Part shown: one piece after another, positions 1 to 64,000 of the stretch
Numbering within the stretch: position 1 is the first letter of the stretch
How the letters are laid out: every line of letters starts with the position of its first letter
Assembly: GCA_041178425.1 (NCBI GenBank)
Contig: JBEGVH010000010.1
Coordinates: 1-64,000, forward strand
From: Pseudomonadota bacterium
GTDB lineage: Bacteria > Bdellovibrionota > Bdellovibrionia > Bdellovibrionales > Bdellovibrionaceae
Direction of reading: 5' to 3'
DNA: 64,000 nucleotides
Notes under the pieces: generated by a model
What the model was told of the DNA's origin: nothing
Seen by the model: the letters and a program-made list of their open reading frames with translations, nothing else
Databases searched by the model: none
Program-made: the position numbers and the translations under genes

Positions 1-822
<822 letters not shown>

Positions 823-904
823 AATGGAATTAACCTCGCTAAAAATCACTAGAATCAAACTATTCAATTGTCAAAGATCAAAATTTAAACGCAGACATTA
901 TGCT

Positions 905-981
<77 letters not shown>

Positions 982-991
982 AATGCCTAAC

Positions 992-1029
992 GCTCTTTCA
1001 AAACTAAATAGCTAGAAGATTTATGGGTT
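992..1029 (-). repeat. 3' arm of the 16S processing stem (inverted repeat of 2653-2694)
   Basis: GCTCTTTCAAAACTAAATAGCTAGAAGATTTATGGGTT is near-complementary to leader 2653-2694. This fits an RNase III processing stalk flanking 16S. Confidence 0.8.
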
Positions 1030-1062
1030 TCTACGAGAAAATCTCGTATGACCTAGGAAAAA

Positions 1063-2584
<1,522 letters not shown>

Positions 2585-2652
2585 AATTCTGTGAATCACT
2601 CAAACACTAAGCTTAAGCTTAATTGTTTGGGTTTTTAAAAAAAATGTTTAAG

Positions 2653-2694
2653 AACCCATAAATCTTTTATCTAGCTATTCAGTTTTCAAAGAGC
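2653..2694 (-). promoter_or_regulatory. rRNA leader boxA antitermination site and 5' arm of the 16S processing stem
   Basis: The minus strand reads GCTCTTTGAAAACTGAATAG (boxA-like). A second boxA-like GATCTTTGACAATTGAATAG lies before 23S at about 860-880. Confidence 0.75.
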
Positions 2695-2717
2695 TTTTTA
2701 TCGTTTCGAGGCTTCGT

Positions 2718-2746
2718 AACTTATTCGGCCTCTTTTTCTTCGTCAA
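2718..2746 (-). promoter_or_regulatory. sigma70-type rRNA promoter (proximal)
   Basis: TTGACG-N17-TAAGTT with an A-tract UP-like region upstream. Confidence 0.65.
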
Positions 2747-2799
2747 GCTTTTTTTTCGCTTTCTTTCACTTTTTTTTCCAAAAACTTTTTTATCGTTTT

Positions 2800-2875
<76 letters not shown>

Positions 2876-2898
2876 AAAAGCGTTTCGAAGTGGGGCTG

Positions 2899-2927
2899 AA
2901 TCTGTACTAAAGCGGGCGTTTGGTCAA
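2899..2927 (-). promoter_or_regulatory. putative sigma70 promoter for tRNA-Ala and the rRNA operon (distal)
   Basis: TTGACC-N17-CAGATT followed by the GC-rich discriminator-like CAGCCCC. Confidence 0.45.
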
Positions 2928-2938
2928 TAGGCTTTTTT

Positions 2939-2968
2939 AAAAAAAAATGGCCCCCTAATTGGAGGCCA
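2939..2968 (-). terminator. intrinsic terminator of the 3014-3529 gene
   Basis: Minus strand TGGCCTCC-AATTA-GGGGGCCA followed by a T run. Confidence 0.65.
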
Positions 2969-3013
2969 AGCATTTCTTGACGGGAATGTGTTTAATGCAA
3001 TAAATACAATATC

Positions 3014-3529
3014 TTAGGAGAAAGAAACCTGTGTTGGCGCAACGAGTCGAGCTAGCCAAGCCCTTTCCTGATCCATCCGAAACCCGATGATTTCGGCCCC
3101 CGAAATGATCGCAAAATAGGCTTTCTTGAGCATTTCAGCGTCTTTTGACCCAGAATCGTGTGAACCCAGGGTTTCTTCGATGGCCTCGAGAACGCTTAGT
3201 AAGTCTGGCGTAGTAACCACTCTCGGTAGTTTTTTGAGATCTAAACCGTTTATTGGTTTGGGTTTGAAGCCTACTAGGTGATCGGTGACTAGAATCTTTT
3301 TACTTTGATGAAGGTTTATCTGGAGAAAAGCCTTCCCATCCTGATCTTGCCTATGGAGGACCGCCTCTAAGCTACCAACGTCAATCGTTAGCTTCTTACC
3401 GTCAACCAATTGGGTGATCTCGAAAAAGGATACGTAATCCTTAACCTTAAGCCCGCTACTTCGTCCGATGAATCTGACAATCTCCTCAAGCATCCCGCTG
3501 ACGGAGGCACTGGTTCCTGAATGACTCAA
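3014..3529 (-). CDS. hypothetical protein (171 aa)
   Basis: ORF with a TTG start, a G-rich RBS, an upstream sigma28-like promoter and a downstream terminator. No family recognised. Confidence 0.75.
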   Translation of the reverse strand: MSHSGTSASVSGMLEEIVRFIGRSSGLKVKDYVSFFEITQLVDGKKLTIDVGSLEAVLHRQDQDGKAFLQINLHQSKKILVTDHLVGFKPKPINGLDLKKLPRVVTTPDLLSVLEAIEETLGSHDSGSKDAEMLKKAYFAIISGAEIIGFRMDQERAWLARLVAPTQVSFS

Positions 3530-3560
3530 TGGACCCCCAAAATCAGATTTTCTTCTGTTG

Positions 3561-3587
3561 TTATCGTCAGAATAAGTAAAAACTTAA
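3561..3587 (-). promoter_or_regulatory. putative sigma28 (FliA) promoter
   Basis: TTAAGTTT-N11-GACGATAA versus consensus TAAAGTTT-N11-GCCGATAA. Confidence 0.55.
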
Positions 3588-3706
3588 TTGTTTTTTCATC
3601 GTTTTTTGATTTTTATTAAACACTCTTCACTTTTGGTTTGTATGTCTCCAATTGTGAGTAATGTTTTTTCAGTTTTATTAAAAATAGATCAGTCAGGAGA
3701 ATAAAA

Positions 3707-4009
3707 ATGCTAGTTTTTCGATGGCAGGCCGGAACACCACCAACTGCAGATCAAATTAAAATGATCCTTATAGGGGAGGGGCTTGAGCCGAAAGAAGAAG
3801 TCTTTTTGAGAGCGGAAAAGCAAATCGAAAAAAAGCACCCCTTTGGAGAGGTTCGCTTCGTTGCTGAAGGAGAGCTACTTCTAAATGTAGCTGGCACTCA
3901 GCTTTTGCTAAGGACTGGGGATCGAATTGAGATACCGGCTAACACAAAACACTCCTATTCTGCCCAGGCCAGCACCGCTATTACCTATTTCTCGCATAGA
4001 CCATATTAA
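3707..4009 (+). CDS. cupin domain protein
   Basis: HPFGEVRFVAEG...GDRIEIPANTKHS matches cupin motifs 1 and 2, with an AGGAGA RBS. Confidence 0.85.
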   Translation: MLVFRWQAGTPPTADQIKMILIGEGLEPKEEVFLRAEKQIEKKHPFGEVRFVAEGELLLNVAGTQLLLRTGDRIEIPANTKHSYSAQASTAITYFSHRPY

Positions 4010-4024
4010 AGAAGAAAGACATTA

Positions 4025-4050
4025 TGAGCCTTAGCGCAAGCTAGGGCTCA
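4025..4050. terminator. hairpin between the convergent cupin and rarA genes
   Basis: TGAGCCTTAGC-GCAA-GCTAGGGCTCA gives an 11-bp stem with a GNRA loop and no clear U-tract. Confidence 0.5.
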
Positions 4051-4112
4051 AACTGAAGTTGCTCACCGAGTTTTTTTCTACATTAATATCGTATTGTATC
4101 CATCTGCCACAT

Positions 4113-5387
4113 TTATATCTTGCTCTTAAGCCAAAGAGCATAGTCTCTTATAGTCTTTTCAAATCCCCGCTCGCTGGGCTCATAAAATGCGGGAACACTC
4201 TCGCAATCTGGGAAATACTGCTGCTCCACCCAACCCTTTGGAAAGTCGTGGGGATATTTATACCCCACTCCATAACCCAATTTAGTCATCTCTTGGGTGC
4301 GTGACGACCTAAGATGAAGGGGGACCGCTACGGATTTCAATTTTTCAACGAAGGCCTTGGCTTTCAACCAACCCTTGTAGCTTCTATTAGACTTGGGAGC
4401 ACTCGACAGATAAGTCACAACTTGAGCAAGATTTATCCCACATTCTGGCAGTCCCACCATTTGAACGGCTTCTGCCCCCGCCACGGCTACTTGCAATGCG
4501 CGTGGATCAGCATTGCCAACATCTTCGCTAGCAAGAATAACTAACCTACGCGCAATGAAAAAAGGATCCTCTCCTGAATCAATCATTCTCGCCAGATAAT
4601 AGAGGGAAGCGTCGGCATCAGAACCTCGAATACTTTTTATGAGTGCCGAAATTAAATCATAGTGATTATCAGACCTCTTATCAAAGGCCAGAGCTTGTTT
4701 TGGGATAACTTCCCGAACTTGCCTGTCATTAAGAGGAAGTAGTTCTGGATTTTGCTCATTAAAAACTATTAGTATCTCGATAAGGTTCAAAAGCCTTCGA
4801 GCATCTCCATCTGCAAGCTCTACAACCAAATCAAGAGCCTCCTGAGTTAACCAGGATAAATCTTTATTGTATTGGCGACAGGCTTTCTCAAGAATTTTAA
4901 GTAAGTCCGCTTTTTCGAGACTTTCAAAGACTAAAAGGTGGCATCGACTCAGTAGTGCGCGATTAAGCTCATAACCTGGATTTTCAGTTGTTGCTCCAAT
5001 TAGAACAAAGTCCCCCTGTTCAATAAATGGCAACAATACGTCTTGCTGGGACTTATTTAGTCTGTGGATCTCATCGACAAAAACTATGGTTTGTCGACCG
5101 TTTAAACGCATCATTAATTGGGCCTGTTGACCAATTTCTCTGATGTTTTTCGATCCAATTTCTACTGCGTTAAGTGGGATAAATTCACAATCAAACTCAG
5201 CACCCAATAGCAGAGCCAGGGACGTTTTACCGGAACCAGGGGGGCCCCATAGTACCAAATTACTTAGCCTTCTCGATTTAATACAATATCCAATTATAGA
5301 ATTGGCACCCATAATTTTGTTTTGGCCAAAAAAATCAGATAAAGCTTTAGGCCTCAATTGATTTGCTAAGGGACCAACACTGCTCAT
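4113..5387 (-). CDS. rarA: replication-associated recombination protein A (AAA+ ATPase)
   Basis: PLANQLRP, GPPGSGKT, DEIHRLNKSQQD, GATTENP, KSIRGSDADA, ASEDVGNADP and YKYPHD motifs. Confidence 0.95.
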   Translation of the reverse strand: MSSVGPLANQLRPKALSDFFGQNKIMGANSIIGYCIKSRRLSNLVLWGPPGSGKTSLALLLGAEFDCEFIPLNAVEIGSKNIREIGQQAQLMMRLNGRQTIVFVDEIHRLNKSQQDVLLPFIEQGDFVLIGATTENPGYELNRALLSRCHLLVFESLEKADLLKILEKACRQYNKDLSWLTQEALDLVVELADGDARRLLNLIEILIVFNEQNPELLPLNDRQVREVIPKQALAFDKRSDNHYDLISALIKSIRGSDADASLYYLARMIDSGEDPFFIARRLVILASEDVGNADPRALQVAVAGAEAVQMVGLPECGINLAQVVTYLSSAPKSNRSYKGWLKAKAFVEKLKSVAVPLHLRSSRTQEMTKLGYGVGYKYPHDFPKGWVEQQYFPDCESVPAFYEPSERGFEKTIRDYALWLKSKI

Positions 5388-5532
5388 AACTCTTTTCCTC
5401 TCGATGGCGAACTAGGATATGGATCAGAGTTATCTTTCATTAGGATAAAAATAAATTACTAAGGCAGTGTTCTAGGGATTAAATTGAAGAAAAAACCCCT
5501 TCTGACTCACCACCCACAACTGATAAGAAATC

Positions 5533-7839
5533 CTACTCCAGCTTTAGATCACCCTCATTGGAATTCATCGAATCTGACTGAATAGGCTTATCTTGAGCAA
5601 AAATACTTCCTCCGGCCTGAGATAGAACTCTTGGGGTCAAGAACAAGAGCAGCTCCGTCTTATCCTTATGAAAATTACCGCTTCTAAAGAAAAACCCGAA
5701 AATTGGAAGATCCTTTAAAAATGGAACTCCGGTATCTAACTGACTGGAGTCATTCTGATAAATCCCGCCAATAACAGCAGTTTGTCCACTTTTAACCATA
5801 ACTTTCGTTTTAGCAGAACGAGAGTGGGAGCCAGCACTGCCGTCGGACCGAACGGCCCCCAAAAACTCTCTCATAATATCCACTTCTAGCTGAACGACTC
5901 CGTTATTTGCTACTTCTGGTTTAACTTTTAGCTCCATTTTTAGAGGAAGGTCTTTGTATGTTTTACTTCCATCTTTCTTATTCTCAGATGCCAAGACGGC
6001 AACGGTAGCCATCTGGCTAATGTTTGCCGCTTCATTGTGGAGGGTGACAATTCGAGGTGAAGAAATCACCCGCACATTTTCCTCTTGTTCCTCAAGGGAA
6101 AGAACGGCATTGAGGTCTCCTAATATATCTAACGTACCTAAACTAAGATTAAACCCCAAACTACCACCTGATAAAGCACCAGGTCTGATCGCCAAGTTGG
6201 GAACCATGTTGATTGGACCATTCGGACCGTCTCCTAGGCTCATGGGAGTTCCGGTCACTTCCCATTGAATTCCTAGTCTCTTGTTGAAGCTCTCACGAGC
6301 CTCAACGAGTTTGCCCTCAATGAGCACCTGGGCCGGAGCAATATCTAAGCTGGAAATAATTTTTCTAGCTCTTTCTAAAACTTCTTCGGTTTCGGTAATG
6401 ATCAGCGAGTTTGTCCTATTGTCAGCAACTAAACTTCCTCTTTCCGAAATCACCGTCTTTATTTGAGCTTGAAGATCACTTATCTTAGCGTAGTTTATTG
6501 GTATCATCTGAACCTTTAGGACTTCAACTTTCCTCCTAGATTCGACAATTTTAAGAGCATCTTCCTCCTCTTGCTTTATCTCCGATAGAGGGGAAATTCG
6601 AAGAACATTTCCTTGCCGAGTGTATCCTAACTTTTTGGCCTTCAATATAAGTACCAAGGCTTGGTCCCAGGGGACGTTCTTAAGCTTGATGGCTAAATTT
6701 CCAGAAACACCTTCTGACATTATTATATTGGCACCACTTTCCTCAGCTATAAGATTGATAGCATCTCGAACTTCGATATCTTTCATCTCAATGGAAATCT
6801 TTTTTCCAAAATATCTCATATTACCTGATAAAAAGGTCTCAAGATTTTTGCTTGAGAGGATATTAGCAGAAGTACCCGTACCGGTCTGAAACTCACTTGT
6901 GGAGGGTGCATCCGGAGCCTTCACTGAATTGTCAGCCAATATTGCCTGGGGAACAATAATCACTGAGCTTCCTTCCGAATGAGCCGCTGGTTCACTCGCT
7001 CCTTCGCGCAATTGAACAACCACTCTTACTGTATCACCATTAGGTGTTTGATAGGCATCAATAGAACCAATGGAACTAGGGAAATCTTTTGTAATAAAAG
7101 GTCTTTTTAGACGCTTTGGAAGCTGAGCACCACTGATCTCCACCACGAACTGATTTGATTCAGCATTCATGCGAGTTGTATAATCCAGCGGCTGATTTCC
7201 TTCGATGATGAGTGCGCCACCACTCTCGTTTCCCTCAAACTTGATGTTTGAAATCTCGGCTCTTCCCGATCCTTTTGAACTTACCTGATTAGACTTGGAT
7301 TGTGATGCATCTTCGACGATGGGTTCTGTAACCGTTGATGATCCGTCATTTTTTGCTAAATCCTGCAAAGGATCATCGCTCAATTCAGAAACGGATAGTG
7401 AAGACTCTTCCTTTGCAGATTTTGGAGTAGACTCAATTTCGACCTGAGGATCGTTGAATGACTCTTCCTTCGTCGGAGATTGTGCAACCTCTGCATCTTT
7501 TGTCCCAGAATCGCTTTGTTTATCCATTGGGGCCAAATCGTCTTGCAGTTCTTCACCAAGCGATTCATCGCTACCCACAATTTTCTGCTCTTTTTCTAAA
7601 TCTTGATCGACGCTATCGAAGTCATCTCCTCCGGAAGACGAGGAACTTTCAGAACCACCATCCGCTAGCAAATCTCCAGAACCAGCCCCAGAATCAGCAC
7701 CATCGCCAGTGTCTGAAGGTTGAGCGACAGCGCCGTCATCCGCAAAGTCACCTCCATCATCACTGACAGGCTGCCCTGCACAGGAGAGGAGGGCGATGCA
7801 TAAATACCCAAGAATCACAATTTTAAGCGCAGATCTCAT
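5533..7839 (-). CDS. pilQ: type IV pilus secretin PilQ
   Basis: AMIN-like domain, LKNVPWDQAL, QVLIEGKLVE and the secretin signature GVPFLKDLPIFGFFF; last gene of pilMNOP. Confidence 0.95.
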   Translation of the reverse strand: MRSALKIVILGYLCIALLSCAGQPVSDDGGDFADDGAVAQPSDTGDGADSGAGSGDLLADGGSESSSSSGGDDFDSVDQDLEKEQKIVGSDESLGEELQDDLAPMDKQSDSGTKDAEVAQSPTKEESFNDPQVEIESTPKSAKEESSLSVSELSDDPLQDLAKNDGSSTVTEPIVEDASQSKSNQVSSKGSGRAEISNIKFEGNESGGALIIEGNQPLDYTTRMNAESNQFVVEISGAQLPKRLKRPFITKDFPSSIGSIDAYQTPNGDTVRVVVQLREGASEPAAHSEGSSVIIVPQAILADNSVKAPDAPSTSEFQTGTGTSANILSSKNLETFLSGNMRYFGKKISIEMKDIEVRDAINLIAEESGANIIMSEGVSGNLAIKLKNVPWDQALVLILKAKKLGYTRQGNVLRISPLSEIKQEEEDALKIVESRRKVEVLKVQMIPINYAKISDLQAQIKTVISERGSLVADNRTNSLIITETEEVLERARKIISSLDIAPAQVLIEGKLVEARESFNKRLGIQWEVTGTPMSLGDGPNGPINMVPNLAIRPGALSGGSLGFNLSLGTLDILGDLNAVLSLEEQEENVRVISSPRIVTLHNEAANISQMATVAVLASENKKDGSKTYKDLPLKMELKVKPEVANNGVVQLEVDIMREFLGAVRSDGSAGSHSRSAKTKVMVKSGQTAVIGGIYQNDSSQLDTGVPFLKDLPIFGFFFRSGNFHKDKTELLLFLTPRVLSQAGGSIFAQDKPIQSDSMNSNEGDLKLE

Positions 7840-7857
7840 AAATTCGACCTCCAGAAA

Positions 7858-8571
7858 TTACCTTCGAATTGGTAAAACCACTGATTCCTTAACAGTTTTC
7901 CCATTTATATCAAAAAGTTCGACCACCACAATTTCACCCTCTCGAATCTCTGCTATAAATCCTTCGTTTCGACCTATCCTTTGACCCTTTAATCCAGTGT
8001 GAACACGTTTCTCTGGATCCTGAATGAGGGCCTTTGGCTTTTCGTTACCCCAAACAATTGCAACTACTTCTAGAGATTTAATATCAAATTTTTCAAGCGG
8101 TTCTGGTGTCCGCGAAGCTGCTCGCAATTGCCCAACACCTATTCGAGAGTCTCTGAAAGGACGAAACGGATCTCGCTTCCCCACAGGTTCATATCTATAC
8201 TCGCCCGAATTTTCTACCATGGGTAGATTAGGCACTACGTTATTGAGCTCAGAATTTGGTTCTCCAAAATTGGGTTTATTGTCGAACGATTCACCAAGAT
8301 TTTCGTTCTCATTAATTCCGTTAGAATTCGGACTTCCACTCTTCGAATCTAAGGCCATTGGGTCATCCACTTTCCCGGAATTAAGATCTCCGGTTGGTGG
8401 CGTGGTCTGACCAATGCCTTGATTTCCCGCCGGGAGAATTTCCGAGTTTTGAGCCAGCACACTCTTATGGGAAAAAACTTGCCCCGCGAGATAGAGCCCC
8501 ATGAATACTGAAATTAAACCGATTATTAAGAGACCGAGCTGAGTTATTCTCGAGGTTTGACGGTTATTCAT
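7858..8571 (-). CDS. pilP: type IV pilus assembly protein PilP
   Basis: YEPVGKRDPF, PLEKFDI and GQRIGRNEG motifs; operon position. Confidence 0.9.
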   Translation of the reverse strand: MNNRQTSRITQLGLLIIGLISVFMGLYLAGQVFSHKSVLAQNSEILPAGNQGIGQTTPPTGDLNSGKVDDPMALDSKSGSPNSNGINENENLGESFDNKPNFGEPNSELNNVVPNLPMVENSGEYRYEPVGKRDPFRPFRDSRIGVGQLRAASRTPEPLEKFDIKSLEVVAIVWGNEKPKALIQDPEKRVHTGLKGQRIGRNEGFIAEIREGEIVVVELFDINGKTVKESVVLPIRR

Positions 8572-9173
8572 TTCGTCTCTCCGCTCGGTTTGGCATTCGG
8601 AGATTCTGGTGGCTTTCGATATTTATAACCAACGACTCGTGTAGCGAGCTTAAGATTCCCATTATAATCTTGAGAACTGTTAGAGAATTGGAAATTACCT
8701 AGATTTGTAACTCTCTCCATGGTGCCAATATTATAGAGCAGCAATAATAGATTATTAAAGGTTCCTGAAAATTCCATACTCACAGGAACTTCTTCGTATA
8801 GTTCCTTTATCTCAACATTCTCTTTTTTAACTTGAACCACCCTCACATTGGCAGCCTTAGCAAGCTGATTGATCGCAGTAATAATCTCGTCTGATTTCAA
8901 ATTGACAGGGAAGCGAGCAGTTACCTCTTTGAACTTATCACTGAGCGCCCCTACCTGACTTTTGATTTCTCTTTCTTCCGCTTTTACTTTATCAGTTTCG
9001 ATTTTTTTTTGTTCTTCTGCCTGCAGACTCGCTTGAACTTCTGCAATTTGATTCTTGAGTTTGCTACCATCATCGTAAATATTTAGATAATAGAGTCCGC
9101 CAATAAGTGCAGAAACAGCAATTGTTTGCGAAACCGTTAACTGATTGAGAAATTGACCCAAAGAATTACTCAT
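8568..9173 (-). CDS. pilO: type IV pilus assembly protein PilO
   Basis: N-terminal TM, coiled coil and ELYEEVPVSMEFSGTF; operon position. Confidence 0.9.
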   Translation of the reverse strand: MSNSLGQFLNQLTVSQTIAVSALIGGLYYLNIYDDGSKLKNQIAEVQASLQAEEQKKIETDKVKAEEREIKSQVGALSDKFKEVTARFPVNLKSDEIITAINQLAKAANVRVVQVKKENVEIKELYEEVPVSMEFSGTFNNLLLLLYNIGTMERVTNLGNFQFSNSSQDYNGNLKLATRVVGYKYRKPPESPNAKPSGETK

Positions 9174-9856
9174 TTACCCACCTCTAACACAAAGTTGAGA
9201 GTAAACTTTTTGAATTTCTTACTGTCCGAGTCTCTCTGTCCAACGTCCTCGGATGAAAGCATACTCACATCGGAGAAATGTACACTTCTACCCATGACAT
9301 CGAGGAACTGGCTAATTTCACTGTCGGACATTGAGATTCCTTCAGCTTCGAGGACGTTATCATTCGATTTCAAACCCAAAAACCACATTTTTTCGGGAAT
9401 ATTCGATTGAATAAGATCTAATGCCCTTACGTATTTAACCCGAACTTTCGAAATTCCATCGAGCGATTCTATCTGCTTTTCTATCTGATTTTTCAGTTCT
9501 TGTAGCTTTTTAATTTCAGCCACCGCGGAGGAAGCATTATTATTATAGTTGGTAAGCTCTTCTAGCTTTTGACTCTCGTCTGCCAACTCAGATTGAAGCT
9601 TAGGAATATTGATCGTTTCGTGGTATTTCAAACCTCCGGCAATGCCAAAAATAATAACTATTTTGACCAGGACAGCCTTCGGATTTATCGACCCAACTTC
9701 GGAATCAAAATCGTCCGTAGCTCCATCGGAGCTTTTATTTGAAGCGAACTTTGCAAACAACGTTTTTAAGGAAAATCCCGATAGCCCGGATGTCGCTGAT
9801 TGCCCATCTGCGGAGGGCGCCTCTTTAAGTGCTCGGAGAAGATTTATTTTGATCAT
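9170..9856 (-). CDS. pilN: type IV pilus assembly protein PilN
   Basis: MIKINLL PilM-binding motif, TM, coiled coil and IPEKMW. Confidence 0.9.
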   Translation of the reverse strand: MIKINLLRALKEAPSADGQSATSGLSGFSLKTLFAKFASNKSSDGATDDFDSEVGSINPKAVLVKIVIIFGIAGGLKYHETINIPKLQSELADESQKLEELTNYNNNASSAVAEIKKLQELKNQIEKQIESLDGISKVRVKYVRALDLIQSNIPEKMWFLGLKSNDNVLEAEGISMSDSEISQFLDVMGRSVHFSDVSMLSSEDVGQRDSDSKKFKKFTLNFVLEVGK

Positions 9857-10905
9857 TCTTTAAACGCCTCTCTCGAAGCAAGTCCAACGGCGATAGGAGC
9901 CAAATACGATATTTTTTCTAAATAATTTATGTTAAATTTCTTGGTGTTTACTTTTATTTTTTTAAATGGGTCCATCTTTTCAAAGGTCATCCCCAAGGAG
10001 ATAGCCACTTGTTGAATCAAACTTGATAAATGGGCACTTCCTCCCGAAAAAAAGACCCGAGACACGTTGAATCCAACGTTAGAGGCTGAAAAGAAATCAA
10101 AACTGTTTTTAATTTCCTCGACCATTTTTTCAATTTCCGAGCTAATGATAGCATGGACTTCATCAGGGACCTCAGCCCCTGCCAATGCACTTATTTTAAA
10201 AGTATCAGCCTCTGGAAGTGAAATTCCCAAACTTCTAGAAATCTCAAGACTTATACTATTTCCACCAACACCGATATCACGGCAAAAAATTAGATCTCCG
10301 TTGTGGAGCACAACAAAATTGGTCGTTTCAGCACCGAAGTTCATCAGTGCAATTGTTTCATTGGGAAATGTACCGTAGTTAAGTTCAAAGCAATTCGCTA
10401 AAGCAACACTGTTCGCATCCATTATCGAGCACTTTAAACCACTGAGTGAGATGGCCTCCACATACTGAACTAATTGGTCGCTCTTGGCTGCGATAACAAG
10501 TACGTCCATTGTATCTGTTGACTGATTAGTTTCTAAAACAACATGGGTTAGAGCAACGCTCGAAATATCGAACGGAATGTATTGCTCGGCTTCAAACCGG
10601 ATGGTTTCGCGTAGCACCTTTGAATCAACTCTTGGTATAGATATTCTCTTGATAATGATCGAGGATCCCCACATACCAGTAACGGAATTTTTAGTTTTCG
10701 TTTTACTATCCTGAATCAATCCTGATATTGCTCCCGCCAAGGGCCCAGCTTCGTTAATTTGACCATTGGATATTGCATCAGGCGGAGTGGGAACTACACC
10801 AAACGACACCAGACTATAGCCCCCACTGACAGCCTCAAGCTCAACTAATTTTATTGAGCTTGAACCAAGATCAATACCTATGACCTTTTTTGAATTAAAA
10901 AACAT
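9853..10905 (-). CDS. pilM: type IV pilus assembly protein PilM
   Basis: Actin-like IGIDLGSSSIKLVEL, EAEQYIPF and FSGGSA. Confidence 0.95.
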   Translation of the reverse strand: MFFNSKKVIGIDLGSSSIKLVELEAVSGGYSLVSFGVVPTPPDAISNGQINEAGPLAGAISGLIQDSKTKTKNSVTGMWGSSIIIKRISIPRVDSKVLRETIRFEAEQYIPFDISSVALTHVVLETNQSTDTMDVLVIAAKSDQLVQYVEAISLSGLKCSIMDANSVALANCFELNYGTFPNETIALMNFGAETTNFVVLHNGDLIFCRDIGVGGNSISLEISRSLGISLPEADTFKISALAGAEVPDEVHAIISSEIEKMVEEIKNSFDFFSASNVGFNVSRVFFSGGSAHLSSLIQQVAISLGMTFEKMDPFKKIKVNTKKFNINYLEKISYLAPIAVGLASREAFKE

Positions 10906-10922
10906 GGCGACTCCCTTTTTTC

Positions 10923-10951
10923 ATTAGAAAAAAGGGCTCGATAAGAGTCAA
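10923..10951 (-). promoter_or_regulatory. sigma70-type promoter of pilMNOPQ
   Basis: TTGACT-N17-TCTAAT, 17 nt upstream of the ATG, with a GGGAG RBS. Confidence 0.6.
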
Positions 10952-11082
10952 ACTTACGGCGTGTTTCGGACGTGAAAAGCATGAAATTCGGACTTAGGAC
11001 TCGCCAAAACTCAGTACGCTACCTTTTCTATAGAGTAATCGTGAAGTCAGATTGATTACGCAGGACTACACCTAGGTCGTGG

Positions 11083-11880
11083 CTAGGGCTCTATTTGCGA
11101 AGGAAAGAGAATTTTTGTATACCAGAGACCAATTTCGGAATCGGCGAATAAATAGAGGAGGGCACCAAAAACTAAATAGGGACCGAAAGGGATCGCAGTT
11201 TTGAGATTTCCTTTCAGTTTCACCATCAATAAAATTCCAACCACCGACCCCGAAAGACTTGAGACAAGAATTATGAAGGGAATAGCCTTCCATCCTAAAA
11301 TGGCTCCCATCCAAGCAAGTAGCTTGATATCTCCCCCTCCCATTCCTTCTTCTTTTCTCAGGATCCAGTAAGCATATGCAATAAGCCACAAAAACCCTCC
11401 GCCCATTAGTACTCCCCAAAGAGCATCCATAAATTCACGTTCGGGGTTCAGAGCGGCACCGATTAAACCAAGAGCCATCCCTCCAATTGTGAAGATATCC
11501 GGCAGGATGAAATGATCAATGTCGATGAAACTAACAACAATCAAACCAAAAAGGAAGATTCCATACTCAAGGGTAATCCACTGCAATCCAAACCTTTGAT
11601 AAAGAAGAGCGAAGAGCACTGCCATGATCAATTCGACGAAGGGATAGCGGATGGAAAATTTGGCCTGACAGTTGAAACAACGGCCTTTCAGCACGAACCA
11701 AGAAAAGATTGGGATATTGTGATACCACGGAACGGTCTTACCGCAAGCCTGGCACTGACTTCTTGGAAAGGCCACACTCTTTCCCAGGGGTAATCGATAA
11801 ATAACTACATTACCAAAACTTCCAAGCAACGCTCCAAGAATAAAGAATACAAGAGTAAGCACAGCCTGATCCAATTCCAT
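11083..11880 (-). CDS. pilD: prepilin peptidase / N-methyltransferase
   Basis: GSFGNVVIYRLP, two CxxC pairs, IDIDHFILPD, GMGGGDIKL and IPFGPYL. Confidence 0.96.
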   Translation of the reverse strand: MELDQAVLTLVFFILGALLGSFGNVVIYRLPLGKSVAFPRSQCQACGKTVPWYHNIPIFSWFVLKGRCFNCQAKFSIRYPFVELIMAVLFALLYQRFGLQWITLEYGIFLFGLIVVSFIDIDHFILPDIFTIGGMALGLIGAALNPEREFMDALWGVLMGGGFLWLIAYAYWILRKEEGMGGGDIKLLAWMGAILGWKAIPFIILVSSLSGSVVGILLMVKLKGNLKTAIPFGPYLVFGALLYLFADSEIGLWYTKILFPSQIEP

Positions 11881-11892
11881 TTTTACTCCACA

Positions 11893-12657
11893 TTAAATCA
11901 AATTTTTTCGATTGAATATTACCGTAGCGATGACTGCGAGAATGACAACCCAGCCAATTCCATGAAAAATACTGGCTCCGAAAATATCAAATCCGAGGCC
12001 AGCCTCCAATACATAGGGACTTCGCCAATTGAGTCGATAGAGATTGGGGAGCGTCCAATCCATAAATTCTGAAAATCCAAAATAAAAAACACTATTCGCC
12101 TTCGATGCAAAATATTTGAGGCTCTCAAGCCAATGCCCCATCAAGTAGATGCCCAAACTTGCAAAAATACCAACGAATGGAGAAACAACTAAACTCAGTA
12201 GAAGAGACAGCATCAAAAGAATAGAAGACTCCACCAAAATTCCGATGATAATAATTATAAAATTTGAAAGGGCTCCCCAGGTTTTTAGAAGCATAAATAA
12301 GCCCCCTCCGAGTAGGATCGTAGAAAAAAGAGCCACTGAAAAGATTCCGATAAATTTACCAACCAATAATTCCGGTCGACTGAGAGGCGTCGAAAGAAGT
12401 GTCATGTAAGTTTGACGATCGAGTTCTCGCCTGAGAGACCCTCCTCCGATAAATATACATACTCCAAGATTTAACCAATGAATGGCCGAAACTCCTAAAT
12501 CAAAAAGAATTCGATTGTGCTCTTCAAAGCTCATCTCTCCGAGCAAAATACTCAAAATAAAAAAACCAATAACCCCCATTAAGAGAATCAGAAAAAACCG
12601 GTCACGGTAAATTTCTCTGAATGAGTTTAGAGCTATTGCCAAGACTCTGTGGTTCAT
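11893..12657 (-). CDS. pilI: ABC transporter permease (PilI-like)
   Basis: Multi-TM ABC-2 permease (LLSTPLSRPELLVGKFIG) between the ABC ATPase and pilD, matching the pilH-pilI-pilD order known from Myxococcus. Confidence 0.75.
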   Translation of the reverse strand: MNHRVLAIALNSFREIYRDRFFLILLMGVIGFFILSILLGEMSFEEHNRILFDLGVSAIHWLNLGVCIFIGGGSLRRELDRQTYMTLLSTPLSRPELLVGKFIGIFSVALFSTILLGGGLFMLLKTWGALSNFIIIIIGILVESSILLMLSLLLSLVVSPFVGIFASLGIYLMGHWLESLKYFASKANSVFYFGFSEFMDWTLPNLYRLNWRSPYVLEAGLGFDIFGASIFHGIGWVVILAVIATVIFNRKNLI

Positions 12658-13535
12658 TGAGAAGCTCTTTTCCGTCGTAGATCTATAAAAGCCTCTTCGA
12701 GACTCCTTTTTTGGGGAATAATCTGAGTTATTTGATAATTTTCTTTTCGTTTTAAATCGATCGTTTGTTGAAGATCTCTTCTATTTACAGTTAAAGTCTC
12801 TAGGTTGCCGTCTAATCTAGCGATCGTCATGGTGAACTCTTCTATGCCATTCAAATCTAGTTCCAATAAGCTGCCTTCATAAATGATGGTGCCTTTATCA
12901 ATGATCACCAGGCGATCACACAGTTCTTCCATATCCTGGAGTAGATGACTGCTGAAAAAGATGGTCGTACCCTTAGCATGGAGATCCTTTATGATGTTCT
13001 TCACGAGTACCCGCCCATCAGGATCGAGGCCACTCATTGGCTCATCTAGGATCAAGAGCTCTGGTGAATGCATAATTGCCTGCGCGATTCCTATTCTCTG
13101 GAGCATACCCTTGGAAAACTGACGGAGACGCCAATATTTTGCACGTGCCAGGTCTACAGCGGCTAAAACAGTATCACACCGTTTTTCGAACTCTTCGTTA
13201 ATGGCAAGGCCCCTTAATTTCCAATGAAGGGACAAAAACTCATGGCCTGTGAGAAAATCATAAAAATAGGGTCGTTCTGGCATGAATCCGAGCTTTCGAC
13301 GCCCAAGAGTGGTTAGACCCTTTTCCCCAAAAAACTCAAATCCACCCTCTTGAGCTTTAATAAAACCAAGCAGCGACTTAATTGTAGTGGTTTTTCCCGC
13401 ACCATTTATACCAATGAATCCAGTGAGGGCTCCTTTAGGAATTGAAAAATTGATACCCTTGAGAACTTCTTTGGTAGTTCCGTCCGCAACGGTGAAGCTC
13501 TGCTTTAACTGGTTAACCCTAAGCGCAATTTCCAT
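12654..13535 (-). CDS. pilH: ABC transporter ATP-binding protein (PilH-like)
   Basis: GINGAGKT, FSKGMLQR, ILDEPMSGLDP and SSH motifs. Confidence 0.8.
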   Translation of the reverse strand: MEIALRVNQLKQSFTVADGTTKEVLKGINFSIPKGALTGFIGINGAGKTTTIKSLLGFIKAQEGGFEFFGEKGLTTLGRRKLGFMPERPYFYDFLTGHEFLSLHWKLRGLAINEEFEKRCDTVLAAVDLARAKYWRLRQFSKGMLQRIGIAQAIMHSPELLILDEPMSGLDPDGRVLVKNIIKDLHAKGTTIFFSSHLLQDMEELCDRLVIIDKGTIIYEGSLLELDLNGIEEFTMTIARLDGNLETLTVNRRDLQQTIDLKRKENYQITQIIPQKRSLEEAFIDLRRKRASQ

Positions 13536-13541
13536 TCTTTT

Positions 13542-13570
13542 ATTAGAATCAATGGTTCTAGACGAGTCAA
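13542..13570 (-). promoter_or_regulatory. sigma70-type promoter of pilH-pilI-pilD (probably leaderless)
   Basis: TTGACT-N17-TCTAAT ends 6 nt before the ATG; no SD sequence. Confidence 0.6.
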
Positions 13571-13646
13571 TAAACTTAGTTTGATCCGAGGTTTATGCTA
13601 AGTACGCTATTCCGGTCAGATCTACTTTCGGAGAATCCTCGATCAA

Positions 13647-13681
13647 AATAAAAAACCCCAACTTTTATCGTTGGGGTCTTT
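13647..13681 (-). terminator. intrinsic terminator after the cyclophilin gene
   Basis: ACCCCAAC-N7-GTTGGGGT stem followed by a T run on the minus strand. Confidence 0.75.
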
Positions 13682-13716
13682 ATTAATAATCTCAAAAAAA
13701 GTTGCTAACGGATGAT

Positions 13717-14418
13717 TTAATTATCAACTCTTTTAGCAGATTTGATCTCAATAACCGACTCAGGAACATCATCATATCCCTTTTTGCTCGTAGTTTTGGT
13801 TGTAGCGATCTTATCCACAACATCCATCCCTTCAACTACTTCTCCAAAAACAGCATAGCCCCAGCCTTGAATATTTTCGCCACTAAAATCGAGAAAGTTG
13901 TTATCCACTAAATTAATGAAAAACTGAGCGGAGGCACTGTGTGGATCCATTGTTCTCGCCATTGCAAGCGTGCCCCTTTTGTTCTTTAATCCGTTGTTTG
14001 CTTCATTTTTAATTGGGGCTCGAGTACTTTTTTGGCTGAGGTCTGGAGCGAAACCACCACCTTGAATCATGAAACCCTTAATCACACGATGGAAAATAGT
14101 GCCGCTATAAAAACCATCATCAACGTATTTTAAGAAATTTTCGACCGTTTTAGGTGCTTTTTCAGCATTCAACTTAATCTTAAATGACCCCTGGTTTGTT
14201 TCAAAAATCACTAACATGCTATTATTACCTTTCTTCACTTTTACACCATTCGTATCTTCAACTTTATTGGCTTCTTTTTTTTCTGTTCCTGACTTATCAA
14301 CCTCTTTCCCTTTGGCATTAGCCGCCTGAAAAAAAGTCAGCGTCACAAGGAAAAACGTTACTATATAAATCCAAAGAGCGACCCACCATGAAGTGGCTGG
14401 GCGTTGTTTTGAGTACAT
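13717..14418 (-). CDS. cyclophilin-type peptidyl-prolyl cis-trans isomerase with N-terminal signal peptide
   Basis: [28 protein letters not shown] and GYAVFGEV; hydrophobic N-terminus ending in ANA. Confidence 0.93.
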
Positions 14419-14494
14419 AAAATCCCCCTAAACTATAGGCTGTAGACCGTTTTGGATCTAACGGTCAAGTGGGCTCTACTCAGCTGCATTAAAA

Positions 14495-15886
14495 TTAATC
14501 AAAATTTTTGGACCAACGCGGCTTATAGTAGTTATTTTTATCGAAAGTTATCCGACGCTCATTTGTTCCATCGATATTAATAATAAAGACTTGATTTGTG
14601 CCCGTTCTATCGCTGGTAAACATCACATGTCGACCATCGGGAGAAAAAACTGGGTCTTCGTTTGTAGAGGGACGCCCATCAACCCTCTTAGCAGATGTCA
14701 GCCTTTCCAGGTGAGAACCATCTGCATCCATAATAAAGATATCATAGTGTCTTGCATCTAAACCTGCGAAAACTATTTTTTTACCGTCGGGTGACCATGA
14801 TGGCGATGAATTGTAAACACCCGCAAATGTTTTTCTTGATGCATTCGTACCATTGATGTCCATCACCCAAACCATGGGACGCCCACTTCTATCGGAGGAA
14901 AAAGCGACTTTTTTCCCGTCCGGACTCACGGCGGGCTCCACATTGAGCGCTCCACTAGGCCCATTTGTGAGGCGTTTCAATATTTTTCCATCGAGATCCA
15001 CTCTATAGATGTCTGAGTTGCCAGATTCGGAAATTGTCATTAAAATTGATTGCCCATCGGGATGAAAAAAACCTCCAGAGTTGAGCCCCATCCGGTAGGA
15101 TACTAACCACCGCTGCCCTTTCAACAAATCCAACATAAATAAATCTGGATTACGAAGCCCTTTGGGGCCTCTTTTTACAAAGGCGGTGTAAAGAATCTTT
15201 TTACCATCGGGAGACCAGTTTGGAGATAAGGCGATGGAATTATGAGAAGTTACCTTTTTAGGGTCACCTCCGTCCCAATCCATGATATAAATCTCTTTAA
15301 ACTTTGAACCTGCCTGACTTGCGGCCACCACAATTTTTGAGAGGAACATTCCCTCTTTTCCAGTTAGGGCTGAGATGAGATCATTAGAAAAGCTATGAGC
15401 AATCTTACTCAAATTGCTAATTCCACCTTTGTATTTTTTTGCCATGATTCGCTGAAGCTTTGGAACATGATAGGAATAGGTCTCGAGATTAATTTGATCT
15501 CCGGAAATGGTGTAGGTCATACGAATTAAGAATTCAGCACCGAGTGTTTTCCAACTTTCAAATTTAAACCCATTGGGCGCTTCCGTGATTGGAATTGGTG
15601 CTACTTTATCAGTATCCTCGAGAAAGCCATTATTATCTATGAAATCAAAATATCCCGTAACTTCTAGATCGTTTTTGATTGTTTTGTAGATTTCTGTTCC
15701 CACTCGCTGATACTGGGGCGCTGCAGAAGTACTTGCAACAAACTGTAATGTTGGAAACGCAAGAAGACTCTTTTTAACCTGCGCCTCGCCAACTTTAATG
15801 TATAAACCATCTGCAGTCTCCTGCCCCCACGAAACTGCACTTAAAATAGAGAATAAAAAAGAAAATAACACTAACCTTATAGCCAC
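14495..15886 (-). CDS. tolB: Tol-Pal system beta-propeller protein TolB
   Basis: Signal peptide, TolB N-domain and PD40 repeats (WSPDGKKI, FSPDG, FSSDRSG). Confidence 0.93.
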   Translation of the reverse strand: MAIRLVLFSFLFSILSAVSWGQETADGLYIKVGEAQVKKSLLAFPTLQFVASTSAAPQYQRVGTEIYKTIKNDLEVTGYFDFIDNNGFLEDTDKVAPIPITEAPNGFKFESWKTLGAEFLIRMTYTISGDQINLETYSYHVPKLQRIMAKKYKGGISNLSKIAHSFSNDLISALTGKEGMFLSKIVVAASQAGSKFKEIYIMDWDGGDPKKVTSHNSIALSPNWSPDGKKILYTAFVKRGPKGLRNPDLFMLDLLKGQRWLVSYRMGLNSGGFFHPDGQSILMTISESGNSDIYRVDLDGKILKRLTNGPSGALNVEPAVSPDGKKVAFSSDRSGRPMVWVMDINGTNASRKTFAGVYNSSPSWSPDGKKIVFAGLDARHYDIFIMDADGSHLERLTSAKRVDGRPSTNEDPVFSPDGRHVMFTSDRTGTNQVFIINIDGTNERRITFDKNNYYKPRWSKNFD

Positions 15887-15906
15887 ATAATCCTCCTGTT
15901 AATGAC

Positions 15907-16656
15907 TTATTCAGGAAATCCCAAAACCATTCCGTTCGTACTAACCATTGCCTTGAATTTCTCCGGTGGCATAGGAAACGGCGAGGCCTTTTTCACCGTT
16001 TCCAAAACAATTTCATCATAGGCAGGATTACCACTGCTTTTAATGAGCTGCGCATTTAAAAGCATGCCTTGCTCATCAACTAAAATTTTTACTTGGGCTT
16101 TGTAATCACCCTTGGCTAACCATTCTGGCAAACTCCAATATTGCTTAACATGGCGATCCAAACTTCCTAAATAATTTTCATGTTGTAGCTTATTCACTCC
16201 AGTTAATTCAGTACCCGGAGACAAGACGTTTCCTTTGAAGCTAGATATCTTTTTAGACAAGGCTTCGCGTTCCTTATCTTTCATCTCACTCTTAATTTTA
16301 TCTATAGCTAGCTGCTGCTTCAACCGCTTTATGGCATCAGCGGCACTCAATTTCGATTCATCAGATTTCGTTGAAGACTTGGATTTACTTATGATGACCT
16401 CAGGCTCTTCTTTAGATTCAGCCTTTGGAACTTCTTTTTTAGCTTCACTTTTTTCATCCTTCTTGATTTCGCTCTCGGTAACAGGGGGCTCGTTGGCTTT
16501 GAATTTATCTGGAAGCCCGACAATATCTACTCTAAGTGCTGGTTCAAAGAAAGTGACCTGAGGTGGAAACAGGAAGGCCTTGATGGTAAACAAAAGGATT
16601 ACCGTTAAATGCAATATCGTTGATAATAATAGGGGTAATTTTAAATCTTCATTCAT
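15907..16656 (-). CDS. tolA: TolA/TonB family protein
   Basis: N-terminal TM with SxxxH (STILH), charged linker and TonB_C-like SSGNPAYD; lies between tolR and tolB. Confidence 0.85.
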   Translation of the reverse strand: MNEDLKLPLLLSTILHLTVILLFTIKAFLFPPQVTFFEPALRVDIVGLPDKFKANEPPVTESEIKKDEKSEAKKEVPKAESKEEPEVIISKSKSSTKSDESKLSAADAIKRLKQQLAIDKIKSEMKDKEREALSKKISSFKGNVLSPGTELTGVNKLQHENYLGSLDRHVKQYWSLPEWLAKGDYKAQVKILVDEQGMLLNAQLIKSSGNPAYDEIVLETVKKASPFPMPPEKFKAMVSTNGMVLGFPE

Positions 16657-16658
16657 TT

Positions 16659-17078
16659 CTATTCAGTTTTGGGCAAAGTGACTAATCCGATATTATAAAT
16701 CCCCGCCCGACGAATTTCAGCCATTGTTTCAGCGACATAGCCATAGTCTACCGATCGGTCAGCCTGGAGGTAAATTTGCTTATTTTTACGTGTTTTAAAA
16801 ATTGCTCTCAACTTTTCGTGAAGACTTGCCAAGGCCAGGCTTTCCTTCCCAGCGGATATTTTTTTGTTTTTATGAATAACCAACACAAAGGGCTCATCGG
16901 TCGCTTGAATTCCAGACGAAGCTGTTTTTGGCAAATCAACTTCGATGCCTTGCTGCATGAGAGGCGTGGTGACCATGAACATAATAAGGAGAACCAACAT
17001 GACGTCTACTAACGGTGTCACGTTGATTTCGCTCATAGTGACACGACTTTTTCCGGATCCACCGAACTGGACACCCAT
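16659..17078 (-). CDS. tolR: TolR (ExbD family)
   Basis: SEINVTPLVDVMLVLLIMFMVT and LQADRSVDYG. Confidence 0.93.
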   Translation of the reverse strand: MGVQFGGSGKSRVTMSEINVTPLVDVMLVLLIMFMVTTPLMQQGIEVDLPKTASSGIQATDEPFVLVIHKNKKISAGKESLALASLHEKLRAIFKTRKNKQIYLQADRSVDYGYVAETMAEIRRAGIYNIGLVTLPKTE

Positions 17079-17081
17079 GGT

Positions 17082-17786
17082 TTACTCCCTAAAAAAGTTT
17101 CTTTTAGCGACATTTAAAAAATCGGCAGCAAAGTTGTTTAATACCAACTCCTGCTTCTTTATTTCTGAGATAAAGTGATTATAAAGCATAACCGCAGGGA
17201 TAGCCGCTGCAAGACCAATGGCCGTCGCTACAAGCGCCTCAGAAATACCAGGCGCAACCACGGCCAGAGTTGCCGAACCCATTTGTCCTATCTTCTGGAA
17301 AGAACTCATGATGCCCCAAACCGTACCAAAAAGGCCAATAAATGGCCCCGTGCTTCCAGTTGTAGCTAACCAGCTAGTTTTAGATTCCATTTTGGCCACT
17401 TCTAAATCTATGGCTTTTCTAACTGTTCTCTCAAGATTGTCGATTCCCGTTAGCTGCAAAAGCGTTCCCTGTTTTTTTTCACCGTGTGGCGATTCAGCCA
17501 ATCGCTTCATTTCGGAGTAACCCGCAGCAAAGACTCGGGCCAGACTGCTTCCAGGAAAACGATCTAGATTTTCAAAAATATGATCTAAAGAATTACTATT
17601 CTCAAACTTGACCAAAAAAGGCTCGTTCGCTGCTTTTAACACATTAAACTGTCTGTGTTTAAGATAGGCAACCGCCCAGCACAACACAGATAAGCTTATG
17701 AGCATCAGAAGCGTTAATTGCACCAATAAGCTGGCTTGCATAATGGCATCGAATGCCGAAGTATTAACGTGAACTGAATTCTCCAT
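17082..17786 (-). CDS. tolQ: TolQ (MotA/TolQ/ExbB family); start moved to the ATG with GGAGG RBS
   Basis: [21 protein letters not shown] and [17 protein letters not shown]. Confidence 0.93.
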
Positions 17787-17815
17787 GACCCCTCCGCGAG
17801 ATAACAAATCCCATG

Positions 17816-18691
17816 TTATCGAGAGGGTACAGACAAATCAACTCCTGTTCCGAGAGCCTTTAGTTTATTTCGTAGATACTTTGGCTTAGACGTAAGATAC
17901 CCGGCAGCTCCAATTTCAAGGGCTTTGTCTACTGAAGACTGCGTCATGAGTGGTCCGAGTATAAACACCTTTTGTCTACGATTAACCTCTTCCTTTAGAG
18001 CCTCTGATACTGCTGATACTCCTCGCTCTGAAAGAGGAGAAAGTAAAAAGTCCCCATCAGCTGGAGCAATGGGCTCTAACCAAAGCGAACCCAACATTAA
18101 CATCCTCACCCGCTGACCGATTCCCGTACCATAAAGAAATTCCGGCAATAGCTTCTTTATGCTACCAACAACATTATCAAATTCACTATGGATGAGAACA
18201 TTTTGACCTTTTCCATATTTTTTTAAAACTGGCTGCAATCGCAAATCAATATTTTCGATATTGTCATCGATCCACAAAAAGAGGGGCACCTGAGGAAATG
18301 CACCAAGAATTTTCTCCAATTCTAATGGAGACGTTCCATCTCCGAGATTTATTTTTTGAACCTCACTATCGGACAATTCATGAAATTTGCGAGCGAAACC
18401 CTGATTATGGAGCTCTAACCCCTGAGGGACAGCATAAAAATGATTGTTTGCGTTTAACTTGACGTTAACGGCGAGCATAAACCCATCCTTAGCAGCATCA
18501 CTCAAGGCTGCAATCGTATGAGAAGGAGCCTCCTCAGAACTTCCGCCAAACGCTAGAATCCACGGGCGAGGAGAACTCAAAATGGGATGCTCAAACGCCT
18601 GAAATTGCTGACTTAGACCATAAAATCTAAGAGTAAAAAGAACGCATATGGTAAGAATTAGGACCCCAAAGGTTATTTTTATTATCTGCAT
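17816..18691 (-). CDS. membrane-anchored glycerophosphodiester phosphodiesterase-like protein, catalytic motifs degenerate
   Basis: The pattern ILAFGG...APSHTIAAL...LELEKIL...[10 protein letters not shown] follows the GDPD TIM barrel, but HRG, ENT and ExD are altered. Confidence 0.65.
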
Positions 18692-18713
18692 TTTGTAGTC
18701 TTATCCCCTCTAC

Positions 18714-18748
18714 TTATCAAATACGGTATTTTTTAACGTATTTGATAA
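18714..18748. promoter_or_regulatory. perfect 12-bp inverted repeat, candidate operator
   Basis: TTATCAAATACG-N11-CGTATTTGATAA between the divergent tol and rrf2-suf operons. Confidence 0.6.
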
Positions 18749-18819
18749 AAATTTGATGAATTTCCTTTGATTTTCGCTTAAAAGCTCAACTAGATGGCAA
18801 GCAATTTTGAGGAATTCCA

Positions 18820-19317
18820 ATGTTTAAGCTAAATCGCAAGGTAGAATACGCCCTGATAGCTCTGAAACACATGTTTCATAAGCGTCCGGGAGAACTCACC
18901 ACCGCCAAAGAAATTTCTGACACCTACGGATGTTCTTTTGACACAATAGCGCGAGTTTTGCAAATTCTGGCACATAAAAACTGGCTCCACTCCTCTCATG
19001 GCGCAACAGGCGGCTATGTTATTGTTAAAGACCTGAGTAAAATGAGTTTTTACCAGCTCTCCGAAACTCTTATTGGCCCACTAAGACTCGTTAAATGTCT
19101 CTCTGGATCCTGCAAAATAAAAAGTAACTGTAATATTGTTAGCCCTGTTCAGGTATTGAACGATCGCCTCGTCGATGTTTACCAAAAGCTTTCTGTGCAA
19201 GAGATCATTGAAAGCGAAATCAACCCTGCGGCTAAAAGGCTGCAAAAAAATCCTTCCAAGTCCCTTAAATCAGAAGGCCTCTCTCAATCCATTAATATTA
19301 AGGAATGCAACCAATGA
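18820..19317 (+). CDS. Rrf2 family transcriptional regulator (IscR-like)
   Basis: EYALIAL, w[12 protein letters not shown] and three Cys (C-x4-C-x5-C); first gene of the suf operon. Confidence 0.9.
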
Positions 19318-20732
19318 ATGAAAATGAGTACAAATATGGTTTTGAAACTCAAATTGAGTCCGAAACTGCTCCTAAAGGGCTCAGTGAAGAGACCATTCGC
19401 TGGATTTCTGCAAAAAAGAACGAACCCGATTTTCTTTTAGAATTCAGACTAAAAGCTTTTAAACACTGGCAGTCACTCGTTGAGCCCCAGTGGGCAAAAG
19501 TGGAATACACCGCCATCGACTTTCAGGATATTAGTTATTTTTCGGCACCGAAACAAAAAAAAGAGTCTCCCAAGAGCCTTGATGAGATCGATCCGGAACT
19601 TCTAAAAACTTTTGAACGCTTGGGAATTCCTCTTCAAGAGCAAAAGAGAATCAGTGGCATCGCCATGGATGTGGTTTTCGATAGCGTTTCCATAGCGACT
19701 ACGCACAAAGAGGAACTTGATAAAGTTGGCGTTATTTTTTGCCCTATATCTGAAGCTGTTAAAAAATATCCTGACTTAGTAAAAAAATATCTCGGATCTG
19801 TCGTACCCATCTCGGATAATTTTTATTCTGCGCTCAATTCAGCTGTATTCAGCGATGGATCCTTTGTTTATATTCCGAAGGGCGTGCGATGCCCTATTGA
19901 TCTGTCTACTTACTTCAGAATAAACGCCAAAGAAACTGGTCAGTTCGAGAGAACACTCATTGTGGCAGACGAAGGTAGTTTTGTGAATTATCTTGAGGGC
20001 TGCACGGCCCCCCAGAGAGATGAAAACCAACTCCACGCTGCCGTTGTAGAACTGGTTGCTCTTGAAAATGCAGAAATTAAATATTCCACAGTACAGAATT
20101 GGTATACGGGCGATAAACATGGCAAGGGTGGCATCTATAATTTTGTGACCAAAAGAGGTAAGTGCGCCGGAGCTCGATCAAAAATTTCTTGGACCCAAGT
20201 TGAATCTGGATCCGCGATCACGTGGAAGTATCCGAGTGTTATTCTTCAGGGAGAATCTTCTGAAGCGGCCTTCTACTCTGTTGCATTAACCCATGACTAT
20301 ATGCAGGCAGATACAGGCACAAAAATGATTCATATCGGGCCAAACACTCGAAGTACCATTATATCCAAAGGGATCTCGACCGGACACTCTTCTAATGCCT
20401 ACAGAGGTCTGGTTAAAGTTTTACCTTCTGCTAAGAACGCTCGAAATTACTCTCAATGCGATTCAATGCTCGTGGGAGACAAATGCAGTGCCCACACAGT
20501 TCCTTATATTGAGATTAAAAATCCAACGGCAATATTAGAGCATGAAGCATCGACCTCGAGAATTTCTGAAGATCAACTTTTTTATATGCAATCGAGAGGT
20601 CTCGATAATGAAAAAGCAATCTCGATGCTCGTCAATGGTTTTTGTAAAGAGGTTTTCAAGGAACTGCCCCTTGAATTTTCCGTAGAGGCTGTAAAATTAA
20701 TTGAAATGAAGCTCGAAAATAGCGTGGGCTAA
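19314..20732 (+). CDS. sufB: Fe-S cluster assembly protein SufB (start moved to the ATGA overlap)
   Basis: [29 protein letters not shown] and QADTGTKM. Confidence 0.97.
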
Positions 20733-20748
20733 AATAAGAGAGGAATTT

Positions 20749-21498
20749 ATGTTAGAAATCAAAAACCTTCATGCACGCGTATCAGAGAAAGAAATCCTCA
20801 AAGGCTTAAACCTAAAAGTTAATGCCGGCGAAGTCCATGCGATCATGGGCCCGAATGGATCAGGAAAAAGTAGTTTATCAAAGGTTCTCGCTGGCCACCC
20901 TAATTACGAGGTCACATCTGGCGAAATTCTTTTTGATATCAATTTTCAAAAGACTGATTTATTAGGGCTCGAACCCGACCAGAGAGCCAAAGAAGGCATC
21001 TTTCTCGCCTATCAATACCCTATTGAGGTACCGGGCGTTTCCAATTTTAGTTTTTTATTTGAATCATTCAATGCCATTTGTGAGCACCAAGGTGCACCGA
21101 GGATGAAAGAAGAGCAATTTCGATCCTACTTAATTGAAAAAATGAAGTTAGTACAAATGCGACCTGAGTTTATCGATCGCCCAGTTAATGTGGGGTTCTC
21201 GGGCGGAGAAAAGAAAAGAAATGAAATTCTGCAAATGGCGATTCTCTCTCCCCGCCTGGCGATTCTTGATGAAACTGATTCTGGGTTAGATATTGACGCC
21301 CTTCGTATCGTTGCAGAAGGAGTTAATAAACTCCGGTCTTCTGAAAATGCAATACTCCTAATTACCCATTACCAGCGACTGCTGGATTATATCCAACCAG
21401 ATTATGTCCACGTTCTTGCTGGCGGAAAAATTATTGAAACGGGCGATCGTAGCTTAGCGCTAAAATTAGAAGAGAAGGGTTACGACTGGTTAATGTAA
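20749..21498 (+). CDS. sufC: Fe-S cluster assembly ATPase SufC
   Basis: MGPNGSGKS, GFSGGEKKRNE, LDETDSGLD and ITHYQRLL. Confidence 0.97.
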   Translation: MLEIKNLHARVSEKEILKGLNLKVNAGEVHAIMGPNGSGKSSLSKVLAGHPNYEVTSGEILFDINFQKTDLLGLEPDQRAKEGIFLAYQYPIEVPGVSNFSFLFESFNAICEHQGAPRMKEEQFRSYLIEKMKLVQMRPEFIDRPVNVGFSGGEKKRNEILQMAILSPRLAILDETDSGLDIDALRIVAEGVNKLRSSENAILLITHYQRLLDYIQPDYVHVLAGGKIIETGDRSLALKLEEKGYDWLM

Positions 21499-21524
21499 CT
21501 TCGGCCAGCAACGAGAGGCAAATT

Positions 21525-22802
21525 ATGGACTTTATAAAATATGCTAGCAAGCTAAACAGCAGACCAGGGGAGCCTCAGGGCTATCAACTCATCAGAAATC
21601 TCGGCATTAGAGCTTTTGAAACCCTGAGCTGGCCCACTAAAAAACAAGAGGGCTGGAGATATTCTCCTGTTCAACAGCTGAGCGATGGATTTATTCCGGC
21701 CAACGATGACCAGAATAAGGAGATCCTGGACACCAGTAGTCTTCTGCAGAGCTTGAGCCATCTCGGTTTTTATACCGTACTTATTCACAACGGACAGCTG
21801 ATCGATTGTCCTAAGGAACTTAGAGAAGAAATTGAAATTCTAACTCTAAAGCAAGCTTTAGAAAAAGGCCTTATTGATTCTTTGGATTTCTCCGAATTAA
21901 ATGATCCCCTCGAAGCTCTTAATGTCAGCTTTTTTGATCGAGGATTTTACGTTCATATTCCTGAAAAAGTGGTTGTAGAAAAGCCTATCAATTGGGTTCA
22001 ACTTTATTCGGCTACAGAAGAAAAGCCGCTATTCTCTTCGCGGTTGCACATTCGCTTAGGTAAAGATGCGAAATGCAAATTTATTGAAAATCATCAGTGG
22101 CCCAACCAAACAGAATCAATATGGCTTAATCACTCAACCAAACTGCATCTTGACGAAGGAGCACAAGCTCAATTTATTCAATGGAGAGAGTTGAGCGAAA
22201 ATCAACAAGACACTACTAGACTGATTATTAAATTAGAAAGTAAAGCTGATCTTCACTGTCTCCATAGCTCTCTCTCAAGAGGCTGGAGTCGTAGCGATGT
22301 AAACATAAACTTCGTTGGTTCTAACGCCGAATGCAGAATTCATGGAATTGGACTCTCACAAAAAAAGGGAATTGTAGATCAACAGACAAAATTGATTTTC
22401 GATGGTCTCAACAATAAAAGTGAACAAATTTGCAAAAACTTACTCCTCGACCAATCACGAGCAATCTTTAATGGGAGAATTAATATTAGGCCCGACGCTC
22501 AAAAAACTGACTCTTCTCAATTACACCAAAGTTTGTTACTGAGTGAAAATGCCGAAGTCGATACCAAGCCAGAGCTGGAAATTTATGCCGACGATGTTAA
22601 GGCTACTCACGGAGCCACTGTTGGCCAATTAAACGCTGATGAAATTTTTTATTTTCAGAGCCGCGGTATCTCGAAAGAGCGAGCCTATTCTATACTTTGT
22701 TATGCTTTTCTGTACGATTTAGTGGAACAAATTGCGGACTCGAGCATACAAAAATATTTGAAAGCCCGAATTGAAACTTACTGGAAAGGGCCTCTGACAT
22801 GA
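21525..22802 (+). CDS. sufD: Fe-S cluster assembly protein SufD
   Basis: FNGRINI, KPELEIYADDVKATHGATVG and FYFQSRGI. Confidence 0.95.
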   Translation: MDFIKYASKLNSRPGEPQGYQLIRNLGIRAFETLSWPTKKQEGWRYSPVQQLSDGFIPANDDQNKEILDTSSLLQSLSHLGFYTVLIHNGQLIDCPKELREEIEILTLKQALEKGLIDSLDFSELNDPLEALNVSFFDRGFYVHIPEKVVVEKPINWVQLYSATEEKPLFSSRLHIRLGKDAKCKFIENHQWPNQTESIWLNHSTKLHLDEGAQAQFIQWRELSENQQDTTRLIIKLESKADLHCLHSSLSRGWSRSDVNINFVGSNAECRIHGIGLSQKKGIVDQQTKLIFDGLNNKSEQICKNLLLDQSRAIFNGRINIRPDAQKTDSSQLHQSLLLSENAEVDTKPELEIYADDVKATHGATVGQLNADEIFYFQSRGISKERAYSILCYAFLYDLVEQIADSSIQKYLKARIETYWKGPLT

Positions 22803-24019
22803 GCTTGGACATAGCCCTGATTAGAAATGAATTCCCTGCTCTCAAACAAAAGGTCAATGGCTTCGATTTAATCTATTTAGACAGCGCTGCAACCACGTTG
22901 AAGCCTATTTCAATCGTTAATCGCATTCGCGATTTTTATAGCCACGAGGCAGCCAATGTCCATAGGGGAGCTCACTTCTTAAGTGATCGAGCAACCGATC
23001 TTTTTGAACAGGCACGAAATAAAGTGGCCACGTTTATAAATGCTCACTCTTCCAGAGAAATAATATTTGTCAGAGGCACGACGGAGGGACTTAATTTGAT
23101 CTCCTCGAGTTTGGGCGAAACGCTTAGTCCTGGCGATGAAATCATCATTTCAGATATCGAACATCATGCCAACATCGTACCCTGGCAAATGCTTGCCGAG
23201 AGAAAGGGGCTTGCGCTCAAAATTCTCACGGCCGACACTGATGGTCGCATTTCTGAGGCTTCGCTAAAACAGCTTCTCTCTGAAAAGACAAAGATTCTCT
23301 CAGTTACACACGCCTCCAATCATTTAGGTAATATAGTTGATGTGAAAAAACTCATTGAAGTGGCCCATCAAAAGGGAGTTATCGTAGTGATTGATGGAGC
23401 ACAGGCTGTTGGCAAAATGAAGGTCGATGTGAGAGATCTTGATGCTGACTTTTATGTTTTTTCTGGGCATAAGATGTTTGCCCCCTTTGGTATTGGGGTA
23501 GTATATGGGCGCGAATCTCTTTTAAAGAATCTGCCTCCCTACCAAGGAGGTGGCAGTATGATCTCTGAGGTTACACTCCAGAAAACAACTTATAATGATA
23601 TCCCTTTTCGGTTTGAAGCAGGCACCCCTGATATTGGTGGTGCTGTAGCTCTTGCTACGGCCATAGATTTTATTGATAGCATCGGGATCGACCAAATTGA
23701 AAACCATGAAAAACAGTTAGTTAATTATGCTTTCGAACGTTTGGTTCAGTTTTCGGGGTTAACCCTTTTGGGCCCTCAATCCGTCTGTAGAATACCTGTT
23801 TTTGCTTTCAACCTCGAAGGTCTTCATGCTAGCGATATTGGTTTTTTACTTAATCAACAAGGAATTGCTATAAGGACAGGACATCACTGCACCCAACCAC
23901 TCTTGCAAAAACTGAAACTCTCTGGCAGTGCCCGAGCCTCATTTTCAATTTATAATACCGAACAAGAAATTGATTCTCTTCTTAATGCTCTCAAAAAAGC
24001 AAAGGACCTATTGTCATGA
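22799..24019 (+). CDS. sufS: cysteine desulfurase SufS
   Basis: YLDSAAT, ANVHRG, FSGHKM, FEAGTP and RTGHHC. Confidence 0.96.
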   Translation: MSLDIALIRNEFPALKQKVNGFDLIYLDSAATTLKPISIVNRIRDFYSHEAANVHRGAHFLSDRATDLFEQARNKVATFINAHSSREIIFVRGTTEGLNLISSSLGETLSPGDEIIISDIEHHANIVPWQMLAERKGLALKILTADTDGRISEASLKQLLSEKTKILSVTHASNHLGNIVDVKKLIEVAHQKGVIVVIDGAQAVGKMKVDVRDLDADFYVFSGHKMFAPFGIGVVYGRESLLKNLPPYQGGGSMISEVTLQKTTYNDIPFRFEAGTPDIGGAVALATAIDFIDSIGIDQIENHEKQLVNYAFERLVQFSGLTLLGPQSVCRIPVFAFNLEGLHASDIGFLLNQQGIAIRTGHHCTQPLLQKLKLSGSARASFSIYNTEQEIDSLLNALKKAKDLLS

Positions 24020-24579
24020 CATCAACTGAAGTGCTTATTCGAATTGCGCCCACTCCTAACCCCCTTGCCTGGAAGTTTATTTTAGATCGGCCCGTGCTTA
24101 TGCAGGGAAAGGCCACGTTCTCCCAAACAGAAGAGTGTGGTAGCTATACATTCGCAAAAGACCTACTAGAGCTTAATGGAATTACCCAGGTTCATTTTTT
24201 CTCAAATGTCATCACCATTACTCATGCCCCGGAGCGCTCTTTTGATGATCTTCGCGATTTGGTCAATGCTGTCATTCAGAGAGATATGCCAATTCATAAT
24301 CCCAATATTACAGCTGATGATGAGAAAAAGAAAAAGCGCGAAGGTCTCTCTGCTGAATTAAAACAGATTGAGGAGATTTTGGATCGAACGATTCGACCAG
24401 GACTACAAGGCGATGGCGGAGATATTGAAGTTGTTAAATACGAGCATCCTCAACTTTATATCTACTATCAAGGAGCTTGTGGCACATGCCCTAGTTCCAC
24501 AGAGGGTACATTAATGGCCATCGAGGGTATTTTAAGAGACGAATTCAATCCAGAAGTCGTCGTGATTCCCGTTAATTAG
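24016..24579 (+). CDS. Nfu/NifU-like Fe-S carrier (Nfu_N + NifU domains)
   Basis: TPNP at the N-terminus; IRPGLQGDGGD and GACGTCPSS. Confidence 0.9.
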   Translation: MTSTEVLIRIAPTPNPLAWKFILDRPVLMQGKATFSQTEECGSYTFAKDLLELNGITQVHFFSNVITITHAPERSFDDLRDLVNAVIQRDMPIHNPNITADDEKKKKREGLSAELKQIEEILDRTIRPGLQGDGGDIEVVKYEHPQLYIYYQGACGTCPSSTEGTLMAIEGILRDEFNPEVVVIPVN

Positions 24580-24593
24580 GTTTTTTACACGGT

Positions 24594-25139
24594 TTAAAAT
24601 TGTATTCGTGCAGGAAGTCGTTTGATAGTGTCAGATGACTTCAAGCTGTGTGTACGTAATCCTGGAGAATATTTTTGGGCCATCTTGAATTCGAGTGTTT
24701 GCTCGTAGTTGGTAGGAATCACTAAGGCAATTGCACTCCCGCTTCCTGCCAATGAGTTCATTTTACATACAATATTTTGATTTTCATCTTTTTTTAACCC
24801 TCCGACTTTAAACTCCAAAAGGGATTCACCTTGAATTGGGCTAGCAATAACCCTCTCCAAATCGTCATTCGTTGAAGCATCATCGGGAAGCTTGCATGTT
24901 AAGCTTAAATTTTCTGCTCTCAGAAAACTTTTTAAAAAATTAATGCTCACAATTCCTTCGCCCTTCGAGCTATCCAGCCATTGAAACCTCGCTTCGGCAT
25001 GAAGCGTGCTCATGCCTTTACCGAAGAATTTAAATGAACGAGAGTCTTTGCTTTGAGAAAAGCGTTCTGGTGGGAACACGAAGAACCCAATCGCAACTAG
25101 CGCAATTAAGAACAAAAAACCTCTCATGGCGCGGGGCAT
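24594..25139 (-). CDS. hypothetical membrane-anchored or exported protein
   Basis: N-terminal hydrophobic helix and two Cys; overlaps the protease stop codon. Confidence 0.65.
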   Translation of the reverse strand: MPRAMRGFLFLIALVAIGFFVFPPERFSQSKDSRSFKFFGKGMSTLHAEARFQWLDSSKGEGIVSINFLKSFLRAENLSLTCKLPDDASTNDDLERVIASPIQGESLLEFKVGGLKKDENQNIVCKMNSLAGSGSAIALVIPTNYEQTLEFKMAQKYSPGLRTHSLKSSDTIKRLPARIQF

Positions 25140-27028
25140 AGGTATGTCGCTCCTGTTGGTCCGGCAAGTAATTTGAATGTCGCGGTTGGGGACAAATTGT
25201 ATAAAGTCGAAGTATCGGCGGCGACCATCACTAGATAGGTTCCTGCTGAGAGAGTTATTGACACCGATTCTGTTCCTCGAACTGACTCCGATGCAAGAGC
25301 GCGATCCGAAGCGGCTATCAAATCTCCCGAATCGCTGAGATTATGGTCTTCTTTGTAAAGATAAAGATCTAAATCGAGGGACCCCGAAGTACTTGTATAC
25401 TCTAACTTTAGATTGAGCTGCCCGCCAAGATGGGTGAGTTGAAACATCGACGTCGATCGAAACAGGTCGATATACGACCCATACATATTCGAGCCATAAG
25501 AACGGTCCTCAACGGGCACCAAGCTATGGGTACATACCTGACCACTCGATACCAACGGGTGAGCATAACGTGTGGTATCTTTTGTCTGAAACTCACTGAG
25601 CCTGGCCCCATTAAATCCTGCGACAAGTGAAGAATCCCCCGCCGTCAGAGCAGATTCCAATGATTTATTAAAGTGCCCCATCGACGTGAAATGAGTCGTG
25701 ATAGAATTGAGTCCGTAGTCAGTATTGGTTAAAGCTAACCAAAGAAAGCTAAAAGGAACGAAAGCGATCTCAGTCGTCTGATTGGCCACTCCTGAACTAT
25801 CAAAAACGTTTTCGGATGGAGTATTGTCGATATAATCATAGAGCGCTCTCGAAACGGAGACTTCTCGATAAATACCCTCACCCACCGGGTTTTTGGTAAT
25901 TATCATATCTCGCACGCCCGTCGCCTGATTTACATCAATCGGCGCTGCCGGCTCTGTCTCAAGATCGAGATAAACACCCACGTCTGGTTGATTGGGCGAA
26001 CCAATCGTATCGATATATTTTGAGGACCCGAGCACCGCGGAAGCCAGAAAGTTTGCGAATCCTTCGCTAAAGGCGAGTCGCGGATCGATGATTAGGTTTC
26101 CGTTATGAAATCCGCCCGGTGAAAACGTTTTCCAGTACTGATGCTCTAAAAAGTGTCCATACTCATGCAGAATGACGGAGTCGTCGAAATGATCGGTGTC
26201 GGCCGAATCTACGTTGCCATTGGAGCCACCCAAAATAAATAAACTCGGCGTCGATTCAATCGAGCCTGATACATCAAAAAAACTCAATGGAGAGTCCTCA
26301 TTAAAATAAGAAGACGGATTAAATCCTTTCATCCAGTATATAGTGACTTTCGGAGCCACGCTAAAACTCGAACAAATGGAGCAAGACGCATTTGCATTCA
26401 ATCTTAGAAACTCATTCGCTTTCAAGATCATGTTAAAGATATGAAAAGCACCCCCCTCCAAGTTTGTGTAGGGAGAGTTACCGTCAACTTGAGCCGGAGC
26501 CTCTAGGGGAGGTATGGCGTAACTAGTAACACCTGGCTGTATAGCTACCTCTGAGTAGATCGAATAGAACGATTTCGAAGTGCCTTTATCTAAAATGCTA
26601 GCCTTAACGTAATTGTTAAGGCCTCTTGAGTTCACCTCAACTCTAAATATTTTTGCAGACGATGGCTCTTCAATTTGCAGACTGAATGCACCGTTATCAT
26701 CGGTTTCACCACATTGGACTACAGTGCCCGATGGATCTAAAACCCTTACCTCAGCACGCCTAATTTTATTAATAAATGGAACTGAACCATTCCGAGTTAA
26801 TCCTTTTGTGGCCCCTTGATAAACAGGCTTAAAATACTGATAGGTCGCTGAACCTGAAATTGTAACGCCATTTGAAACTGATTGGACGGAACTACAGTAG
26901 GCTCCTTCAAAAACACTAGCACCGGGATTAGAAGCACTCCCCCCACCTCGAGAAAAAGAACAGCCAACGGCAAACATAACCGATGGGAGCACGACTAAAT
27001 ATTTTTTATTAAGTAAGCGAAATTCCAC
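25124..27028 (-). CDS. lipoprotein zinc metalloprotease (gluzincin-like) with C-terminal PPC-like domain
   Basis: Lipobox FAVGC, HEYGH, downstream FSEGFAN, and C-terminal DLDLYLY...ESVSITLSAGTYLVMV. Confidence 0.8.
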   Translation of the reverse strand: MEFRLLNKKYLVVLPSVMFAVGCSFSRGGGSASNPGASVFEGAYCSSVQSVSNGVTISGSATYQYFKPVYQGATKGLTRNGSVPFINKIRRAEVRVLDPSGTVVQCGETDDNGAFSLQIEEPSSAKIFRVEVNSRGLNNYVKASILDKGTSKSFYSIYSEVAIQPGVTSYAIPPLEAPAQVDGNSPYTNLEGGAFHIFNMILKANEFLRLNANASCSICSSFSVAPKVTIYWMKGFNPSSYFNEDSPLSFFDVSGSIESTPSLFILGGSNGNVDSADTDHFDDSVILHEYGHFLEHQYWKTFSPGGFHNGNLIIDPRLAFSEGFANFLASAVLGSSKYIDTIGSPNQPDVGVYLDLETEPAAPIDVNQATGVRDMIITKNPVGEGIYREVSVSRALYDYIDNTPSENVFDSSGVANQTTEIAFVPFSFLWLALTNTDYGLNSITTHFTSMGHFNKSLESALTAGDSSLVAGFNGARLSEFQTKDTTRYAHPLVSSGQVCTHSLVPVEDRSYGSNMYGSYIDLFRSTSMFQLTHLGGQLNLKLEYTSTSGSLDLDLYLYKEDHNLSDSGDLIAASDRALASESVRGTESVSITLSAGTYLVMVAADTSTLYNLSPTATFKLLAGPTGATYLCPAP

Positions 27029-27034
27029 GGATAC

Positions 27035-27061
27035 TTATCGGCATCCGGTCATTCTAACTTA
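27035..27061 (-). promoter_or_regulatory. sigma28 (FliA) promoter of the metalloprotease gene
   Basis: TAAG-N15-GCCGATAA with a perfect -10 element, 6 nt before the GTG start. Confidence 0.75.
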
Positions 27062-27141
27062 AGATCTAAATTGGGATTTTGGTCGGGGCTATTTCCCAGT
27101 CTCTTGTCTCGATATGATTCGTGGTTTAGTCTGAATGCAAC

Positions 27142-27423
27142 ATGGAAAAAGGTTATAACTCTGATTTAAAAATGGGCTTAGATCTCTATCACATCCAGAC
27201 TGAAGACTGGGGGACCGATATGCAACTAATCGTGACCCGGGTCTTTAAAAATGGAGCAGTTATAAAGAGTTATAAAACTCCTTATGCCGATTTACTGCGT
27301 TCGACGCCAAATATTCAACGGCGCCTCGCCCTTCGCGAGGCTCTCAAAAATCAACATCGTAAAATTCTGGACCTTTTGCAGAGTGGCCAAATGTTCTACA
27401 AAATGCCTAGAATAGAGTTGTGA
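27142..27423 (+). CDS. small hypothetical protein overlapping ftsE
   Basis: 93 aa ORF (GYNSD...YHIQTEDWG) with a GTGA overlap into ftsE and upstream TTGTCT-N17-TAGTCT. Confidence 0.7.
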   Translation: MEKGYNSDLKMGLDLYHIQTEDWGTDMQLIVTRVFKNGAVIKSYKTPYADLLRSTPNIQRRLALREALKNQHRKILDLLQSGQMFYKMPRIEL

Positions 27424-28082
27424 TTACATTATCTCATGTCTACAAAACATATACAGGCCCCGTTCATGCTCTTAGAGATGTCAGTTTTGAGATCAATAAG
27501 GGTGAATTTGTTTTCTTAACTGGCCCGAGTGGGGCTGGTAAGACGACACTCTTTCGAATGATTTCGGCATTCGATCGACCAACCTCTGGTGATGTGCAGG
27601 TTGGCGATTTTTCGCTGTCGAATCTTTCGACCTCAGAGGTTCCTTTTTATCGAAGGAAAATTGGCGTCGTCTTCCAGGACTTCAGGTTGTTAAAAAATAA
27701 AACTATTTTTGACAACGTCGCACTCCCTCTCGTAATTCGCGGAGAATCTCAGTCCACCGTTAAAACGAAAGTGATGGACACTCTTGATCTCCTCGGCATT
27801 GCGCACAAGGCCAATCAATACCCGGAATTTGTATCCGGGGGGGAGCAACAGCGAACAACGATCGCTCGTGCCATCATTCACCAGCCGTTTGTTCTTATTG
27901 CGGATGAGCCGACAGGGAACCTCGACCATAGTTTAGCTCAGGAAATTATGGGTGTTTTACAGAAAATTTGCGATCAAGGAACAACCGTCATTGTCGCAAC
28001 CCACGACGTGTATCTGATAGACAAATATAAAAAGCGAAGAATTGAAATCAAAGATGGAATGATTCAGGGAGGACGACGATGA
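27420..28082 (+). CDS. ftsE: cell division ATP-binding protein FtsE
   Basis: GPSGAGKT, IGVVFQDFRLL, SGGEQQR and ADEPTGNLD. Confidence 0.93.
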   Translation: MITLSHVYKTYTGPVHALRDVSFEINKGEFVFLTGPSGAGKTTLFRMISAFDRPTSGDVQVGDFSLSNLSTSEVPFYRRKIGVVFQDFRLLKNKTIFDNVALPLVIRGESQSTVKTKVMDTLDLLGIAHKANQYPEFVSGGEQQRTTIARAIIHQPFVLIADEPTGNLDHSLAQEIMGVLQKICDQGTTVIVATHDVYLIDKYKKRRIEIKDGMIQGGRR

Positions 28083-29020
28083 AGCGCAATCTCCTCATGA
28101 CGAGTACCTTTCTGGTTTCAAGCCTCGTCTATCTTTTTGCAATTATTTCTTGGATTTCAATCGAATCGTTTACTCACTTGGTGGAGCGATGGAGCCATAA
28201 TTCAGAAATGACAGTTTATTTGCGTCCGGAAGCGAATCAGACTGAGGTACAAAAACTAAAAGAGATTTTTGAACACTATTCTGGGCAAACTGTGACTACC
28301 TTTGAATCAACAGAAGAAATTCAGGCAAGTCTAAAACGTCTTATGCCTAAATCGGATATGGACTTTGCCTCAAATGACGAACTTGTTGCGGCAATTCCCC
28401 CACATTTCATAATAAAGGGGTCTTCTAACTTACTTGGAGATTCATTATTTGAAGTTTTTCAAAAAATTACCATCGAAATAGGGAAAAATCCTATTGTTGA
28501 ATCAACGAGTTTCGGAAAATCATGGGCCGATAAGTACACTTCAATTTTGAAATCGTTTAGGGGTGGTACTATTGCTTTTATTATCGCCCTTTCATTGACC
28601 CTCATCTTGGTGATCGGGAACTCCATACGTTCTCACATCAATGCGAGAAGAGAAGAAATCGAAATTCTTGAACTCGTCGGTGCGACTCCTTCGATGATCC
28701 GAAAACCATTTTTAATTGAAGGAACAATCCTTTCTTCTATGGCTATGGGCCTCGCCTTAATTTTTGTAGTTCTCGGTTTGTTCGCACTGAAAAATTCTGC
28801 GTTTGACCTCGGCAAAATTCTCGATCTTAAAAGTCTCGTTTGGCAACCCACCATGATGGACTATTTCTTCGCTCTCGTCCTTTCGGCAGCCATCGGCTTT
28901 TTTGGTAGCTACTTTTGCTTATCAGAAGTTAATACCGGCTGGGCGGCGTCAGGCCAGGGCCGCCGCTGGACTTCCATCTTCAATATTTTTCAAGGACTTG
29001 GACGTTCGACCAATGGGTAA
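28079..29020 (+). CDS. ftsX: cell division permease FtsX
   Basis: 4-TM topology; IGNSIR...RREEIEILELVGAT...IRKPFLIEG. Confidence 0.92.
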   Translation: MKRNLLMTSTFLVSSLVYLFAIISWISIESFTHLVERWSHNSEMTVYLRPEANQTEVQKLKEIFEHYSGQTVTTFESTEEIQASLKRLMPKSDMDFASNDELVAAIPPHFIIKGSSNLLGDSLFEVFQKITIEIGKNPIVESTSFGKSWADKYTSILKSFRGGTIAFIIALSLTLILVIGNSIRSHINARREEIEILELVGATPSMIRKPFLIEGTILSSMAMGLALIFVVLGLFALKNSAFDLGKILDLKSLVWQPTMMDYFFALVLSAAIGFFGSYFCLSEVNTGWAASGQGRRWTSIFNIFQGLGRSTNG

Positions 29021-30113
29021 CTTACCGGCTCCGACTCTTATTCTCGCCACGTTACTTTCAACAGGGGCCTTGGCGGCTCCGGCCTCCAATGCCAAGTTAT
29101 TACAGGATTGGCGGGCTGCGGATCGTAAGATTGAGAGTCTTTCTCGTAAAGAAACAGAACTTTTAAATCAAAGGCTAAATATCGAATTAGCGTTGAGTGA
29201 GACAACAGAGAATATAAAGTCTCTCGGCGAAATGATCGAAACGAAAAGAAGTATCATTATTTCGCGCATACGGTATCTCAACAATAATTCTGGCACCGAT
29301 CTTATTCGAAATCTCATCGAATCGTCCAACCCGGGTGAACTTGAAAGAAACCATAAGGTCTTTATGATCGCCACTCGGCTTGATCTAGAAATGGTTAGGC
29401 TATTTAACAAAGATCTCGTTAAACTTGAGAAAGAACGTCAAAAACAATCCCAGAGAATTGCCAAGCTAAACGAATTACATCGAGACTTAAAAACTGAAGC
29501 CGACGAATTTATTGGCGAACTTAAGAAAAAAGGACAAGTTCTAAACCAAATTCGTACTCGCCTTAAATCTAACTCTAAGGTTTGGACCGACCAATTGAAC
29601 CGAGCTATCGCTAACAACGATGTTGAAAAAATAAATCTTTATCAATCTCTTTTAAATAAAAACTTTCTCGATAGAAAAGGACAACTCACGAGTCCAACGA
29701 ACGGACCTATCAAAATTCGCTTCGGTGTTTTGAAGATGGACAGCGTCACCCCTGCCCTTCCATTTCATGGAGTTCTCTTTGAATCATCTCCGGAAACTCC
29801 CGTGCGAGCTATTGCTGATGGAACAGTGGTATGGACTGGTTCCATCGATGGATTAGGTGAAACTCTTGTTCTCGACCACGGACGCGATCTTCACTCCGTT
29901 TACTCTCGAATTAAACTCTCAAAGTTAAAAGCCGGAGATCTTATTAAAGAAGGTGTGCATATCGGTTCTGTGGCAAAATCTAACGATCGAATGGGTAACG
30001 GACTTTATTTTGAAATACGAGAGAATTCGCTACCTACTGATCCTTCCCGGTGGATTCTTACAAACTCTGAGCTTCTATCAAAAGAAAACAACCCCTGGGA
30101 GAGTGTTCAATGA
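29013..30113 (+). CDS. envC: EnvC-like murein hydrolase activator (coiled coil + degenerate M23); start moved to 29013
   Basis: Signal peptide, long coiled coil and a LytM fold lacking zinc ligands (FHGVLF, VYSRI); LYFEIR; follows ftsEX. Confidence 0.8.
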   Translation: MGNLPAPTLILATLLSTGALAAPASNAKLLQDWRAADRKIESLSRKETELLNQRLNIELALSETTENIKSLGEMIETKRSIIISRIRYLNNNSGTDLIRNLIESSNPGELERNHKVFMIATRLDLEMVRLFNKDLVKLEKERQKQSQRIAKLNELHRDLKTEADEFIGELKKKGQVLNQIRTRLKSNSKVWTDQLNRAIANNDVEKINLYQSLLNKNFLDRKGQLTSPTNGPIKIRFGVLKMDSVTPALPFHGVLFESSPETPVRAIADGTVVWTGSIDGLGETLVLDHGRDLHSVYSRIKLSKLKAGDLIKEGVHIGSVAKSNDRMGNGLYFEIRENSLPTDPSRWILTNSELLSKENNPWESVQ

Positions 30114-31465
30114 CAAAAAAACAGTACCTTTTTCTTGGGGTCAGCTCTGTTCTTTTAATCACAACACTCAAAAGTCCGATCGCAGCTTATGCAGAGGATC
30201 GTTACGCAGAGATTCAAACTTTCACCAAAATTCTAAACATGGTTCAACAATTCTATGTTGAAGAGGTTGATACAAAAAAACTCATCTACGGAGCCATCAA
30301 GGGAATGCTGCGAGAGCTCGACCCACACACCAATTACATGCCTGTAGATATTTATAAAGAATTTGAATCAGAGACCAGTGGTGAATTCGGTGGCTTAGGC
30401 ATAGAGATTTCTATTCAAAACGGCATTCTGACGATTATTTCACCTATTGAGGACGCACCGGCGTGGAATGCTGGAGTAAAAGCCGGTGATAAAATAGTAG
30501 GTATCAATGGACACAGCACGAAGGGCCTAAGCCTCGTCGAGGCTTCCCAGCTCATGAGAGGAAAACGGGGCTCTGTAGTCACCCTAAGCATCATCAGAGG
30601 ATCTGCCGATTTACCAACTGACTATGCCATTCGTCGCGGACAAGTTAAGCTAAAGTCGGTCAAATATACAGATCTCAACGACGGCTATGCTTATGTTCGA
30701 ATCACGAGCTTTATTGAGAACACCTATAAAGACCTCGAAAAAATTCTCTCTGAACATTCTGCAAAAAACAAAGAATTCAGAGGAGTCCTCATCGATTTGC
30801 GAAGAAACCCAGGTGGCCTTTTTGAGCAGGCCGTAAAAATAAGTGATTTATTCCTCAATCAAGGAACAATCGTATCAACAATAGGAAGAAACAAGCAGGA
30901 TAAAGAGATTATTTCTGCAAAAAATGATGGCGGCTATCCAAACCTCCCGATTGTTGTACTTATCAATGAATACTCTGCGAGCGCTAGCGAAATCCTAGCC
31001 GGAGCCCTTCAGGATAATAACCGCGCTTTAATTGCCGGGGAAAGAAGTTTCGGAAAAGGTTCTGTACAGTCCGTAATAAAATTGGGTGATGGATCGGGCC
31101 TTAAACTCACTGTTGCCCGCTACTATACTCCAAGCGGTCGATCGATTCAGGCAGAGGGGATTCAGCCCGATATTGAAATCCAAAACATTGATTTTCAGGC
31201 TTTTAATAAAGCAGTGGTCTCAGGGGAAACGCTGAGAGAAAAAGACATGGAAGGACACCTTGCGAGCGAAAAAGAACAACGCTCCTCTTCCAAGGGGGAG
31301 AATAGCGCCGCAACAATGAACGCTTGGTGGAACGACGTCAATAAAAAGTCAGAAGAGTCATTATCTGCACGCGAGAAACTACTCAAGTCAGACTTTCAAG
31401 TGTTTCAAGCCTTCAACTATTTAAAAACTTGGAAGGTTTTTAATAAAAAAAGCCAGGTTCAATAA
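30110..31465 (+). CDS. ctpA: carboxyl-terminal processing protease (S41, PDZ)
   Basis: LDPHTNY, GEFGGLGIEI, DLRRNPGG, SASASEI and FGKGSVQ. Confidence 0.93.
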   Translation: MTKKQYLFLGVSSVLLITTLKSPIAAYAEDRYAEIQTFTKILNMVQQFYVEEVDTKKLIYGAIKGMLRELDPHTNYMPVDIYKEFESETSGEFGGLGIEISIQNGILTIISPIEDAPAWNAGVKAGDKIVGINGHSTKGLSLVEASQLMRGKRGSVVTLSIIRGSADLPTDYAIRRGQVKLKSVKYTDLNDGYAYVRITSFIENTYKDLEKILSEHSAKNKEFRGVLIDLRRNPGGLFEQAVKISDLFLNQGTIVSTIGRNKQDKEIISAKNDGGYPNLPIVVLINEYSASASEILAGALQDNNRALIAGERSFGKGSVQSVIKLGDGSGLKLTVARYYTPSGRSIQAEGIQPDIEIQNIDFQAFNKAVVSGETLREKDMEGHLASEKEQRSSSKGENSAATMNAWWNDVNKKSEESLSAREKLLKSDFQVFQAFNYLKTWKVFNKKSQVQ

Positions 31466-31475
31466 CCTGGCTTTT
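31444..31475. terminator. bidirectional intrinsic terminator between ctpA and tig
   Basis: A-run, GCCAGGTT-CAAT-AACCTGGC, T-run. Confidence 0.8.
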
Positions 31476-31502
31476 CAAAAATTTTAAACTAAAAACCTTA
31501 AG

Positions 31503-32798
31503 TTACGCTTTCGCCGGTACTTCTTTGATCTTTGATTTCTCAATCAAAAATCCGATAACTTTCTCCTCAGTAATTTTATGAACCATTCGATTCATTGATT
31601 CGGCTTTAGAGTAAAATTCGCGGATTCTGCCAATATCGATTCCAGTCTGTTTTGCGTATTCTTCAAATTTTGCATCTACGTCTTCTTTTTTACAATGAAG
31701 CTCATGCTTAGCAGCAATTGCATCTACCAAATAAGCAACGTGTATCATTTGTTTTGCAGTCTTCTCAAAATCTGCATCCCACTTATCCTTGTACTCTGCA
31801 AAATCTTGCTCCGCCATTCCATCGTTAGCCATCTGTTTTTGCATATCCTGTACTAGTAACTTTTTTTGCTCGCGTACAAGTGATTGCGGAATTTCAACAG
31901 GGTTCACTGAAATGAGCTTTTTCAAAAGATTCTCTTTTAGAGATTCGTCTGTTTTTTTATTTTGACGATCCTCAAGGTCTTTCATGATGTTTTTCTTTAA
32001 GTCTTCGACCGTGCTCGGAGCACCACTCATGCTTGTCACGAATTCATCGCTAAGCTCAGGAAGAACTTTTTTACGGAGCTTTTTGAGAGTAACTTCGAAG
32101 TCTACAGCCTTACCTGAAAGATCCGCATGGTAATTTTCTGGGAACTTGAGGTTAAGAGTCTTCGTTTGCCCAACTGTCATTCCAATAATTCCGTCTTCAA
32201 AACCCTCGATAAAGCTCTTAGTACCCAATTCAAGAGGGTGATCCGTGCCCTCACCTCGATCGAGAGGTTTTCCATCAATGATTCCTTTAAAATCAATGAC
32301 AGCAATGTCACCTTTTTGAGCAGGTCGATTTTCAGTAACATCTTCAGACGACGCTCTCGAGTTTCTTATGTTCTCCAAAATAGATTCCATCTCTTTTGGA
32401 TCCACTGAGAAAATTTCTTTCTCAACTTCAAGTCCCTCGTATGTCTTAAGCTCAATTTCTGGCCTTACCTCGAAATTTGCACTAAAAGTAAAATCTTTGC
32501 CATCGATGACTTCGTCGAATTCGAATTCGGGATAGTCAACAGGCTCCAATTTATGCTCTTGCAAACCTTTAGAGAATCCAACCTTAAGAAGCTCTTGAGT
32601 AACGTCATTCTTTACCCGATCGGCGTAGAGATTTTTAATCATTGCGATAGGTGCTTTTCCCTTACGAAAGCCTTTTAATTCAACTTGCTTCTGCACGCCA
32701 TGATAGAAATCGTTCAAGGTTGATGTTACAAGCGCCGCGGGGACTTCGATATTTAATTTACGTCCTAAAGTGGACACTTTCTCTAATTGAGTTTTCAT
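31503..32798 (-). CDS. tig: trigger factor
   Basis: GFRKGKAP ribosome-binding signature and FKBP domain (FIEGFEDGIIG, FPENYH). Confidence 0.96.
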   Translation of the reverse strand: MKTQLEKVSTLGRKLNIEVPAALVTSTLNDFYHGVQKQVELKGFRKGKAPIAMIKNLYADRVKNDVTQELLKVGFSKGLQEHKLEPVDYPEFEFDEVIDGKDFTFSANFEVRPEIELKTYEGLEVEKEIFSVDPKEMESILENIRNSRASSEDVTENRPAQKGDIAVIDFKGIIDGKPLDRGEGTDHPLELGTKSFIEGFEDGIIGMTVGQTKTLNLKFPENYHADLSGKAVDFEVTLKKLRKKVLPELSDEFVTSMSGAPSTVEDLKKNIMKDLEDRQNKKTDESLKENLLKKLISVNPVEIPQSLVREQKKLLVQDMQKQMANDGMAEQDFAEYKDKWDADFEKTAKQMIHVAYLVDAIAAKHELHCKKEDVDAKFEEYAKQTGIDIGRIREFYSKAESMNRMVHKITEEKVIGFLIEKSKIKEVPAKA

Positions 32799-32937
32799 TA
32801 ACGCTCCTTAGCCAAAAATTGGGCACAAATTTAGGTGAGACAATGGTGAAAATCAATGAAATACTGCCACTGCATCGGATTTTATAGTGGATTTCTCAAT
32901 TCTATAGTATCTGATCAATTTTAAAGGTGATTCAGCA

Positions 32938-33807
32938 ATGATTGAACAGAAAATAATTTTTGTGACCGGAAAAGGAGGGGTGGGTAAATCCACGGTGGCC
33001 CTCGCTTTGGCCCAGAATATGGCTGAATCCAAGCGGGTTTTGCTCGTGGAACTAGGCCTCAGAAGCTTTTATGGGGATTTTCTCAATACCACGGTGACCT
33101 ATCAACCGAGGCCATTAAGTAAAAACCTCGATATTGCCCTCTGGTCGGGAGCCGAGTGCCTCAAAGAATATGCTATTCACCTTCTTAAAGTTGAGGCTCT
33201 TTATAACTTATTTTTTGAAAATCGAATTAGCCGAGCCCTCATCGAGGTCGCGCCCGCATTATCCGAACTAGCTATCCTTGGAAAAATTACAAGTGGGATT
33301 CGACAGATCGGACCACCTCTCGATTATGATGCCATAGTCGTCGACTGCTACGCTACAGGCCACATGCTCGCATTATTGCGAGCTCCCAGAGGAATGGCAG
33401 AAGCAGTCAAATTTGGCCCCATGGCAGACCAAACGGCCACAATGTTAGCCTGCATTCGAGATCCCAAAGTTTGCCAATACACCGTCGTCTCGCTTCCTGA
33501 GGAACTTCCTGCCGTTGAAGCTGACGAACTTTTTCGAGAAATAAAGACTGAAGTGGGAATCACCCCGACTCTCATTTGCAATAAAGTTTGGGATACCGAG
33601 GACGAAGTAAAAATTAAGGGGACCCAAGTAAAGAACCTGTCGGCGGCGGAGACGACCTTTATTAATGATCTCAGAGATTTCTCTCAGCGACAGCTTGGAT
33701 GGATTAATTTTCTTCGGCATCGACATCCCGACCTAAAAATTCTACCCATGATCTTCAGCTCTGACAGCGGCATGATCATTAGCAGCCTTCGAGAGGCCTT
33801 AAAATGA
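32938..33807 (+). CDS. ArsA/GET3 family ATPase, subunit A
   Basis: GKGGVGKS, APALSELAILGK, DCYATGH and LPEELPAVE. Confidence 0.85.
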   Translation: MIEQKIIFVTGKGGVGKSTVALALAQNMAESKRVLLVELGLRSFYGDFLNTTVTYQPRPLSKNLDIALWSGAECLKEYAIHLLKVEALYNLFFENRISRALIEVAPALSELAILGKITSGIRQIGPPLDYDAIVVDCYATGHMLALLRAPRGMAEAVKFGPMADQTATMLACIRDPKVCQYTVVSLPEELPAVEADELFREIKTEVGITPTLICNKVWDTEDEVKIKGTQVKNLSAAETTFINDLRDFSQRQLGWINFLRHRHPDLKILPMIFSSDSGMIISSLREALK

Positions 33808-34856
33808 ACTATTTAGACTCAGAAATAATTGTTTGTATCGGTAGCGGGGGTGTCGGTAAGACCACAATATCGGCATCACTAGGAGTATGGGGAGCCCTTG
33901 CCGGTAAAAAAGTTTTGGTTTTAACAGTCGATCCTGCGCGCCGCTTAGCCACAACTTTTGGTCTTAAAGCTGATGGCAGCGACCAGAGAATTGATTTTCC
34001 AGAGGCCCCAGGAGAACTATGGGCCAGCGTCCTTAATTCAAAACAAACTTTCGATGATTTCGTCAGAAAAGTCGCCAACAAAGGGATAGATCCTAACCCT
34101 ATTCTTCAAAATAAACTTTATCAACAACTCTCGACCACTCTCAGCGGATCTCAGGAGTTCACATCACTAGAAAAACTCTTCTCGGCATTCGAAAGTAAAA
34201 AGTATGACCTCATCATACTGGATACTCCACCTACAAAACATGCCATTGATTTTTTAAGAGCTCCCCAGAAAATATCATTTTTATTTAGTGAACCCATTGC
34301 CAAGTGGTTCAAACAATCCCGTGCAACTAATATTGTGCAACAGATTGTTCAGCTTGGGACCCAAAAGGTTCTCCAGGCACTTCAGACTCTCACCGGCTCC
34401 GAATTTGTAATGGAACTAAAGGATTTTTTTGTTAGCATAGATAGCTGGCAGGAACGCCTCGAAGAAAGAACCCAGAAAGTTAACCGGCTTCTCCTAAGCG
34501 AAAAAACCGTATTCAATTTGGTGACCGCCTTTGATGCAGCAAAAATCGAAGAAGCAAAGGCCTTTGCCATTGAAATTAAAAAAAATGGATATAATTTAAA
34601 ATTAGTTACAATTAACAGGTCCTATCCCAATTGGCTCCCCAAACCCTTTAACTCGGGGAGTAAAGCCGATTTGTTTTGCATGAAGTTAAATGCCTATTAC
34701 GCGAATCGATTGAAGTCGCTCGAATTACTTTCTGGTTCCATTAAAGATTTGGATATTTTAATGTTACCAGAGTATGATCAAGACATTGCTGATCTAGAGG
34801 GACTTCGCCAACTTGTAAGGGACTACAAATGGATCGAACCAAATCCGCCAACCTAG
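33804..34856 (+). CDS. ArsA/GET3 family ATPase, subunit B
   Basis: GSGGVGKT, TVDPARRL, SGSQEF and DTPPTKHA. Confidence 0.88.
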   Translation: MNYLDSEIIVCIGSGGVGKTTISASLGVWGALAGKKVLVLTVDPARRLATTFGLKADGSDQRIDFPEAPGELWASVLNSKQTFDDFVRKVANKGIDPNPILQNKLYQQLSTTLSGSQEFTSLEKLFSAFESKKYDLIILDTPPTKHAIDFLRAPQKISFLFSEPIAKWFKQSRATNIVQQIVQLGTQKVLQALQTLTGSEFVMELKDFFVSIDSWQERLEERTQKVNRLLLSEKTVFNLVTAFDAAKIEEAKAFAIEIKKNGYNLKLVTINRSYPNWLPKPFNSGSKADLFCMKLNAYYANRLKSLELLSGSIKDLDILMLPEYDQDIADLEGLRQLVRDYKWIEPNPPT

Positions 34857-36028
34857 TTTTCTTTTGCTGCGTATTTTTTTTGACGGTCTTCCTCTCAATA
34901 GGATGTTCCACGCTCAATGTTTTTGGACTTAATTCCCTAATGGGTTTCGATACCGCAACTCACTACGATGAAGACGAAACTAAACTTCGAATTTGGGAAG
35001 CCGAAATTGAAAAAAAGAACTATCAAACTGTCACTCAAGAGATTGTAGCCTTTCTAAAACATAACCCGGCCTCCCAACACTGGTATGCTATCCTCTTTAC
35101 CTTAGGCAGAGCAAAGGAAGGTATGGAGGATTGGCAAGGGGCTATCGAAAGTTATCGTGAAATCATACAACGATCTACAGATAAACAAATGGAATTTGTG
35201 GCATTAGCCTCTTACCGTATTGCCTATTGCAATGAAGTTCTTCTCGAAAATGAAAAAGCCCTGGCCGCTTTAAGTGATGCTTATAAACTCAAGCAGTATT
35301 TGCCCATCGAAATCAGTTTGGCAGAAATTCCTGCAAGGATTGCCTCAATTCACTCCAGAATGAATCAAGGCCATTTGGCCGATTCCTACACTACCCGAGC
35401 AGAAAAAGGACTGACAAAGCTAAAAGCAATCAAAAAAGGGTCGGACCCAGAATGGGTCAGTCGAACTCTCGTTCGGATGGGAAGCATTTCACTTAGCCAA
35501 ATCGATTCAGAAAGTTTTCGTCAAAGCCTTTCAACGCTTAACCGAAACCAAAAATTCCTTCTTCAGGCGATTGAAGTTAATCATCCAGCCTGGGCGCCTG
35601 CGGCTCAGTCTATGCTACTAAACACTTACACTAATTTATGGCAGTTCATTGAAAATTTCAGGCTTGAAAGCACTTATGATTGGGAAACTGATTTGGTCTC
35701 TCAATCTCAGCAAAAATCCTTCTTTTTAGCAACCTACCTTGAATCATTGGAAAGACTAAAAAGCTATAGACCGCCCGAAGAAACTTCGGTCTACGTAAAA
35801 AGTGCACCCCTCTTTGAGAAACTAAGTATTCTAGAATCCAAGGCTTCATATTTATTGAACTCTGAGATGCTAAAGAAACCATGGAACCTTGATTCAACCT
35901 TGGCCTCTGAGGTCTCCCAGACGCCAGCGGGAGCATCAACTAATTTGAAAGTCCAAACGTTTGAAGCTGATAGCCGTCCAGAGTATATCCCTACGCAGCT
36001 TCCTAAAAAGAAAGTACCAACGAGGTAA
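34829..36028 (+). CDS. TPR-containing lipoprotein
   Basis: Lipobox LSIGC and TPR-like helices (LFTLGRAKEGMEDWQGAIESY; ASYRIAYCNE). Confidence 0.7.
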   Translation: MDRTKSANLVFFCCVFFLTVFLSIGCSTLNVFGLNSLMGFDTATHYDEDETKLRIWEAEIEKKNYQTVTQEIVAFLKHNPASQHWYAILFTLGRAKEGMEDWQGAIESYREIIQRSTDKQMEFVALASYRIAYCNEVLLENEKALAALSDAYKLKQYLPIEISLAEIPARIASIHSRMNQGHLADSYTTRAEKGLTKLKAIKKGSDPEWVSRTLVRMGSISLSQIDSESFRQSLSTLNRNQKFLLQAIEVNHPAWAPAAQSMLLNTYTNLWQFIENFRLESTYDWETDLVSQSQQKSFFLATYLESLERLKSYRPPEETSVYVKSAPLFEKLSILESKASYLLNSEMLKKPWNLDSTLASEVSQTPAGASTNLKVQTFEADSRPEYIPTQLPKKKVPTR

Positions 36029-36031
36029 TTC

Positions 36032-37288
36032 ATGTCACAAACGGTTATTCACGAGAAAATTTGCCTTTCCTCAGAAAAACTTCATTCGTGGTATGAATCA
36101 AAAACTGAAAAGTTAGCTTACCCGATTTATTCGAGTTACGATGTTCGAGACTCGGGTTTTAAGGTTGGAATTGTAGATGCTAACATCTACCCAGCTGGGT
36201 TCAATAACATTTGCCCTTCTGACCTTGAAGAGTGCCCAAAACTCCTGAATACCTATCTAGAGAAACATTACCAATCCAACCCCAAAAGAATCCTCCTTGT
36301 TACCGAAGAACATACCCAAAACTCTTTTTATTGGGAAAATGTAGCCACTATCAAAAAACTTTTCGAAGAAGCTCATTACGAGATTTTAGTTGGTATCCCC
36401 AAAGTCTTAGACGCACCTTTGGAGGTGACGTCAGCGAGTGGAAAATTATTAACTATTCACTCTGCCTTTCCTGATAATCCACATGTTATCCAATTCAATC
36501 CTGATTTGATTGTTAGCAATAATGACTTTTCTGATGCCAAAGACAACTGGGCCCAGAGAATTGCCCTCCCGATTAATCCACCTCGTGAACTCGGATGGTA
36601 TCAAAGAAAGAAAAGTAACTTTTTTAAATTTTATAACGAGCTAGTAGAAGAGTTCTGTGCCATCGCGGATCTAGATCCTTTCCTTTTGCGCGTTAAAACA
36701 GAAGAATTCAGGGACTTTGATATCACCAATGATGAAAGCGTAAACTTAGTCGCCGAAAGAATTGATCGAATGATTGACGAACTCAAAGTCGAATACACTG
36801 AGCGCGATATTAAAAGAGATCCATTTATCTTTGTAAAAAACAACTCTGGCACTTACGGCCTTGCAGTTTTGAAAGTCAGCTCAGGAGAGGAATTTAAGAG
36901 CCTAAACTATAAATCAAGAAAAAAAATGAAGGCCGCAAAAGGCGGCAGAGATGTCGAAGAAGTTGTGATTCAAGAGGGAATCCCATCCGTGATTCGCGCC
37001 GAAGAGGCCACTGCAGAGCCAGTCATCTACATGATCGGTTGCCGATTGGCTGGCGGATTCTTTAGAACCCACAAGGAGAAATCAGAAAGTGAAAGTCTCA
37101 ATAGTCCGGGAGCGGTCTACAAGAGAATGTGTATATCAGATCTCGCTTTTCGACAAAATGAGTGTCCTAGCGAAAATGTCTACGGATGGACTTCTAAACT
37201 CGCTCTTCTCGCAATTGCTCACGAAGCCGATCTTATGAACGTGACGTTTAAAGATTTCGTCTTGGCGAGTTGTTCCGATTCAAAATAG
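36032..37288 (+). CDS. gshA: glutamate-cysteine ligase (GshA family)
   Basis: PIYSSYDVRDSGFK, DANIYPAGFNN, FVKNNSGTYG, IQEGI, AEPVIY, GGFFR and LNSPG. Confidence 0.85.
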   Translation: MSQTVIHEKICLSSEKLHSWYESKTEKLAYPIYSSYDVRDSGFKVGIVDANIYPAGFNNICPSDLEECPKLLNTYLEKHYQSNPKRILLVTEEHTQNSFYWENVATIKKLFEEAHYEILVGIPKVLDAPLEVTSASGKLLTIHSAFPDNPHVIQFNPDLIVSNNDFSDAKDNWAQRIALPINPPRELGWYQRKKSNFFKFYNELVEEFCAIADLDPFLLRVKTEEFRDFDITNDESVNLVAERIDRMIDELKVEYTERDIKRDPFIFVKNNSGTYGLAVLKVSSGEEFKSLNYKSRKKMKAAKGGRDVEEVVIQEGIPSVIRAEEATAEPVIYMIGCRLAGGFFRTHKEKSESESLNSPGAVYKRMCISDLAFRQNECPSENVYGWTSKLALLAIAHEADLMNVTFKDFVLASCSDSK

Positions 37289-37291
37289 GGC

Positions 37292-39232
37292 CTATTTCTT
37301 ACGAGCTTTGCTCTGACGTTTCTTTTTGTAGTAAGCACTACTTGCTATTTCAAAGGACTTAGGAACATAAAGCTTTAGAGATCGACAGTTTATATCTCCA
37401 CCTAACAATGGTAAATTTTCAAAAACCAAACCTTTTTTATCTGAGTGTGTGCCCGTCACTCGCATAAATGATGGCATCGGTTGCAACCTCCTTACAAATC
37501 CTAAGTCGGTCTTGGGGCCATGCGTGTAAAAATATGGAACAACTCTCTTTGACCCCTGATAAAAACGATAGGTGTTGGCATAGCCATAATAATCATTCAC
37601 CACCTGAGTTGCGACCTCTAAAGCCTTTTTGTAACCAACGGGGTTTGGACACAAAACTTTTCTTTGAGCAGGATCTAATTCAGACCCAACGGGAGCCGAT
37701 ATTGAAGTTTTGAAATCTTGGGGGTAGCCGAGATCCTTGGGCCACTGAATCCAACGAGCAACCTCAAATTCCTGGGTGCGACCTATCTTCCAAACGGAAA
37801 ACTGAATAGGTCTTGAAACCACCTGCGCTGGAGTTGTCATACCAATGATTTCAGGATTGGCATGACTCTGCCTAATTCGGCCAAAATCTGAAGCTCCACG
37901 ATCATAAGAACTGAGTGGAGCTATCTCAATCGGCGATAGTTTATTGAGCGTCGTTATTGCGTAATCAATAATGGTGCTAAAAATATTTCTGCGCTGGTTT
38001 TCTTGATCTACGCTTATTGATCTCGCCGCAATGACAGCGCCAATGGCTTCGAACTGATTGGCTCCCGCCGCTTGACAGCTTTCAGCCTCACCATAAATAG
38101 TTCGCGCGACGCCGTCGATAGATTTCTCTAAATCAGTACCCTCTTGACCTCTCCAAACAAAGTGATCAAAGGCATTTTCTAAAACTCTCTCCTGAGTGAG
38201 AACATAGTTAAAGAGCTTGGCTTCGGGGGTCGACTCTTGTTTCGCTTTTTCGTCTGTTTGAGCCTGTTTTAGAATTATTTTATAATTAGGATCATTGCGC
38301 ATCCAAGCTACGACCAATGGCAGGGTCAAACCGTTTCGACTGAATAAGAAGTCTTCAATGGACCTTAAATAAAAATGATCCACGAGTTGTTGACCAACAC
38401 CTGAAGACCCTGCACTCAAACGCGGATAGTTCACCCGATTCAATGCCGGCAACCTGGGAAGCACATCAGCTTCGAACTCTTCCGGAGTTATCAGGTGAGA
38501 CTCACTAGCCCATTCTTTTAATAGTTTCTTATAGCGACCGGTCATCTCAAGACAGTTTTTACACTTTTCTGGAATAATCTTCGAACGGAAAAATCGCTCT
38601 AATTCAATCCATTGCCCGATCGTACGAGGATCGAGAGGCGTGCTGCCGATGGAAGCCTCCTGAATGTGGTCATAAAAGTCTCCCAACGCATCTTTTACTC
38701 TTTCAGAGTCGACCGCGACCCTCAGCCGATTAACTTTCTGGAGGTGCTCCTCTTGATGGGAAACCTGCTCACCTAAGTATTTTATTAGGCTCTGCAAATC
38801 TAATTTATCAGTTTCATCTTCAACTTGATAGCCAGGACGATAGGGGCCATCTACCTCAGCCAAGGCCAAGTGCCCTGAAGCACCACTGAGATACTCCGCA
38901 ACTTTATTTAGGGCTTCTGGGCGCTCCTTTTCAAGAAATTGAAAAATCGAATCAAAATCATCGAGCACTGGCTTTAGAACGATCAAATCATAAATGAGGC
39001 TCGTGGTATCATAATTCCATTTTATCTGAATAAGGTTATGCTCGAGACCAAACTTTTTGATGGCTCCCTTCGCGAGGGCAACATTTTTATAATCTTTGAG
39101 TGACTGATCAAAGGATTCAGACCGATCGAGAAGGCATTGCCCATACTCAAAGCCAAAGGAGGGCATTGACGTTAACGTCAGGCCGAAGGCAGCCAACATA
39201 ACCCCAATAAAGGACCGCACCCTCATCTGCAC
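37292..39232 (-). CDS. exported protein with a SleB/CwlJ-like (Hydrolase_2) cell wall hydrolase domain
   Basis: Signal peptide; VARTIYGEAES, AIGAVIAAR and QVVSRPIQFSVW. Confidence 0.6.
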   Translation of the reverse strand: MQMRVRSFIGVMLAAFGLTLTSMPSFGFEYGQCLLDRSESFDQSLKDYKNVALAKGAIKKFGLEHNLIQIKWNYDTTSLIYDLIVLKPVLDDFDSIFQFLEKERPEALNKVAEYLSGASGHLALAEVDGPYRPGYQVEDETDKLDLQSLIKYLGEQVSHQEEHLQKVNRLRVAVDSERVKDALGDFYDHIQEASIGSTPLDPRTIGQWIELERFFRSKIIPEKCKNCLEMTGRYKKLLKEWASESHLITPEEFEADVLPRLPALNRVNYPRLSAGSSGVGQQLVDHFYLRSIEDFLFSRNGLTLPLVVAWMRNDPNYKIILKQAQTDEKAKQESTPEAKLFNYVLTQERVLENAFDHFVWRGQEGTDLEKSIDGVARTIYGEAESCQAAGANQFEAIGAVIAARSISVDQENQRRNIFSTIIDYAITTLNKLSPIEIAPLSSYDRGASDFGRIRQSHANPEIIGMTTPAQVVSRPIQFSVWKIGRTQEFEVARWIQWPKDLGYPQDFKTSISAPVGSELDPAQRKVLCPNPVGYKKALEVATQVVNDYYGYANTYRFYQGSKRVVPYFYTHGPKTDLGFVRRLQPMPSFMRVTGTHSDKKGLVFENLPLLGGDINCRSLKLYVPKSFEIASSAYYKKKRQSKARKK

Positions 39233-39370
39233 CTCTTCTGTATCGCTTCAAATTGAGACTCCGCGACAACTTTAGGGGGAGCAAAAAATAGGCCAAACCA
39301 GACCCTTGATCTTGCCTTTCCGAGGCATTGCCTCTAAACGTAAAGAATACCCTTGAGGAACGAGGAAATA

Positions 39371-40753
39371 ATGATTCCAGTGATTTTATCCGGCGGAAGT
39401 GGCACCCGCCTTTGGCCATTATCTAGAACTAAACTACCAAAGCAATTCTGTGACATTTTTGGGGCATCACTGCACACCCTCACCGTTCAGCGACTTTTAA
39501 AGTTAAATCAGCCCTGGATTGTCACTTCTGAGTCCCTGCGTGATTTAACGTTGCGCGAAGGCAAAGCCTTGGGTTTAAACAAAACACAATTTATTTTTGA
39601 ACCAATGGCGCGAAATACGGCACCAGCAATAGCCCTTCTTTGCCTCATTTTAAAGAAAAATGGTTTATCAGAGCGCGTTGTTGGTGTGTTTCCGGCGGAT
39701 CACCTCATCGAAAAAGAACTTAACTTTCATGCTGCGCTTGAGCTCGCCAGTCAGGAGGCGGAGGCTGGGCACATAGTCACTCTCGGTATTCAACCAATAT
39801 TTCCTGCAACCGGTTATGGCTACATTCAGATTGACCAAACATCGGTTCGAGCAGCCCACGGAATTTCTAGTTACACAGTTAAAAAATTTCATGAAAAACC
39901 CAATCTTGAAACGGCCCTCTCTTTTATTGAAGCAAAAAACTATTTTTGGAATGCGGGCATTTTTGTTTTCAAGGTTGAAGAGATGATCAGAGCTTTCATT
40001 AAGCACCAACCTCAGATGTGGAATGCAATTAATCTTCTTAGAGATGACTTATCTAATTTGCGTGAGGTCTACGAATCATTAGAAGGCATCAGTATCGACT
40101 ACGCCATCATGGAAAAACTTGATAAAGAAATCCTGACCTGCATTCCCTGTGATATTGGCTGGAGCGATGTGGGATCTTGGGATGCTATCAGCGAAATTCT
40201 AGGTTCAACGAAAAATCCAAACGTACAAGTTCGTTCGGAAAATAATTTTGTTTTTTCAAATCTAGAAAAAAAATATGCGTTCATTGAGTCAAACGACCTA
40301 CTCGTTATTGATACGAAAGATGCATTATTGATTTCAAAGAAAGGCTCTTCTCAGTTAGTAAAAGACGTCTATGAGTCGATGAGCCTGCGCTTTCCGAAGC
40401 TCGTCACTGATCACGTTTTTGAATATCGTCCTTGGGGTCAGTACGAAATTCTTAAAGATACAGAAGTCTTCAAATCGAAAGTGATCGAAGTACTTCCTCA
40501 TGAGCAGCTTTCGTACCAAAGCCACACAAAGAGAGAAGAACACTGGATTGTCACTAGAGGCGAGGGTGAAGTTGTCCTGAACGATGACATCGTGCCCGTT
40601 AAAAAGGGTAGCTACGTTAAGATTCCGCTCGGCAGTAAACACCGCATGAGAAACACCGGATCAGAGGTTTTGGAATTCATCGAAGTCCAACTGGGCAGTT
40701 ATTTTGGAGAGGACGACATTACCCGCTATCAGGATGACTACCAGAGACAATGA
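39371..40753 (+). CDS. manC: mannose-1-phosphate guanylyltransferase / mannose-6-phosphate isomerase (start moved to 39371)
   Basis: MIPVILSGGSGTRLWPLSR, EPMARNTAPA, WNAGIF, SIDYAIME, WSDVGSW and the RPWG cupin tail. Confidence 0.95.
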   Translation: MIPVILSGGSGTRLWPLSRTKLPKQFCDIFGASLHTLTVQRLLKLNQPWIVTSESLRDLTLREGKALGLNKTQFIFEPMARNTAPAIALLCLILKKNGLSERVVGVFPADHLIEKELNFHAALELASQEAEAGHIVTLGIQPIFPATGYGYIQIDQTSVRAAHGISSYTVKKFHEKPNLETALSFIEAKNYFWNAGIFVFKVEEMIRAFIKHQPQMWNAINLLRDDLSNLREVYESLEGISIDYAIMEKLDKEILTCIPCDIGWSDVGSWDAISEILGSTKNPNVQVRSENNFVFSNLEKKYAFIESNDLLVIDTKDALLISKKGSSQLVKDVYESMSLRFPKLVTDHVFEYRPWGQYEILKDTEVFKSKVIEVLPHEQLSYQSHTKREEHWIVTRGEGEVVLNDDIVPVKKGSYVKIPLGSKHRMRNTGSEVLEFIEVQLGSYFGEDDITRYQDDYQRQ

Positions 40754-41997
40754 TGCGAATATCTCAATTCTTACTGATAGGCTGTTTTTTAGGCTTGGTG
40801 GCTTCACAAAGCCTTATGGATTTGTTCTTTGGACTAGCCACGCTTTTTGGAGCCTATCTGCTGCTATTTGTTGATAGGAGAGAATCTAAAGCTATTCCCT
40901 TTCCTCTTTGGCTCCTGCTTGCCGTCCCCTGGATTGCATGGATAGGCGTTGGATTTTATGTAACTCCCGATAGTAGATTCAGCACAAAGGCCATGGGAGA
41001 TTTCATCTGGCTGGCGCAGGTCCCTCTGATTAGTTTGCTTTGGTCAAAGGTCGATCCCAAAAAGGACGTACTAAAGCCTTTTTTAACTATCCTCTCGATT
41101 GTTTGCATTTACGCCATAGCTATCTACTTTCTCGGGTTTGACCCTCTTTATGAGGGATGGGACGCGAGAACCAAGAATTTAGAAACTTTCTGGCGAACTG
41201 GCGGACTATTTTCAAACCCAATGCCACTCGCCCACTCCTATGGCCCTCTAGCACTAATTTTTTTGCCGATCTCTCTTTATTACTTTCAGAAAAAAGATTT
41301 CAAGCTTATTGAAGTACCCCTCAATTTTATACTTTTGATTTTGACAGTACTATTTAGTTTTACAAGGGGCGTATGGATTGCCCTTGCATTAGCCACCATT
41401 TCTGGTGCCTTTATTTTTAAAAAACGGGTCGGTTTGATCGCAATTGCAGTTACTCTTATTGGTGGTGGTTTGATGATGACCGCTTGGCCCAAGTTCCGAG
41501 AACGAACTTTACTCGTCTTTGACTCTCAAAAAAGCTATGATTCAGAGAGAATCATCCTTTGGAAAACAAATTGGAGAATCTTTACTGACAACCCAATCGC
41601 AGGAATAGGATACGGGGAGAATAAACGACGACTCAGAGAATTTTATGACCAATTCAAAGTTCCTCAAGGTCAGTTTGAGGGTCATGCTCACAATCAGTAC
41701 CTGCACTTTTTGGCGGGCACGGGTTTGGTCGGGCTTCTATTTTATGTTATCTGGTGTGGGCTATTTCTAAAGTTAACCCATGAACTTTATGTAGTGAATA
41801 GAGACTCTGGCCATAAAGAATTAAGTTTTTTAATTCTTGGACTATTATTAGCTCAACTTGCTTTTCACTTTGGATCGCTGACTGAGTCGAACTTCTCAAT
41901 TTCCAAGAACAGAATGTTATTGGTTTTTATTTGGGGATTCCTTATTCATCTCAAAAGGCATCCCCATCAACTTCCTGAAAATAATTCTTCACGGTAA
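40750..41997 (+). CDS. O-antigen ligase family protein
   Basis: Multi-TM; SFTRGVWI, ERIILWK, NPIAGIGYG and HAHNQYL (Wzy_C/WaaL). Confidence 0.85.
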   Translation: MMRISQFLLIGCFLGLVASQSLMDLFFGLATLFGAYLLLFVDRRESKAIPFPLWLLLAVPWIAWIGVGFYVTPDSRFSTKAMGDFIWLAQVPLISLLWSKVDPKKDVLKPFLTILSIVCIYAIAIYFLGFDPLYEGWDARTKNLETFWRTGGLFSNPMPLAHSYGPLALIFLPISLYYFQKKDFKLIEVPLNFILLILTVLFSFTRGVWIALALATISGAFIFKKRVGLIAIAVTLIGGGLMMTAWPKFRERTLLVFDSQKSYDSERIILWKTNWRIFTDNPIAGIGYGENKRRLREFYDQFKVPQGQFEGHAHNQYLHFLAGTGLVGLLFYVIWCGLFLKLTHELYVVNRDSGHKELSFLILGLLLAQLAFHFGSLTESNFSISKNRMLLVFIWGFLIHLKRHPHQLPENNSSR

Positions 41998-43485
41998 AAT
42001 CAAGATTTGACCAACTTTAATACTCGAGGCGTCGTCTATTTTATTGAGACTAAGGATGGCGTCAACACTAACTCCATATCTCACTGATATCCTAAATAAG
42101 GTTTCGCCTAGTACCACCGTGTGATATTTTTCTTTTGTCTTTTTTTTTTGATCGGAATCATCCGAAGGAATGGCAGATGGTTTTCTAATCATGCTTCCCA
42201 TCCGCGCATTATCATGACCTATACTGGCAAGCAGTTTCTCTGCCTTTTTTTGAAGACTTTTAGGAATCATAAGATGACTTTTAGAGTCGAGACCAAAGTG
42301 ATCGGCATAAGCCAGGCTATTCAAGTGTGGATTATACTGCTGAGCCATTTCACGATCACCGCCAAATACCTTTACCAGATCTCTAAAGTAAATGGGTTTA
42401 CGAATGTTTAGCTCTTCGAAGGGAACTTCTTTTGCCTTTCTTATACCCGGAAAATACTCTCCGGCATTACTTTCAACCTCGAGAGCGGCTAGAAAGCTTG
42501 CATAAAAATTCCGAGAGGCAAAACCAAAACTGCGACCTTCTCCTCTTTGAATAAGCTCACCGAGATCTCTCGTGTTGTATTTTTCAACTATGCGTCTCAC
42601 CCCATAGGGGCCATGGTTATACCCGGTTACGGCCAGTGGCCAAGCTCCTAGCATTTGATAATTAAACTTAAGCATCCGAGCCGCGAGTTCGGTCGCTCTC
42701 TTTGGGTGATTTCTTAAATCATAGACCTTATTTATTTTTAGGCGCCCACGTGCAGCCGATGGCATTATTTGCCAAAGTCCACTCGCCCCCACTTTTGATT
42801 TGGCGGACACATCAAAAGAACTCTCAACAAATACTAAACGAGTTAGCTGTATGGGTAGACCTTCTTCTTTGAAGATCTTCTCCATCATTGGCAAATATCT
42901 TCCGGATAAAAATATTGCTTCCTGAATTCGATCACTCTGCCCCAACTGAAACCGAATACGATTGGTGTCAGCCGCTTTCTTGATAGCCTCAATTCCACCT
43001 TCTTTTTCCCATGCTTCTTTGATTGCTTTATCGAGGGCCGTAGGCTCGATATTTCTATCTTCTGTGGCAATTCTTTGAAGTGATGTGAGAATCGCTTTTT
43101 TTCTTTCATCAAGATAACTATCCCGCATCTTAGCCTTCTGCCGATCATCTAACGATGCGTCTCGATTGATAGAATCAAAATCAACTTTTTCATAAACAAT
43201 ATTGAGGTTTTCAGTATCGTGAATCACACCCTGTGTGGTTTTATATTGGGTATAAATCTTTGTCCAAAAAGCTACGGCATTTACCATGTTTTCCCTGGGC
43301 TTGAAGACGTTTTCCTCTAAACCAAGAGCTTCTTTTTGAGATTTAAAATTAGTAGCCTTCCACTCAACACCATCACGTTCAATGATCTGCGAATTGGGAA
43401 TTAAGCTTCGTAAAATAGGAACCTCGGCTCGAAGGAAACTGTGCGAGAAAAAAATGAGCAACATGAGGGTTATTCTGATCTTCAT
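41989..43485 (-). CDS. lytic murein transglycosylase (SLT domain) with LysM, MltD-like (start moved to 43485)
   Basis: VESSF, SKVGASGLWQIM and GYNHG; C-terminal LysM YHTVVLGETLFRIS. Confidence 0.9.
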   Translation of the reverse strand: MKIRITLMLLIFFSHSFLRAEVPILRSLIPNSQIIERDGVEWKATNFKSQKEALGLEENVFKPRENMVNAVAFWTKIYTQYKTTQGVIHDTENLNIVYEKVDFDSINRDASLDDRQKAKMRDSYLDERKKAILTSLQRIATEDRNIEPTALDKAIKEAWEKEGGIEAIKKAADTNRIRFQLGQSDRIQEAIFLSGRYLPMMEKIFKEEGLPIQLTRLVFVESSFDVSAKSKVGASGLWQIMPSAARGRLKINKVYDLRNHPKRATELAARMLKFNYQMLGAWPLAVTGYNHGPYGVRRIVEKYNTRDLGELIQRGEGRSFGFASRNFYASFLAALEVESNAGEYFPGIRKAKEVPFEELNIRKPIYFRDLVKVFGGDREMAQQYNPHLNSLAYADHFGLDSKSHLMIPKSLQKKAEKLLASIGHDNARMGSMIRKPSAIPSDDSDQKKKTKEKYHTVVLGETLFRISVRYGVSVDAILSLNKIDDASSIKVGQILILP

Positions 43486-43623
43486 AATCGTCCCTTCGAT
43501 ATACAAAATCCATTTGTACCATTTTCTAAATTTTACACGAGCCTAAGTATTTTCTCAACAAGGGCTCTTAAAGTTTGTCCAAAGTCGATTCTCAACTAAA
43601 CTTCAGACCAAAGGCAGTCTCAA

Positions 43624-45042
43624 TTACGGTACTAAGAGTATATCCGATATTATTTGGTCATAGGCCGTTCGAACAGACGCACCGTCTTTATTTCCATTAT
43701 AGATAAACGCAAAAGAAAGGACTTCTCCATCTTCCATTCCGATGTAGCCCGCTAAGGAGGCCACCCCGGTCAATAGACCGGTTTTTGCTCGAACCCACCT
43801 TTGTGCACGTTCATTTTTCATACGATTTTTCAAAGTCCCGTCAACACCCGCGATTGGGAGACTCGAAACAAACTCAGGAAACAATCGAAAGTCTCTTCTC
43901 ACTTTTTCAAGAACTTTCACAAGAGCTCGAGACGAAAATTTATTATCTCGGGTTAATCCTGAAGGATTATATATTTCAAACTCTTGATCTGAAACCCCAG
44001 CCTTCCTCACGCTTTCTCTAATAAAGTCTAAACCCGTAGCCAAGTTTCCTTGAACTTCGTTGTACGCACCCAACTGTTTGGTCAGCATCTCGGCAACATA
44101 GTTACTAGAGAATTTATTCATGTCCGCCAAAAGCTGTTCAATCGGCTTACTTGGAGCCTCTGCTAACAACTTCGATCCAGCCGGTGCTTTTCCTGACCTG
44201 GTTTTTCCTTTAACACTGATTCCTCGCTGAGAGAGGAACTCTTTTAAATTAGCACCTGTCCAGGCGATTGGATCGGTGATTCCTTTGTAAGAAACCACTT
44301 CTTTGCTATCATTATCGATTTTTCCCCTCACGATAATTTGATCCCTCCCCTCTGAATCTCGCTGGCGAGAGACGTTGAAATCAGACTTTTTTGCCGTCGT
44401 GAGTTCGGCTTTTAACGTGATGTATTCGTTGACAGGGTCAATGAATACTCGTGCTGGGTCTCCTATTTTCTCACCTGGTCGCAGGAACACATTAACCGCG
44501 TTCCAATTTAAGGACATCGCTCCCACCGGTGCATCGTAGGCTCTATCTACGCGAGCATCTTCACGTGACTCATCAAATCTCTTTTCATCGAAGAGGCTGT
44601 CGTCGACGACAATGTCCCCCTCAATAGTTTTGATTCCTTCTCTTTTGAAGACATTTACTAAATACCACATCGTTTCAGATACGAAACCAGAATCTCCACC
44701 TCCAACAAGGTAAAGATCGCCCTTTAATTGTCCGTCCTCCACTTTTGCTGTAGATACTAAGCGAGTTGAAAATTTGGTGCCGGGAGGAATGTGTTCCAAA
44801 ACCGCAAGGGCGGTAAATAACTTCGTGACCGAGGCAGGGATCAACTTTTTATTAGCATTGATATCGACAATCTCTTTGCCTTTTTTGAAGACAGAAACGC
44901 TGAGGCTAGACCCACTCATGCCATGCTTTTTAAATGCCTTTTCGACCCTATTTGTGAGATCGGTCTCTGTTTTTGCCAACGCCCAGTGCTCCTGAAATAT
45001 CAAGAGTCCGATACAAACTGCTACCAATCCTTTGATAGTCAT
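43624..45042 (-). CDS. dacB: D-Ala-D-Ala carboxypeptidase/endopeptidase (PBP4)
   Basis: PASVTK (SxxK), SSN (SxN), KTG and GVDGTL. Confidence 0.93.
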   Translation of the reverse strand: MTIKGLVAVCIGLLIFQEHWALAKTETDLTNRVEKAFKKHGMSGSSLSVSVFKKGKEIVDINANKKLIPASVTKLFTALAVLEHIPPGTKFSTRLVSTAKVEDGQLKGDLYLVGGGDSGFVSETMWYLVNVFKREGIKTIEGDIVVDDSLFDEKRFDESREDARVDRAYDAPVGAMSLNWNAVNVFLRPGEKIGDPARVFIDPVNEYITLKAELTTAKKSDFNVSRQRDSEGRDQIIVRGKIDNDSKEVVSYKGITDPIAWTGANLKEFLSQRGISVKGKTRSGKAPAGSKLLAEAPSKPIEQLLADMNKFSSNYVAEMLTKQLGAYNEVQGNLATGLDFIRESVRKAGVSDQEFEIYNPSGLTRDNKFSSRALVKVLEKVRRDFRLFPEFVSSLPIAGVDGTLKNRMKNERAQRWVRAKTGLLTGVASLAGYIGMEDGEVLSFAFIYNGNKDGASVRTAYDQIISDILLVP

Positions 45043-45150
45043 ATGTCCTCCAAAAATTACCCACTAATTCTAGACCAAAGTGTGTCTTTATTTTCAGTGT
45101 AACCATTCCGAAAAGTAAACTGAATATCTAATTTGGGATGAAAAAAAGGA

Positions 45151-47025
45151 ATGAAGCGTAAAGATTGGTTTTTAAATCTACTACCTCTTTTTTTAGTTTG
45201 GCTGACCGATGGTTTTTCCAAACTATGGGGAGATTCGCTTACCCAATCGCTGGATTGGGGAGTTCTTCACTTTCAATCTCATTATTCTTCCAGTGTTTTT
45301 TTAGGATTCTTCTCTGAACTCCCCCCTTCCCTAAGAATCTTTTCCCTCTGCACAATCGCCCTATTCCTGGCACTCTCCTACGGGACCACTCAAATCATGT
45401 GGCCTATCAAGTCAGTCAAATTTAAAGTAGGCCTTTCTCTTGTATCCGGAGCCCTTATGGGAATTCTGACCGAATGGATTTACCGAGGATACGGCAGCAC
45501 CATTTTGACAATTCAAATTGCGAATTTTAAAAGCCCCGAATTTAGCCTGGCTCACTTATCTTTTTGGATTGGCTTAGGATCCATTGGGATTTCCCTCTTT
45601 ACCGACAAAGAGCTCTTTGTGCCCAATGATAATAAACGGCGAAAAAGGCTATGGATCAATCACGACTATCAACTTAGATTTATTTTTCTTCTTCTGGGGA
45701 GTGCTCTTTCAATAACTTTGATTGGCATGATTTTTTCCTACACCTACCTAAGAATGACTATAAGCGCATTTATCGGCGACAATATGGCCTTAACAAATAA
45801 GCTTTTAGTCCCTTATTTGCTTACGTTTTTTATTATATGCCTCAATTTTTGTGGCCTCTTGATTTTCTGGGGGCGTAAAATCTCCCATCGACATGCGGGA
45901 CCGATCTACGCTTTTGACAAGTATGTTAACGACCTTATTGAAGGTCGAAATCGAAGGTTCGCCCTGCGCACCAACGATGAATTCAAGCTCTTAGAGTCAA
46001 CGGGAAGAAATATTGCTGAACACTTTTTGGAAAATGGTCTCATCGACTCAGATGATGAAATTAAGGTGTTAACAACTCATAAAAGTAATTCAGAGGACTT
46101 TTCCCTGGGAGCTATTCCCATGGAAGGACAGAACCCGGATTATTCTGAAAAAAGTAATAATCTTCTTCATAATCTAAAATTGAGTATCAATGCCAACCAC
46201 GTAAGATCAGACTGTCCCCTTTGCAAAGAAGTATCGTCGATGCATTTCCAAAGCTCAATTGGTGATCATCTTGCCGAATGTGTTCATTGTCATTTTATTT
46301 TTGATCCGTCACAACACTATGTCACCAAGAGAAAAAAAAGCGCCATCGTCTCAGATTCAGAAAAAGAATCTTACTACCGACAGCTTAACGACGTTCTTGT
46401 AAATTCTGATTCAACGATAAAATCCAACGAAAGTTTGGCCCGCATCTTTTCCCTCTCCTTAGGTTCGACAAATAAAGAATGGCTTTACGAATTCAATAAT
46501 TCTCCTGGATGGCAAATTTTTTCCCACGATGGACTAACCACTATTGACGCAAATCTATCCCCTCCGCATTTTGACCTTATGGCTCTCAACAATATCATTG
46601 AATGGAGCCAAGACCCTCATAAGCTCTTGGATTTTTGCTACCAACAGCTTAATACAAATGGGTTATTGTATATCGTCACACCCAATCGGGAATCATTTAT
46701 TGCAAGGTGGTTTCCAAAGTACTGGCTAATAGCAACAGAGGAACCTTATGGGATTTTCAATTTTGAACTTCTTGCCAAAACCCTCAACAATCACTCGTTT
46801 GAAGTCATCTCTCATGAAGCACACCTCACAAAGATAACTCTTGAAGAGCTTTTGACCAAAATGAGCAAACACTCTTCTTTTTGGCCTCAGCTTTTATTAA
46901 GTATAATTCCTAAAATGGTGGCTCAAAAATTGACGATCCATCTCCCACTGGGACAAATGGCCTTAGTTGCAAGAAAATTGGTTAAGTCGACAAGCCTGCC
47001 GATGGACAGGGCATCGAATCTCTAA
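45151..47025 (+). CDS. multidomain membrane protein: inactive LspA-like + HAMP-like + zinc ribbon + degenerate methyltransferase-like domains
   Basis: The N-terminus follows the signal peptidase II layout without the catalytic Asp residues. It is followed by SHRHAGPI...LRTNDEF, CPLC-x18-CVHC and FDLMALNNIIEW...LNTNGLLYIVTPN. Confidence 0.7.
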   Translation: MKRKDWFLNLLPLFLVWLTDGFSKLWGDSLTQSLDWGVLHFQSHYSSSVFLGFFSELPPSLRIFSLCTIALFLALSYGTTQIMWPIKSVKFKVGLSLVSGALMGILTEWIYRGYGSTILTIQIANFKSPEFSLAHLSFWIGLGSIGISLFTDKELFVPNDNKRRKRLWINHDYQLRFIFLLLGSALSITLIGMIFSYTYLRMTISAFIGDNMALTNKLLVPYLLTFFIICLNFCGLLIFWGRKISHRHAGPIYAFDKYVNDLIEGRNRRFALRTNDEFKLLESTGRNIAEHFLENGLIDSDDEIKVLTTHKSNSEDFSLGAIPMEGQNPDYSEKSNNLLHNLKLSINANHVRSDCPLCKEVSSMHFQSSIGDHLAECVHCHFIFDPSQHYVTKRKKSAIVSDSEKESYYRQLNDVLVNSDSTIKSNESLARIFSLSLGSTNKEWLYEFNNSPGWQIFSHDGLTTIDANLSPPHFDLMALNNIIEWSQDPHKLLDFCYQQLNTNGLLYIVTPNRESFIARWFPKYWLIATEEPYGIFNFELLAKTLNNHSFEVISHEAHLTKITLEELLTKMSKHSSFWPQLLLSIIPKMVAQKLTIHLPLGQMALVARKLVKSTSLPMDRASNL

Positions 47026-47842
47026 TGTCTTTTAAATAAAATCGTTTTTTTTGATTTTCAATCAAGCAATGAGCCGCAAGATAGTCGCCATCTGGATTTC
47101 TTACAATGCCCTGAGGGTGAGCTTTGCGCGTTTGTCCCTTGCGCGAACCACCCAAATAAACAAATTCAATGTCTTGATCTTTTTCTAAGGCTTCAATTAA
47201 TCCGCGGAGGTCATGATTATGCTTTAAAGCATTAATAGAATAGTTTTTCCAAGAAAGATCCTTGCCTTGAACCGACAAAATACTCCTTAAATTCGCGGTT
47301 TCGCCCAGGAGGCGAAAACAATGCAAAGCCACCTCAAGACAGGCTCTGGCATCACTTTCCGCTCGATGTGCTGGACCAGCTTCAATCTTCAAATGCTTAA
47401 TAAGTGTCTGAAGCTTATGGTTATCTGATCCTTTAATTAATTTTCGAGAAATAAGACTGCTGCAAAGGGGAGGCGTTAAGGGAAGACTATATCCGAATTT
47501 CTCCATCTCCCAAACTAAGAAACCAAGATCAAAGGGCGCGTGATGGGCGATGAGAATTCCATCTCCAATAAACCTAACCACATCTTCAATCACAGCATTC
47601 ATCGACGGAGCATTTGCCACCATTTCATTGGTGATTCCGTGAATCTTGATGACCTCTTCTCCCATCGGCTTACGAGGACGAATCAATTGATTAAACGACG
47701 CGATTTCCTTACCGTTTTGCCACTTAACGAGTCCCACCTCAACAATTTCATTTCCCAAAGGGTATGCGCCTGAGGTTTCTGTATCAAAGGCAATAAAAGT
47801 TAGTTCCGACCATGGGGTGTCAATTAGAGATTCTTTTTTCAC
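46982..47842 (-). CDS. DEDDh 3'-5' exonuclease (DnaQ-like) with C-terminal WYL domain
   Basis: FDTETSG, HHAPFD and HRAESDA; C-terminal IEFVY...RKAHP...YLAAHC...KRFYLKDI. Confidence 0.85.
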   Translation of the reverse strand: MKKESLIDTPWSELTFIAFDTETSGAYPLGNEIVEVGLVKWQNGKEIASFNQLIRPRKPMGEEVIKIHGITNEMVANAPSMNAVIEDVVRFIGDGILIAHHAPFDLGFLVWEMEKFGYSLPLTPPLCSSLISRKLIKGSDNHKLQTLIKHLKIEAGPAHRAESDARACLEVALHCFRLLGETANLRSILSVQGKDLSWKNYSINALKHNHDLRGLIEALEKDQDIEFVYLGGSRKGQTRKAHPQGIVRNPDGDYLAAHCLIENQKKRFYLKDIRDSMPCPSAGLST

Positions 47843-47876
47843 GATTTAGATCCCGCACAAATTTTAATTATAATGA

Positions 47877-48773
47877 CTACTTCTTACGAACTTCCCGTAG
47901 AAACGACTCATTGAGTTCATCATATAGTTCTCTGGTCTCGGCGGGTCTGTCAAAGTTTGACTCTTTGGGCATCTCTTTTTTCTCTTGTTTTGCGGGTTCA
48001 GAGTCTTTCAGTCGACGAATATTGAATTTAATATATCCAGTTCCTGGACCTGGCGCCACTTGAGGCCCTCTAGGCTTCACGTCTGTTTTCCCATCTACCT
48101 CTGTTGAGTCATGTTCAAGACTTGATTTAACCTTCATCTGAATAAGATCTAATCGCGATGTCGCAACGGTGTTGGCTAAATTAGGGTCTGAATCACGAAC
48201 TCCTTCGAGATAGAGCTCCGAAGTGATACTAATATTTGCATTGGATAGCCCTCCAACAGCTTTTTTTACATGATTCATTATTGTTATGAACTCACTGGTC
48301 ACATCGCTGGTTCCAGGAAGAAACAACTTATTGTCTGGAATTACAAAATTAACTTCACTATGGTTAACCTCAAGTTTTTCAGCATCGCTTCCTACGGCGT
48401 CAGCCAAAAAGGCAAGAGCAATTTTATCATCCTGAAACTCAAAAAGATTGGGGGTTTTATCCATTGGCTCAAAGAGCTTTGAAACTGTGTCGAGGGGTTC
48501 ATTCAATAGATCTGTAAATAGCTTTTCTAGAGTCAACTCTACTCCGAAATTACGAAATTGATACTCGATCACACTAGGAGTAGAAAAATAATCTGAAATA
48601 CTTTGCCTTGCCTCAGGACTAATACTTAAGAGCCACATACAAAGAAAAAAGGCCATCATAGCGGTCATAAAGTCGGCAAATGCCACTTTCCAAGCTCCAC
48701 CATGGTGTCCTCCACCGCTGATGGTAATCTTTTTTATAACCGTCATTGATTTCTTTTCTTTTTCTGCAGCCAT
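47877..48773 (-). CDS. motB: flagellar stator protein MotB
   Basis: [20 protein letters not shown] with the conserved Asp; follows motA. Confidence 0.88.
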
Positions 48774-48776
48774 TTC

Positions 48777-49640
48777 TTATGCAGCTTTCTTCTCTTTCAG
48801 TTTTACTTCTAATTCTTTGAACGTTGGTCTTTCATGGGGCGCAATTGTTCGTCGAGCGAACTCGACACAGGTATTAGGGTTCGCTCCTCTTTGTAAGGCT
48901 ACCAGTGCGGCCTTTACCACGCTTAGAAAGCGTCCCTCAGCTTCGATATCGTTGAGGATCTTAGTCGCAATCGGACCAAAAAAACCGTAGGCAAGAAAAA
49001 CCCCTAGCATCGTACCAACCAGGGCGTGACCAACAAGCGATCCGATTTTTTCAACCCCCGCCGTCAAATAACTCATCGTTTTAACGATACCCAAAACCGC
49101 GGCAACGATACCCAGGCCAGGAAGACCATCGGCAATCGCTTGCACAGCGTGCTGAGCCGCATGTTCTTCTGCGTGGGCAGCCTTCATGTCTCCATCTAAT
49201 AAATCATCCACATCATAAGGCGATAAATCGGCTGCAAGAGTTGTTTTCATGGTGTCACAAATGAAGTCGATGCAATGGTGATTCTTCAGGATCTTCGGAT
49301 ACTGAGTGAAAATTTCACTTTTCTCAGGATTTTCAACGTGAGATTCAACCGCCTGCGGTCCCTCTTTTCTAAACTTTTGAAAGAGGGTAAAAAGGAGTTG
49401 CATGAGTTCGATGTATTCGTCTTTTTGCGGACCTTTTGCCGTAAGTGAGTGAACCGTCATTTTAATAGCAAGCTTGATAATTTTCATTGGGTTACCAATG
49501 ATAAAACCACCGATCGCCGCTCCAAAAATGATAACGAGCTCGAGAGGGGCAGCATGGATGACAGGAGACATGTTACCGCCTCCGGCCATAAACCCACCGA
49601 ATACACAGATCATAACTATGATTGCACCTACAAATCCCAT
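48777..49640 (-). CDS. motA: flagellar stator protein MotA
   Basis: PGLGIVAAVLG, ALVGTMLGVFLAYG and VEFARR...RPTF. Confidence 0.95.
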   Translation of the reverse strand: MGFVGAIIVMICVFGGFMAGGGNMSPVIHAAPLELVIIFGAAIGGFIIGNPMKIIKLAIKMTVHSLTAKGPQKDEYIELMQLLFTLFQKFRKEGPQAVESHVENPEKSEIFTQYPKILKNHHCIDFICDTMKTTLAADLSPYDVDDLLDGDMKAAHAEEHAAQHAVQAIADGLPGLGIVAAVLGIVKTMSYLTAGVEKIGSLVGHALVGTMLGVFLAYGFFGPIATKILNDIEAEGRFLSVVKAALVALQRGANPNTCVEFARRTIAPHERPTFKELEVKLKEKKAA

Positions 49641-49670
49641 TTCGCCTCCGAAATCCAGAGATTCAATCTC

Positions 49671-49697
49671 TTTTCGGCTTAATTTCTGTATTTTTAA
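49671..49697 (-). promoter_or_regulatory. putative sigma28 promoter of motAB
   Basis: TTAAAAAT-N11-GCCGAAAA, 30 nt upstream of motA. Confidence 0.6.
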
Positions 49698-49833
49698 GGG
49701 GTTTGCGGGTTTTCTAGACCATCATCAAGAACCGAATTCCTTCCGATTGCGCCAGGCTCTTGCCTTTTTTGTGTTTATGAGCGAACTTGACTCGTTAAAC
49801 CGATAGACGGATCGAATGCTTTGCGAGGCTGGT

Positions 49834-51438
49834 ATGAAGAGATCAATATTGCTCATGTTAGTGACTGTCCTAATGTCCGTTTTCTCTCTTGAGAAAAGTT
49901 GGTCCTTTGAAAATGAGGACCTACCATTAAGCATAACCCAGATCTCGATCTCCCCCCATCATGCCCCGGCTCTCCAGCAAAGAACTTTAAAACTACAACT
50001 TTCCCTTAAACCAGGCTTCAAGGCTTACGTTGATAAATTTCAGCTCACGATCCTAGAGCCCTATCCAAGCGCTCACTCAGCCCTCGACCTAAGTCCGATT
50101 CATGATTTTTTCGACAAGTTCTCTAAAACTAATAAGCAGGGCATACGTGAATCCGGCACATTGAGTACTAACCTTGAAATTCAAAAGCCTCTTCAAGAGG
50201 GGGTGAACAGATTAGATTTTGAATTAAAGTTTCAGGCTTGCTCAGAGACGGTTTGCTATTTTCCTCAAACAATCAAAGGGGAAACAGAATTTATTGTCAG
50301 TGGTTCCAAAACTCCAGTTTCTGAAAACCAGAAACCTTCAAGCTTGCTCGAAGACAACTTTAAGAGCGCCAAAGATAGAGGCTCATTTTACCTTTTTGTT
50401 TTTGTTTTCTTGGCGGGTGTTTTGACCTCTCTCACTCCTTGTCTTTTGCCAATTCTACCTTTGACAATTGCAGTTATTGGAAAAGGGCACGGGCACGATG
50501 CCAAACTGAAAAAGCTTCTCAATGCACTTACCTATGTCTTAGGAATTGCCACCACATACTCTGTTTTAGGGGTTGCGGCCGCTTCAAGCGGTGCGCTGTT
50601 TGGCAATATTTTAAGTAATGTATGGGTACAGGTTGGTTTTGGAACTGCTTTCGTTGCTATGGGATTAGCACAGTTTGGACTCTTTGAGTTCCAAACCCCC
50701 TTATGGCTACAGAATAGATTTAATAAAATGAGTTCAAACACCGGTGGTATTTACGTTTCGGGCCTACTGTCTGGATTTATCGCAAGTCCTTGTGTGGGGC
50801 CCGTTCTGGTTGGAATTCTGACTTTTATTGCTCAATCGCAAGACCGCTTGATGGGATTTTGGTTGATGTTTACCTATGCCTTCGGGTTAGGCCAACTTCT
50901 GATAATTTTAGGTGTATTTTCAAGCCTGCTTTATCGTTTTCCAAAATCAGCCACTCTCATGAAAACATCGAAAATTGTTTTAGGATTGGCTCTGATTGCA
51001 AGTGGCTTATTTTATCTCAGTCTTCTTTGGCCCGAATCACCAAAAATCCACAAGGGACCCTCAGCGTTGGCTGAACCCCTTAAAAACTCTTTGAATTGGC
51101 AACCCTATTCAGAGGAACGGCTTCAACTCGCTCGGAAAGAGGGAAAACCAGTTCTCATCGATTTCTATGCTGACTGGTGCATTGCCTGCCATGAGCTTGA
51201 AGAAAAGACTTTTAGTGATCAATCAGTGCAAGTAGCTCTTAAGGACTTTGTTCTTTTAAAGTTCGATGCAACAGAGGAAACCACTCAACTTCAACCGCTA
51301 AAAGAAAAATATAAGATTGTTGGACTTCCTACCCTTTTATTTTATGGAAAAGATGGTACGTGGAGAGAAGAACTTACCGTTAACGAATTCGAGTCTCCAG
51401 AAAAGTTCATTGAGAAAATCAAGCGAGCGCAACAGTAA
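49834..51438 (+). CDS. dsbD: thiol:disulfide interchange protein DsbD (start moved to 49834)
   Basis: Alpha domain QACSETVCY, TM domain LTPCLLP/ASPCVGP and thioredoxin ADWCIAC. Confidence 0.93.
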   Translation: MKRSILLMLVTVLMSVFSLEKSWSFENEDLPLSITQISISPHHAPALQQRTLKLQLSLKPGFKAYVDKFQLTILEPYPSAHSALDLSPIHDFFDKFSKTNKQGIRESGTLSTNLEIQKPLQEGVNRLDFELKFQACSETVCYFPQTIKGETEFIVSGSKTPVSENQKPSSLLEDNFKSAKDRGSFYLFVFVFLAGVLTSLTPCLLPILPLTIAVIGKGHGHDAKLKKLLNALTYVLGIATTYSVLGVAAASSGALFGNILSNVWVQVGFGTAFVAMGLAQFGLFEFQTPLWLQNRFNKMSSNTGGIYVSGLLSGFIASPCVGPVLVGILTFIAQSQDRLMGFWLMFTYAFGLGQLLIILGVFSSLLYRFPKSATLMKTSKIVLGLALIASGLFYLSLLWPESPKIHKGPSALAEPLKNSLNWQPYSEERLQLARKEGKPVLIDFYADWCIACHELEEKTFSDQSVQVALKDFVLLKFDATEETTQLQPLKEKYKIVGLPTLLFYGKDGTWREELTVNEFESPEKFIEKIKRAQQ

Positions 51439-51488
51439 ATAGAAAAAGAAAAACTACAGGCTTGCACAAACAGGTGATCAGCTCGTTG

Positions 51489-52274
51489 TTAAACAACATC
51501 GAGCTCACCTGAGCTCAACACTTGATTAAGTTTGACTCTTAATCTTTGAACCGCTTGAGCGTGTAATTGGGAAACACGGCTTTCGGTGACCCTCAAAACT
51601 TGCCCAATTTCTTTGAGGCTCAACTCTTCGTAATAATAAAGCGAGAGCACCATTTTTTGTCTCTCGGGCAATTCTTCTATTGATTTGGCGACAACATCTT
51701 TAACCAGCTTAATATTGAGCTGATTAAAGGGGCTCGCTAGTTTACAACCCTCTAATATATTAAGAATAGATTTTTTATCATAATCGCTAAACGAAGGTGA
51801 TTCATCGATCGACAATAAACTCACAGGCTTTGTTTGGTTAATGAGGTCATGATATTGCTCAACACTAATACCTAGCGCTGTCGCCATTTCTTCGTCAGTC
51901 ACCTCACGACCAAACTCTGCTGATAACTGAATTTGCTTACGATCGATTAGCTTTGCCTTATCGCGCACTGATCGCGGGATCCAATCTTGAGAGCGAAGCT
52001 CATCTAAGATGGCTCCTCTGATTCTAAACTCCGCATAGGTTTTAAATTTGTTGTCTCTGCTCGGGTCGTACTTCTCGATCGCATCCATTAACCCAATAAC
52101 GCCAGCAGAAATTAAATCATCTAACTCAATATTTGCAGGAAGTCGGACTGCGATTTTCTGTGCGATAAATCGGATTAGAGGGGAGTATTCCATGATTAGA
52201 CGGTCTTTCTGCTGAGCTGTCAGACGAGACGGGTCTTCTTTGTATTTTTTCAAAAGCGCCGAATGCTTTGACAT
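51489..52274 (-). CDS. fliA: RNA polymerase sigma-28 factor FliA (start moved to 52274)
   Basis: DDLISAGVIGL, FKTYAEFRIRGAILDELR and TESRVSQLH. Confidence 0.95.
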   Translation of the reverse strand: MSKHSALLKKYKEDPSRLTAQQKDRLIMEYSPLIRFIAQKIAVRLPANIELDDLISAGVIGLMDAIEKYDPSRDNKFKTYAEFRIRGAILDELRSQDWIPRSVRDKAKLIDRKQIQLSAEFGREVTDEEMATALGISVEQYHDLINQTKPVSLLSIDESPSFSDYDKKSILNILEGCKLASPFNQLNIKLVKDVVAKSIEELPERQKMVLSLYYYEELSLKEIGQVLRVTESRVSQLHAQAVQRLRVKLNQVLSSGELDVV

Positions 52275-52368
52275 TAGTTTCTCCCCTAAGAGGAACAAAA
52301 ATTGATTTAGTTCCTCACACGTATTTCAAGATACCATTTTGAGAATTTCACTGAAAGTCCAATTAAAT

Positions 52369-53175
52369 TCATGCCACACCTACAACCTGCGACCAAAACA
52401 GCTGAAGGCCTTTTGACTGGCTAACTTCAGGACGATCGTCTAATACTTGGTCAGCAATTCCGCGAATGTTATCACCAACAGGATTGCGAATACGGTCTTT
52501 CATGATAAGCCGCCTGTGTAGGCTGGCTTTTCTTAGACCTTGCTCAAAGGGAATTGTTCCTAAGTAGTTCATGCCGACATTCAAAAAACGGTTTGTTACT
52601 TCTGAGAATCTTTTGAACAAGAGACTTCCTTCTTGTTCATCTCTAGTAAAATTACTAACGATTGAAAATTTCTGTACTCTGTGGCTTTGGTTCAAAACTT
52701 TAATTAGAGCATAGGCATCAGCAAAGCTTGATGGATCGGGCGTTATTATTACCACCGTCTGATCAACAGCCGCGTTCAGATAGAGCACGTGCTCTGCAAT
52801 TCCTGGTGCCGTATCTACTAGGAGATAGTCGTAGCGCTGAGACAGGTGATCCATGACATCAAGGAGATTTCTTCGTTCAAAAGAATTGATACTGTTCACC
52901 TCAATGAGACCACTCCCTCCCGGTACGAGGTCAACACCAGGCATGACTTTAGTAACAACGTTGTCGATGGATGCTTCACCTTTGATAACATCAATAATAT
53001 TCTTCTCTGGATTAGCACCAAAGAGGATATGTAGATTACCCATTCCAACATCACCATCAAAGAGCAGAACTTTATTTCCTCTCAAGGAAAGCTCTTGGGC
53101 CATGTTTGCTACCAATGTTGACTTTCCTACTCCACCTTTTCCAGATGTGATGCTAATGCTTTTAGTTCTACGCAT
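52369..53175 (-). CDS. flhG: flagellar number regulator FlhG (MinD-like); start moved to 53175
   Basis: TSGKGGVGKS, DGDVGMGN, DTAPGI and DAYALIK; between flhF and fliA. Confidence 0.9.
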   Translation of the reverse strand: MRRTKSISITSGKGGVGKSTLVANMAQELSLRGNKVLLFDGDVGMGNLHILFGANPEKNIIDVIKGEASIDNVVTKVMPGVDLVPGGSGLIEVNSINSFERRNLLDVMDHLSQRYDYLLVDTAPGIAEHVLYLNAAVDQTVVIITPDPSSFADAYALIKVLNQSHRVQKFSIVSNFTRDEQEGSLLFKRFSEVTNRFLNVGMNYLGTIPFEQGLRKASLHRRLIMKDRIRNPVGDNIRGIADQVLDDRPEVSQSKGLQLFWSQVVGVA

Positions 53176-53186
53176 TTTCTTTCCTT

Positions 53187-54602
53187 TCAAAATAGATCCT
53201 GGTTGAAATTAAAATTAAGATGTTGTTCTGGGCCCTGGTTGAGGAGTAAATCGATGACTCGCTCTTTCGTTGCACGCTCGAAATCTTCCGGAACCCTTGG
53301 ACCTGTTCCAAATGAGTGGAAGGGTTTTCCCAGTGCCATTTGAAAGTTGATTAAAACTCCGTGCTGAAAAGACTCATCAAGGGCACTGAAAATGACATCA
53401 TCAAATCCAATCGATGAAAATCGCTTTCCAATTTCAATGGCATCTTGATCTTTTGAGACAGCCGAAATTACAAGGTGAACATGAGGCTGAAGATAGCCCG
53501 GTGGCAAAAGTTCTTTCAGCTTTTGCATTTCATCACCGATGCGAAAACGAACACCCGGCGTATCTATCAAAATCTTGTCAAAAGATCCCGACTCAGCCGA
53601 CACGACTTCCCACTGAGAGTAATCGTTGATGACCATGAAAGGAATATTGAGGATTTGCGCGTAAATCTTTAGTTGTTCTATAGAGCCAAATTTTTGTTGA
53701 TCCGCAGTTAAAATTGCCACGCGCTTTTGCTGGTTCAGTACAAGATCTGCAGCGTACTTAACGAGAGACGTTGTTTTGCCATGCCCACCCGCTCCCACGA
53801 AAACTTCGAATTTAGATTCTATATTACCCTCGGTAACGTCAATTCTCCGAATAAGTGCATTCGCAATAAGCGCATGAATAATACTGCTTTTTTTTGCTCC
53901 ATTCTCTGGCAAGCGTTCTTGAACTTCTTTAAGAATCTCAACCGCAATAGGAGAAGCTATTCCGACTCCCAACAACTTCTCATAGGAAGAGGCTAATTCA
54001 TACTTGAGACCAAATTCCGAACCTGGGTGTCCCTGAATAATGTTTTGTGGCACTTCTTTGAAGTTTTTGAAAATTTCACGCAAACCTTCGATTTCTTCTT
54101 TTAATGCATGGATTTCACGACTTCCACCCGAAGCTTTTTGCTCCTGCATTTCGCGCCATGCCTTTTGTGCTTCTTTTCTCAAACGATCGTTCGTTCCATT
54201 CGGCAAAACTGCGGGCTCTACATCGTCTTGAATATCGATGTAACGTTGTTTTCTATCGACCGGACCACTCGATTTGGCTTGAACCGGCTCCAGTCGCTCT
54301 CGAGGCTGAACTCTCGTCTCATTGCGCTCGATAGCTTTTTCGATCAGTTCACGGTGGGCCTTGGCTGAACCACGATGAACTTTCTCTCTTAAATTGGCAG
54401 GGATTCGTGACTCGGCCAATAATTTCTTTTGTAATTGTTCAGGTTTTATAGCGGCCGTTATTTCTACGCTTCCCTCACCGACAAGCCCATATCTTTTACT
54501 ATTATCTTTAGCGGCCATAATTATGGCCTCTGGCCCCATTTCGGATTTCACCAATTCGAGGGCTTCCTTCATTGATCGGGCTTCAAATTTTTTAACGACC
54601 AT
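53187..54602 (-). CDS. flhF: flagellar biosynthesis SRP-type GTPase FlhF
   Basis: KKFEA...VKSEMGPEAII N-terminus, GKTT, DTPG and GPRVPED; operon position. Confidence 0.9.
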   Translation of the reverse strand: MVVKKFEARSMKEALELVKSEMGPEAIIMAAKDNSKRYGLVGEGSVEITAAIKPEQLQKKLLAESRIPANLREKVHRGSAKAHRELIEKAIERNETRVQPRERLEPVQAKSSGPVDRKQRYIDIQDDVEPAVLPNGTNDRLRKEAQKAWREMQEQKASGGSREIHALKEEIEGLREIFKNFKEVPQNIIQGHPGSEFGLKYELASSYEKLLGVGIASPIAVEILKEVQERLPENGAKKSSIIHALIANALIRRIDVTEGNIESKFEVFVGAGGHGKTTSLVKYAADLVLNQQKRVAILTADQQKFGSIEQLKIYAQILNIPFMVINDYSQWEVVSAESGSFDKILIDTPGVRFRIGDEMQKLKELLPPGYLQPHVHLVISAVSKDQDAIEIGKRFSSIGFDDVIFSALDESFQHGVLINFQMALGKPFHSFGTGPRVPEDFERATKERVIDLLLNQGPEQHLNFNFNQDLF

Positions 54603-56691
54603 TGCTTAACTCCACGATTGCTATAGATTTAACGTTTACATCACTTGAAAGCTCACTGTGTGAGAGAACTACCAACTGGGGAATAAATCGATGTGTCAAC
54701 TTAAAGAGGTGCCGCCGAGCTGTGGGACTCGTTAGTAAAATTGGCTGACCGGCAATTTCGGGATGCATCTCAACCGAGCGAGCAATTTGAGAAATCATTT
54801 TTGAGGCCGTTTGAGGATCCATAACAAGTTGAACTCCTTGTTCTGTTTGCAGTAAGGAATTCGCAATCAAATCTTCCAAACCAGGATGCAATGACAACAC
54901 TGGGATGGTATTTTCTTCATTTCTATATTTAGACGAGATAGCTCGAGCCAAACTTTTTCGAACGGCTTCAGTGAGAACCTCGATATCTTTCGACTTGGTC
55001 GCTTCGTCGGCGAGTGTTTCAAAAATAGTGAGTAAATCTCGAATTGACACTTGTTCCTTAAGAAGACTCTGCAGCACTCGCACGACAGCCCCAAGAGGTA
55101 ACAAATCGGGAATGAGTTCTTCGACCACTTTTGGATGTGTCTTCTTGAAGTTTTCAACCAAAGTCGAGGCTTCTTGGCGACCGAGAAGTTCGTGCGCATG
55201 AGTTCGTACAACTTCTGTAATATGAGTGGCCATAACAGTTGGAAGGTCCACCACAGTATACCCGGAACTTTCAGCATCATCTTTGAGTGTTGGCGAGATC
55301 CAGATAGCATCAAGTCCGAAGGCTGGCTCTTTGGTTTTAATACCCGCGATGGGAGAAATAACAGTGCCAGGATCCATCGCCAAAAGAGCATCGGGGCGCA
55401 AGTCTCCGCCTGCGACTTTATTTCCTTTGATTAATAGCCTGTATTCACCGGGTTGAAGTTGTAGATTATCGCGAATGTGAATGCTTGGAACAACCACTCC
55501 AAGATCGAGAGCAAATTGCTTCCGGATTGATACAATCCTCTCGAGCAAGTCTCCTGATTGTTCTGAATCAACAATACTGATAAGTCCATAACCAACTTCC
55601 AACTCAATAAGATCCAACGGTAAGAGATTCTCTATGTTTTCTTTTACCGGAGCTTTCGCTACTTCTGCCTCCGTGCGCTTCTTAGTTTCTTTTTCCTCGA
55701 TCTGATATCTATTGATGAGCCATGAGATTCCACCAAGAAATCCACCGATCATAAAAAATGGAAAGGTAGGCAATCCTGGAATAATTCCAAGCAGCCCAAG
55801 AACGCCGCCCGTGATTCCAATTGCTCTGGGATTTATGAATAGCTGTCCGACGAGTTCAGATCCCATATTCTCGTCAGTACGCGAACTCCTGGTCACCACC
55901 ATACCAGCCGCAGTCGAAATGATGAGCGCTGGAATCTGGGCGAGCAAACCATCTCCGATGGTTAACATTGTATAGTTTTTGGCTGCCGTTGCGACATCGA
56001 GGTTCTTTTGAAGGACCCCAATCAAAAGTCCCCCAAGAACGTTAATCACTGTAATTAAAATTCCGGCAATAGCATCTCCACGCACGAACTTACTGGCACC
56101 ATCCATAGCCCCGTAAAAATCTGCCTCAGATTCAATTTCTTTTCTTCGACGTCGGGCCTCTTGGTCATTGATAACTCCGGCATTGAGGTCGGCGTCAATC
56201 GACATTTGTTTACCTGGCATAGCATCCAAGGTGAATCGAGCTGCCACTTCCGCCACGCGTCCAGCACCCTTTGTGATTACCACAAAGTTAATCACAACGA
56301 GAATCACGAAAACAACTAATCCAATGACGTAATTGTTTCCGATGACGAAATCACCGAAGGCATGAATGACCGCACCTGCAGCATTTGGTCCTTCGTGCCC
56401 TTTGGACAGAATCACTCTTGTAGTCGAGACGTTCAGAGCTAGGCGAAAGAGTGTTGTGATCAAGAGCAACGAAGGAAAAACACTAAATTCAAGGGCTTTA
56501 GTAATATAAATTGAAATCAAAAGAATAAGAATGCTGATTGCCAGTGAAAATGTAAGGGCAATGTCTAAAAAGAAGGCTGGCATTGGAATGATCATCACTG
56601 CCATGATACCAAGAAGACCGAATGCGATCAGAAGATCTGTATTCTTGGTGTACTTTTCAAATCGTTTGAGAAATTGGAATAATTGCTCCAT
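54592..56691 (-). CDS. flhA: flagellar export gate FlhA
   Basis: RVAEVAARFTLDAMPGKQMSIDADL and FYGAMDGASKFVRGDA. Confidence 0.98.
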   Translation of the reverse strand: MEQLFQFLKRFEKYTKNTDLLIAFGLLGIMAVMIIPMPAFFLDIALTFSLAISILILLISIYITKALEFSVFPSLLLITTLFRLALNVSTTRVILSKGHEGPNAAGAVIHAFGDFVIGNNYVIGLVVFVILVVINFVVITKGAGRVAEVAARFTLDAMPGKQMSIDADLNAGVINDQEARRRRKEIESEADFYGAMDGASKFVRGDAIAGILITVINVLGGLLIGVLQKNLDVATAAKNYTMLTIGDGLLAQIPALIISTAAGMVVTRSSRTDENMGSELVGQLFINPRAIGITGGVLGLLGIIPGLPTFPFFMIGGFLGGISWLINRYQIEEKETKKRTEAEVAKAPVKENIENLLPLDLIELEVGYGLISIVDSEQSGDLLERIVSIRKQFALDLGVVVPSIHIRDNLQLQPGEYRLLIKGNKVAGGDLRPDALLAMDPGTVISPIAGIKTKEPAFGLDAIWISPTLKDDAESSGYTVVDLPTVMATHITEVVRTHAHELLGRQEASTLVENFKKTHPKVVEELIPDLLPLGAVVRVLQSLLKEQVSIRDLLTIFETLADEATKSKDIEVLTEAVRKSLARAISSKYRNEENTIPVLSLHPGLEDLIANSLLQTEQGVQLVMDPQTASKMISQIARSVEMHPEIAGQPILLTSPTARRHLFKLTHRFIPQLVVLSHSELSSDVNVKSIAIVELSNGR

Positions 56692-57756
56692 CTATCTTAG
56701 AGCCTTTCTTTTTAGTTTGTAGACGTAGGACAGTACTTCAGCTACTGCCTGAAATAGCTCACGCGGTATAAACTGACCGATTTTCATCGTTTTAAAAATC
56801 GTGCGTGCCAAAGGTTTGTTTTCAATCACCGGAACCCTATTATCTCGAGCGATTTCTTTTATCTTTTCAGCCACCAAATCAGCTCCCATCGCAACCACTC
56901 GGGGAGCTGGGTTGCCCTGATCGTATTGGATGGCTACGGCGATATGGGTAGGGTTGGTAACAACAAAGTCAGCCTTGGGTACGTCTTGCATCATGCGACG
57001 CTGAGCCGTTTCGCGCTGGATTCGGCGAATCCGAGATTTAATCATCGGATCCCCTTCTCGGCTTTTATGCTCTTCTTTGACTTCTTGCTTTGTCATCATC
57101 ATCTGCTTTTCTAAATCCCACCACTGGTAAAAATAGTCAGCCGCGGCAAGAACAAAGAAAAGTCCGGCCACAGACCCCAGAAGTTGTCCAACCTTCGCGG
57201 CCATATAACTGAGAATCGATTCGACCGACTGATCCATAAGGTGAACAATTGTTTTGAACTCGGACTTGAAGACAAGATAGATAACGAAGGCCACCATGAA
57301 GATTTTGACAAGAGCCTTGAGGGCCTCAACAACACTTTTCAGGCTGAAAATTCTTTTTAGACCACCGAGTGGATCAATTTTTTCGAGTTTTGGTGTAAGA
57401 GCATCTTCAACCTGCATAAAGCCGATCTGCACCACGATTGAAAAAACGGCAACAAACGACAGAACTATTCCAATAGGAAAAAAGATGAAGGCAATAGACT
57501 TTCCAGCTAACATCGTCATTTTTTTGACGTCATCTTGGGCTATAGATTGGAGAAGGCCCTCTACAAAAAAAACATTAAAGAGAGAAATGATCTGCTGAGT
57601 GAAATAACGACCAGCAAAATAGATCATAAAAAAACCAAAAAGTAGGACCATCGCAGAGCCTAGCTCTCGCGTCTGGGCGATTTGACCTCGCTTTTTAAAC
57701 TCTTCACGACGAGCTTGCGTTGCCTCTTCCGTCCTCTCGCCTGCTTCTTCAGCCAC
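56692..57756 (-). CDS. flhB: flagellar export protein FlhB
   Basis: NPTH autocleavage motif and KSREGDP. Confidence 0.97.
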   Translation of the reverse strand: MAEEAGERTEEATQARREEFKKRGQIAQTRELGSAMVLLFGFFMIYFAGRYFTQQIISLFNVFFVEGLLQSIAQDDVKKMTMLAGKSIAFIFFPIGIVLSFVAVFSIVVQIGFMQVEDALTPKLEKIDPLGGLKRIFSLKSVVEALKALVKIFMVAFVIYLVFKSEFKTIVHLMDQSVESILSYMAAKVGQLLGSVAGLFFVLAAADYFYQWWDLEKQMMMTKQEVKEEHKSREGDPMIKSRIRRIQRETAQRRMMQDVPKADFVVTNPTHIAVAIQYDQGNPAPRVVAMGADLVAEKIKEIARDNRVPVIENKPLARTIFKTMKIGQFIPRELFQAVAEVLSYVYKLKRKALR

Positions 57757-58539
57757 CTACATCTCCTTCATAATGCGGAACAGATTCTCCCCCATCTCCT
57801 TTTCCATTTCGTGAACTCCCTCGAGAAAAAAGGGCAGTGTCACAAAAATGACAAAAAGACCGATTATGATTGATAAATGCAAACTTGTGACCAACACGTT
57901 AATTTGAGGAACAACCCGACCAATGACCCCCATCGCAACCTGAGTTAGGAACATGGCAACCAGCACCGGAGCACTAATCTTAAGACCTAAGACGAGAATA
58001 TCAGACCCCATGGCTGCAACAGTTTTGACACCTTCCCACTTAATCATGTCAAAAGACATTGGAATCAGACGGAAGCTCTCATGCATTGCCATCAGTAAAA
58101 GGTGATGTCCGTTGAATCCTAAAAATAAAAGCATGGCGAGAGTAACTTGAAACTGTTCTAAAATATTCGATTGGGTACCCATGAGGGGATTAAACATTTG
58201 TGCAGCAGAGAGCCCCATCGCATTGCTGGTAATTTGCCCGGCAATGTTGATGGCCATAAAGTAAAAGCGAGCGATAGATCCTAAAATCAGTCCTATCATC
58301 ACCTCCCGAGCGGCAAGCCACAGAAAGCCGGAATTTAAATCATGAAGAAAACCCGAATTAATGGTTTTCACCGACGGAAACATTACCGTCGCTAAAATTA
58401 AAGATAAAAGCACTTTCGTCGAGTTAGGCACGGACTGAACCCCGAATATTGGAAAACTCGTTATGAGTGCAGTGATTCTCAAAAACGCGAGAATGAAAAG
58501 GAGCATCTCAATTTCGGACCACTGGTATACTGATGGCAT
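57757..58539 (-). CDS. fliR: flagellar export protein FliR
   Basis: Hydrophobic; AGQITSNAMGL, GHHLL and PQINV. Confidence 0.94.
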   Translation of the reverse strand: MPSVYQWSEIEMLLFILAFLRITALITSFPIFGVQSVPNSTKVLLSLILATVMFPSVKTINSGFLHDLNSGFLWLAAREVMIGLILGSIARFYFMAINIAGQITSNAMGLSAAQMFNPLMGTQSNILEQFQVTLAMLLFLGFNGHHLLLMAMHESFRLIPMSFDMIKWEGVKTVAAMGSDILVLGLKISAPVLVAMFLTQVAMGVIGRVVPQINVLVTSLHLSIIIGLFVIFVTLPFFLEGVHEMEKEMGENLFRIMKEM

Positions 58540-58548
58540 CCCAATTTC

Positions 58549-58821
58549 CTACTCTCTTACAAGCTCTGCTATTTGTTCAAAAAGATCCGTAGTGTAGTTG
58601 GTCAGCAGGTCAAGCATCCATGGACCTGCCAAAACAAGTACGATTCCAACAACTAACATTTTCGGTATAAAGCTCAATGTTGCTTCGTTAATTTGGGTGA
58701 GTGCTTGAAAGATACTAACCACAAGACCAATAACAAGCGTACTGATCAGAATAGGGGCGGCCACAAAAGCTGTCGTCTTTATAGCTTCTTGCGCTAATCG
58801 AAGCACAATATCTTCATTCAT
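58549..58821 (-). CDS. fliQ: flagellar export protein FliQ
   Basis: SIFQALTQINEATLSFIPK. Confidence 0.96.
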   Translation of the reverse strand: MNEDIVLRLAQEAIKTTAFVAAPILISTLVIGLVVSIFQALTQINEATLSFIPKMLVVGIVLVLAGPWMLDLLTNYTTDLFEQIAELVRE

Positions 58822-58845
58822 TCCGATTCTCCAATCCTATTTGTT

Positions 58846-59628
58846 TCAGCCAAAGCTTTTTACCATCGATCCGATCAGTAGGCCCCAGCCATCAACAACA
58901 ATAAACAGCATTACTTTGAGGGGCAGTGAAATTACGGTTGGTGGCAACATCATCATTCCCATGGCCATCAGACTGCTCGCAGCAACCATATCAATAACTA
59001 AGAATGGCAAAAAAATAATAAAGCCGATCAAAAAAGCTGTTTTTAATTCGCTGACGATAAACGAAGGAATCAATACCATCGTTGGAACATCGGCCCTGGT
59101 TTTAGGACTCTCAATGCGCGAGAACTTAAGAAACAGGCTGAGGTCGCTATCTCGAGTTTGATTGAACATGAATCGACGGAGCGGTTTTATTGACACATCA
59201 AATGCCGCTTCTTGACTTATTTGCCCTTTTAAATAGGGCTGCAGACCTTTTTCATTAATTTCCGTCAGAGCTGGATTCATGACAAAAAAGGTGAGGAAAA
59301 GAGCTAAGCCGATAAGCAATTGATTTGGTGGCATTTGCTGCAGACCGAGTGCTTGTCGAAGAAAAGACAGAACAATTATAATGCGAGTAAACCCAGTCAT
59401 CATAATCAAAATCGCTGGGGCGAGCGTTAAAACTGTGAGCATCATCAAAATTCGAATGACGTTCACCATTTCACTTGGATTATCGACACTCTTAAATCCG
59501 AGATTAACGGTTGGAAGTGTGACTTGGGCGTTGGCAACTCCAGTTGTCAATAACAAGGCGATAAAACAGAAGATGGAAAAACTCAGAAACCCTAAAAATC
59601 GCCCTCTTAAACTCAGAGAGACGCTCAT
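58846..59628 (-). CDS. fliP: flagellar export protein FliP
   Basis: FTRIIIVLSFLRQALG, SELKTAF and GMMMLPP. Confidence 0.97.
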   Translation of the reverse strand: MSVSLSLRGRFLGFLSFSIFCFIALLLTTGVANAQVTLPTVNLGFKSVDNPSEMVNVIRILMMLTVLTLAPAILIMMTGFTRIIIVLSFLRQALGLQQMPPNQLLIGLALFLTFFVMNPALTEINEKGLQPYLKGQISQEAAFDVSIKPLRRFMFNQTRDSDLSLFLKFSRIESPKTRADVPTMVLIPSFIVSELKTAFLIGFIIFLPFLVIDMVAASSLMAMGMMMLPPTVISLPLKVMLFIVVDGWGLLIGSMVKSFG

Positions 59629-60599
59629 ATCAATCTCCTTAAAAGAGGAATTTTCTTAGAGAAACTTGTTTTAACAGCAGGTCCAAAAGAAAATTCCTCG
59701 TCTAAAGCAACTTCACTCTCAACATCAGCTACTTTTTTTGACGCTTTAGGCTTTACCTTTTCTTCGAGGGCCTCCACAAAAGATTCATTCGAAATTTCAG
59801 GGAGATCTTCATCTAAAAGAGCAAGCGTCTTAATCAAGTTGATATTGTCTTCGGAGACTCCGAGAAGAAGCGACTCTCCAGCTACACGAATCACGAGAAG
59901 ACTTTTTTTGGGGCCAAGATGAAATTGAGTAAGTACCTTGATCTTCATGAGGGATTCCGGCCCGTTGACCATTTTACTACGATTCTTCAGCCACCAAATG
60001 AGATAGCCGCCCAAGAGGGTGACTCCCATAACCATGAATATGATTTTTCCGAAACCAGAGCTTTCGTTTGAGCGATTCGCTTTTTTATCAAAAAGTGGAA
60101 TCTCTTTTTCGTTTGACGCTTTTGTTTCAATCTTTACTGGTTCAATGCTGCTGAGATTCTGATTCTCTTTGACGGGAAGAGACTCAGCCAGAGAAGGCTT
60201 ACTCCAGATGGGTGGAAGAATCTCGACAATTAGGCTGTTGCCGGCAGCTTCCATAGTAAGATTCTCTTTCATTTGAGCGGCCTGCATATCCACGAAAGTA
60301 AACTGAACGGCAACCTGCTTATCTTTCGCTGCCACAATTCTAATATCATTGATATAAGAAACTGATGGCGATAATTCCGTCGAAGACTTTTTGTAGGTCG
60401 CCTCGGGGATCATAATCGTCATCGTCTTTTCTGCAAATTGTGGATTCAATTTTGAGGCGTCTACTCCTTGGTCAAAGAGCAACTCAAGCCTAATTACATC
60501 TTGCTCTCCAGAAGTACTTGCTGACAAAAGACGATTAAGGGCCCAACTGCTAGTTTGAAAAAAGAAAACAAGTAAAAAAATAATAACAAATTTATTCAT
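59625..60599 (-). CDS. fliO: flagellar protein FliO with an N-terminal periplasmic extension
   Basis: TM followed by IKVLTQFHLGPKKSLLVIRV...LLLGVS; between fliN and fliP. Confidence 0.8.
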   Translation of the reverse strand: MNKFVIIFLLVFFFQTSSWALNRLLSASTSGEQDVIRLELLFDQGVDASKLNPQFAEKTMTIMIPEATYKKSSTELSPSVSYINDIRIVAAKDKQVAVQFTFVDMQAAQMKENLTMEAAGNSLIVEILPPIWSKPSLAESLPVKENQNLSSIEPVKIETKASNEKEIPLFDKKANRSNESSGFGKIIFMVMGVTLLGGYLIWWLKNRSKMVNGPESLMKIKVLTQFHLGPKKSLLVIRVAGESLLLGVSEDNINLIKTLALLDEDLPEISNESFVEALEEKVKPKASKKVADVESEVALDEEFSFGPAVKTSFSKKIPLLRRLI

Positions 60600-60620
60600 G
60601 TTGGCCCCCTACCCCATTTA

Positions 60621-60992
60621 CTAAGAAAGCTGCTCGACTCTTTCAGATTGCGAAATAATGTCAGTCAGCCGCACACCAAATTTCTCGTTCACAACAACTG
60701 CCTCACCCCGAGCAATGAGCTTATCGTTGACATAGACCTCAAGTGGCTCACCAGCCAACTTATTCAATTCGACGACACTTCCTTGGGCGAGATTAATTAA
60801 CTCTTTCACCGGCATTCGCGTTCGACCCAGCTCCACAGAAACTTTGAGTGGTATATCTAAGATCATCAGCAAGTTACGATCTTTAACCTCATCAGCAAAA
60901 TTCTGACCGCCTTCATTTGAACTACCAGCTGCCGCAGCCGCTGCGCTCTCTGCAGATAACTTTTCGGCTAAGTTGTCAAAACTATCTCCCAT
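60621..60992 (-). CDS. fliN: flagellar motor switch protein FliN
   Basis: ILDIPLKVSVELG and ARGEAVVVNEKFGVR. Confidence 0.96.
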   Translation of the reverse strand: MGDSFDNLAEKLSAESAAAAAAGSSNEGGQNFADEVKDRNLLMILDIPLKVSVELGRTRMPVKELINLAQGSVVELNKLAGEPLEVYVNDKLIARGEAVVVNEKFGVRLTDIISQSERVEQLS

Positions 60993-61004
60993 ATGAACCT
61001 CCGA

Positions 61005-62048
61005 TTAATTTTCAATGACTCTTGTTAATTGAACAGCAACAGATCCGTGATGAATACCATAGAGGCCCTTAAATTTCGGCACACCTTCTATTTGTAGATT
61101 AAATTCACCGCTAGCATCCTGATCCAACGGAATTACGTCTCCTACTTTAAGCTCCATCATTTCGGCCAAACTAATTTGGGACTCGCCAAGATTCACCTTG
61201 AGTTCAACGTTGGTTAGCATCAACTGTTCTTTAATAATTTGATACCAAAGTTTACGATCTGTTTGGTCAGACTCCACCTGAAAACCCGTCGAAAGCTTCT
61301 GCTTGATTGGCTCAATGGTAGCATAGGGAATCACTAGAGTGATTGTTCCGTTTGCATTCTCTAATTCAACATCAAAGGTTGTTGCAATCACCACATCCGT
61401 CGGAGGAACGATACCAACAAACTGTGGATTCACTTCGGTTCTCTGAAAACTGCAATCAATTTTTTCGATAGGAGCCCAGGCGGCTTCTAAATCTTCTATT
61501 GCGATGTCGACAATTTTTCTAACAATGGCTAGCTCGATTTGAGTAAAGTCTTTGCCTTCAATTTTTGTGTAGGGACGATCAGACCCTCCAAAAAAACTAT
61601 CAACGAGAGCATAGGCTAATTTGCTCTCGATCACTAACAGGGTCGATCCACGAAGAGCATTGAAACGCAGAACGCTCATACACGTCGGCATTGGAAGAGT
61701 GTTTACGAACTCTCCAAACTTTAAAAAGTCCGTACTTGCTAAATTCAATGTGGCAATCTTTCTGAGAGCCGAGGATAAGCTGATGCGAAAAGATCGCATG
61801 AATTTTTCGTAAATGACTTCAAGCTGAGGCAGTCTTCCACGAATAATTCTATCCTGGCTGGTGAGATCATAAACAACAACAACCTTGTCATCGGCTAACT
61901 GAGTGGAACCATTTCCCCCACCCTTTCCACTACCACCGCCCCCAGAAACACCTCCAAAGGAAGGCTTATTATTAAGAGCGCCCGTGTCTCCTTCAGAGAC
62001 TGCTGCCAACAAGGCATCAACTTCACTTTGGCTTAGTATTTGATTCAT
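61005..62048 (-). CDS. fliM: flagellar motor switch protein FliM
   Basis: LSQSEVDALL CheY-binding motif, FFGG and EVNPQF. Confidence 0.96.
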   Translation of the reverse strand: MNQILSQSEVDALLAAVSEGDTGALNNKPSFGGVSGGGGSGKGGGNGSTQLADDKVVVVYDLTSQDRIIRGRLPQLEVIYEKFMRSFRISLSSALRKIATLNLASTDFLKFGEFVNTLPMPTCMSVLRFNALRGSTLLVIESKLAYALVDSFFGGSDRPYTKIEGKDFTQIELAIVRKIVDIAIEDLEAAWAPIEKIDCSFQRTEVNPQFVGIVPPTDVVIATTFDVELENANGTITLVIPYATIEPIKQKLSTGFQVESDQTDRKLWYQIIKEQLMLTNVELKVNLGESQISLAEMMELKVGDVIPLDQDASGEFNLQIEGVPKFKGLYGIHHGSVAVQLTRVIEN

Positions 62049-62059
62049 TTTTACCTCTC

Positions 62060-62587
62060 CTAATTATAAAGGAGTTCAGTGAAGTAAACTTTTTTAATTT
62101 TTCCTTTGGTTAGAAATCCGCTCACGGTATCTCGAACCTCATCACGTAATGCGTCTTTTCCCGCTTTATCCGCGAGAGATTCGTACGTTTTGCTTGAGAG
62201 AATAATAATGATAATGTCCCGGATCTGAGCAGAGCGGCCTTCGATTTCGTCTTTTACCTTTTCATTTTCGACCTCGAACTCCATGGTGACTCGCGCCAGA
62301 CGTCGCCCACGCGAGCCCGCAAGATTTACAACAAAAGGCTCCAGTCGAATCATTTCCTTAACAAAATTTCCTGTTTCTTTTGCTTCTTCGGCTTGTGCCT
62401 CGTGTTCTCCTTTAATAACATGCTCAATTTTAGGCTCAGCCGCTTCTTTCTTCTTACCCATATAAAGCATAAATCCTACGGCACCTACGATCGCCATATT
62501 GATTACAGATAGAATGATAAATAGCGTTGGTTTAGAACCTTTAGGTGCCTGACTGGCCCCTTGCGCTTCTGCTTTCTCCTCTGCCAC
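62060..62587 (-). CDS. fliL: flagellar basal body protein FliL
   Basis: TM, FVVNL, IRDIII and VYFTE. Confidence 0.92.
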   Translation of the reverse strand: MAEEKAEAQGASQAPKGSKPTLFIILSVINMAIVGAVGFMLYMGKKKEAAEPKIEHVIKGEHEAQAEEAKETGNFVKEMIRLEPFVVNLAGSRGRRLARVTMEFEVENEKVKDEIEGRSAQIRDIIIIILSSKTYESLADKAGKDALRDEVRDTVSGFLTKGKIKKVYFTELLYN

Positions 62588-62621
62588 AATTACCCCCAGT
62601 GATTATCTCAACAGGAGAAAC

Positions 62622-62638
62622 AGCAAAGCCGATGCCAA
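62622..62638 (-). promoter_or_regulatory. sigma54 (-24/-12) promoter of the fliL-to-fliA operon
   Basis: TTGGCATCGGCTTTGCT has exact GG-N10-GC spacing, 34 nt upstream of the fliL GTG. Confidence 0.75.
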
Positions 62639-62755
62639 CACGACCAAGTGGTAGTAAACTGTAAAACTGAAATCGTTTTTGATAAATTTAGGAATTTTTC
62701 AAAACATAAGTCTTGAGACGCCGTCACTTTTTTGACTGACAAAGGTCGTTCGGGA

Positions 62756-63556
62756 TTAACTCTTGGAGATTATTTTGACGATGTCTTGATGGAAATATCC
62801 GTTGCTGGCGAGGATTGTCTTGTTCCATGGGTTGTAGACTCCCCCATCGAAGGTACTAAGCGAACCACCCGCTTCTTCAACGAGAATCTGTCCGCCCGCC
62901 ACGTCCCACGGACTAAGGTCCTGTTCCCAAAAAAAATCAAAAACACCTGATGCAACCATACAAAGATCAAACGCCGCGGAACCCGGCCGACGTATTCCTC
63001 TTGTGTTTTTTACCAGCCGCTCGAAGATGGGCAATTGCTCATTAAGAGTTTTCTCTTTTTCAGCGTTGAAACCAGTGGCGGCAAGCGACTGACTCATCTT
63101 GGACGTTTTACTGACTTCAATACGATGACCATTTAAATAGGCACCATGCCCCTTTCGCGCCCAGTAGGTTTCATTTAAGATCGGCACATCAATCACACCA
63201 ACAACAGGATGATGATTAATAACTAAGGCAATACTTATACAGAAAATAGGAAAACGATGAACATAATTGGTTGTACCATCTAATGGATCAACGACCCAGA
63301 TGCCTTTTTGGTCGCTCATTTGAAGCTTCGTGGGGTTGGCGTAAGCCTCTTCTTCACCTAAAAAACCGTATTCAGGAAAGGCATCCATTAAGTGGGTTTT
63401 AATGGCCAATTCAGAAGCGCGATCGGCTTCGCTCACTAACCCTGCCTGATGTTTAAACTCAACTTGGGAAAGGTTTCCATAATGATCTAATAGAATCGAT
63501 CTCGCCTTTTGGGCAGCTTGTCGAGCTGCAGCTAGCTCATGGTCATAAGAATTCAT
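62756..63556 (-). CDS. suhB: inositol monophosphatase family protein
   Basis: GEE, WVVDPLDGTTNY, GSAAFDL and WDVAGG. Confidence 0.9.
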   Translation of the reverse strand: MNSYDHELAAARQAAQKARSILLDHYGNLSQVEFKHQAGLVSEADRASELAIKTHLMDAFPEYGFLGEEEAYANPTKLQMSDQKGIWVVDPLDGTTNYVHRFPIFCISIALVINHHPVVGVIDVPILNETYWARKGHGAYLNGHRIEVSKTSKMSQSLAATGFNAEKEKTLNEQLPIFERLVKNTRGIRRPGSAAFDLCMVASGVFDFFWEQDLSPWDVAGGQILVEEAGGSLSTFDGGVYNPWNKTILASNGYFHQDIVKIISKS

Positions 63557-63701
63557 AGTGACCCCTTCAAGATAACTTCCATCGTGCCTAGACCAAAGTT
63601 CGTAGTCAATTCAAATACTACAAATGAACTTGGGAACACGCCCTCCATCACGGTAATATCTTAACGGGGACACACCTCTCGAAAAATAGGAGAATTATAA
63701 A

Positions 63702-64000
63702 ATGAACGACTATAGAAATTCAGGGACGGATACCGTAGTTAAGATTGTGCTAGTTTTCTTCATTAGCTTACTCTCTTTCTCTATTGGAACTTTTGTTGGA
63801 AAAAAATTCAGCGACAACCAACATAAAATGGTTGCTTTAGAACCTACAAAACCAGCTGGAGAAGAAGTAGCTGAAGAGTCAAAGTCGCATGAAGCAACTG
63901 CTGCCGGTCATGAAACAGAGACGGCCGCTGCAAGTCATGAAACTGAATCGATCAACGATGATCAAGTAGCAGAGCTCGAACAGGAAATGACCAATCACGA
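63702..64000 (+). CDS. single-pass membrane protein, truncated by the window end (not in the ORF track)
   Basis: AGGAGA RBS; MNDYRNSGTDTVVKIVLVFFISLLSFSIGTFVGKK followed by an acidic linker; open to the window end. Confidence 0.75.
   Translation, partial: MNDYRNSGTDTVVKIVLVFFISLLSFSIGTFVGKKFSDNQHKMVALEPTKPAGEEVAEESKSHEATAAGHETETAAASHETESINDDQVAELEQEMTNH

Follow-up and report, generated by a model that had tools for sequence, protein, structure and literature searches.

A degenerate fusion of a long signal peptidase II, a zinc ribbon and a methyltransferase in Bdellovibrionales

The protein P0001 is encoded in a window of 64,000 nucleotides, that is, the whole stretch of DNA that was analysed (positions 1 to 64,000 of contig JBEGVH010000010.1, assembly GCA_041178425.1, from a bacterium of the Bdellovibrionaceae). 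It is a degenerate fusion of a long LspA (signal peptidase II), a zinc ribbon and a methyltransferase, and very probably a genuine and maintained double pseudoenzyme. Its parts follow in the order LspA-fold domain, two further transmembrane (TM) helices, HAMP-like linker, four-Cys zinc ribbon and C-terminal half of a methyltransferase. This order had been proposed by a sequence-only reading, and is borne out by Pfam, by a structural model and by alignments. The motifs quoted in that reading (GILTEW, GSTI with T117, FSLAH with H135, SSS, the linker and the four Cys) were all recovered at their residues, in an intact frame of 624 aa (Table 1).

LspA is regarded as a small, stand-alone, essential enzyme and as an antibiotic target. 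The predator order Bdellovibrionales has, beside the housekeeping enzyme, a second, longer LspA with a HAMP-like, predicted dimerisation module; this long-LspA module is joined to different cytoplasmic domains, and one lineage retains a version without catalytic residues at either end. A literature search found no description of an LspA pseudoenzyme, of an LspA-HAMP architecture or of an LspA-methyltransferase fusion. Should the dead domain have retained binding of signal peptides, or of lipopeptides that target LspA, it would provide a natural probe of the LspA groove, one unable to cleave, and a lead to the way in which predatory bacteria monitor envelope lipoprotein traffic.

Table 1. Position of the P0001 gene, its parts and its neighbours in the window.
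Feature	Residues	Coordinates	Strand	Basis or remark
Whole ORF, P0001	624 aa + stop	45151..47025	+	no internal stop
LspA-fold domain, four TM helices and beta-cradle	1-155	45151..45615	+	Peptidase_A8; superposition on 5DIR_A
SSS, replaces beta-cradle N-x-G	46-48	45286..45294	+	other rows: N 41/42, G 41/42
GILTEW, replaces GNxxDR	104-109	45460..45477	+	other rows: N105 42/42, D108 42/42, R109 41/42
GSTI, replaces VVDF	115-118	45493..45504	+	first catalytic Asp replaced by T117; Asp in 41/42 other rows
FSLAH, replaces FNxAD	131-135	45541..45555	+	second catalytic Asp replaced by H135; Asp in 42/42 other rows
TM5 and TM6, short outside loop between	171-243	45661..45879	+	model helices H171-208 and H212-263, pLDDT about 90
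HAMP-like juxtamembrane linker (SHRHAGP...G...LRTNDEF...)	244-298	45880..46044	+	hhalign, model, conservation
Conserved acidic segment (D..D..K.LTT...D....A.P.....P.Y)	299-335	46045..46155	+	methyltransferase fusions only; pLDDT 39-57
Putative four-Cys zinc ribbon (C355, C358, C377, C380)	353-388	46207..46314	+	sequence motif
Remnant of methyltransferase SAM-binding half, motif I deleted	389-470	46315..46560	+	alignment A2
Class I methyltransferase fold, retained C-terminal half	471-612	46561..46986	+	Methyltransf_23; pLDDT 80-94
dacB-like PBP4-type D-Ala-D-Ala carboxypeptidase		43624..45042	-	divergent neighbour; Peptidase_S13 315.9 bits
RNase_T + WYL exonuclease		46982..47842	-	convergent neighbour; RNase_T 107.5 bits, WYL 26.6 bits

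A family of long LspA proteins at a conserved locus

Of 41 related Bdellovibrionales genomes, 40 gave a match to the long LspA architecture (LspA, two TM helices, HAMP-like linker), in addition to a canonical lspA. These proteins are some 300-390 aa long, and their sole label in public sources is "signal peptidase II". P0001 is the positional orthologue of long LspA, in the slot between dacB and the RNase_T/WYL exonuclease gene; in other genera the equivalent slot is occupied by a short member of the family. Among 12 loci from other genomes, a dacB-like gene flanks the long-LspA gene in seven, as it also does in L055 and L056, and the exonuclease gene adjoins it in five. The two genes thus mark a conserved locus of long LspA. 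In the window, the 3' end of the exonuclease gene shares 44 bases with the P0001 ORF. Counts of promoter-like sites (5, for 4.6 expected) and terminator-like sites (1, for 2.5 expected) around the P0001 gene were uninformative.

Besides the locus, P0001 shares with the long-LspA family an N-terminal module of 295 aa and the invariant P251 and R273 of the linker. It differs from the family, in which the full dyad is kept, by the loss of this dyad and the gain of a C-terminal remnant of a zinc-ribbon methyltransferase. Among family members the N-terminal module carries an AhpC/TSA, a Peptidase_S74 or a methyltransferase domain, or nothing extra, and in most of them no domain follows the linker. 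Within one genus of the Pseudobdellovibrionaceae, a zinc-ribbon methyltransferase of class I, cytoplasmic in position, was added to the long-LspA gene. Six such fusions are intact in the peptidase motifs GNxxDR, VVDF and NLAD (P0003, P0008, P0005, P0007, P0009 and P0010); five of the six have the full methyltransferase motif I, DxGCxxG, and P0009 has a Lys for its first Gly. Both active sites are kept in the orthologues of genomes G001 (P0003, to which P0001 is homologous with an E value of about 1e-119) and G004 (P0008). P0001 resembles the intact fusions in domain order, in the four Cys and in the acidic segment, and they are its positional orthologues; it lacks their GNxxDR, VVDF, NLAD and motif I.

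The sequence-only reading supposed an intact lspA elsewhere in the genome. A canonical copy does adjoin lgt, and two intact long-LspA paralogues were found on contigs C7 and C26. As in this genome, there are multiple lspA-family genes in another predatory bacterium, Myxococcus xanthus (lspA1-4; PMC8689077); in the accessible part of that source they are ordinary-length peptidases, two of them in the myxovirescin cluster, and none is described as inactive or fused.

Loss of both active sites

P0001 scored 17.1 bits with the Pfam profile Peptidase_A8 (cut-off 25), with positions 3-140 of 142 covered, and 21.7 bits in a six-frame search; its best NCBIfam match reached 23.1 bits for a cut-off of 177. 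Among the 93 Peptidase_A8 matches collected from 41 genomes, it was the sole one under the Pfam cut-off, at 21.7 versus at least 71 bits for the others. An AlphaFold model, of mean pLDDT 78.3 and with an input alignment dominated by intact homologues, nevertheless agreed with the reading of the N-terminus as LspA-like: residues 1-150 of this predicted structure superposed on Pseudomonas aeruginosa LspA (5DIR_A) with a Z score of 17.5 and an rmsd of 2.4 Å over 148 of 157 residues, and Foldseek gave target-normalised TM-scores of 0.74-0.82 with 6RYP, 6RYO and 5DIR. P0001 is like LspA (Peptidase_A8; 5DIR, 6RYO, 6RYP) in its four-helix membrane fold with beta-cradle, in the order of its motifs and, via the intact relatives, by homology.

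P0001 was aligned with 42 other rows, including the canonical LspA of its own genome. At the 14 signature columns of LspA, the canonical protein reads D K N G G N D R V D F N A D, and P0001 reads D K S S A I E W G T F S A H. Only four residues are retained (D20, K24, F131 and A134). Thirteen of the columns are each kept in 40-42 of the 42 other rows; the remaining one, the Phe column, is F in 30, M in 10 and W in 2. The catalytic dyad, which is Asp118/Asp136 in Staphylococcus aureus LspA and is placed toward the outer surface of the membrane (PMC6952399), falls on T117 and H135 of P0001, so that the loss of both Asp claimed earlier holds in the alignment. In comparison with LspA, P0001 thus has both dyad residues and eight more signature residues replaced, about 470 extra residues, and scores below the Pfam and NCBIfam cut-offs.

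Could P0001 be an ordinary signal peptidase II, its apparent losses being an artefact of the alignment? It does share the LspA fold, and the family by homology. However, the motif columns are free of gaps over all 43 rows, no Asp is found inside the aligned motifs, and the Peptidase_A8 score is the lowest of the 93 matches. This explanation is hardly credible, and the LspA-fold domain is, as judged from its residues, catalytically dead.

The methyltransferase end has suffered a different kind of loss. In alignment A2, the columns of motif I (DIGCxxG) are gaps in P0001 and in its close homologue P0002 described below, and the absence of a SAM loop, already suspected, is confirmed. What is left of the SAM-binding half shares 15% identity with the orthologue, versus 64% between intact orthologues; the model has pLDDT below 50 at residues 434-470, and confident strands only from residue 474 onward. 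Methyltransf_23 matched P0001 with 34.3 bits (cut-off 27), but only over positions 80-163 of 164 of the profile. Methyltransferase chains align to the predicted structure at Z 9-11.7; once low-confidence stretches were trimmed, most matches covered about 462 to 610 of the model and the later part of the target chains. With its SAM motif I deleted, the methyltransferase also appears from its sequence to be catalytically dead.

The segments between the linker and the methyltransferase have been better preserved. The putative zinc ribbon consists of two CxxC pairs some 18 residues apart, and none of its four Cys varies among the 10 fusion proteins; Pfam gave only weak zinc-ribbon matches in P0001. 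In the acidic segment, D299, D302, K305, L307, T308, T309, D316, A321, P323, P329 and Y331 are likewise invariant in the 10 fusions. An equivalent N-terminal pair of CxxC motifs is present in seven of seven stand-alone methyltransferase relatives (L040-L046), which match the C-terminus of an intact fusion with E values of 1e-24 to 1e-48. In these proteins, as in the C-methyltransferases of TcaB9/KijD1 type, an N-terminal CxxC...CxxC is followed by a Methyltransf_23 fold, the arrangement seen in P0001, and 4E2Z and 5T6B align to the P0001 model with Z scores of 9.3-9.5. P0001 differs from all of them in lacking motif I and, apparently, the front half of the Rossmann fold.

The combination of a membrane peptidase with a methyltransferase recalls the prepilin peptidase PilD, whose zinc site is bound by four Cys and whose active site faces the cytoplasm. 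PilD is a membrane aspartyl peptidase with a zinc-dependent N-methyltransferase activity, as stated in the accessible part of its description (PMC3584216). It thus unites, as the fusions do, a peptidase, a methyltransferase and a Cys zinc site, but in an unrelated fold and family. The fused methyltransferase is probably cytoplasmic, given the positive residues that flank TM5 and TM6 and its need for SAM, and from there it could not reach the cleavage product of LspA, because the dyad of LspA is located near the outer face of the membrane. A PilD-like bifunctional reading of the intact fusions was set aside on these grounds of topology; in P0001 neither activity would be left in any event.

The HAMP-like linker and a predicted dimer

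HAMP domains extend over about 50 aa directly after the last TM helix and form a helix-connector-helix, in which helix 1 opens with a Pro, the connector with a Gly and helix 2 with an acidic pair. The stretch SHRHAGPIYAF...LRTNDEFKLLE (residues 245-282 of P0001), called HAMP-like in the sequence-only reading, has this layout. P251, G265 and D276-E277 align with the Pro, the Gly and the DE of six genuine HAMP domains of the same genome, P251 and R273 are invariant across 80 sequences, and the model places a connector (264-279) between helices H212-263 and H280-294. In hhalign, the linker scored 20.5 and 21.0 against the six HAMP domains; column shuffles scored 3.5 +/- 2.2 and 8.7 +/- 1.8, and none of 100 shuffles reached the real values.

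A transitive link leads to the same place. A stand-alone 2TM-linker protein of the P0001 genome matches residues 170-312 of P0001; it also matches, with scores far under the cut-offs, the NCBIfam families of WalK, MtrB, BaeS, YfiN and an MCP, over stretches that we take to be their TM2-HAMP parts.

The profile of the HAMP family itself did not recognise the linker. Pfam HAMP (PF00672) gave no match in P0001 at E up to 10 and none among 30 relatives at E up to 0.1, and the linker was not among the six Pfam HAMP matches of its own genome at E up to 0.01. Similarly, 11 short proteins related to the 2TM-linker part had no Pfam match at E up to 1, and Pfam and NCBIfam provided no family name for the linker. 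Profile A3, built on the linker, had five matches among PDB sequences (E 0.21-2.2), no HAMP chain among them; all five were unrelated (5-oxoprolinase, ketol-acid reductoisomerase, SPC42). The HAMP-like character of the linker is thus moderately supported, by the hhalign scores relative to shuffles, by the link to HAMP-bearing kinases and by the dimeric bundle predicted below; the name of a Pfam HAMP domain does not extend to it.

When two copies of residues 1-300 were submitted to complex prediction, the score was 0.47, versus 0.00 for the best control, with at least 96% of contacts in agreement between runs and pLDDT of at least 69. Of 30 proteins whose solved structure is a pair of one chain, 20 reached this dimer mark, as did one of 23 solved as single chains; these counts are only a rough guide for P0001, because a self-made alignment was supplied. 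The predicted interface is symmetric and runs along residues 180-208, 218-240, 244-263 and 277-297, with cross-copy contacts that include 284 with 256/259; TM5 and TM6 form its core. The first 300 residues of P0001 are therefore predicted to homodimerise via TM5, TM6 and the linker.

Sensor kinases and cyclases with two TM helices and a HAMP domain (WalK, BaeS, MtrB, YfiN) are built in the same way: two TM helices, joined by a short loop on the outside, then helix-connector-helix. The parallel dimer through TM and linker helices that is predicted for P0001 would also be as in these sensors, and a model of WalK gave a weak structural match (Z 9.6). In contrast to them, P0001 has no kinase, cyclase or MCP output, and where they have a periplasmic domain as input, it has a fused LspA fold. 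Since a recognised output domain is absent, the label "one-component" that had been attached to the protein is inapt.

Maintenance of the gene and possible functions

Sequences from other runs were inspected across the gene; no RNA run was among the six listed. In run X4, a single contig of 127,490 bases spans positions 43624-47842 of the window with 114 substitutions and no indel. Run X2 has two contigs, ending at 45745 and beginning at 45760, and taken alone does not bridge the gene. The homologous protein P0002, also of 624 aa, is 97% identical to P0001 and carries identical degenerate motifs; the two differ by 18 amino acids, 16 of which have a BLOSUM62 score of 0 or more, and by no indel. 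With the X4 contig across the gene, P0002, and other fusions at the orthologous locus, an assembly chimera was ruled out: the fusion is present in other genomes and runs.

Selection was estimated from one strain pair, about 3% diverged, by combining nucleotide counts from the X5 and X4 contigs with the amino-acid differences of P0002. Pieces of X5 cover 1189 bases of the gene and hold 41 nucleotide and 12 amino-acid differences, giving a pN/pS of about 0.11. For the whole gene the ratio is bound to 0.09-0.14, the in-gene substitution count being taken from the X5 pieces and bounded via the X4 total (the rows listed, 40 of 119, are all in dacB); for dacB the ratio is 0.03. At a pN/pS near 0.1, the earlier argument for selection rather than decay is upheld. 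Differences between P0001 and P0002 are rarer in the N-terminal module (4 of 300 residues) than in the C-terminal half (14 of 324; Fisher p = 0.03), and codons 83-143, within the dead domain, have four nucleotide changes and no amino-acid change.

This constraint on the dead domain, the most constrained part of P0001, counts in favour of the idea that a new enzyme has arisen, in which the remodelled pocket (E108, S116/T117, E130, H135) would catalyse another reaction within the LspA scaffold. The residues in place of the dyad are polar, potentially catalytic and identical in P0002. Such an origin is nevertheless very improbable: the pocket residues are not common to the sister protein P0006, and are carried by two near-identical sequences only.

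P0001 is 37% identical to its orthologues, whereas the neighbouring LysM-SLT, dacB, exonuclease and motB are 59-75% identical (L055, L056). In the tree, its terminal branch measures 1.11, versus 0.06-0.46 for intact members; P0003 and P0008 were left out of this tree, since their first 295 aa duplicate those of the L006 and L007 frames, and the family alignment was made without L004 (same place as L005) and the weak second frame of L026. These features, together with the erosion of the N-terminal half of the methyltransferase, might indicate a gene that is being lost, whose remaining constraint reflects the cost of a misfolded membrane protein or too little time. In the genus-mate G003, the exonuclease gene is directly beside dacB with no gene between; the P0001 gene, missing at this locus, is therefore dispensable. 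Against ongoing loss stand the low pN/pS, the absence of indels and stops in the two strains and the conservative nature of the substitutions. Moreover, P0006 (37-40% identical) is also without the first catalytic Asp and has a full-length frame of 646 aa, which suggests that the loss is old. Gene loss is thus improbable as an explanation.

Identity to the intact orthologue is 67% in the HAMP-like linker, 53% in TM5-6, 41% in the LspA domain, and 15% and 25% in the two methyltransferase halves. The P0001 lineage has lost both peptidase Asp and the SAM-binding half of the methyltransferase, and the TM5/TM6/HAMP-like core, the four Cys and the acidic segment have been conserved. As both domains are stripped of catalytic residues and the linker, predicted to form a dimer, is conserved, P0001 probably binds or regulates rather than catalyses.

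Pseudoenzymes often regulate their active paralogues, and P0001 might accordingly be a regulatory subunit that pairs with the active C7 and C26 paralogues through the TM5/TM6 and HAMP-like bundle, tuning or blocking them. The TM5/TM6/linker module is common to P0001 and both intact paralogues, the predicted homodimer interface falls exactly in this shared module, and the linker is the best-conserved part of P0001. However, the paralogues are only about 35% identical to P0001 over the module, and the intact fusions of G001 and G004 also have a second long paralogue, so that the dead copy is not special in this respect. We consider this pairing unlikely.

A binding and transducing role is, in our view, quite possible, and is the one that we tentatively favour. 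P0001 would form a homodimer in the inner membrane, with its contacts in TM5, TM6 and the HAMP-like bundle. The groove of the dead LspA domain could conceivably serve as a non-cleaving binding site for signal peptides of lipoproteins or for other lipidated peptides of that kind, and the HAMP-like bundle would relay the occupancy of the groove to the cytoplasmic zinc ribbon and half-methyltransferase. The latter would act as an adaptor for a partner, not as an enzyme, and housekeeping cleavage would fall to the canonical enzyme and both intact long-LspA paralogues. The varied domains on the N-terminal module resemble those of receptor modules and count for a transducer; that most family members end at the linker is odd for a transducer and counts against it, as does the absence of the gene from G003. 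P0001 may in this sense be a receptor, for which the sequence-only reading proposed lipoproteins, lipopeptides or LspA inhibitors as candidate ligands.

Whether the role extends to the whole long-LspA family is more doubtful. The family would then consist, in Bdellovibrionota, of membrane transducers in which an intramembrane signal-peptidase fold is the input to a dimeric relay of 2TM-HAMP type, with cytoplasmic domains that can be exchanged. If true, the family would link the traffic of lipoprotein processing, or the exposure to lipopeptides, to a response in the cytoplasm. P0001, in which catalysis is lost at both ends but selection still acts on the relay, would then show that sensing can be uncoupled from cleavage. 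The conserved site beside the PBP4-type dacB offers an experimentally accessible start in cultivable Bdellovibrio.

Loss of both active sites

The fusion gene is real and maintained; it has lost both catalytic sites, conserves a relay-like core, and coexists with back-up enzymes. Its 624-codon frame is uninterrupted and begins with MKRKDW, a start common to the window protein and all its relatives; every motif listed by the sequence-only reading was present at the residues it had named. In Pfam, Peptidase_A8 matched at 17.1 bits, below the cut-off of 25 (profile positions 3–140 of 142), and Methyltransf_23 at 34.3 bits, above the cut-off of 27, over the second half of its profile only (80–163 of 164). 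The lipoprotein signal peptidase and methyltransferase matches in NCBIfam were all sub-threshold. Among 93 Peptidase_A8 matches from 41 related genomes, the window protein was the only one under the Pfam cut-off (21.7 bits versus at least 71 for the rest).

Passages of the structure paper on S. aureus LspA list 14 highly conserved residues, and back Asp118/Asp136 as the catalytic dyad by mutagenesis (PMC6952399). The 14 signature columns were read in an alignment of the window protein with 42 other rows: 33 long-LspA frames (LspA, two TM helices and HAMP-like linker) from related genomes and its own, the canonical LspA, and eight database proteins, two of which repeat frames already included. 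The residues are D K S S A I E W G T F S A H in the window protein and D K N G G N D R V D F N A D in the canonical LspA of its own genome. Among the 42 other rows, 40–42 conserve the residue at every column but one: at the Phe position, F stands in 30, M in 10 and W in 2. By these readings the window protein keeps 4 of 14 residues and both catalytic Asp are gone, replaced by T117 and H135, as had been read from the motifs. For the methyltransferase, the motif I (DIGCxxG) columns are gaps in the window protein and in its 97% identical relative P0002 in an alignment of ten fusion proteins, and residues 434–470 have no confident structure in the AlphaFold model. The window protein is without both catalytic sites; a still-active peptidase and a new enzyme are the less likely readings of it.

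The model, built on an 80-row alignment, has a mean pLDDT of 78.3, with high confidence at residues 1–300 and 470–610. The LspA-like layout noticed at the N-terminus was recovered in this prediction: residues 1–150 superposed on LspA 5DIR_A (Z 17.5, rmsd 2.4 A, 148 of 157 residues), the LspA structures 6RYP and 6RYO gave Z 17.0–17.1, and Foldseek gave TM-scores of 0.74–0.82 against LspA structures, normalised to target. Class I methyltransferase chains matched with Z 9–11.7; once low-confidence stretches were trimmed, most of these matches paired model residues ~462 to 610 with the later part of the target chains. Because the predictions are informed by intact homologues, they indicate that the sequence is compatible with the LspA and methyltransferase folds, not that the protein folds.

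Selection on the frame and history of the locus

A 127,490-base contig of sequencing run X4 spans 43624–47842 with 114 substitutions and no indel. At least 40 of them lie in dacB, and these change 4 of 472 residues (pN/pS 0.03); run X5 shares these differences. X5 pieces cover 1189 of the 1875 bases of the fusion gene, with 41 nucleotide differences, and P0002 has 12 residue differences in the covered codons, giving a pN/pS of ~0.11, an estimate that combines X5/X4 nucleotides with P0002 amino acids for one strain pair. The whole-gene bound is 0.09–0.14 (55–74 nucleotide and 18 amino-acid differences). Of the 18 replacements, 16 score at least 0 in BLOSUM62, and 4 fall in residues 1–300 versus 14 in 301–624 (Fisher p = 0.03); codons 83–143, spanning the dead motifs, carry four nucleotide changes and no amino-acid change. 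The frame is clearly under purifying selection, strongest in the membrane module. With a ratio of ~0.1 rather than near 1 in this strain pair, the earlier argument against simple decay holds, and a gene in decay is less likely.

Identity to an intact orthologue (in brackets, that of an intact pair) was 67% (85%) in the HAMP-like linker, 53% (80%) in TM5-6, 47% (58%) in the zinc ribbon, 41% (75%) in the LspA domain, and 15% (64%) and 25% (53%) in the N- and C-halves of the methyltransferase.

Against the X5/X4 strain, the exonuclease gene showed 1 difference in 551 X5-covered bases (47312..47842), versus, within 43624..46875, 40 in 1419 for dacB and 41 in 1189 for the fusion gene. The abrupt shift in divergence close to the fusion gene's 3' end may mark a recombination boundary. 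The 3' ends of the fusion and convergent exonuclease ORFs overlap by 44 bases.

A word-index search with the window protein returned nine relatives: P0002 (624 aa, 97% identical) and eight proteins of 591–646 aa, 35–39% identical. GNxxDR, VVDF and NLAD are kept in seven of these eight, P0006 being the exception, and in five of the seven motif I is unaltered as well; the motif has Lys for its first Gly in P0009 and is deleted in P0004. An exhaustive search gave 631 representatives with an E-value of at most 0.001, and 178 when the limit was 1e-10; most representatives are 280–340 aa long and match only residues 1 to ~295. In a Pfam survey of 30 members, chosen partly for length, all passed the Peptidase_A8 cut-off, and extra domains were AhpC/TSA (12), methyltransferase (3) and Peptidase_S74 (2).

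The 290-aa module matched strongly (E of 7.7e-42 or better) in 40 of 41 related genomes, the exception (G015) being 87% complete; a short canonical lspA frame (163–228 aa) was likewise found in 40 of 41, the exception (G020) being 67% complete. Genomes bearing the fusion are uncultured Pseudobdellovibrionaceae, and more distant bearers of the module lie in Bdellovibrionales, Bacteriovoracaceae and Bdellovibrionota MAGs. A search of 384 genomes from the order matched the C-terminal half as a fusion only in G001 and G004. Stand-alone methyltransferase relatives were found in seven other genomes (E 1e-24 to 1e-48 against the intact fusion's C-terminus), all seven with the CxxC...CxxC ribbon and intact motif I. 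Six of them (L041–L046) have a second CxxC pair near the C-terminus, which looks like a second ribbon and is absent in the fusions.

The same fusion exists in other assemblies, intact and between the same neighbours, at loci L055 (G001) and L056 (G004). Identities to the window proteins were, respectively, 60% and 59% for the LysM-SLT transglycosylase, 71% and 69% for the PBP4-type dacB, and 37% and 37% for the fusion; the RNase_T/WYL exonuclease (75%) and motB (66%) were matched in L056 and not in L055. A separate check confirmed the identities of the window's neighbour genes. In other genera the slot holds a long LspA without the methyltransferase; of 12 loci compared, most of them with flanks of only 1.5 kb, seven have dacB beside long-LspA and five the exonuclease. 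In the genus-mate G003, dacB and the exonuclease gene are directly adjacent, with no gene between. From the synteny, the slot in other genera and the distribution of the C-half, the order of events is a long LspA at the dacB locus order-wide, fusion with a zinc-ribbon methyltransferase in the genus, and finally the loss of the two active sites along the window lineage.

In a tree of the N-terminal module (41 rows, rooted for drawing only), the fusion clade had support 100/100 and the window protein paired with P0006 (99/97), both on long terminal branches (1.11 and 1.04; others 0.06–0.46). P0006 has its first catalytic Asp changed to Q and Arg109 to P; its second Asp and most of its methyltransferase remain. 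P0004 keeps the dyad and lost motif I. Erosion of either enzyme thus occurred more than once in the clade. The four Cys, the linker and the acidic segment (299–335) are invariant in all ten fusion proteins.

Linker and predicted dimer

The linker (residues 244–298) is modelled as helix, connector, helix directly after TM6, with P251 and R273 invariant across 80 sequences. A profile built from 79 linkers was compared with six genuine HAMP domains encoded by this genome, and their Pro, Gly and DE positions coincide. The score was 20.5 globally (column-shuffled controls 3.5 +/- 2.2, maximum 11.2) and 21.0 locally (8.7 +/- 1.8, maximum 14.6); none of 100 controls reached the observed score. L065, a 151-aa stand-alone 2TM-linker protein of this genome matching residues 170–312 of the window protein, hit the NCBIfam models MtrB, YfiN, WalK, BaeS and an MCP, all far below cut-offs, over what we take to be their TM2-HAMP segments. 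A WalK model aligned to residues 166–301 with Z 9.6, weak for helices. Pfam HAMP had no match in the window protein and none at E up to 0.1 in the 30 surveyed members, and no HAMP chain was found among PDB sequences with the linker profile. We read the linker as a divergent HAMP or HAMP-like module.

Two copies of residues 1–300 gave a homodimer prediction score of 0.47 versus 0.00 for the best control. Among proteins of solved structure, 20 of 30 one-chain pairs and 1 of 23 single chains reached the mark of this test; these counts are only rough because our own alignment was used. Runs agreed in at least 96% of contacts, with pLDDT of at least 69. The predicted interface is symmetric and involves TM5 (180–208), TM6 (218–240) and the linker helices (244–263, 277–297), with cross-copy contacts including 284 with 256/259. 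On this prediction the window protein would be a dimer.

The 2TM + SHRIAGPxY...LRxxD[DE] module also occurs alone, in proteins of 151–218 aa, and in a 562-aa protein of G006 it precedes a pilin-like segment, GFSLIEVLVV.

Proposed role and related architectures

Positive residues flanking TM5 and TM6 on the cytoplasmic side suggest that the linker and C-terminal part are cytoplasmic. The dead LspA groove may bind a lipoprotein signal peptide or similar lipopeptide without cutting it; the HAMP-like bundle would pass groove occupancy on to the cytoplasmic zinc ribbon and half-methyltransferase, which would serve as an adaptor. Intact lspA is indeed present elsewhere in the genome: a canonical gene (172 aa, 144.8 bits) adjoins lgt on the same contig, outside the window. 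The genome also encodes two long paralogues whose motifs are intact; the first (637 aa) has a Pro-rich tail, the second (664 aa) a Peptidase_S74 domain at its end. A regulatory subunit pairing with these active paralogues is the main rival to binding and relay by the window protein itself.

Public sources name its relatives only 'signal peptidase II'. Passages of a review describe the multiple lspA paralogues of Myxococcus xanthus as peptidases (PMC8689077). In literature searches limited to articles without their supplements, no inactive LspA homologue, LspA-HAMP architecture or LspA-methyltransferase fusion was found; a supplementary table may mention one. We place the protein in the LspA superfamily, as a double pseudoenzyme belonging to a long, HAMP-coupled form that is so far undescribed.

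The acidic segment, modelled with low confidence (pLDDT 39–57), has 11 invariant positions in the ten fusion proteins. It does not occur in the stand-alone methyltransferases, whose frames start near the ribbon; it may be a docking motif. Three divergent fusion lineages, the window protein, P0006 and P0007, end in the same letters (RASNL, KTSNL, KASNL), and SNL may be a C-terminal recognition motif.

Coordinates of the fusion gene and associated features
Feature	Location	Strand	Remark
Fusion gene	window 45151..47025	+	624 codons
ORF overlap	window 46982..47025		fusion and exonuclease
Acidic segment, linker to zinc ribbon	window 46045..46155	+	invariant positions in 10/10 fusions
C-terminal SNL	window 47014..47022	+	shared with P0006, P0007
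Long-LspA paralogue, 664 aa	G000 (source genome) contig C26, L003 1..1995	-	intact motifs, Peptidase_S74 33.2 bits
Stand-alone 2TM-linker module	L065 1172..1627	+	G000 contig C22
2TM-linker module in longer protein	L066 1107..2795	+	G006
Stand-alone 2TM-linker module	L067 950..1606	+	G028
Response_reg + GGDEF neighbour loci	L011 2401..3387; L015 2556..3515; L012; L008		

Peptidase_S74 is an intramolecular chaperone of endosialidase and tail-fibre proteins; its place at the end of the C26 paralogue, and of P0016, is odd for a tail that would be cytoplasmic. An AhpC/TSA (peroxiredoxin-like) domain is fused to LspA, two TM helices and linker in many relatives of 430–520 aa (P0037, P0041, P0051, P0053, P0060, P0062, P0067, P0072, P0074, P0091, P0115, P0120), and P0136 has the 2TM-linker part and AhpC/TSA without the LspA part. 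A response-regulator diguanylate cyclase gene adjoins the long-LspA gene lacking the methyltransferase in 4 of 12 loci of other genera.
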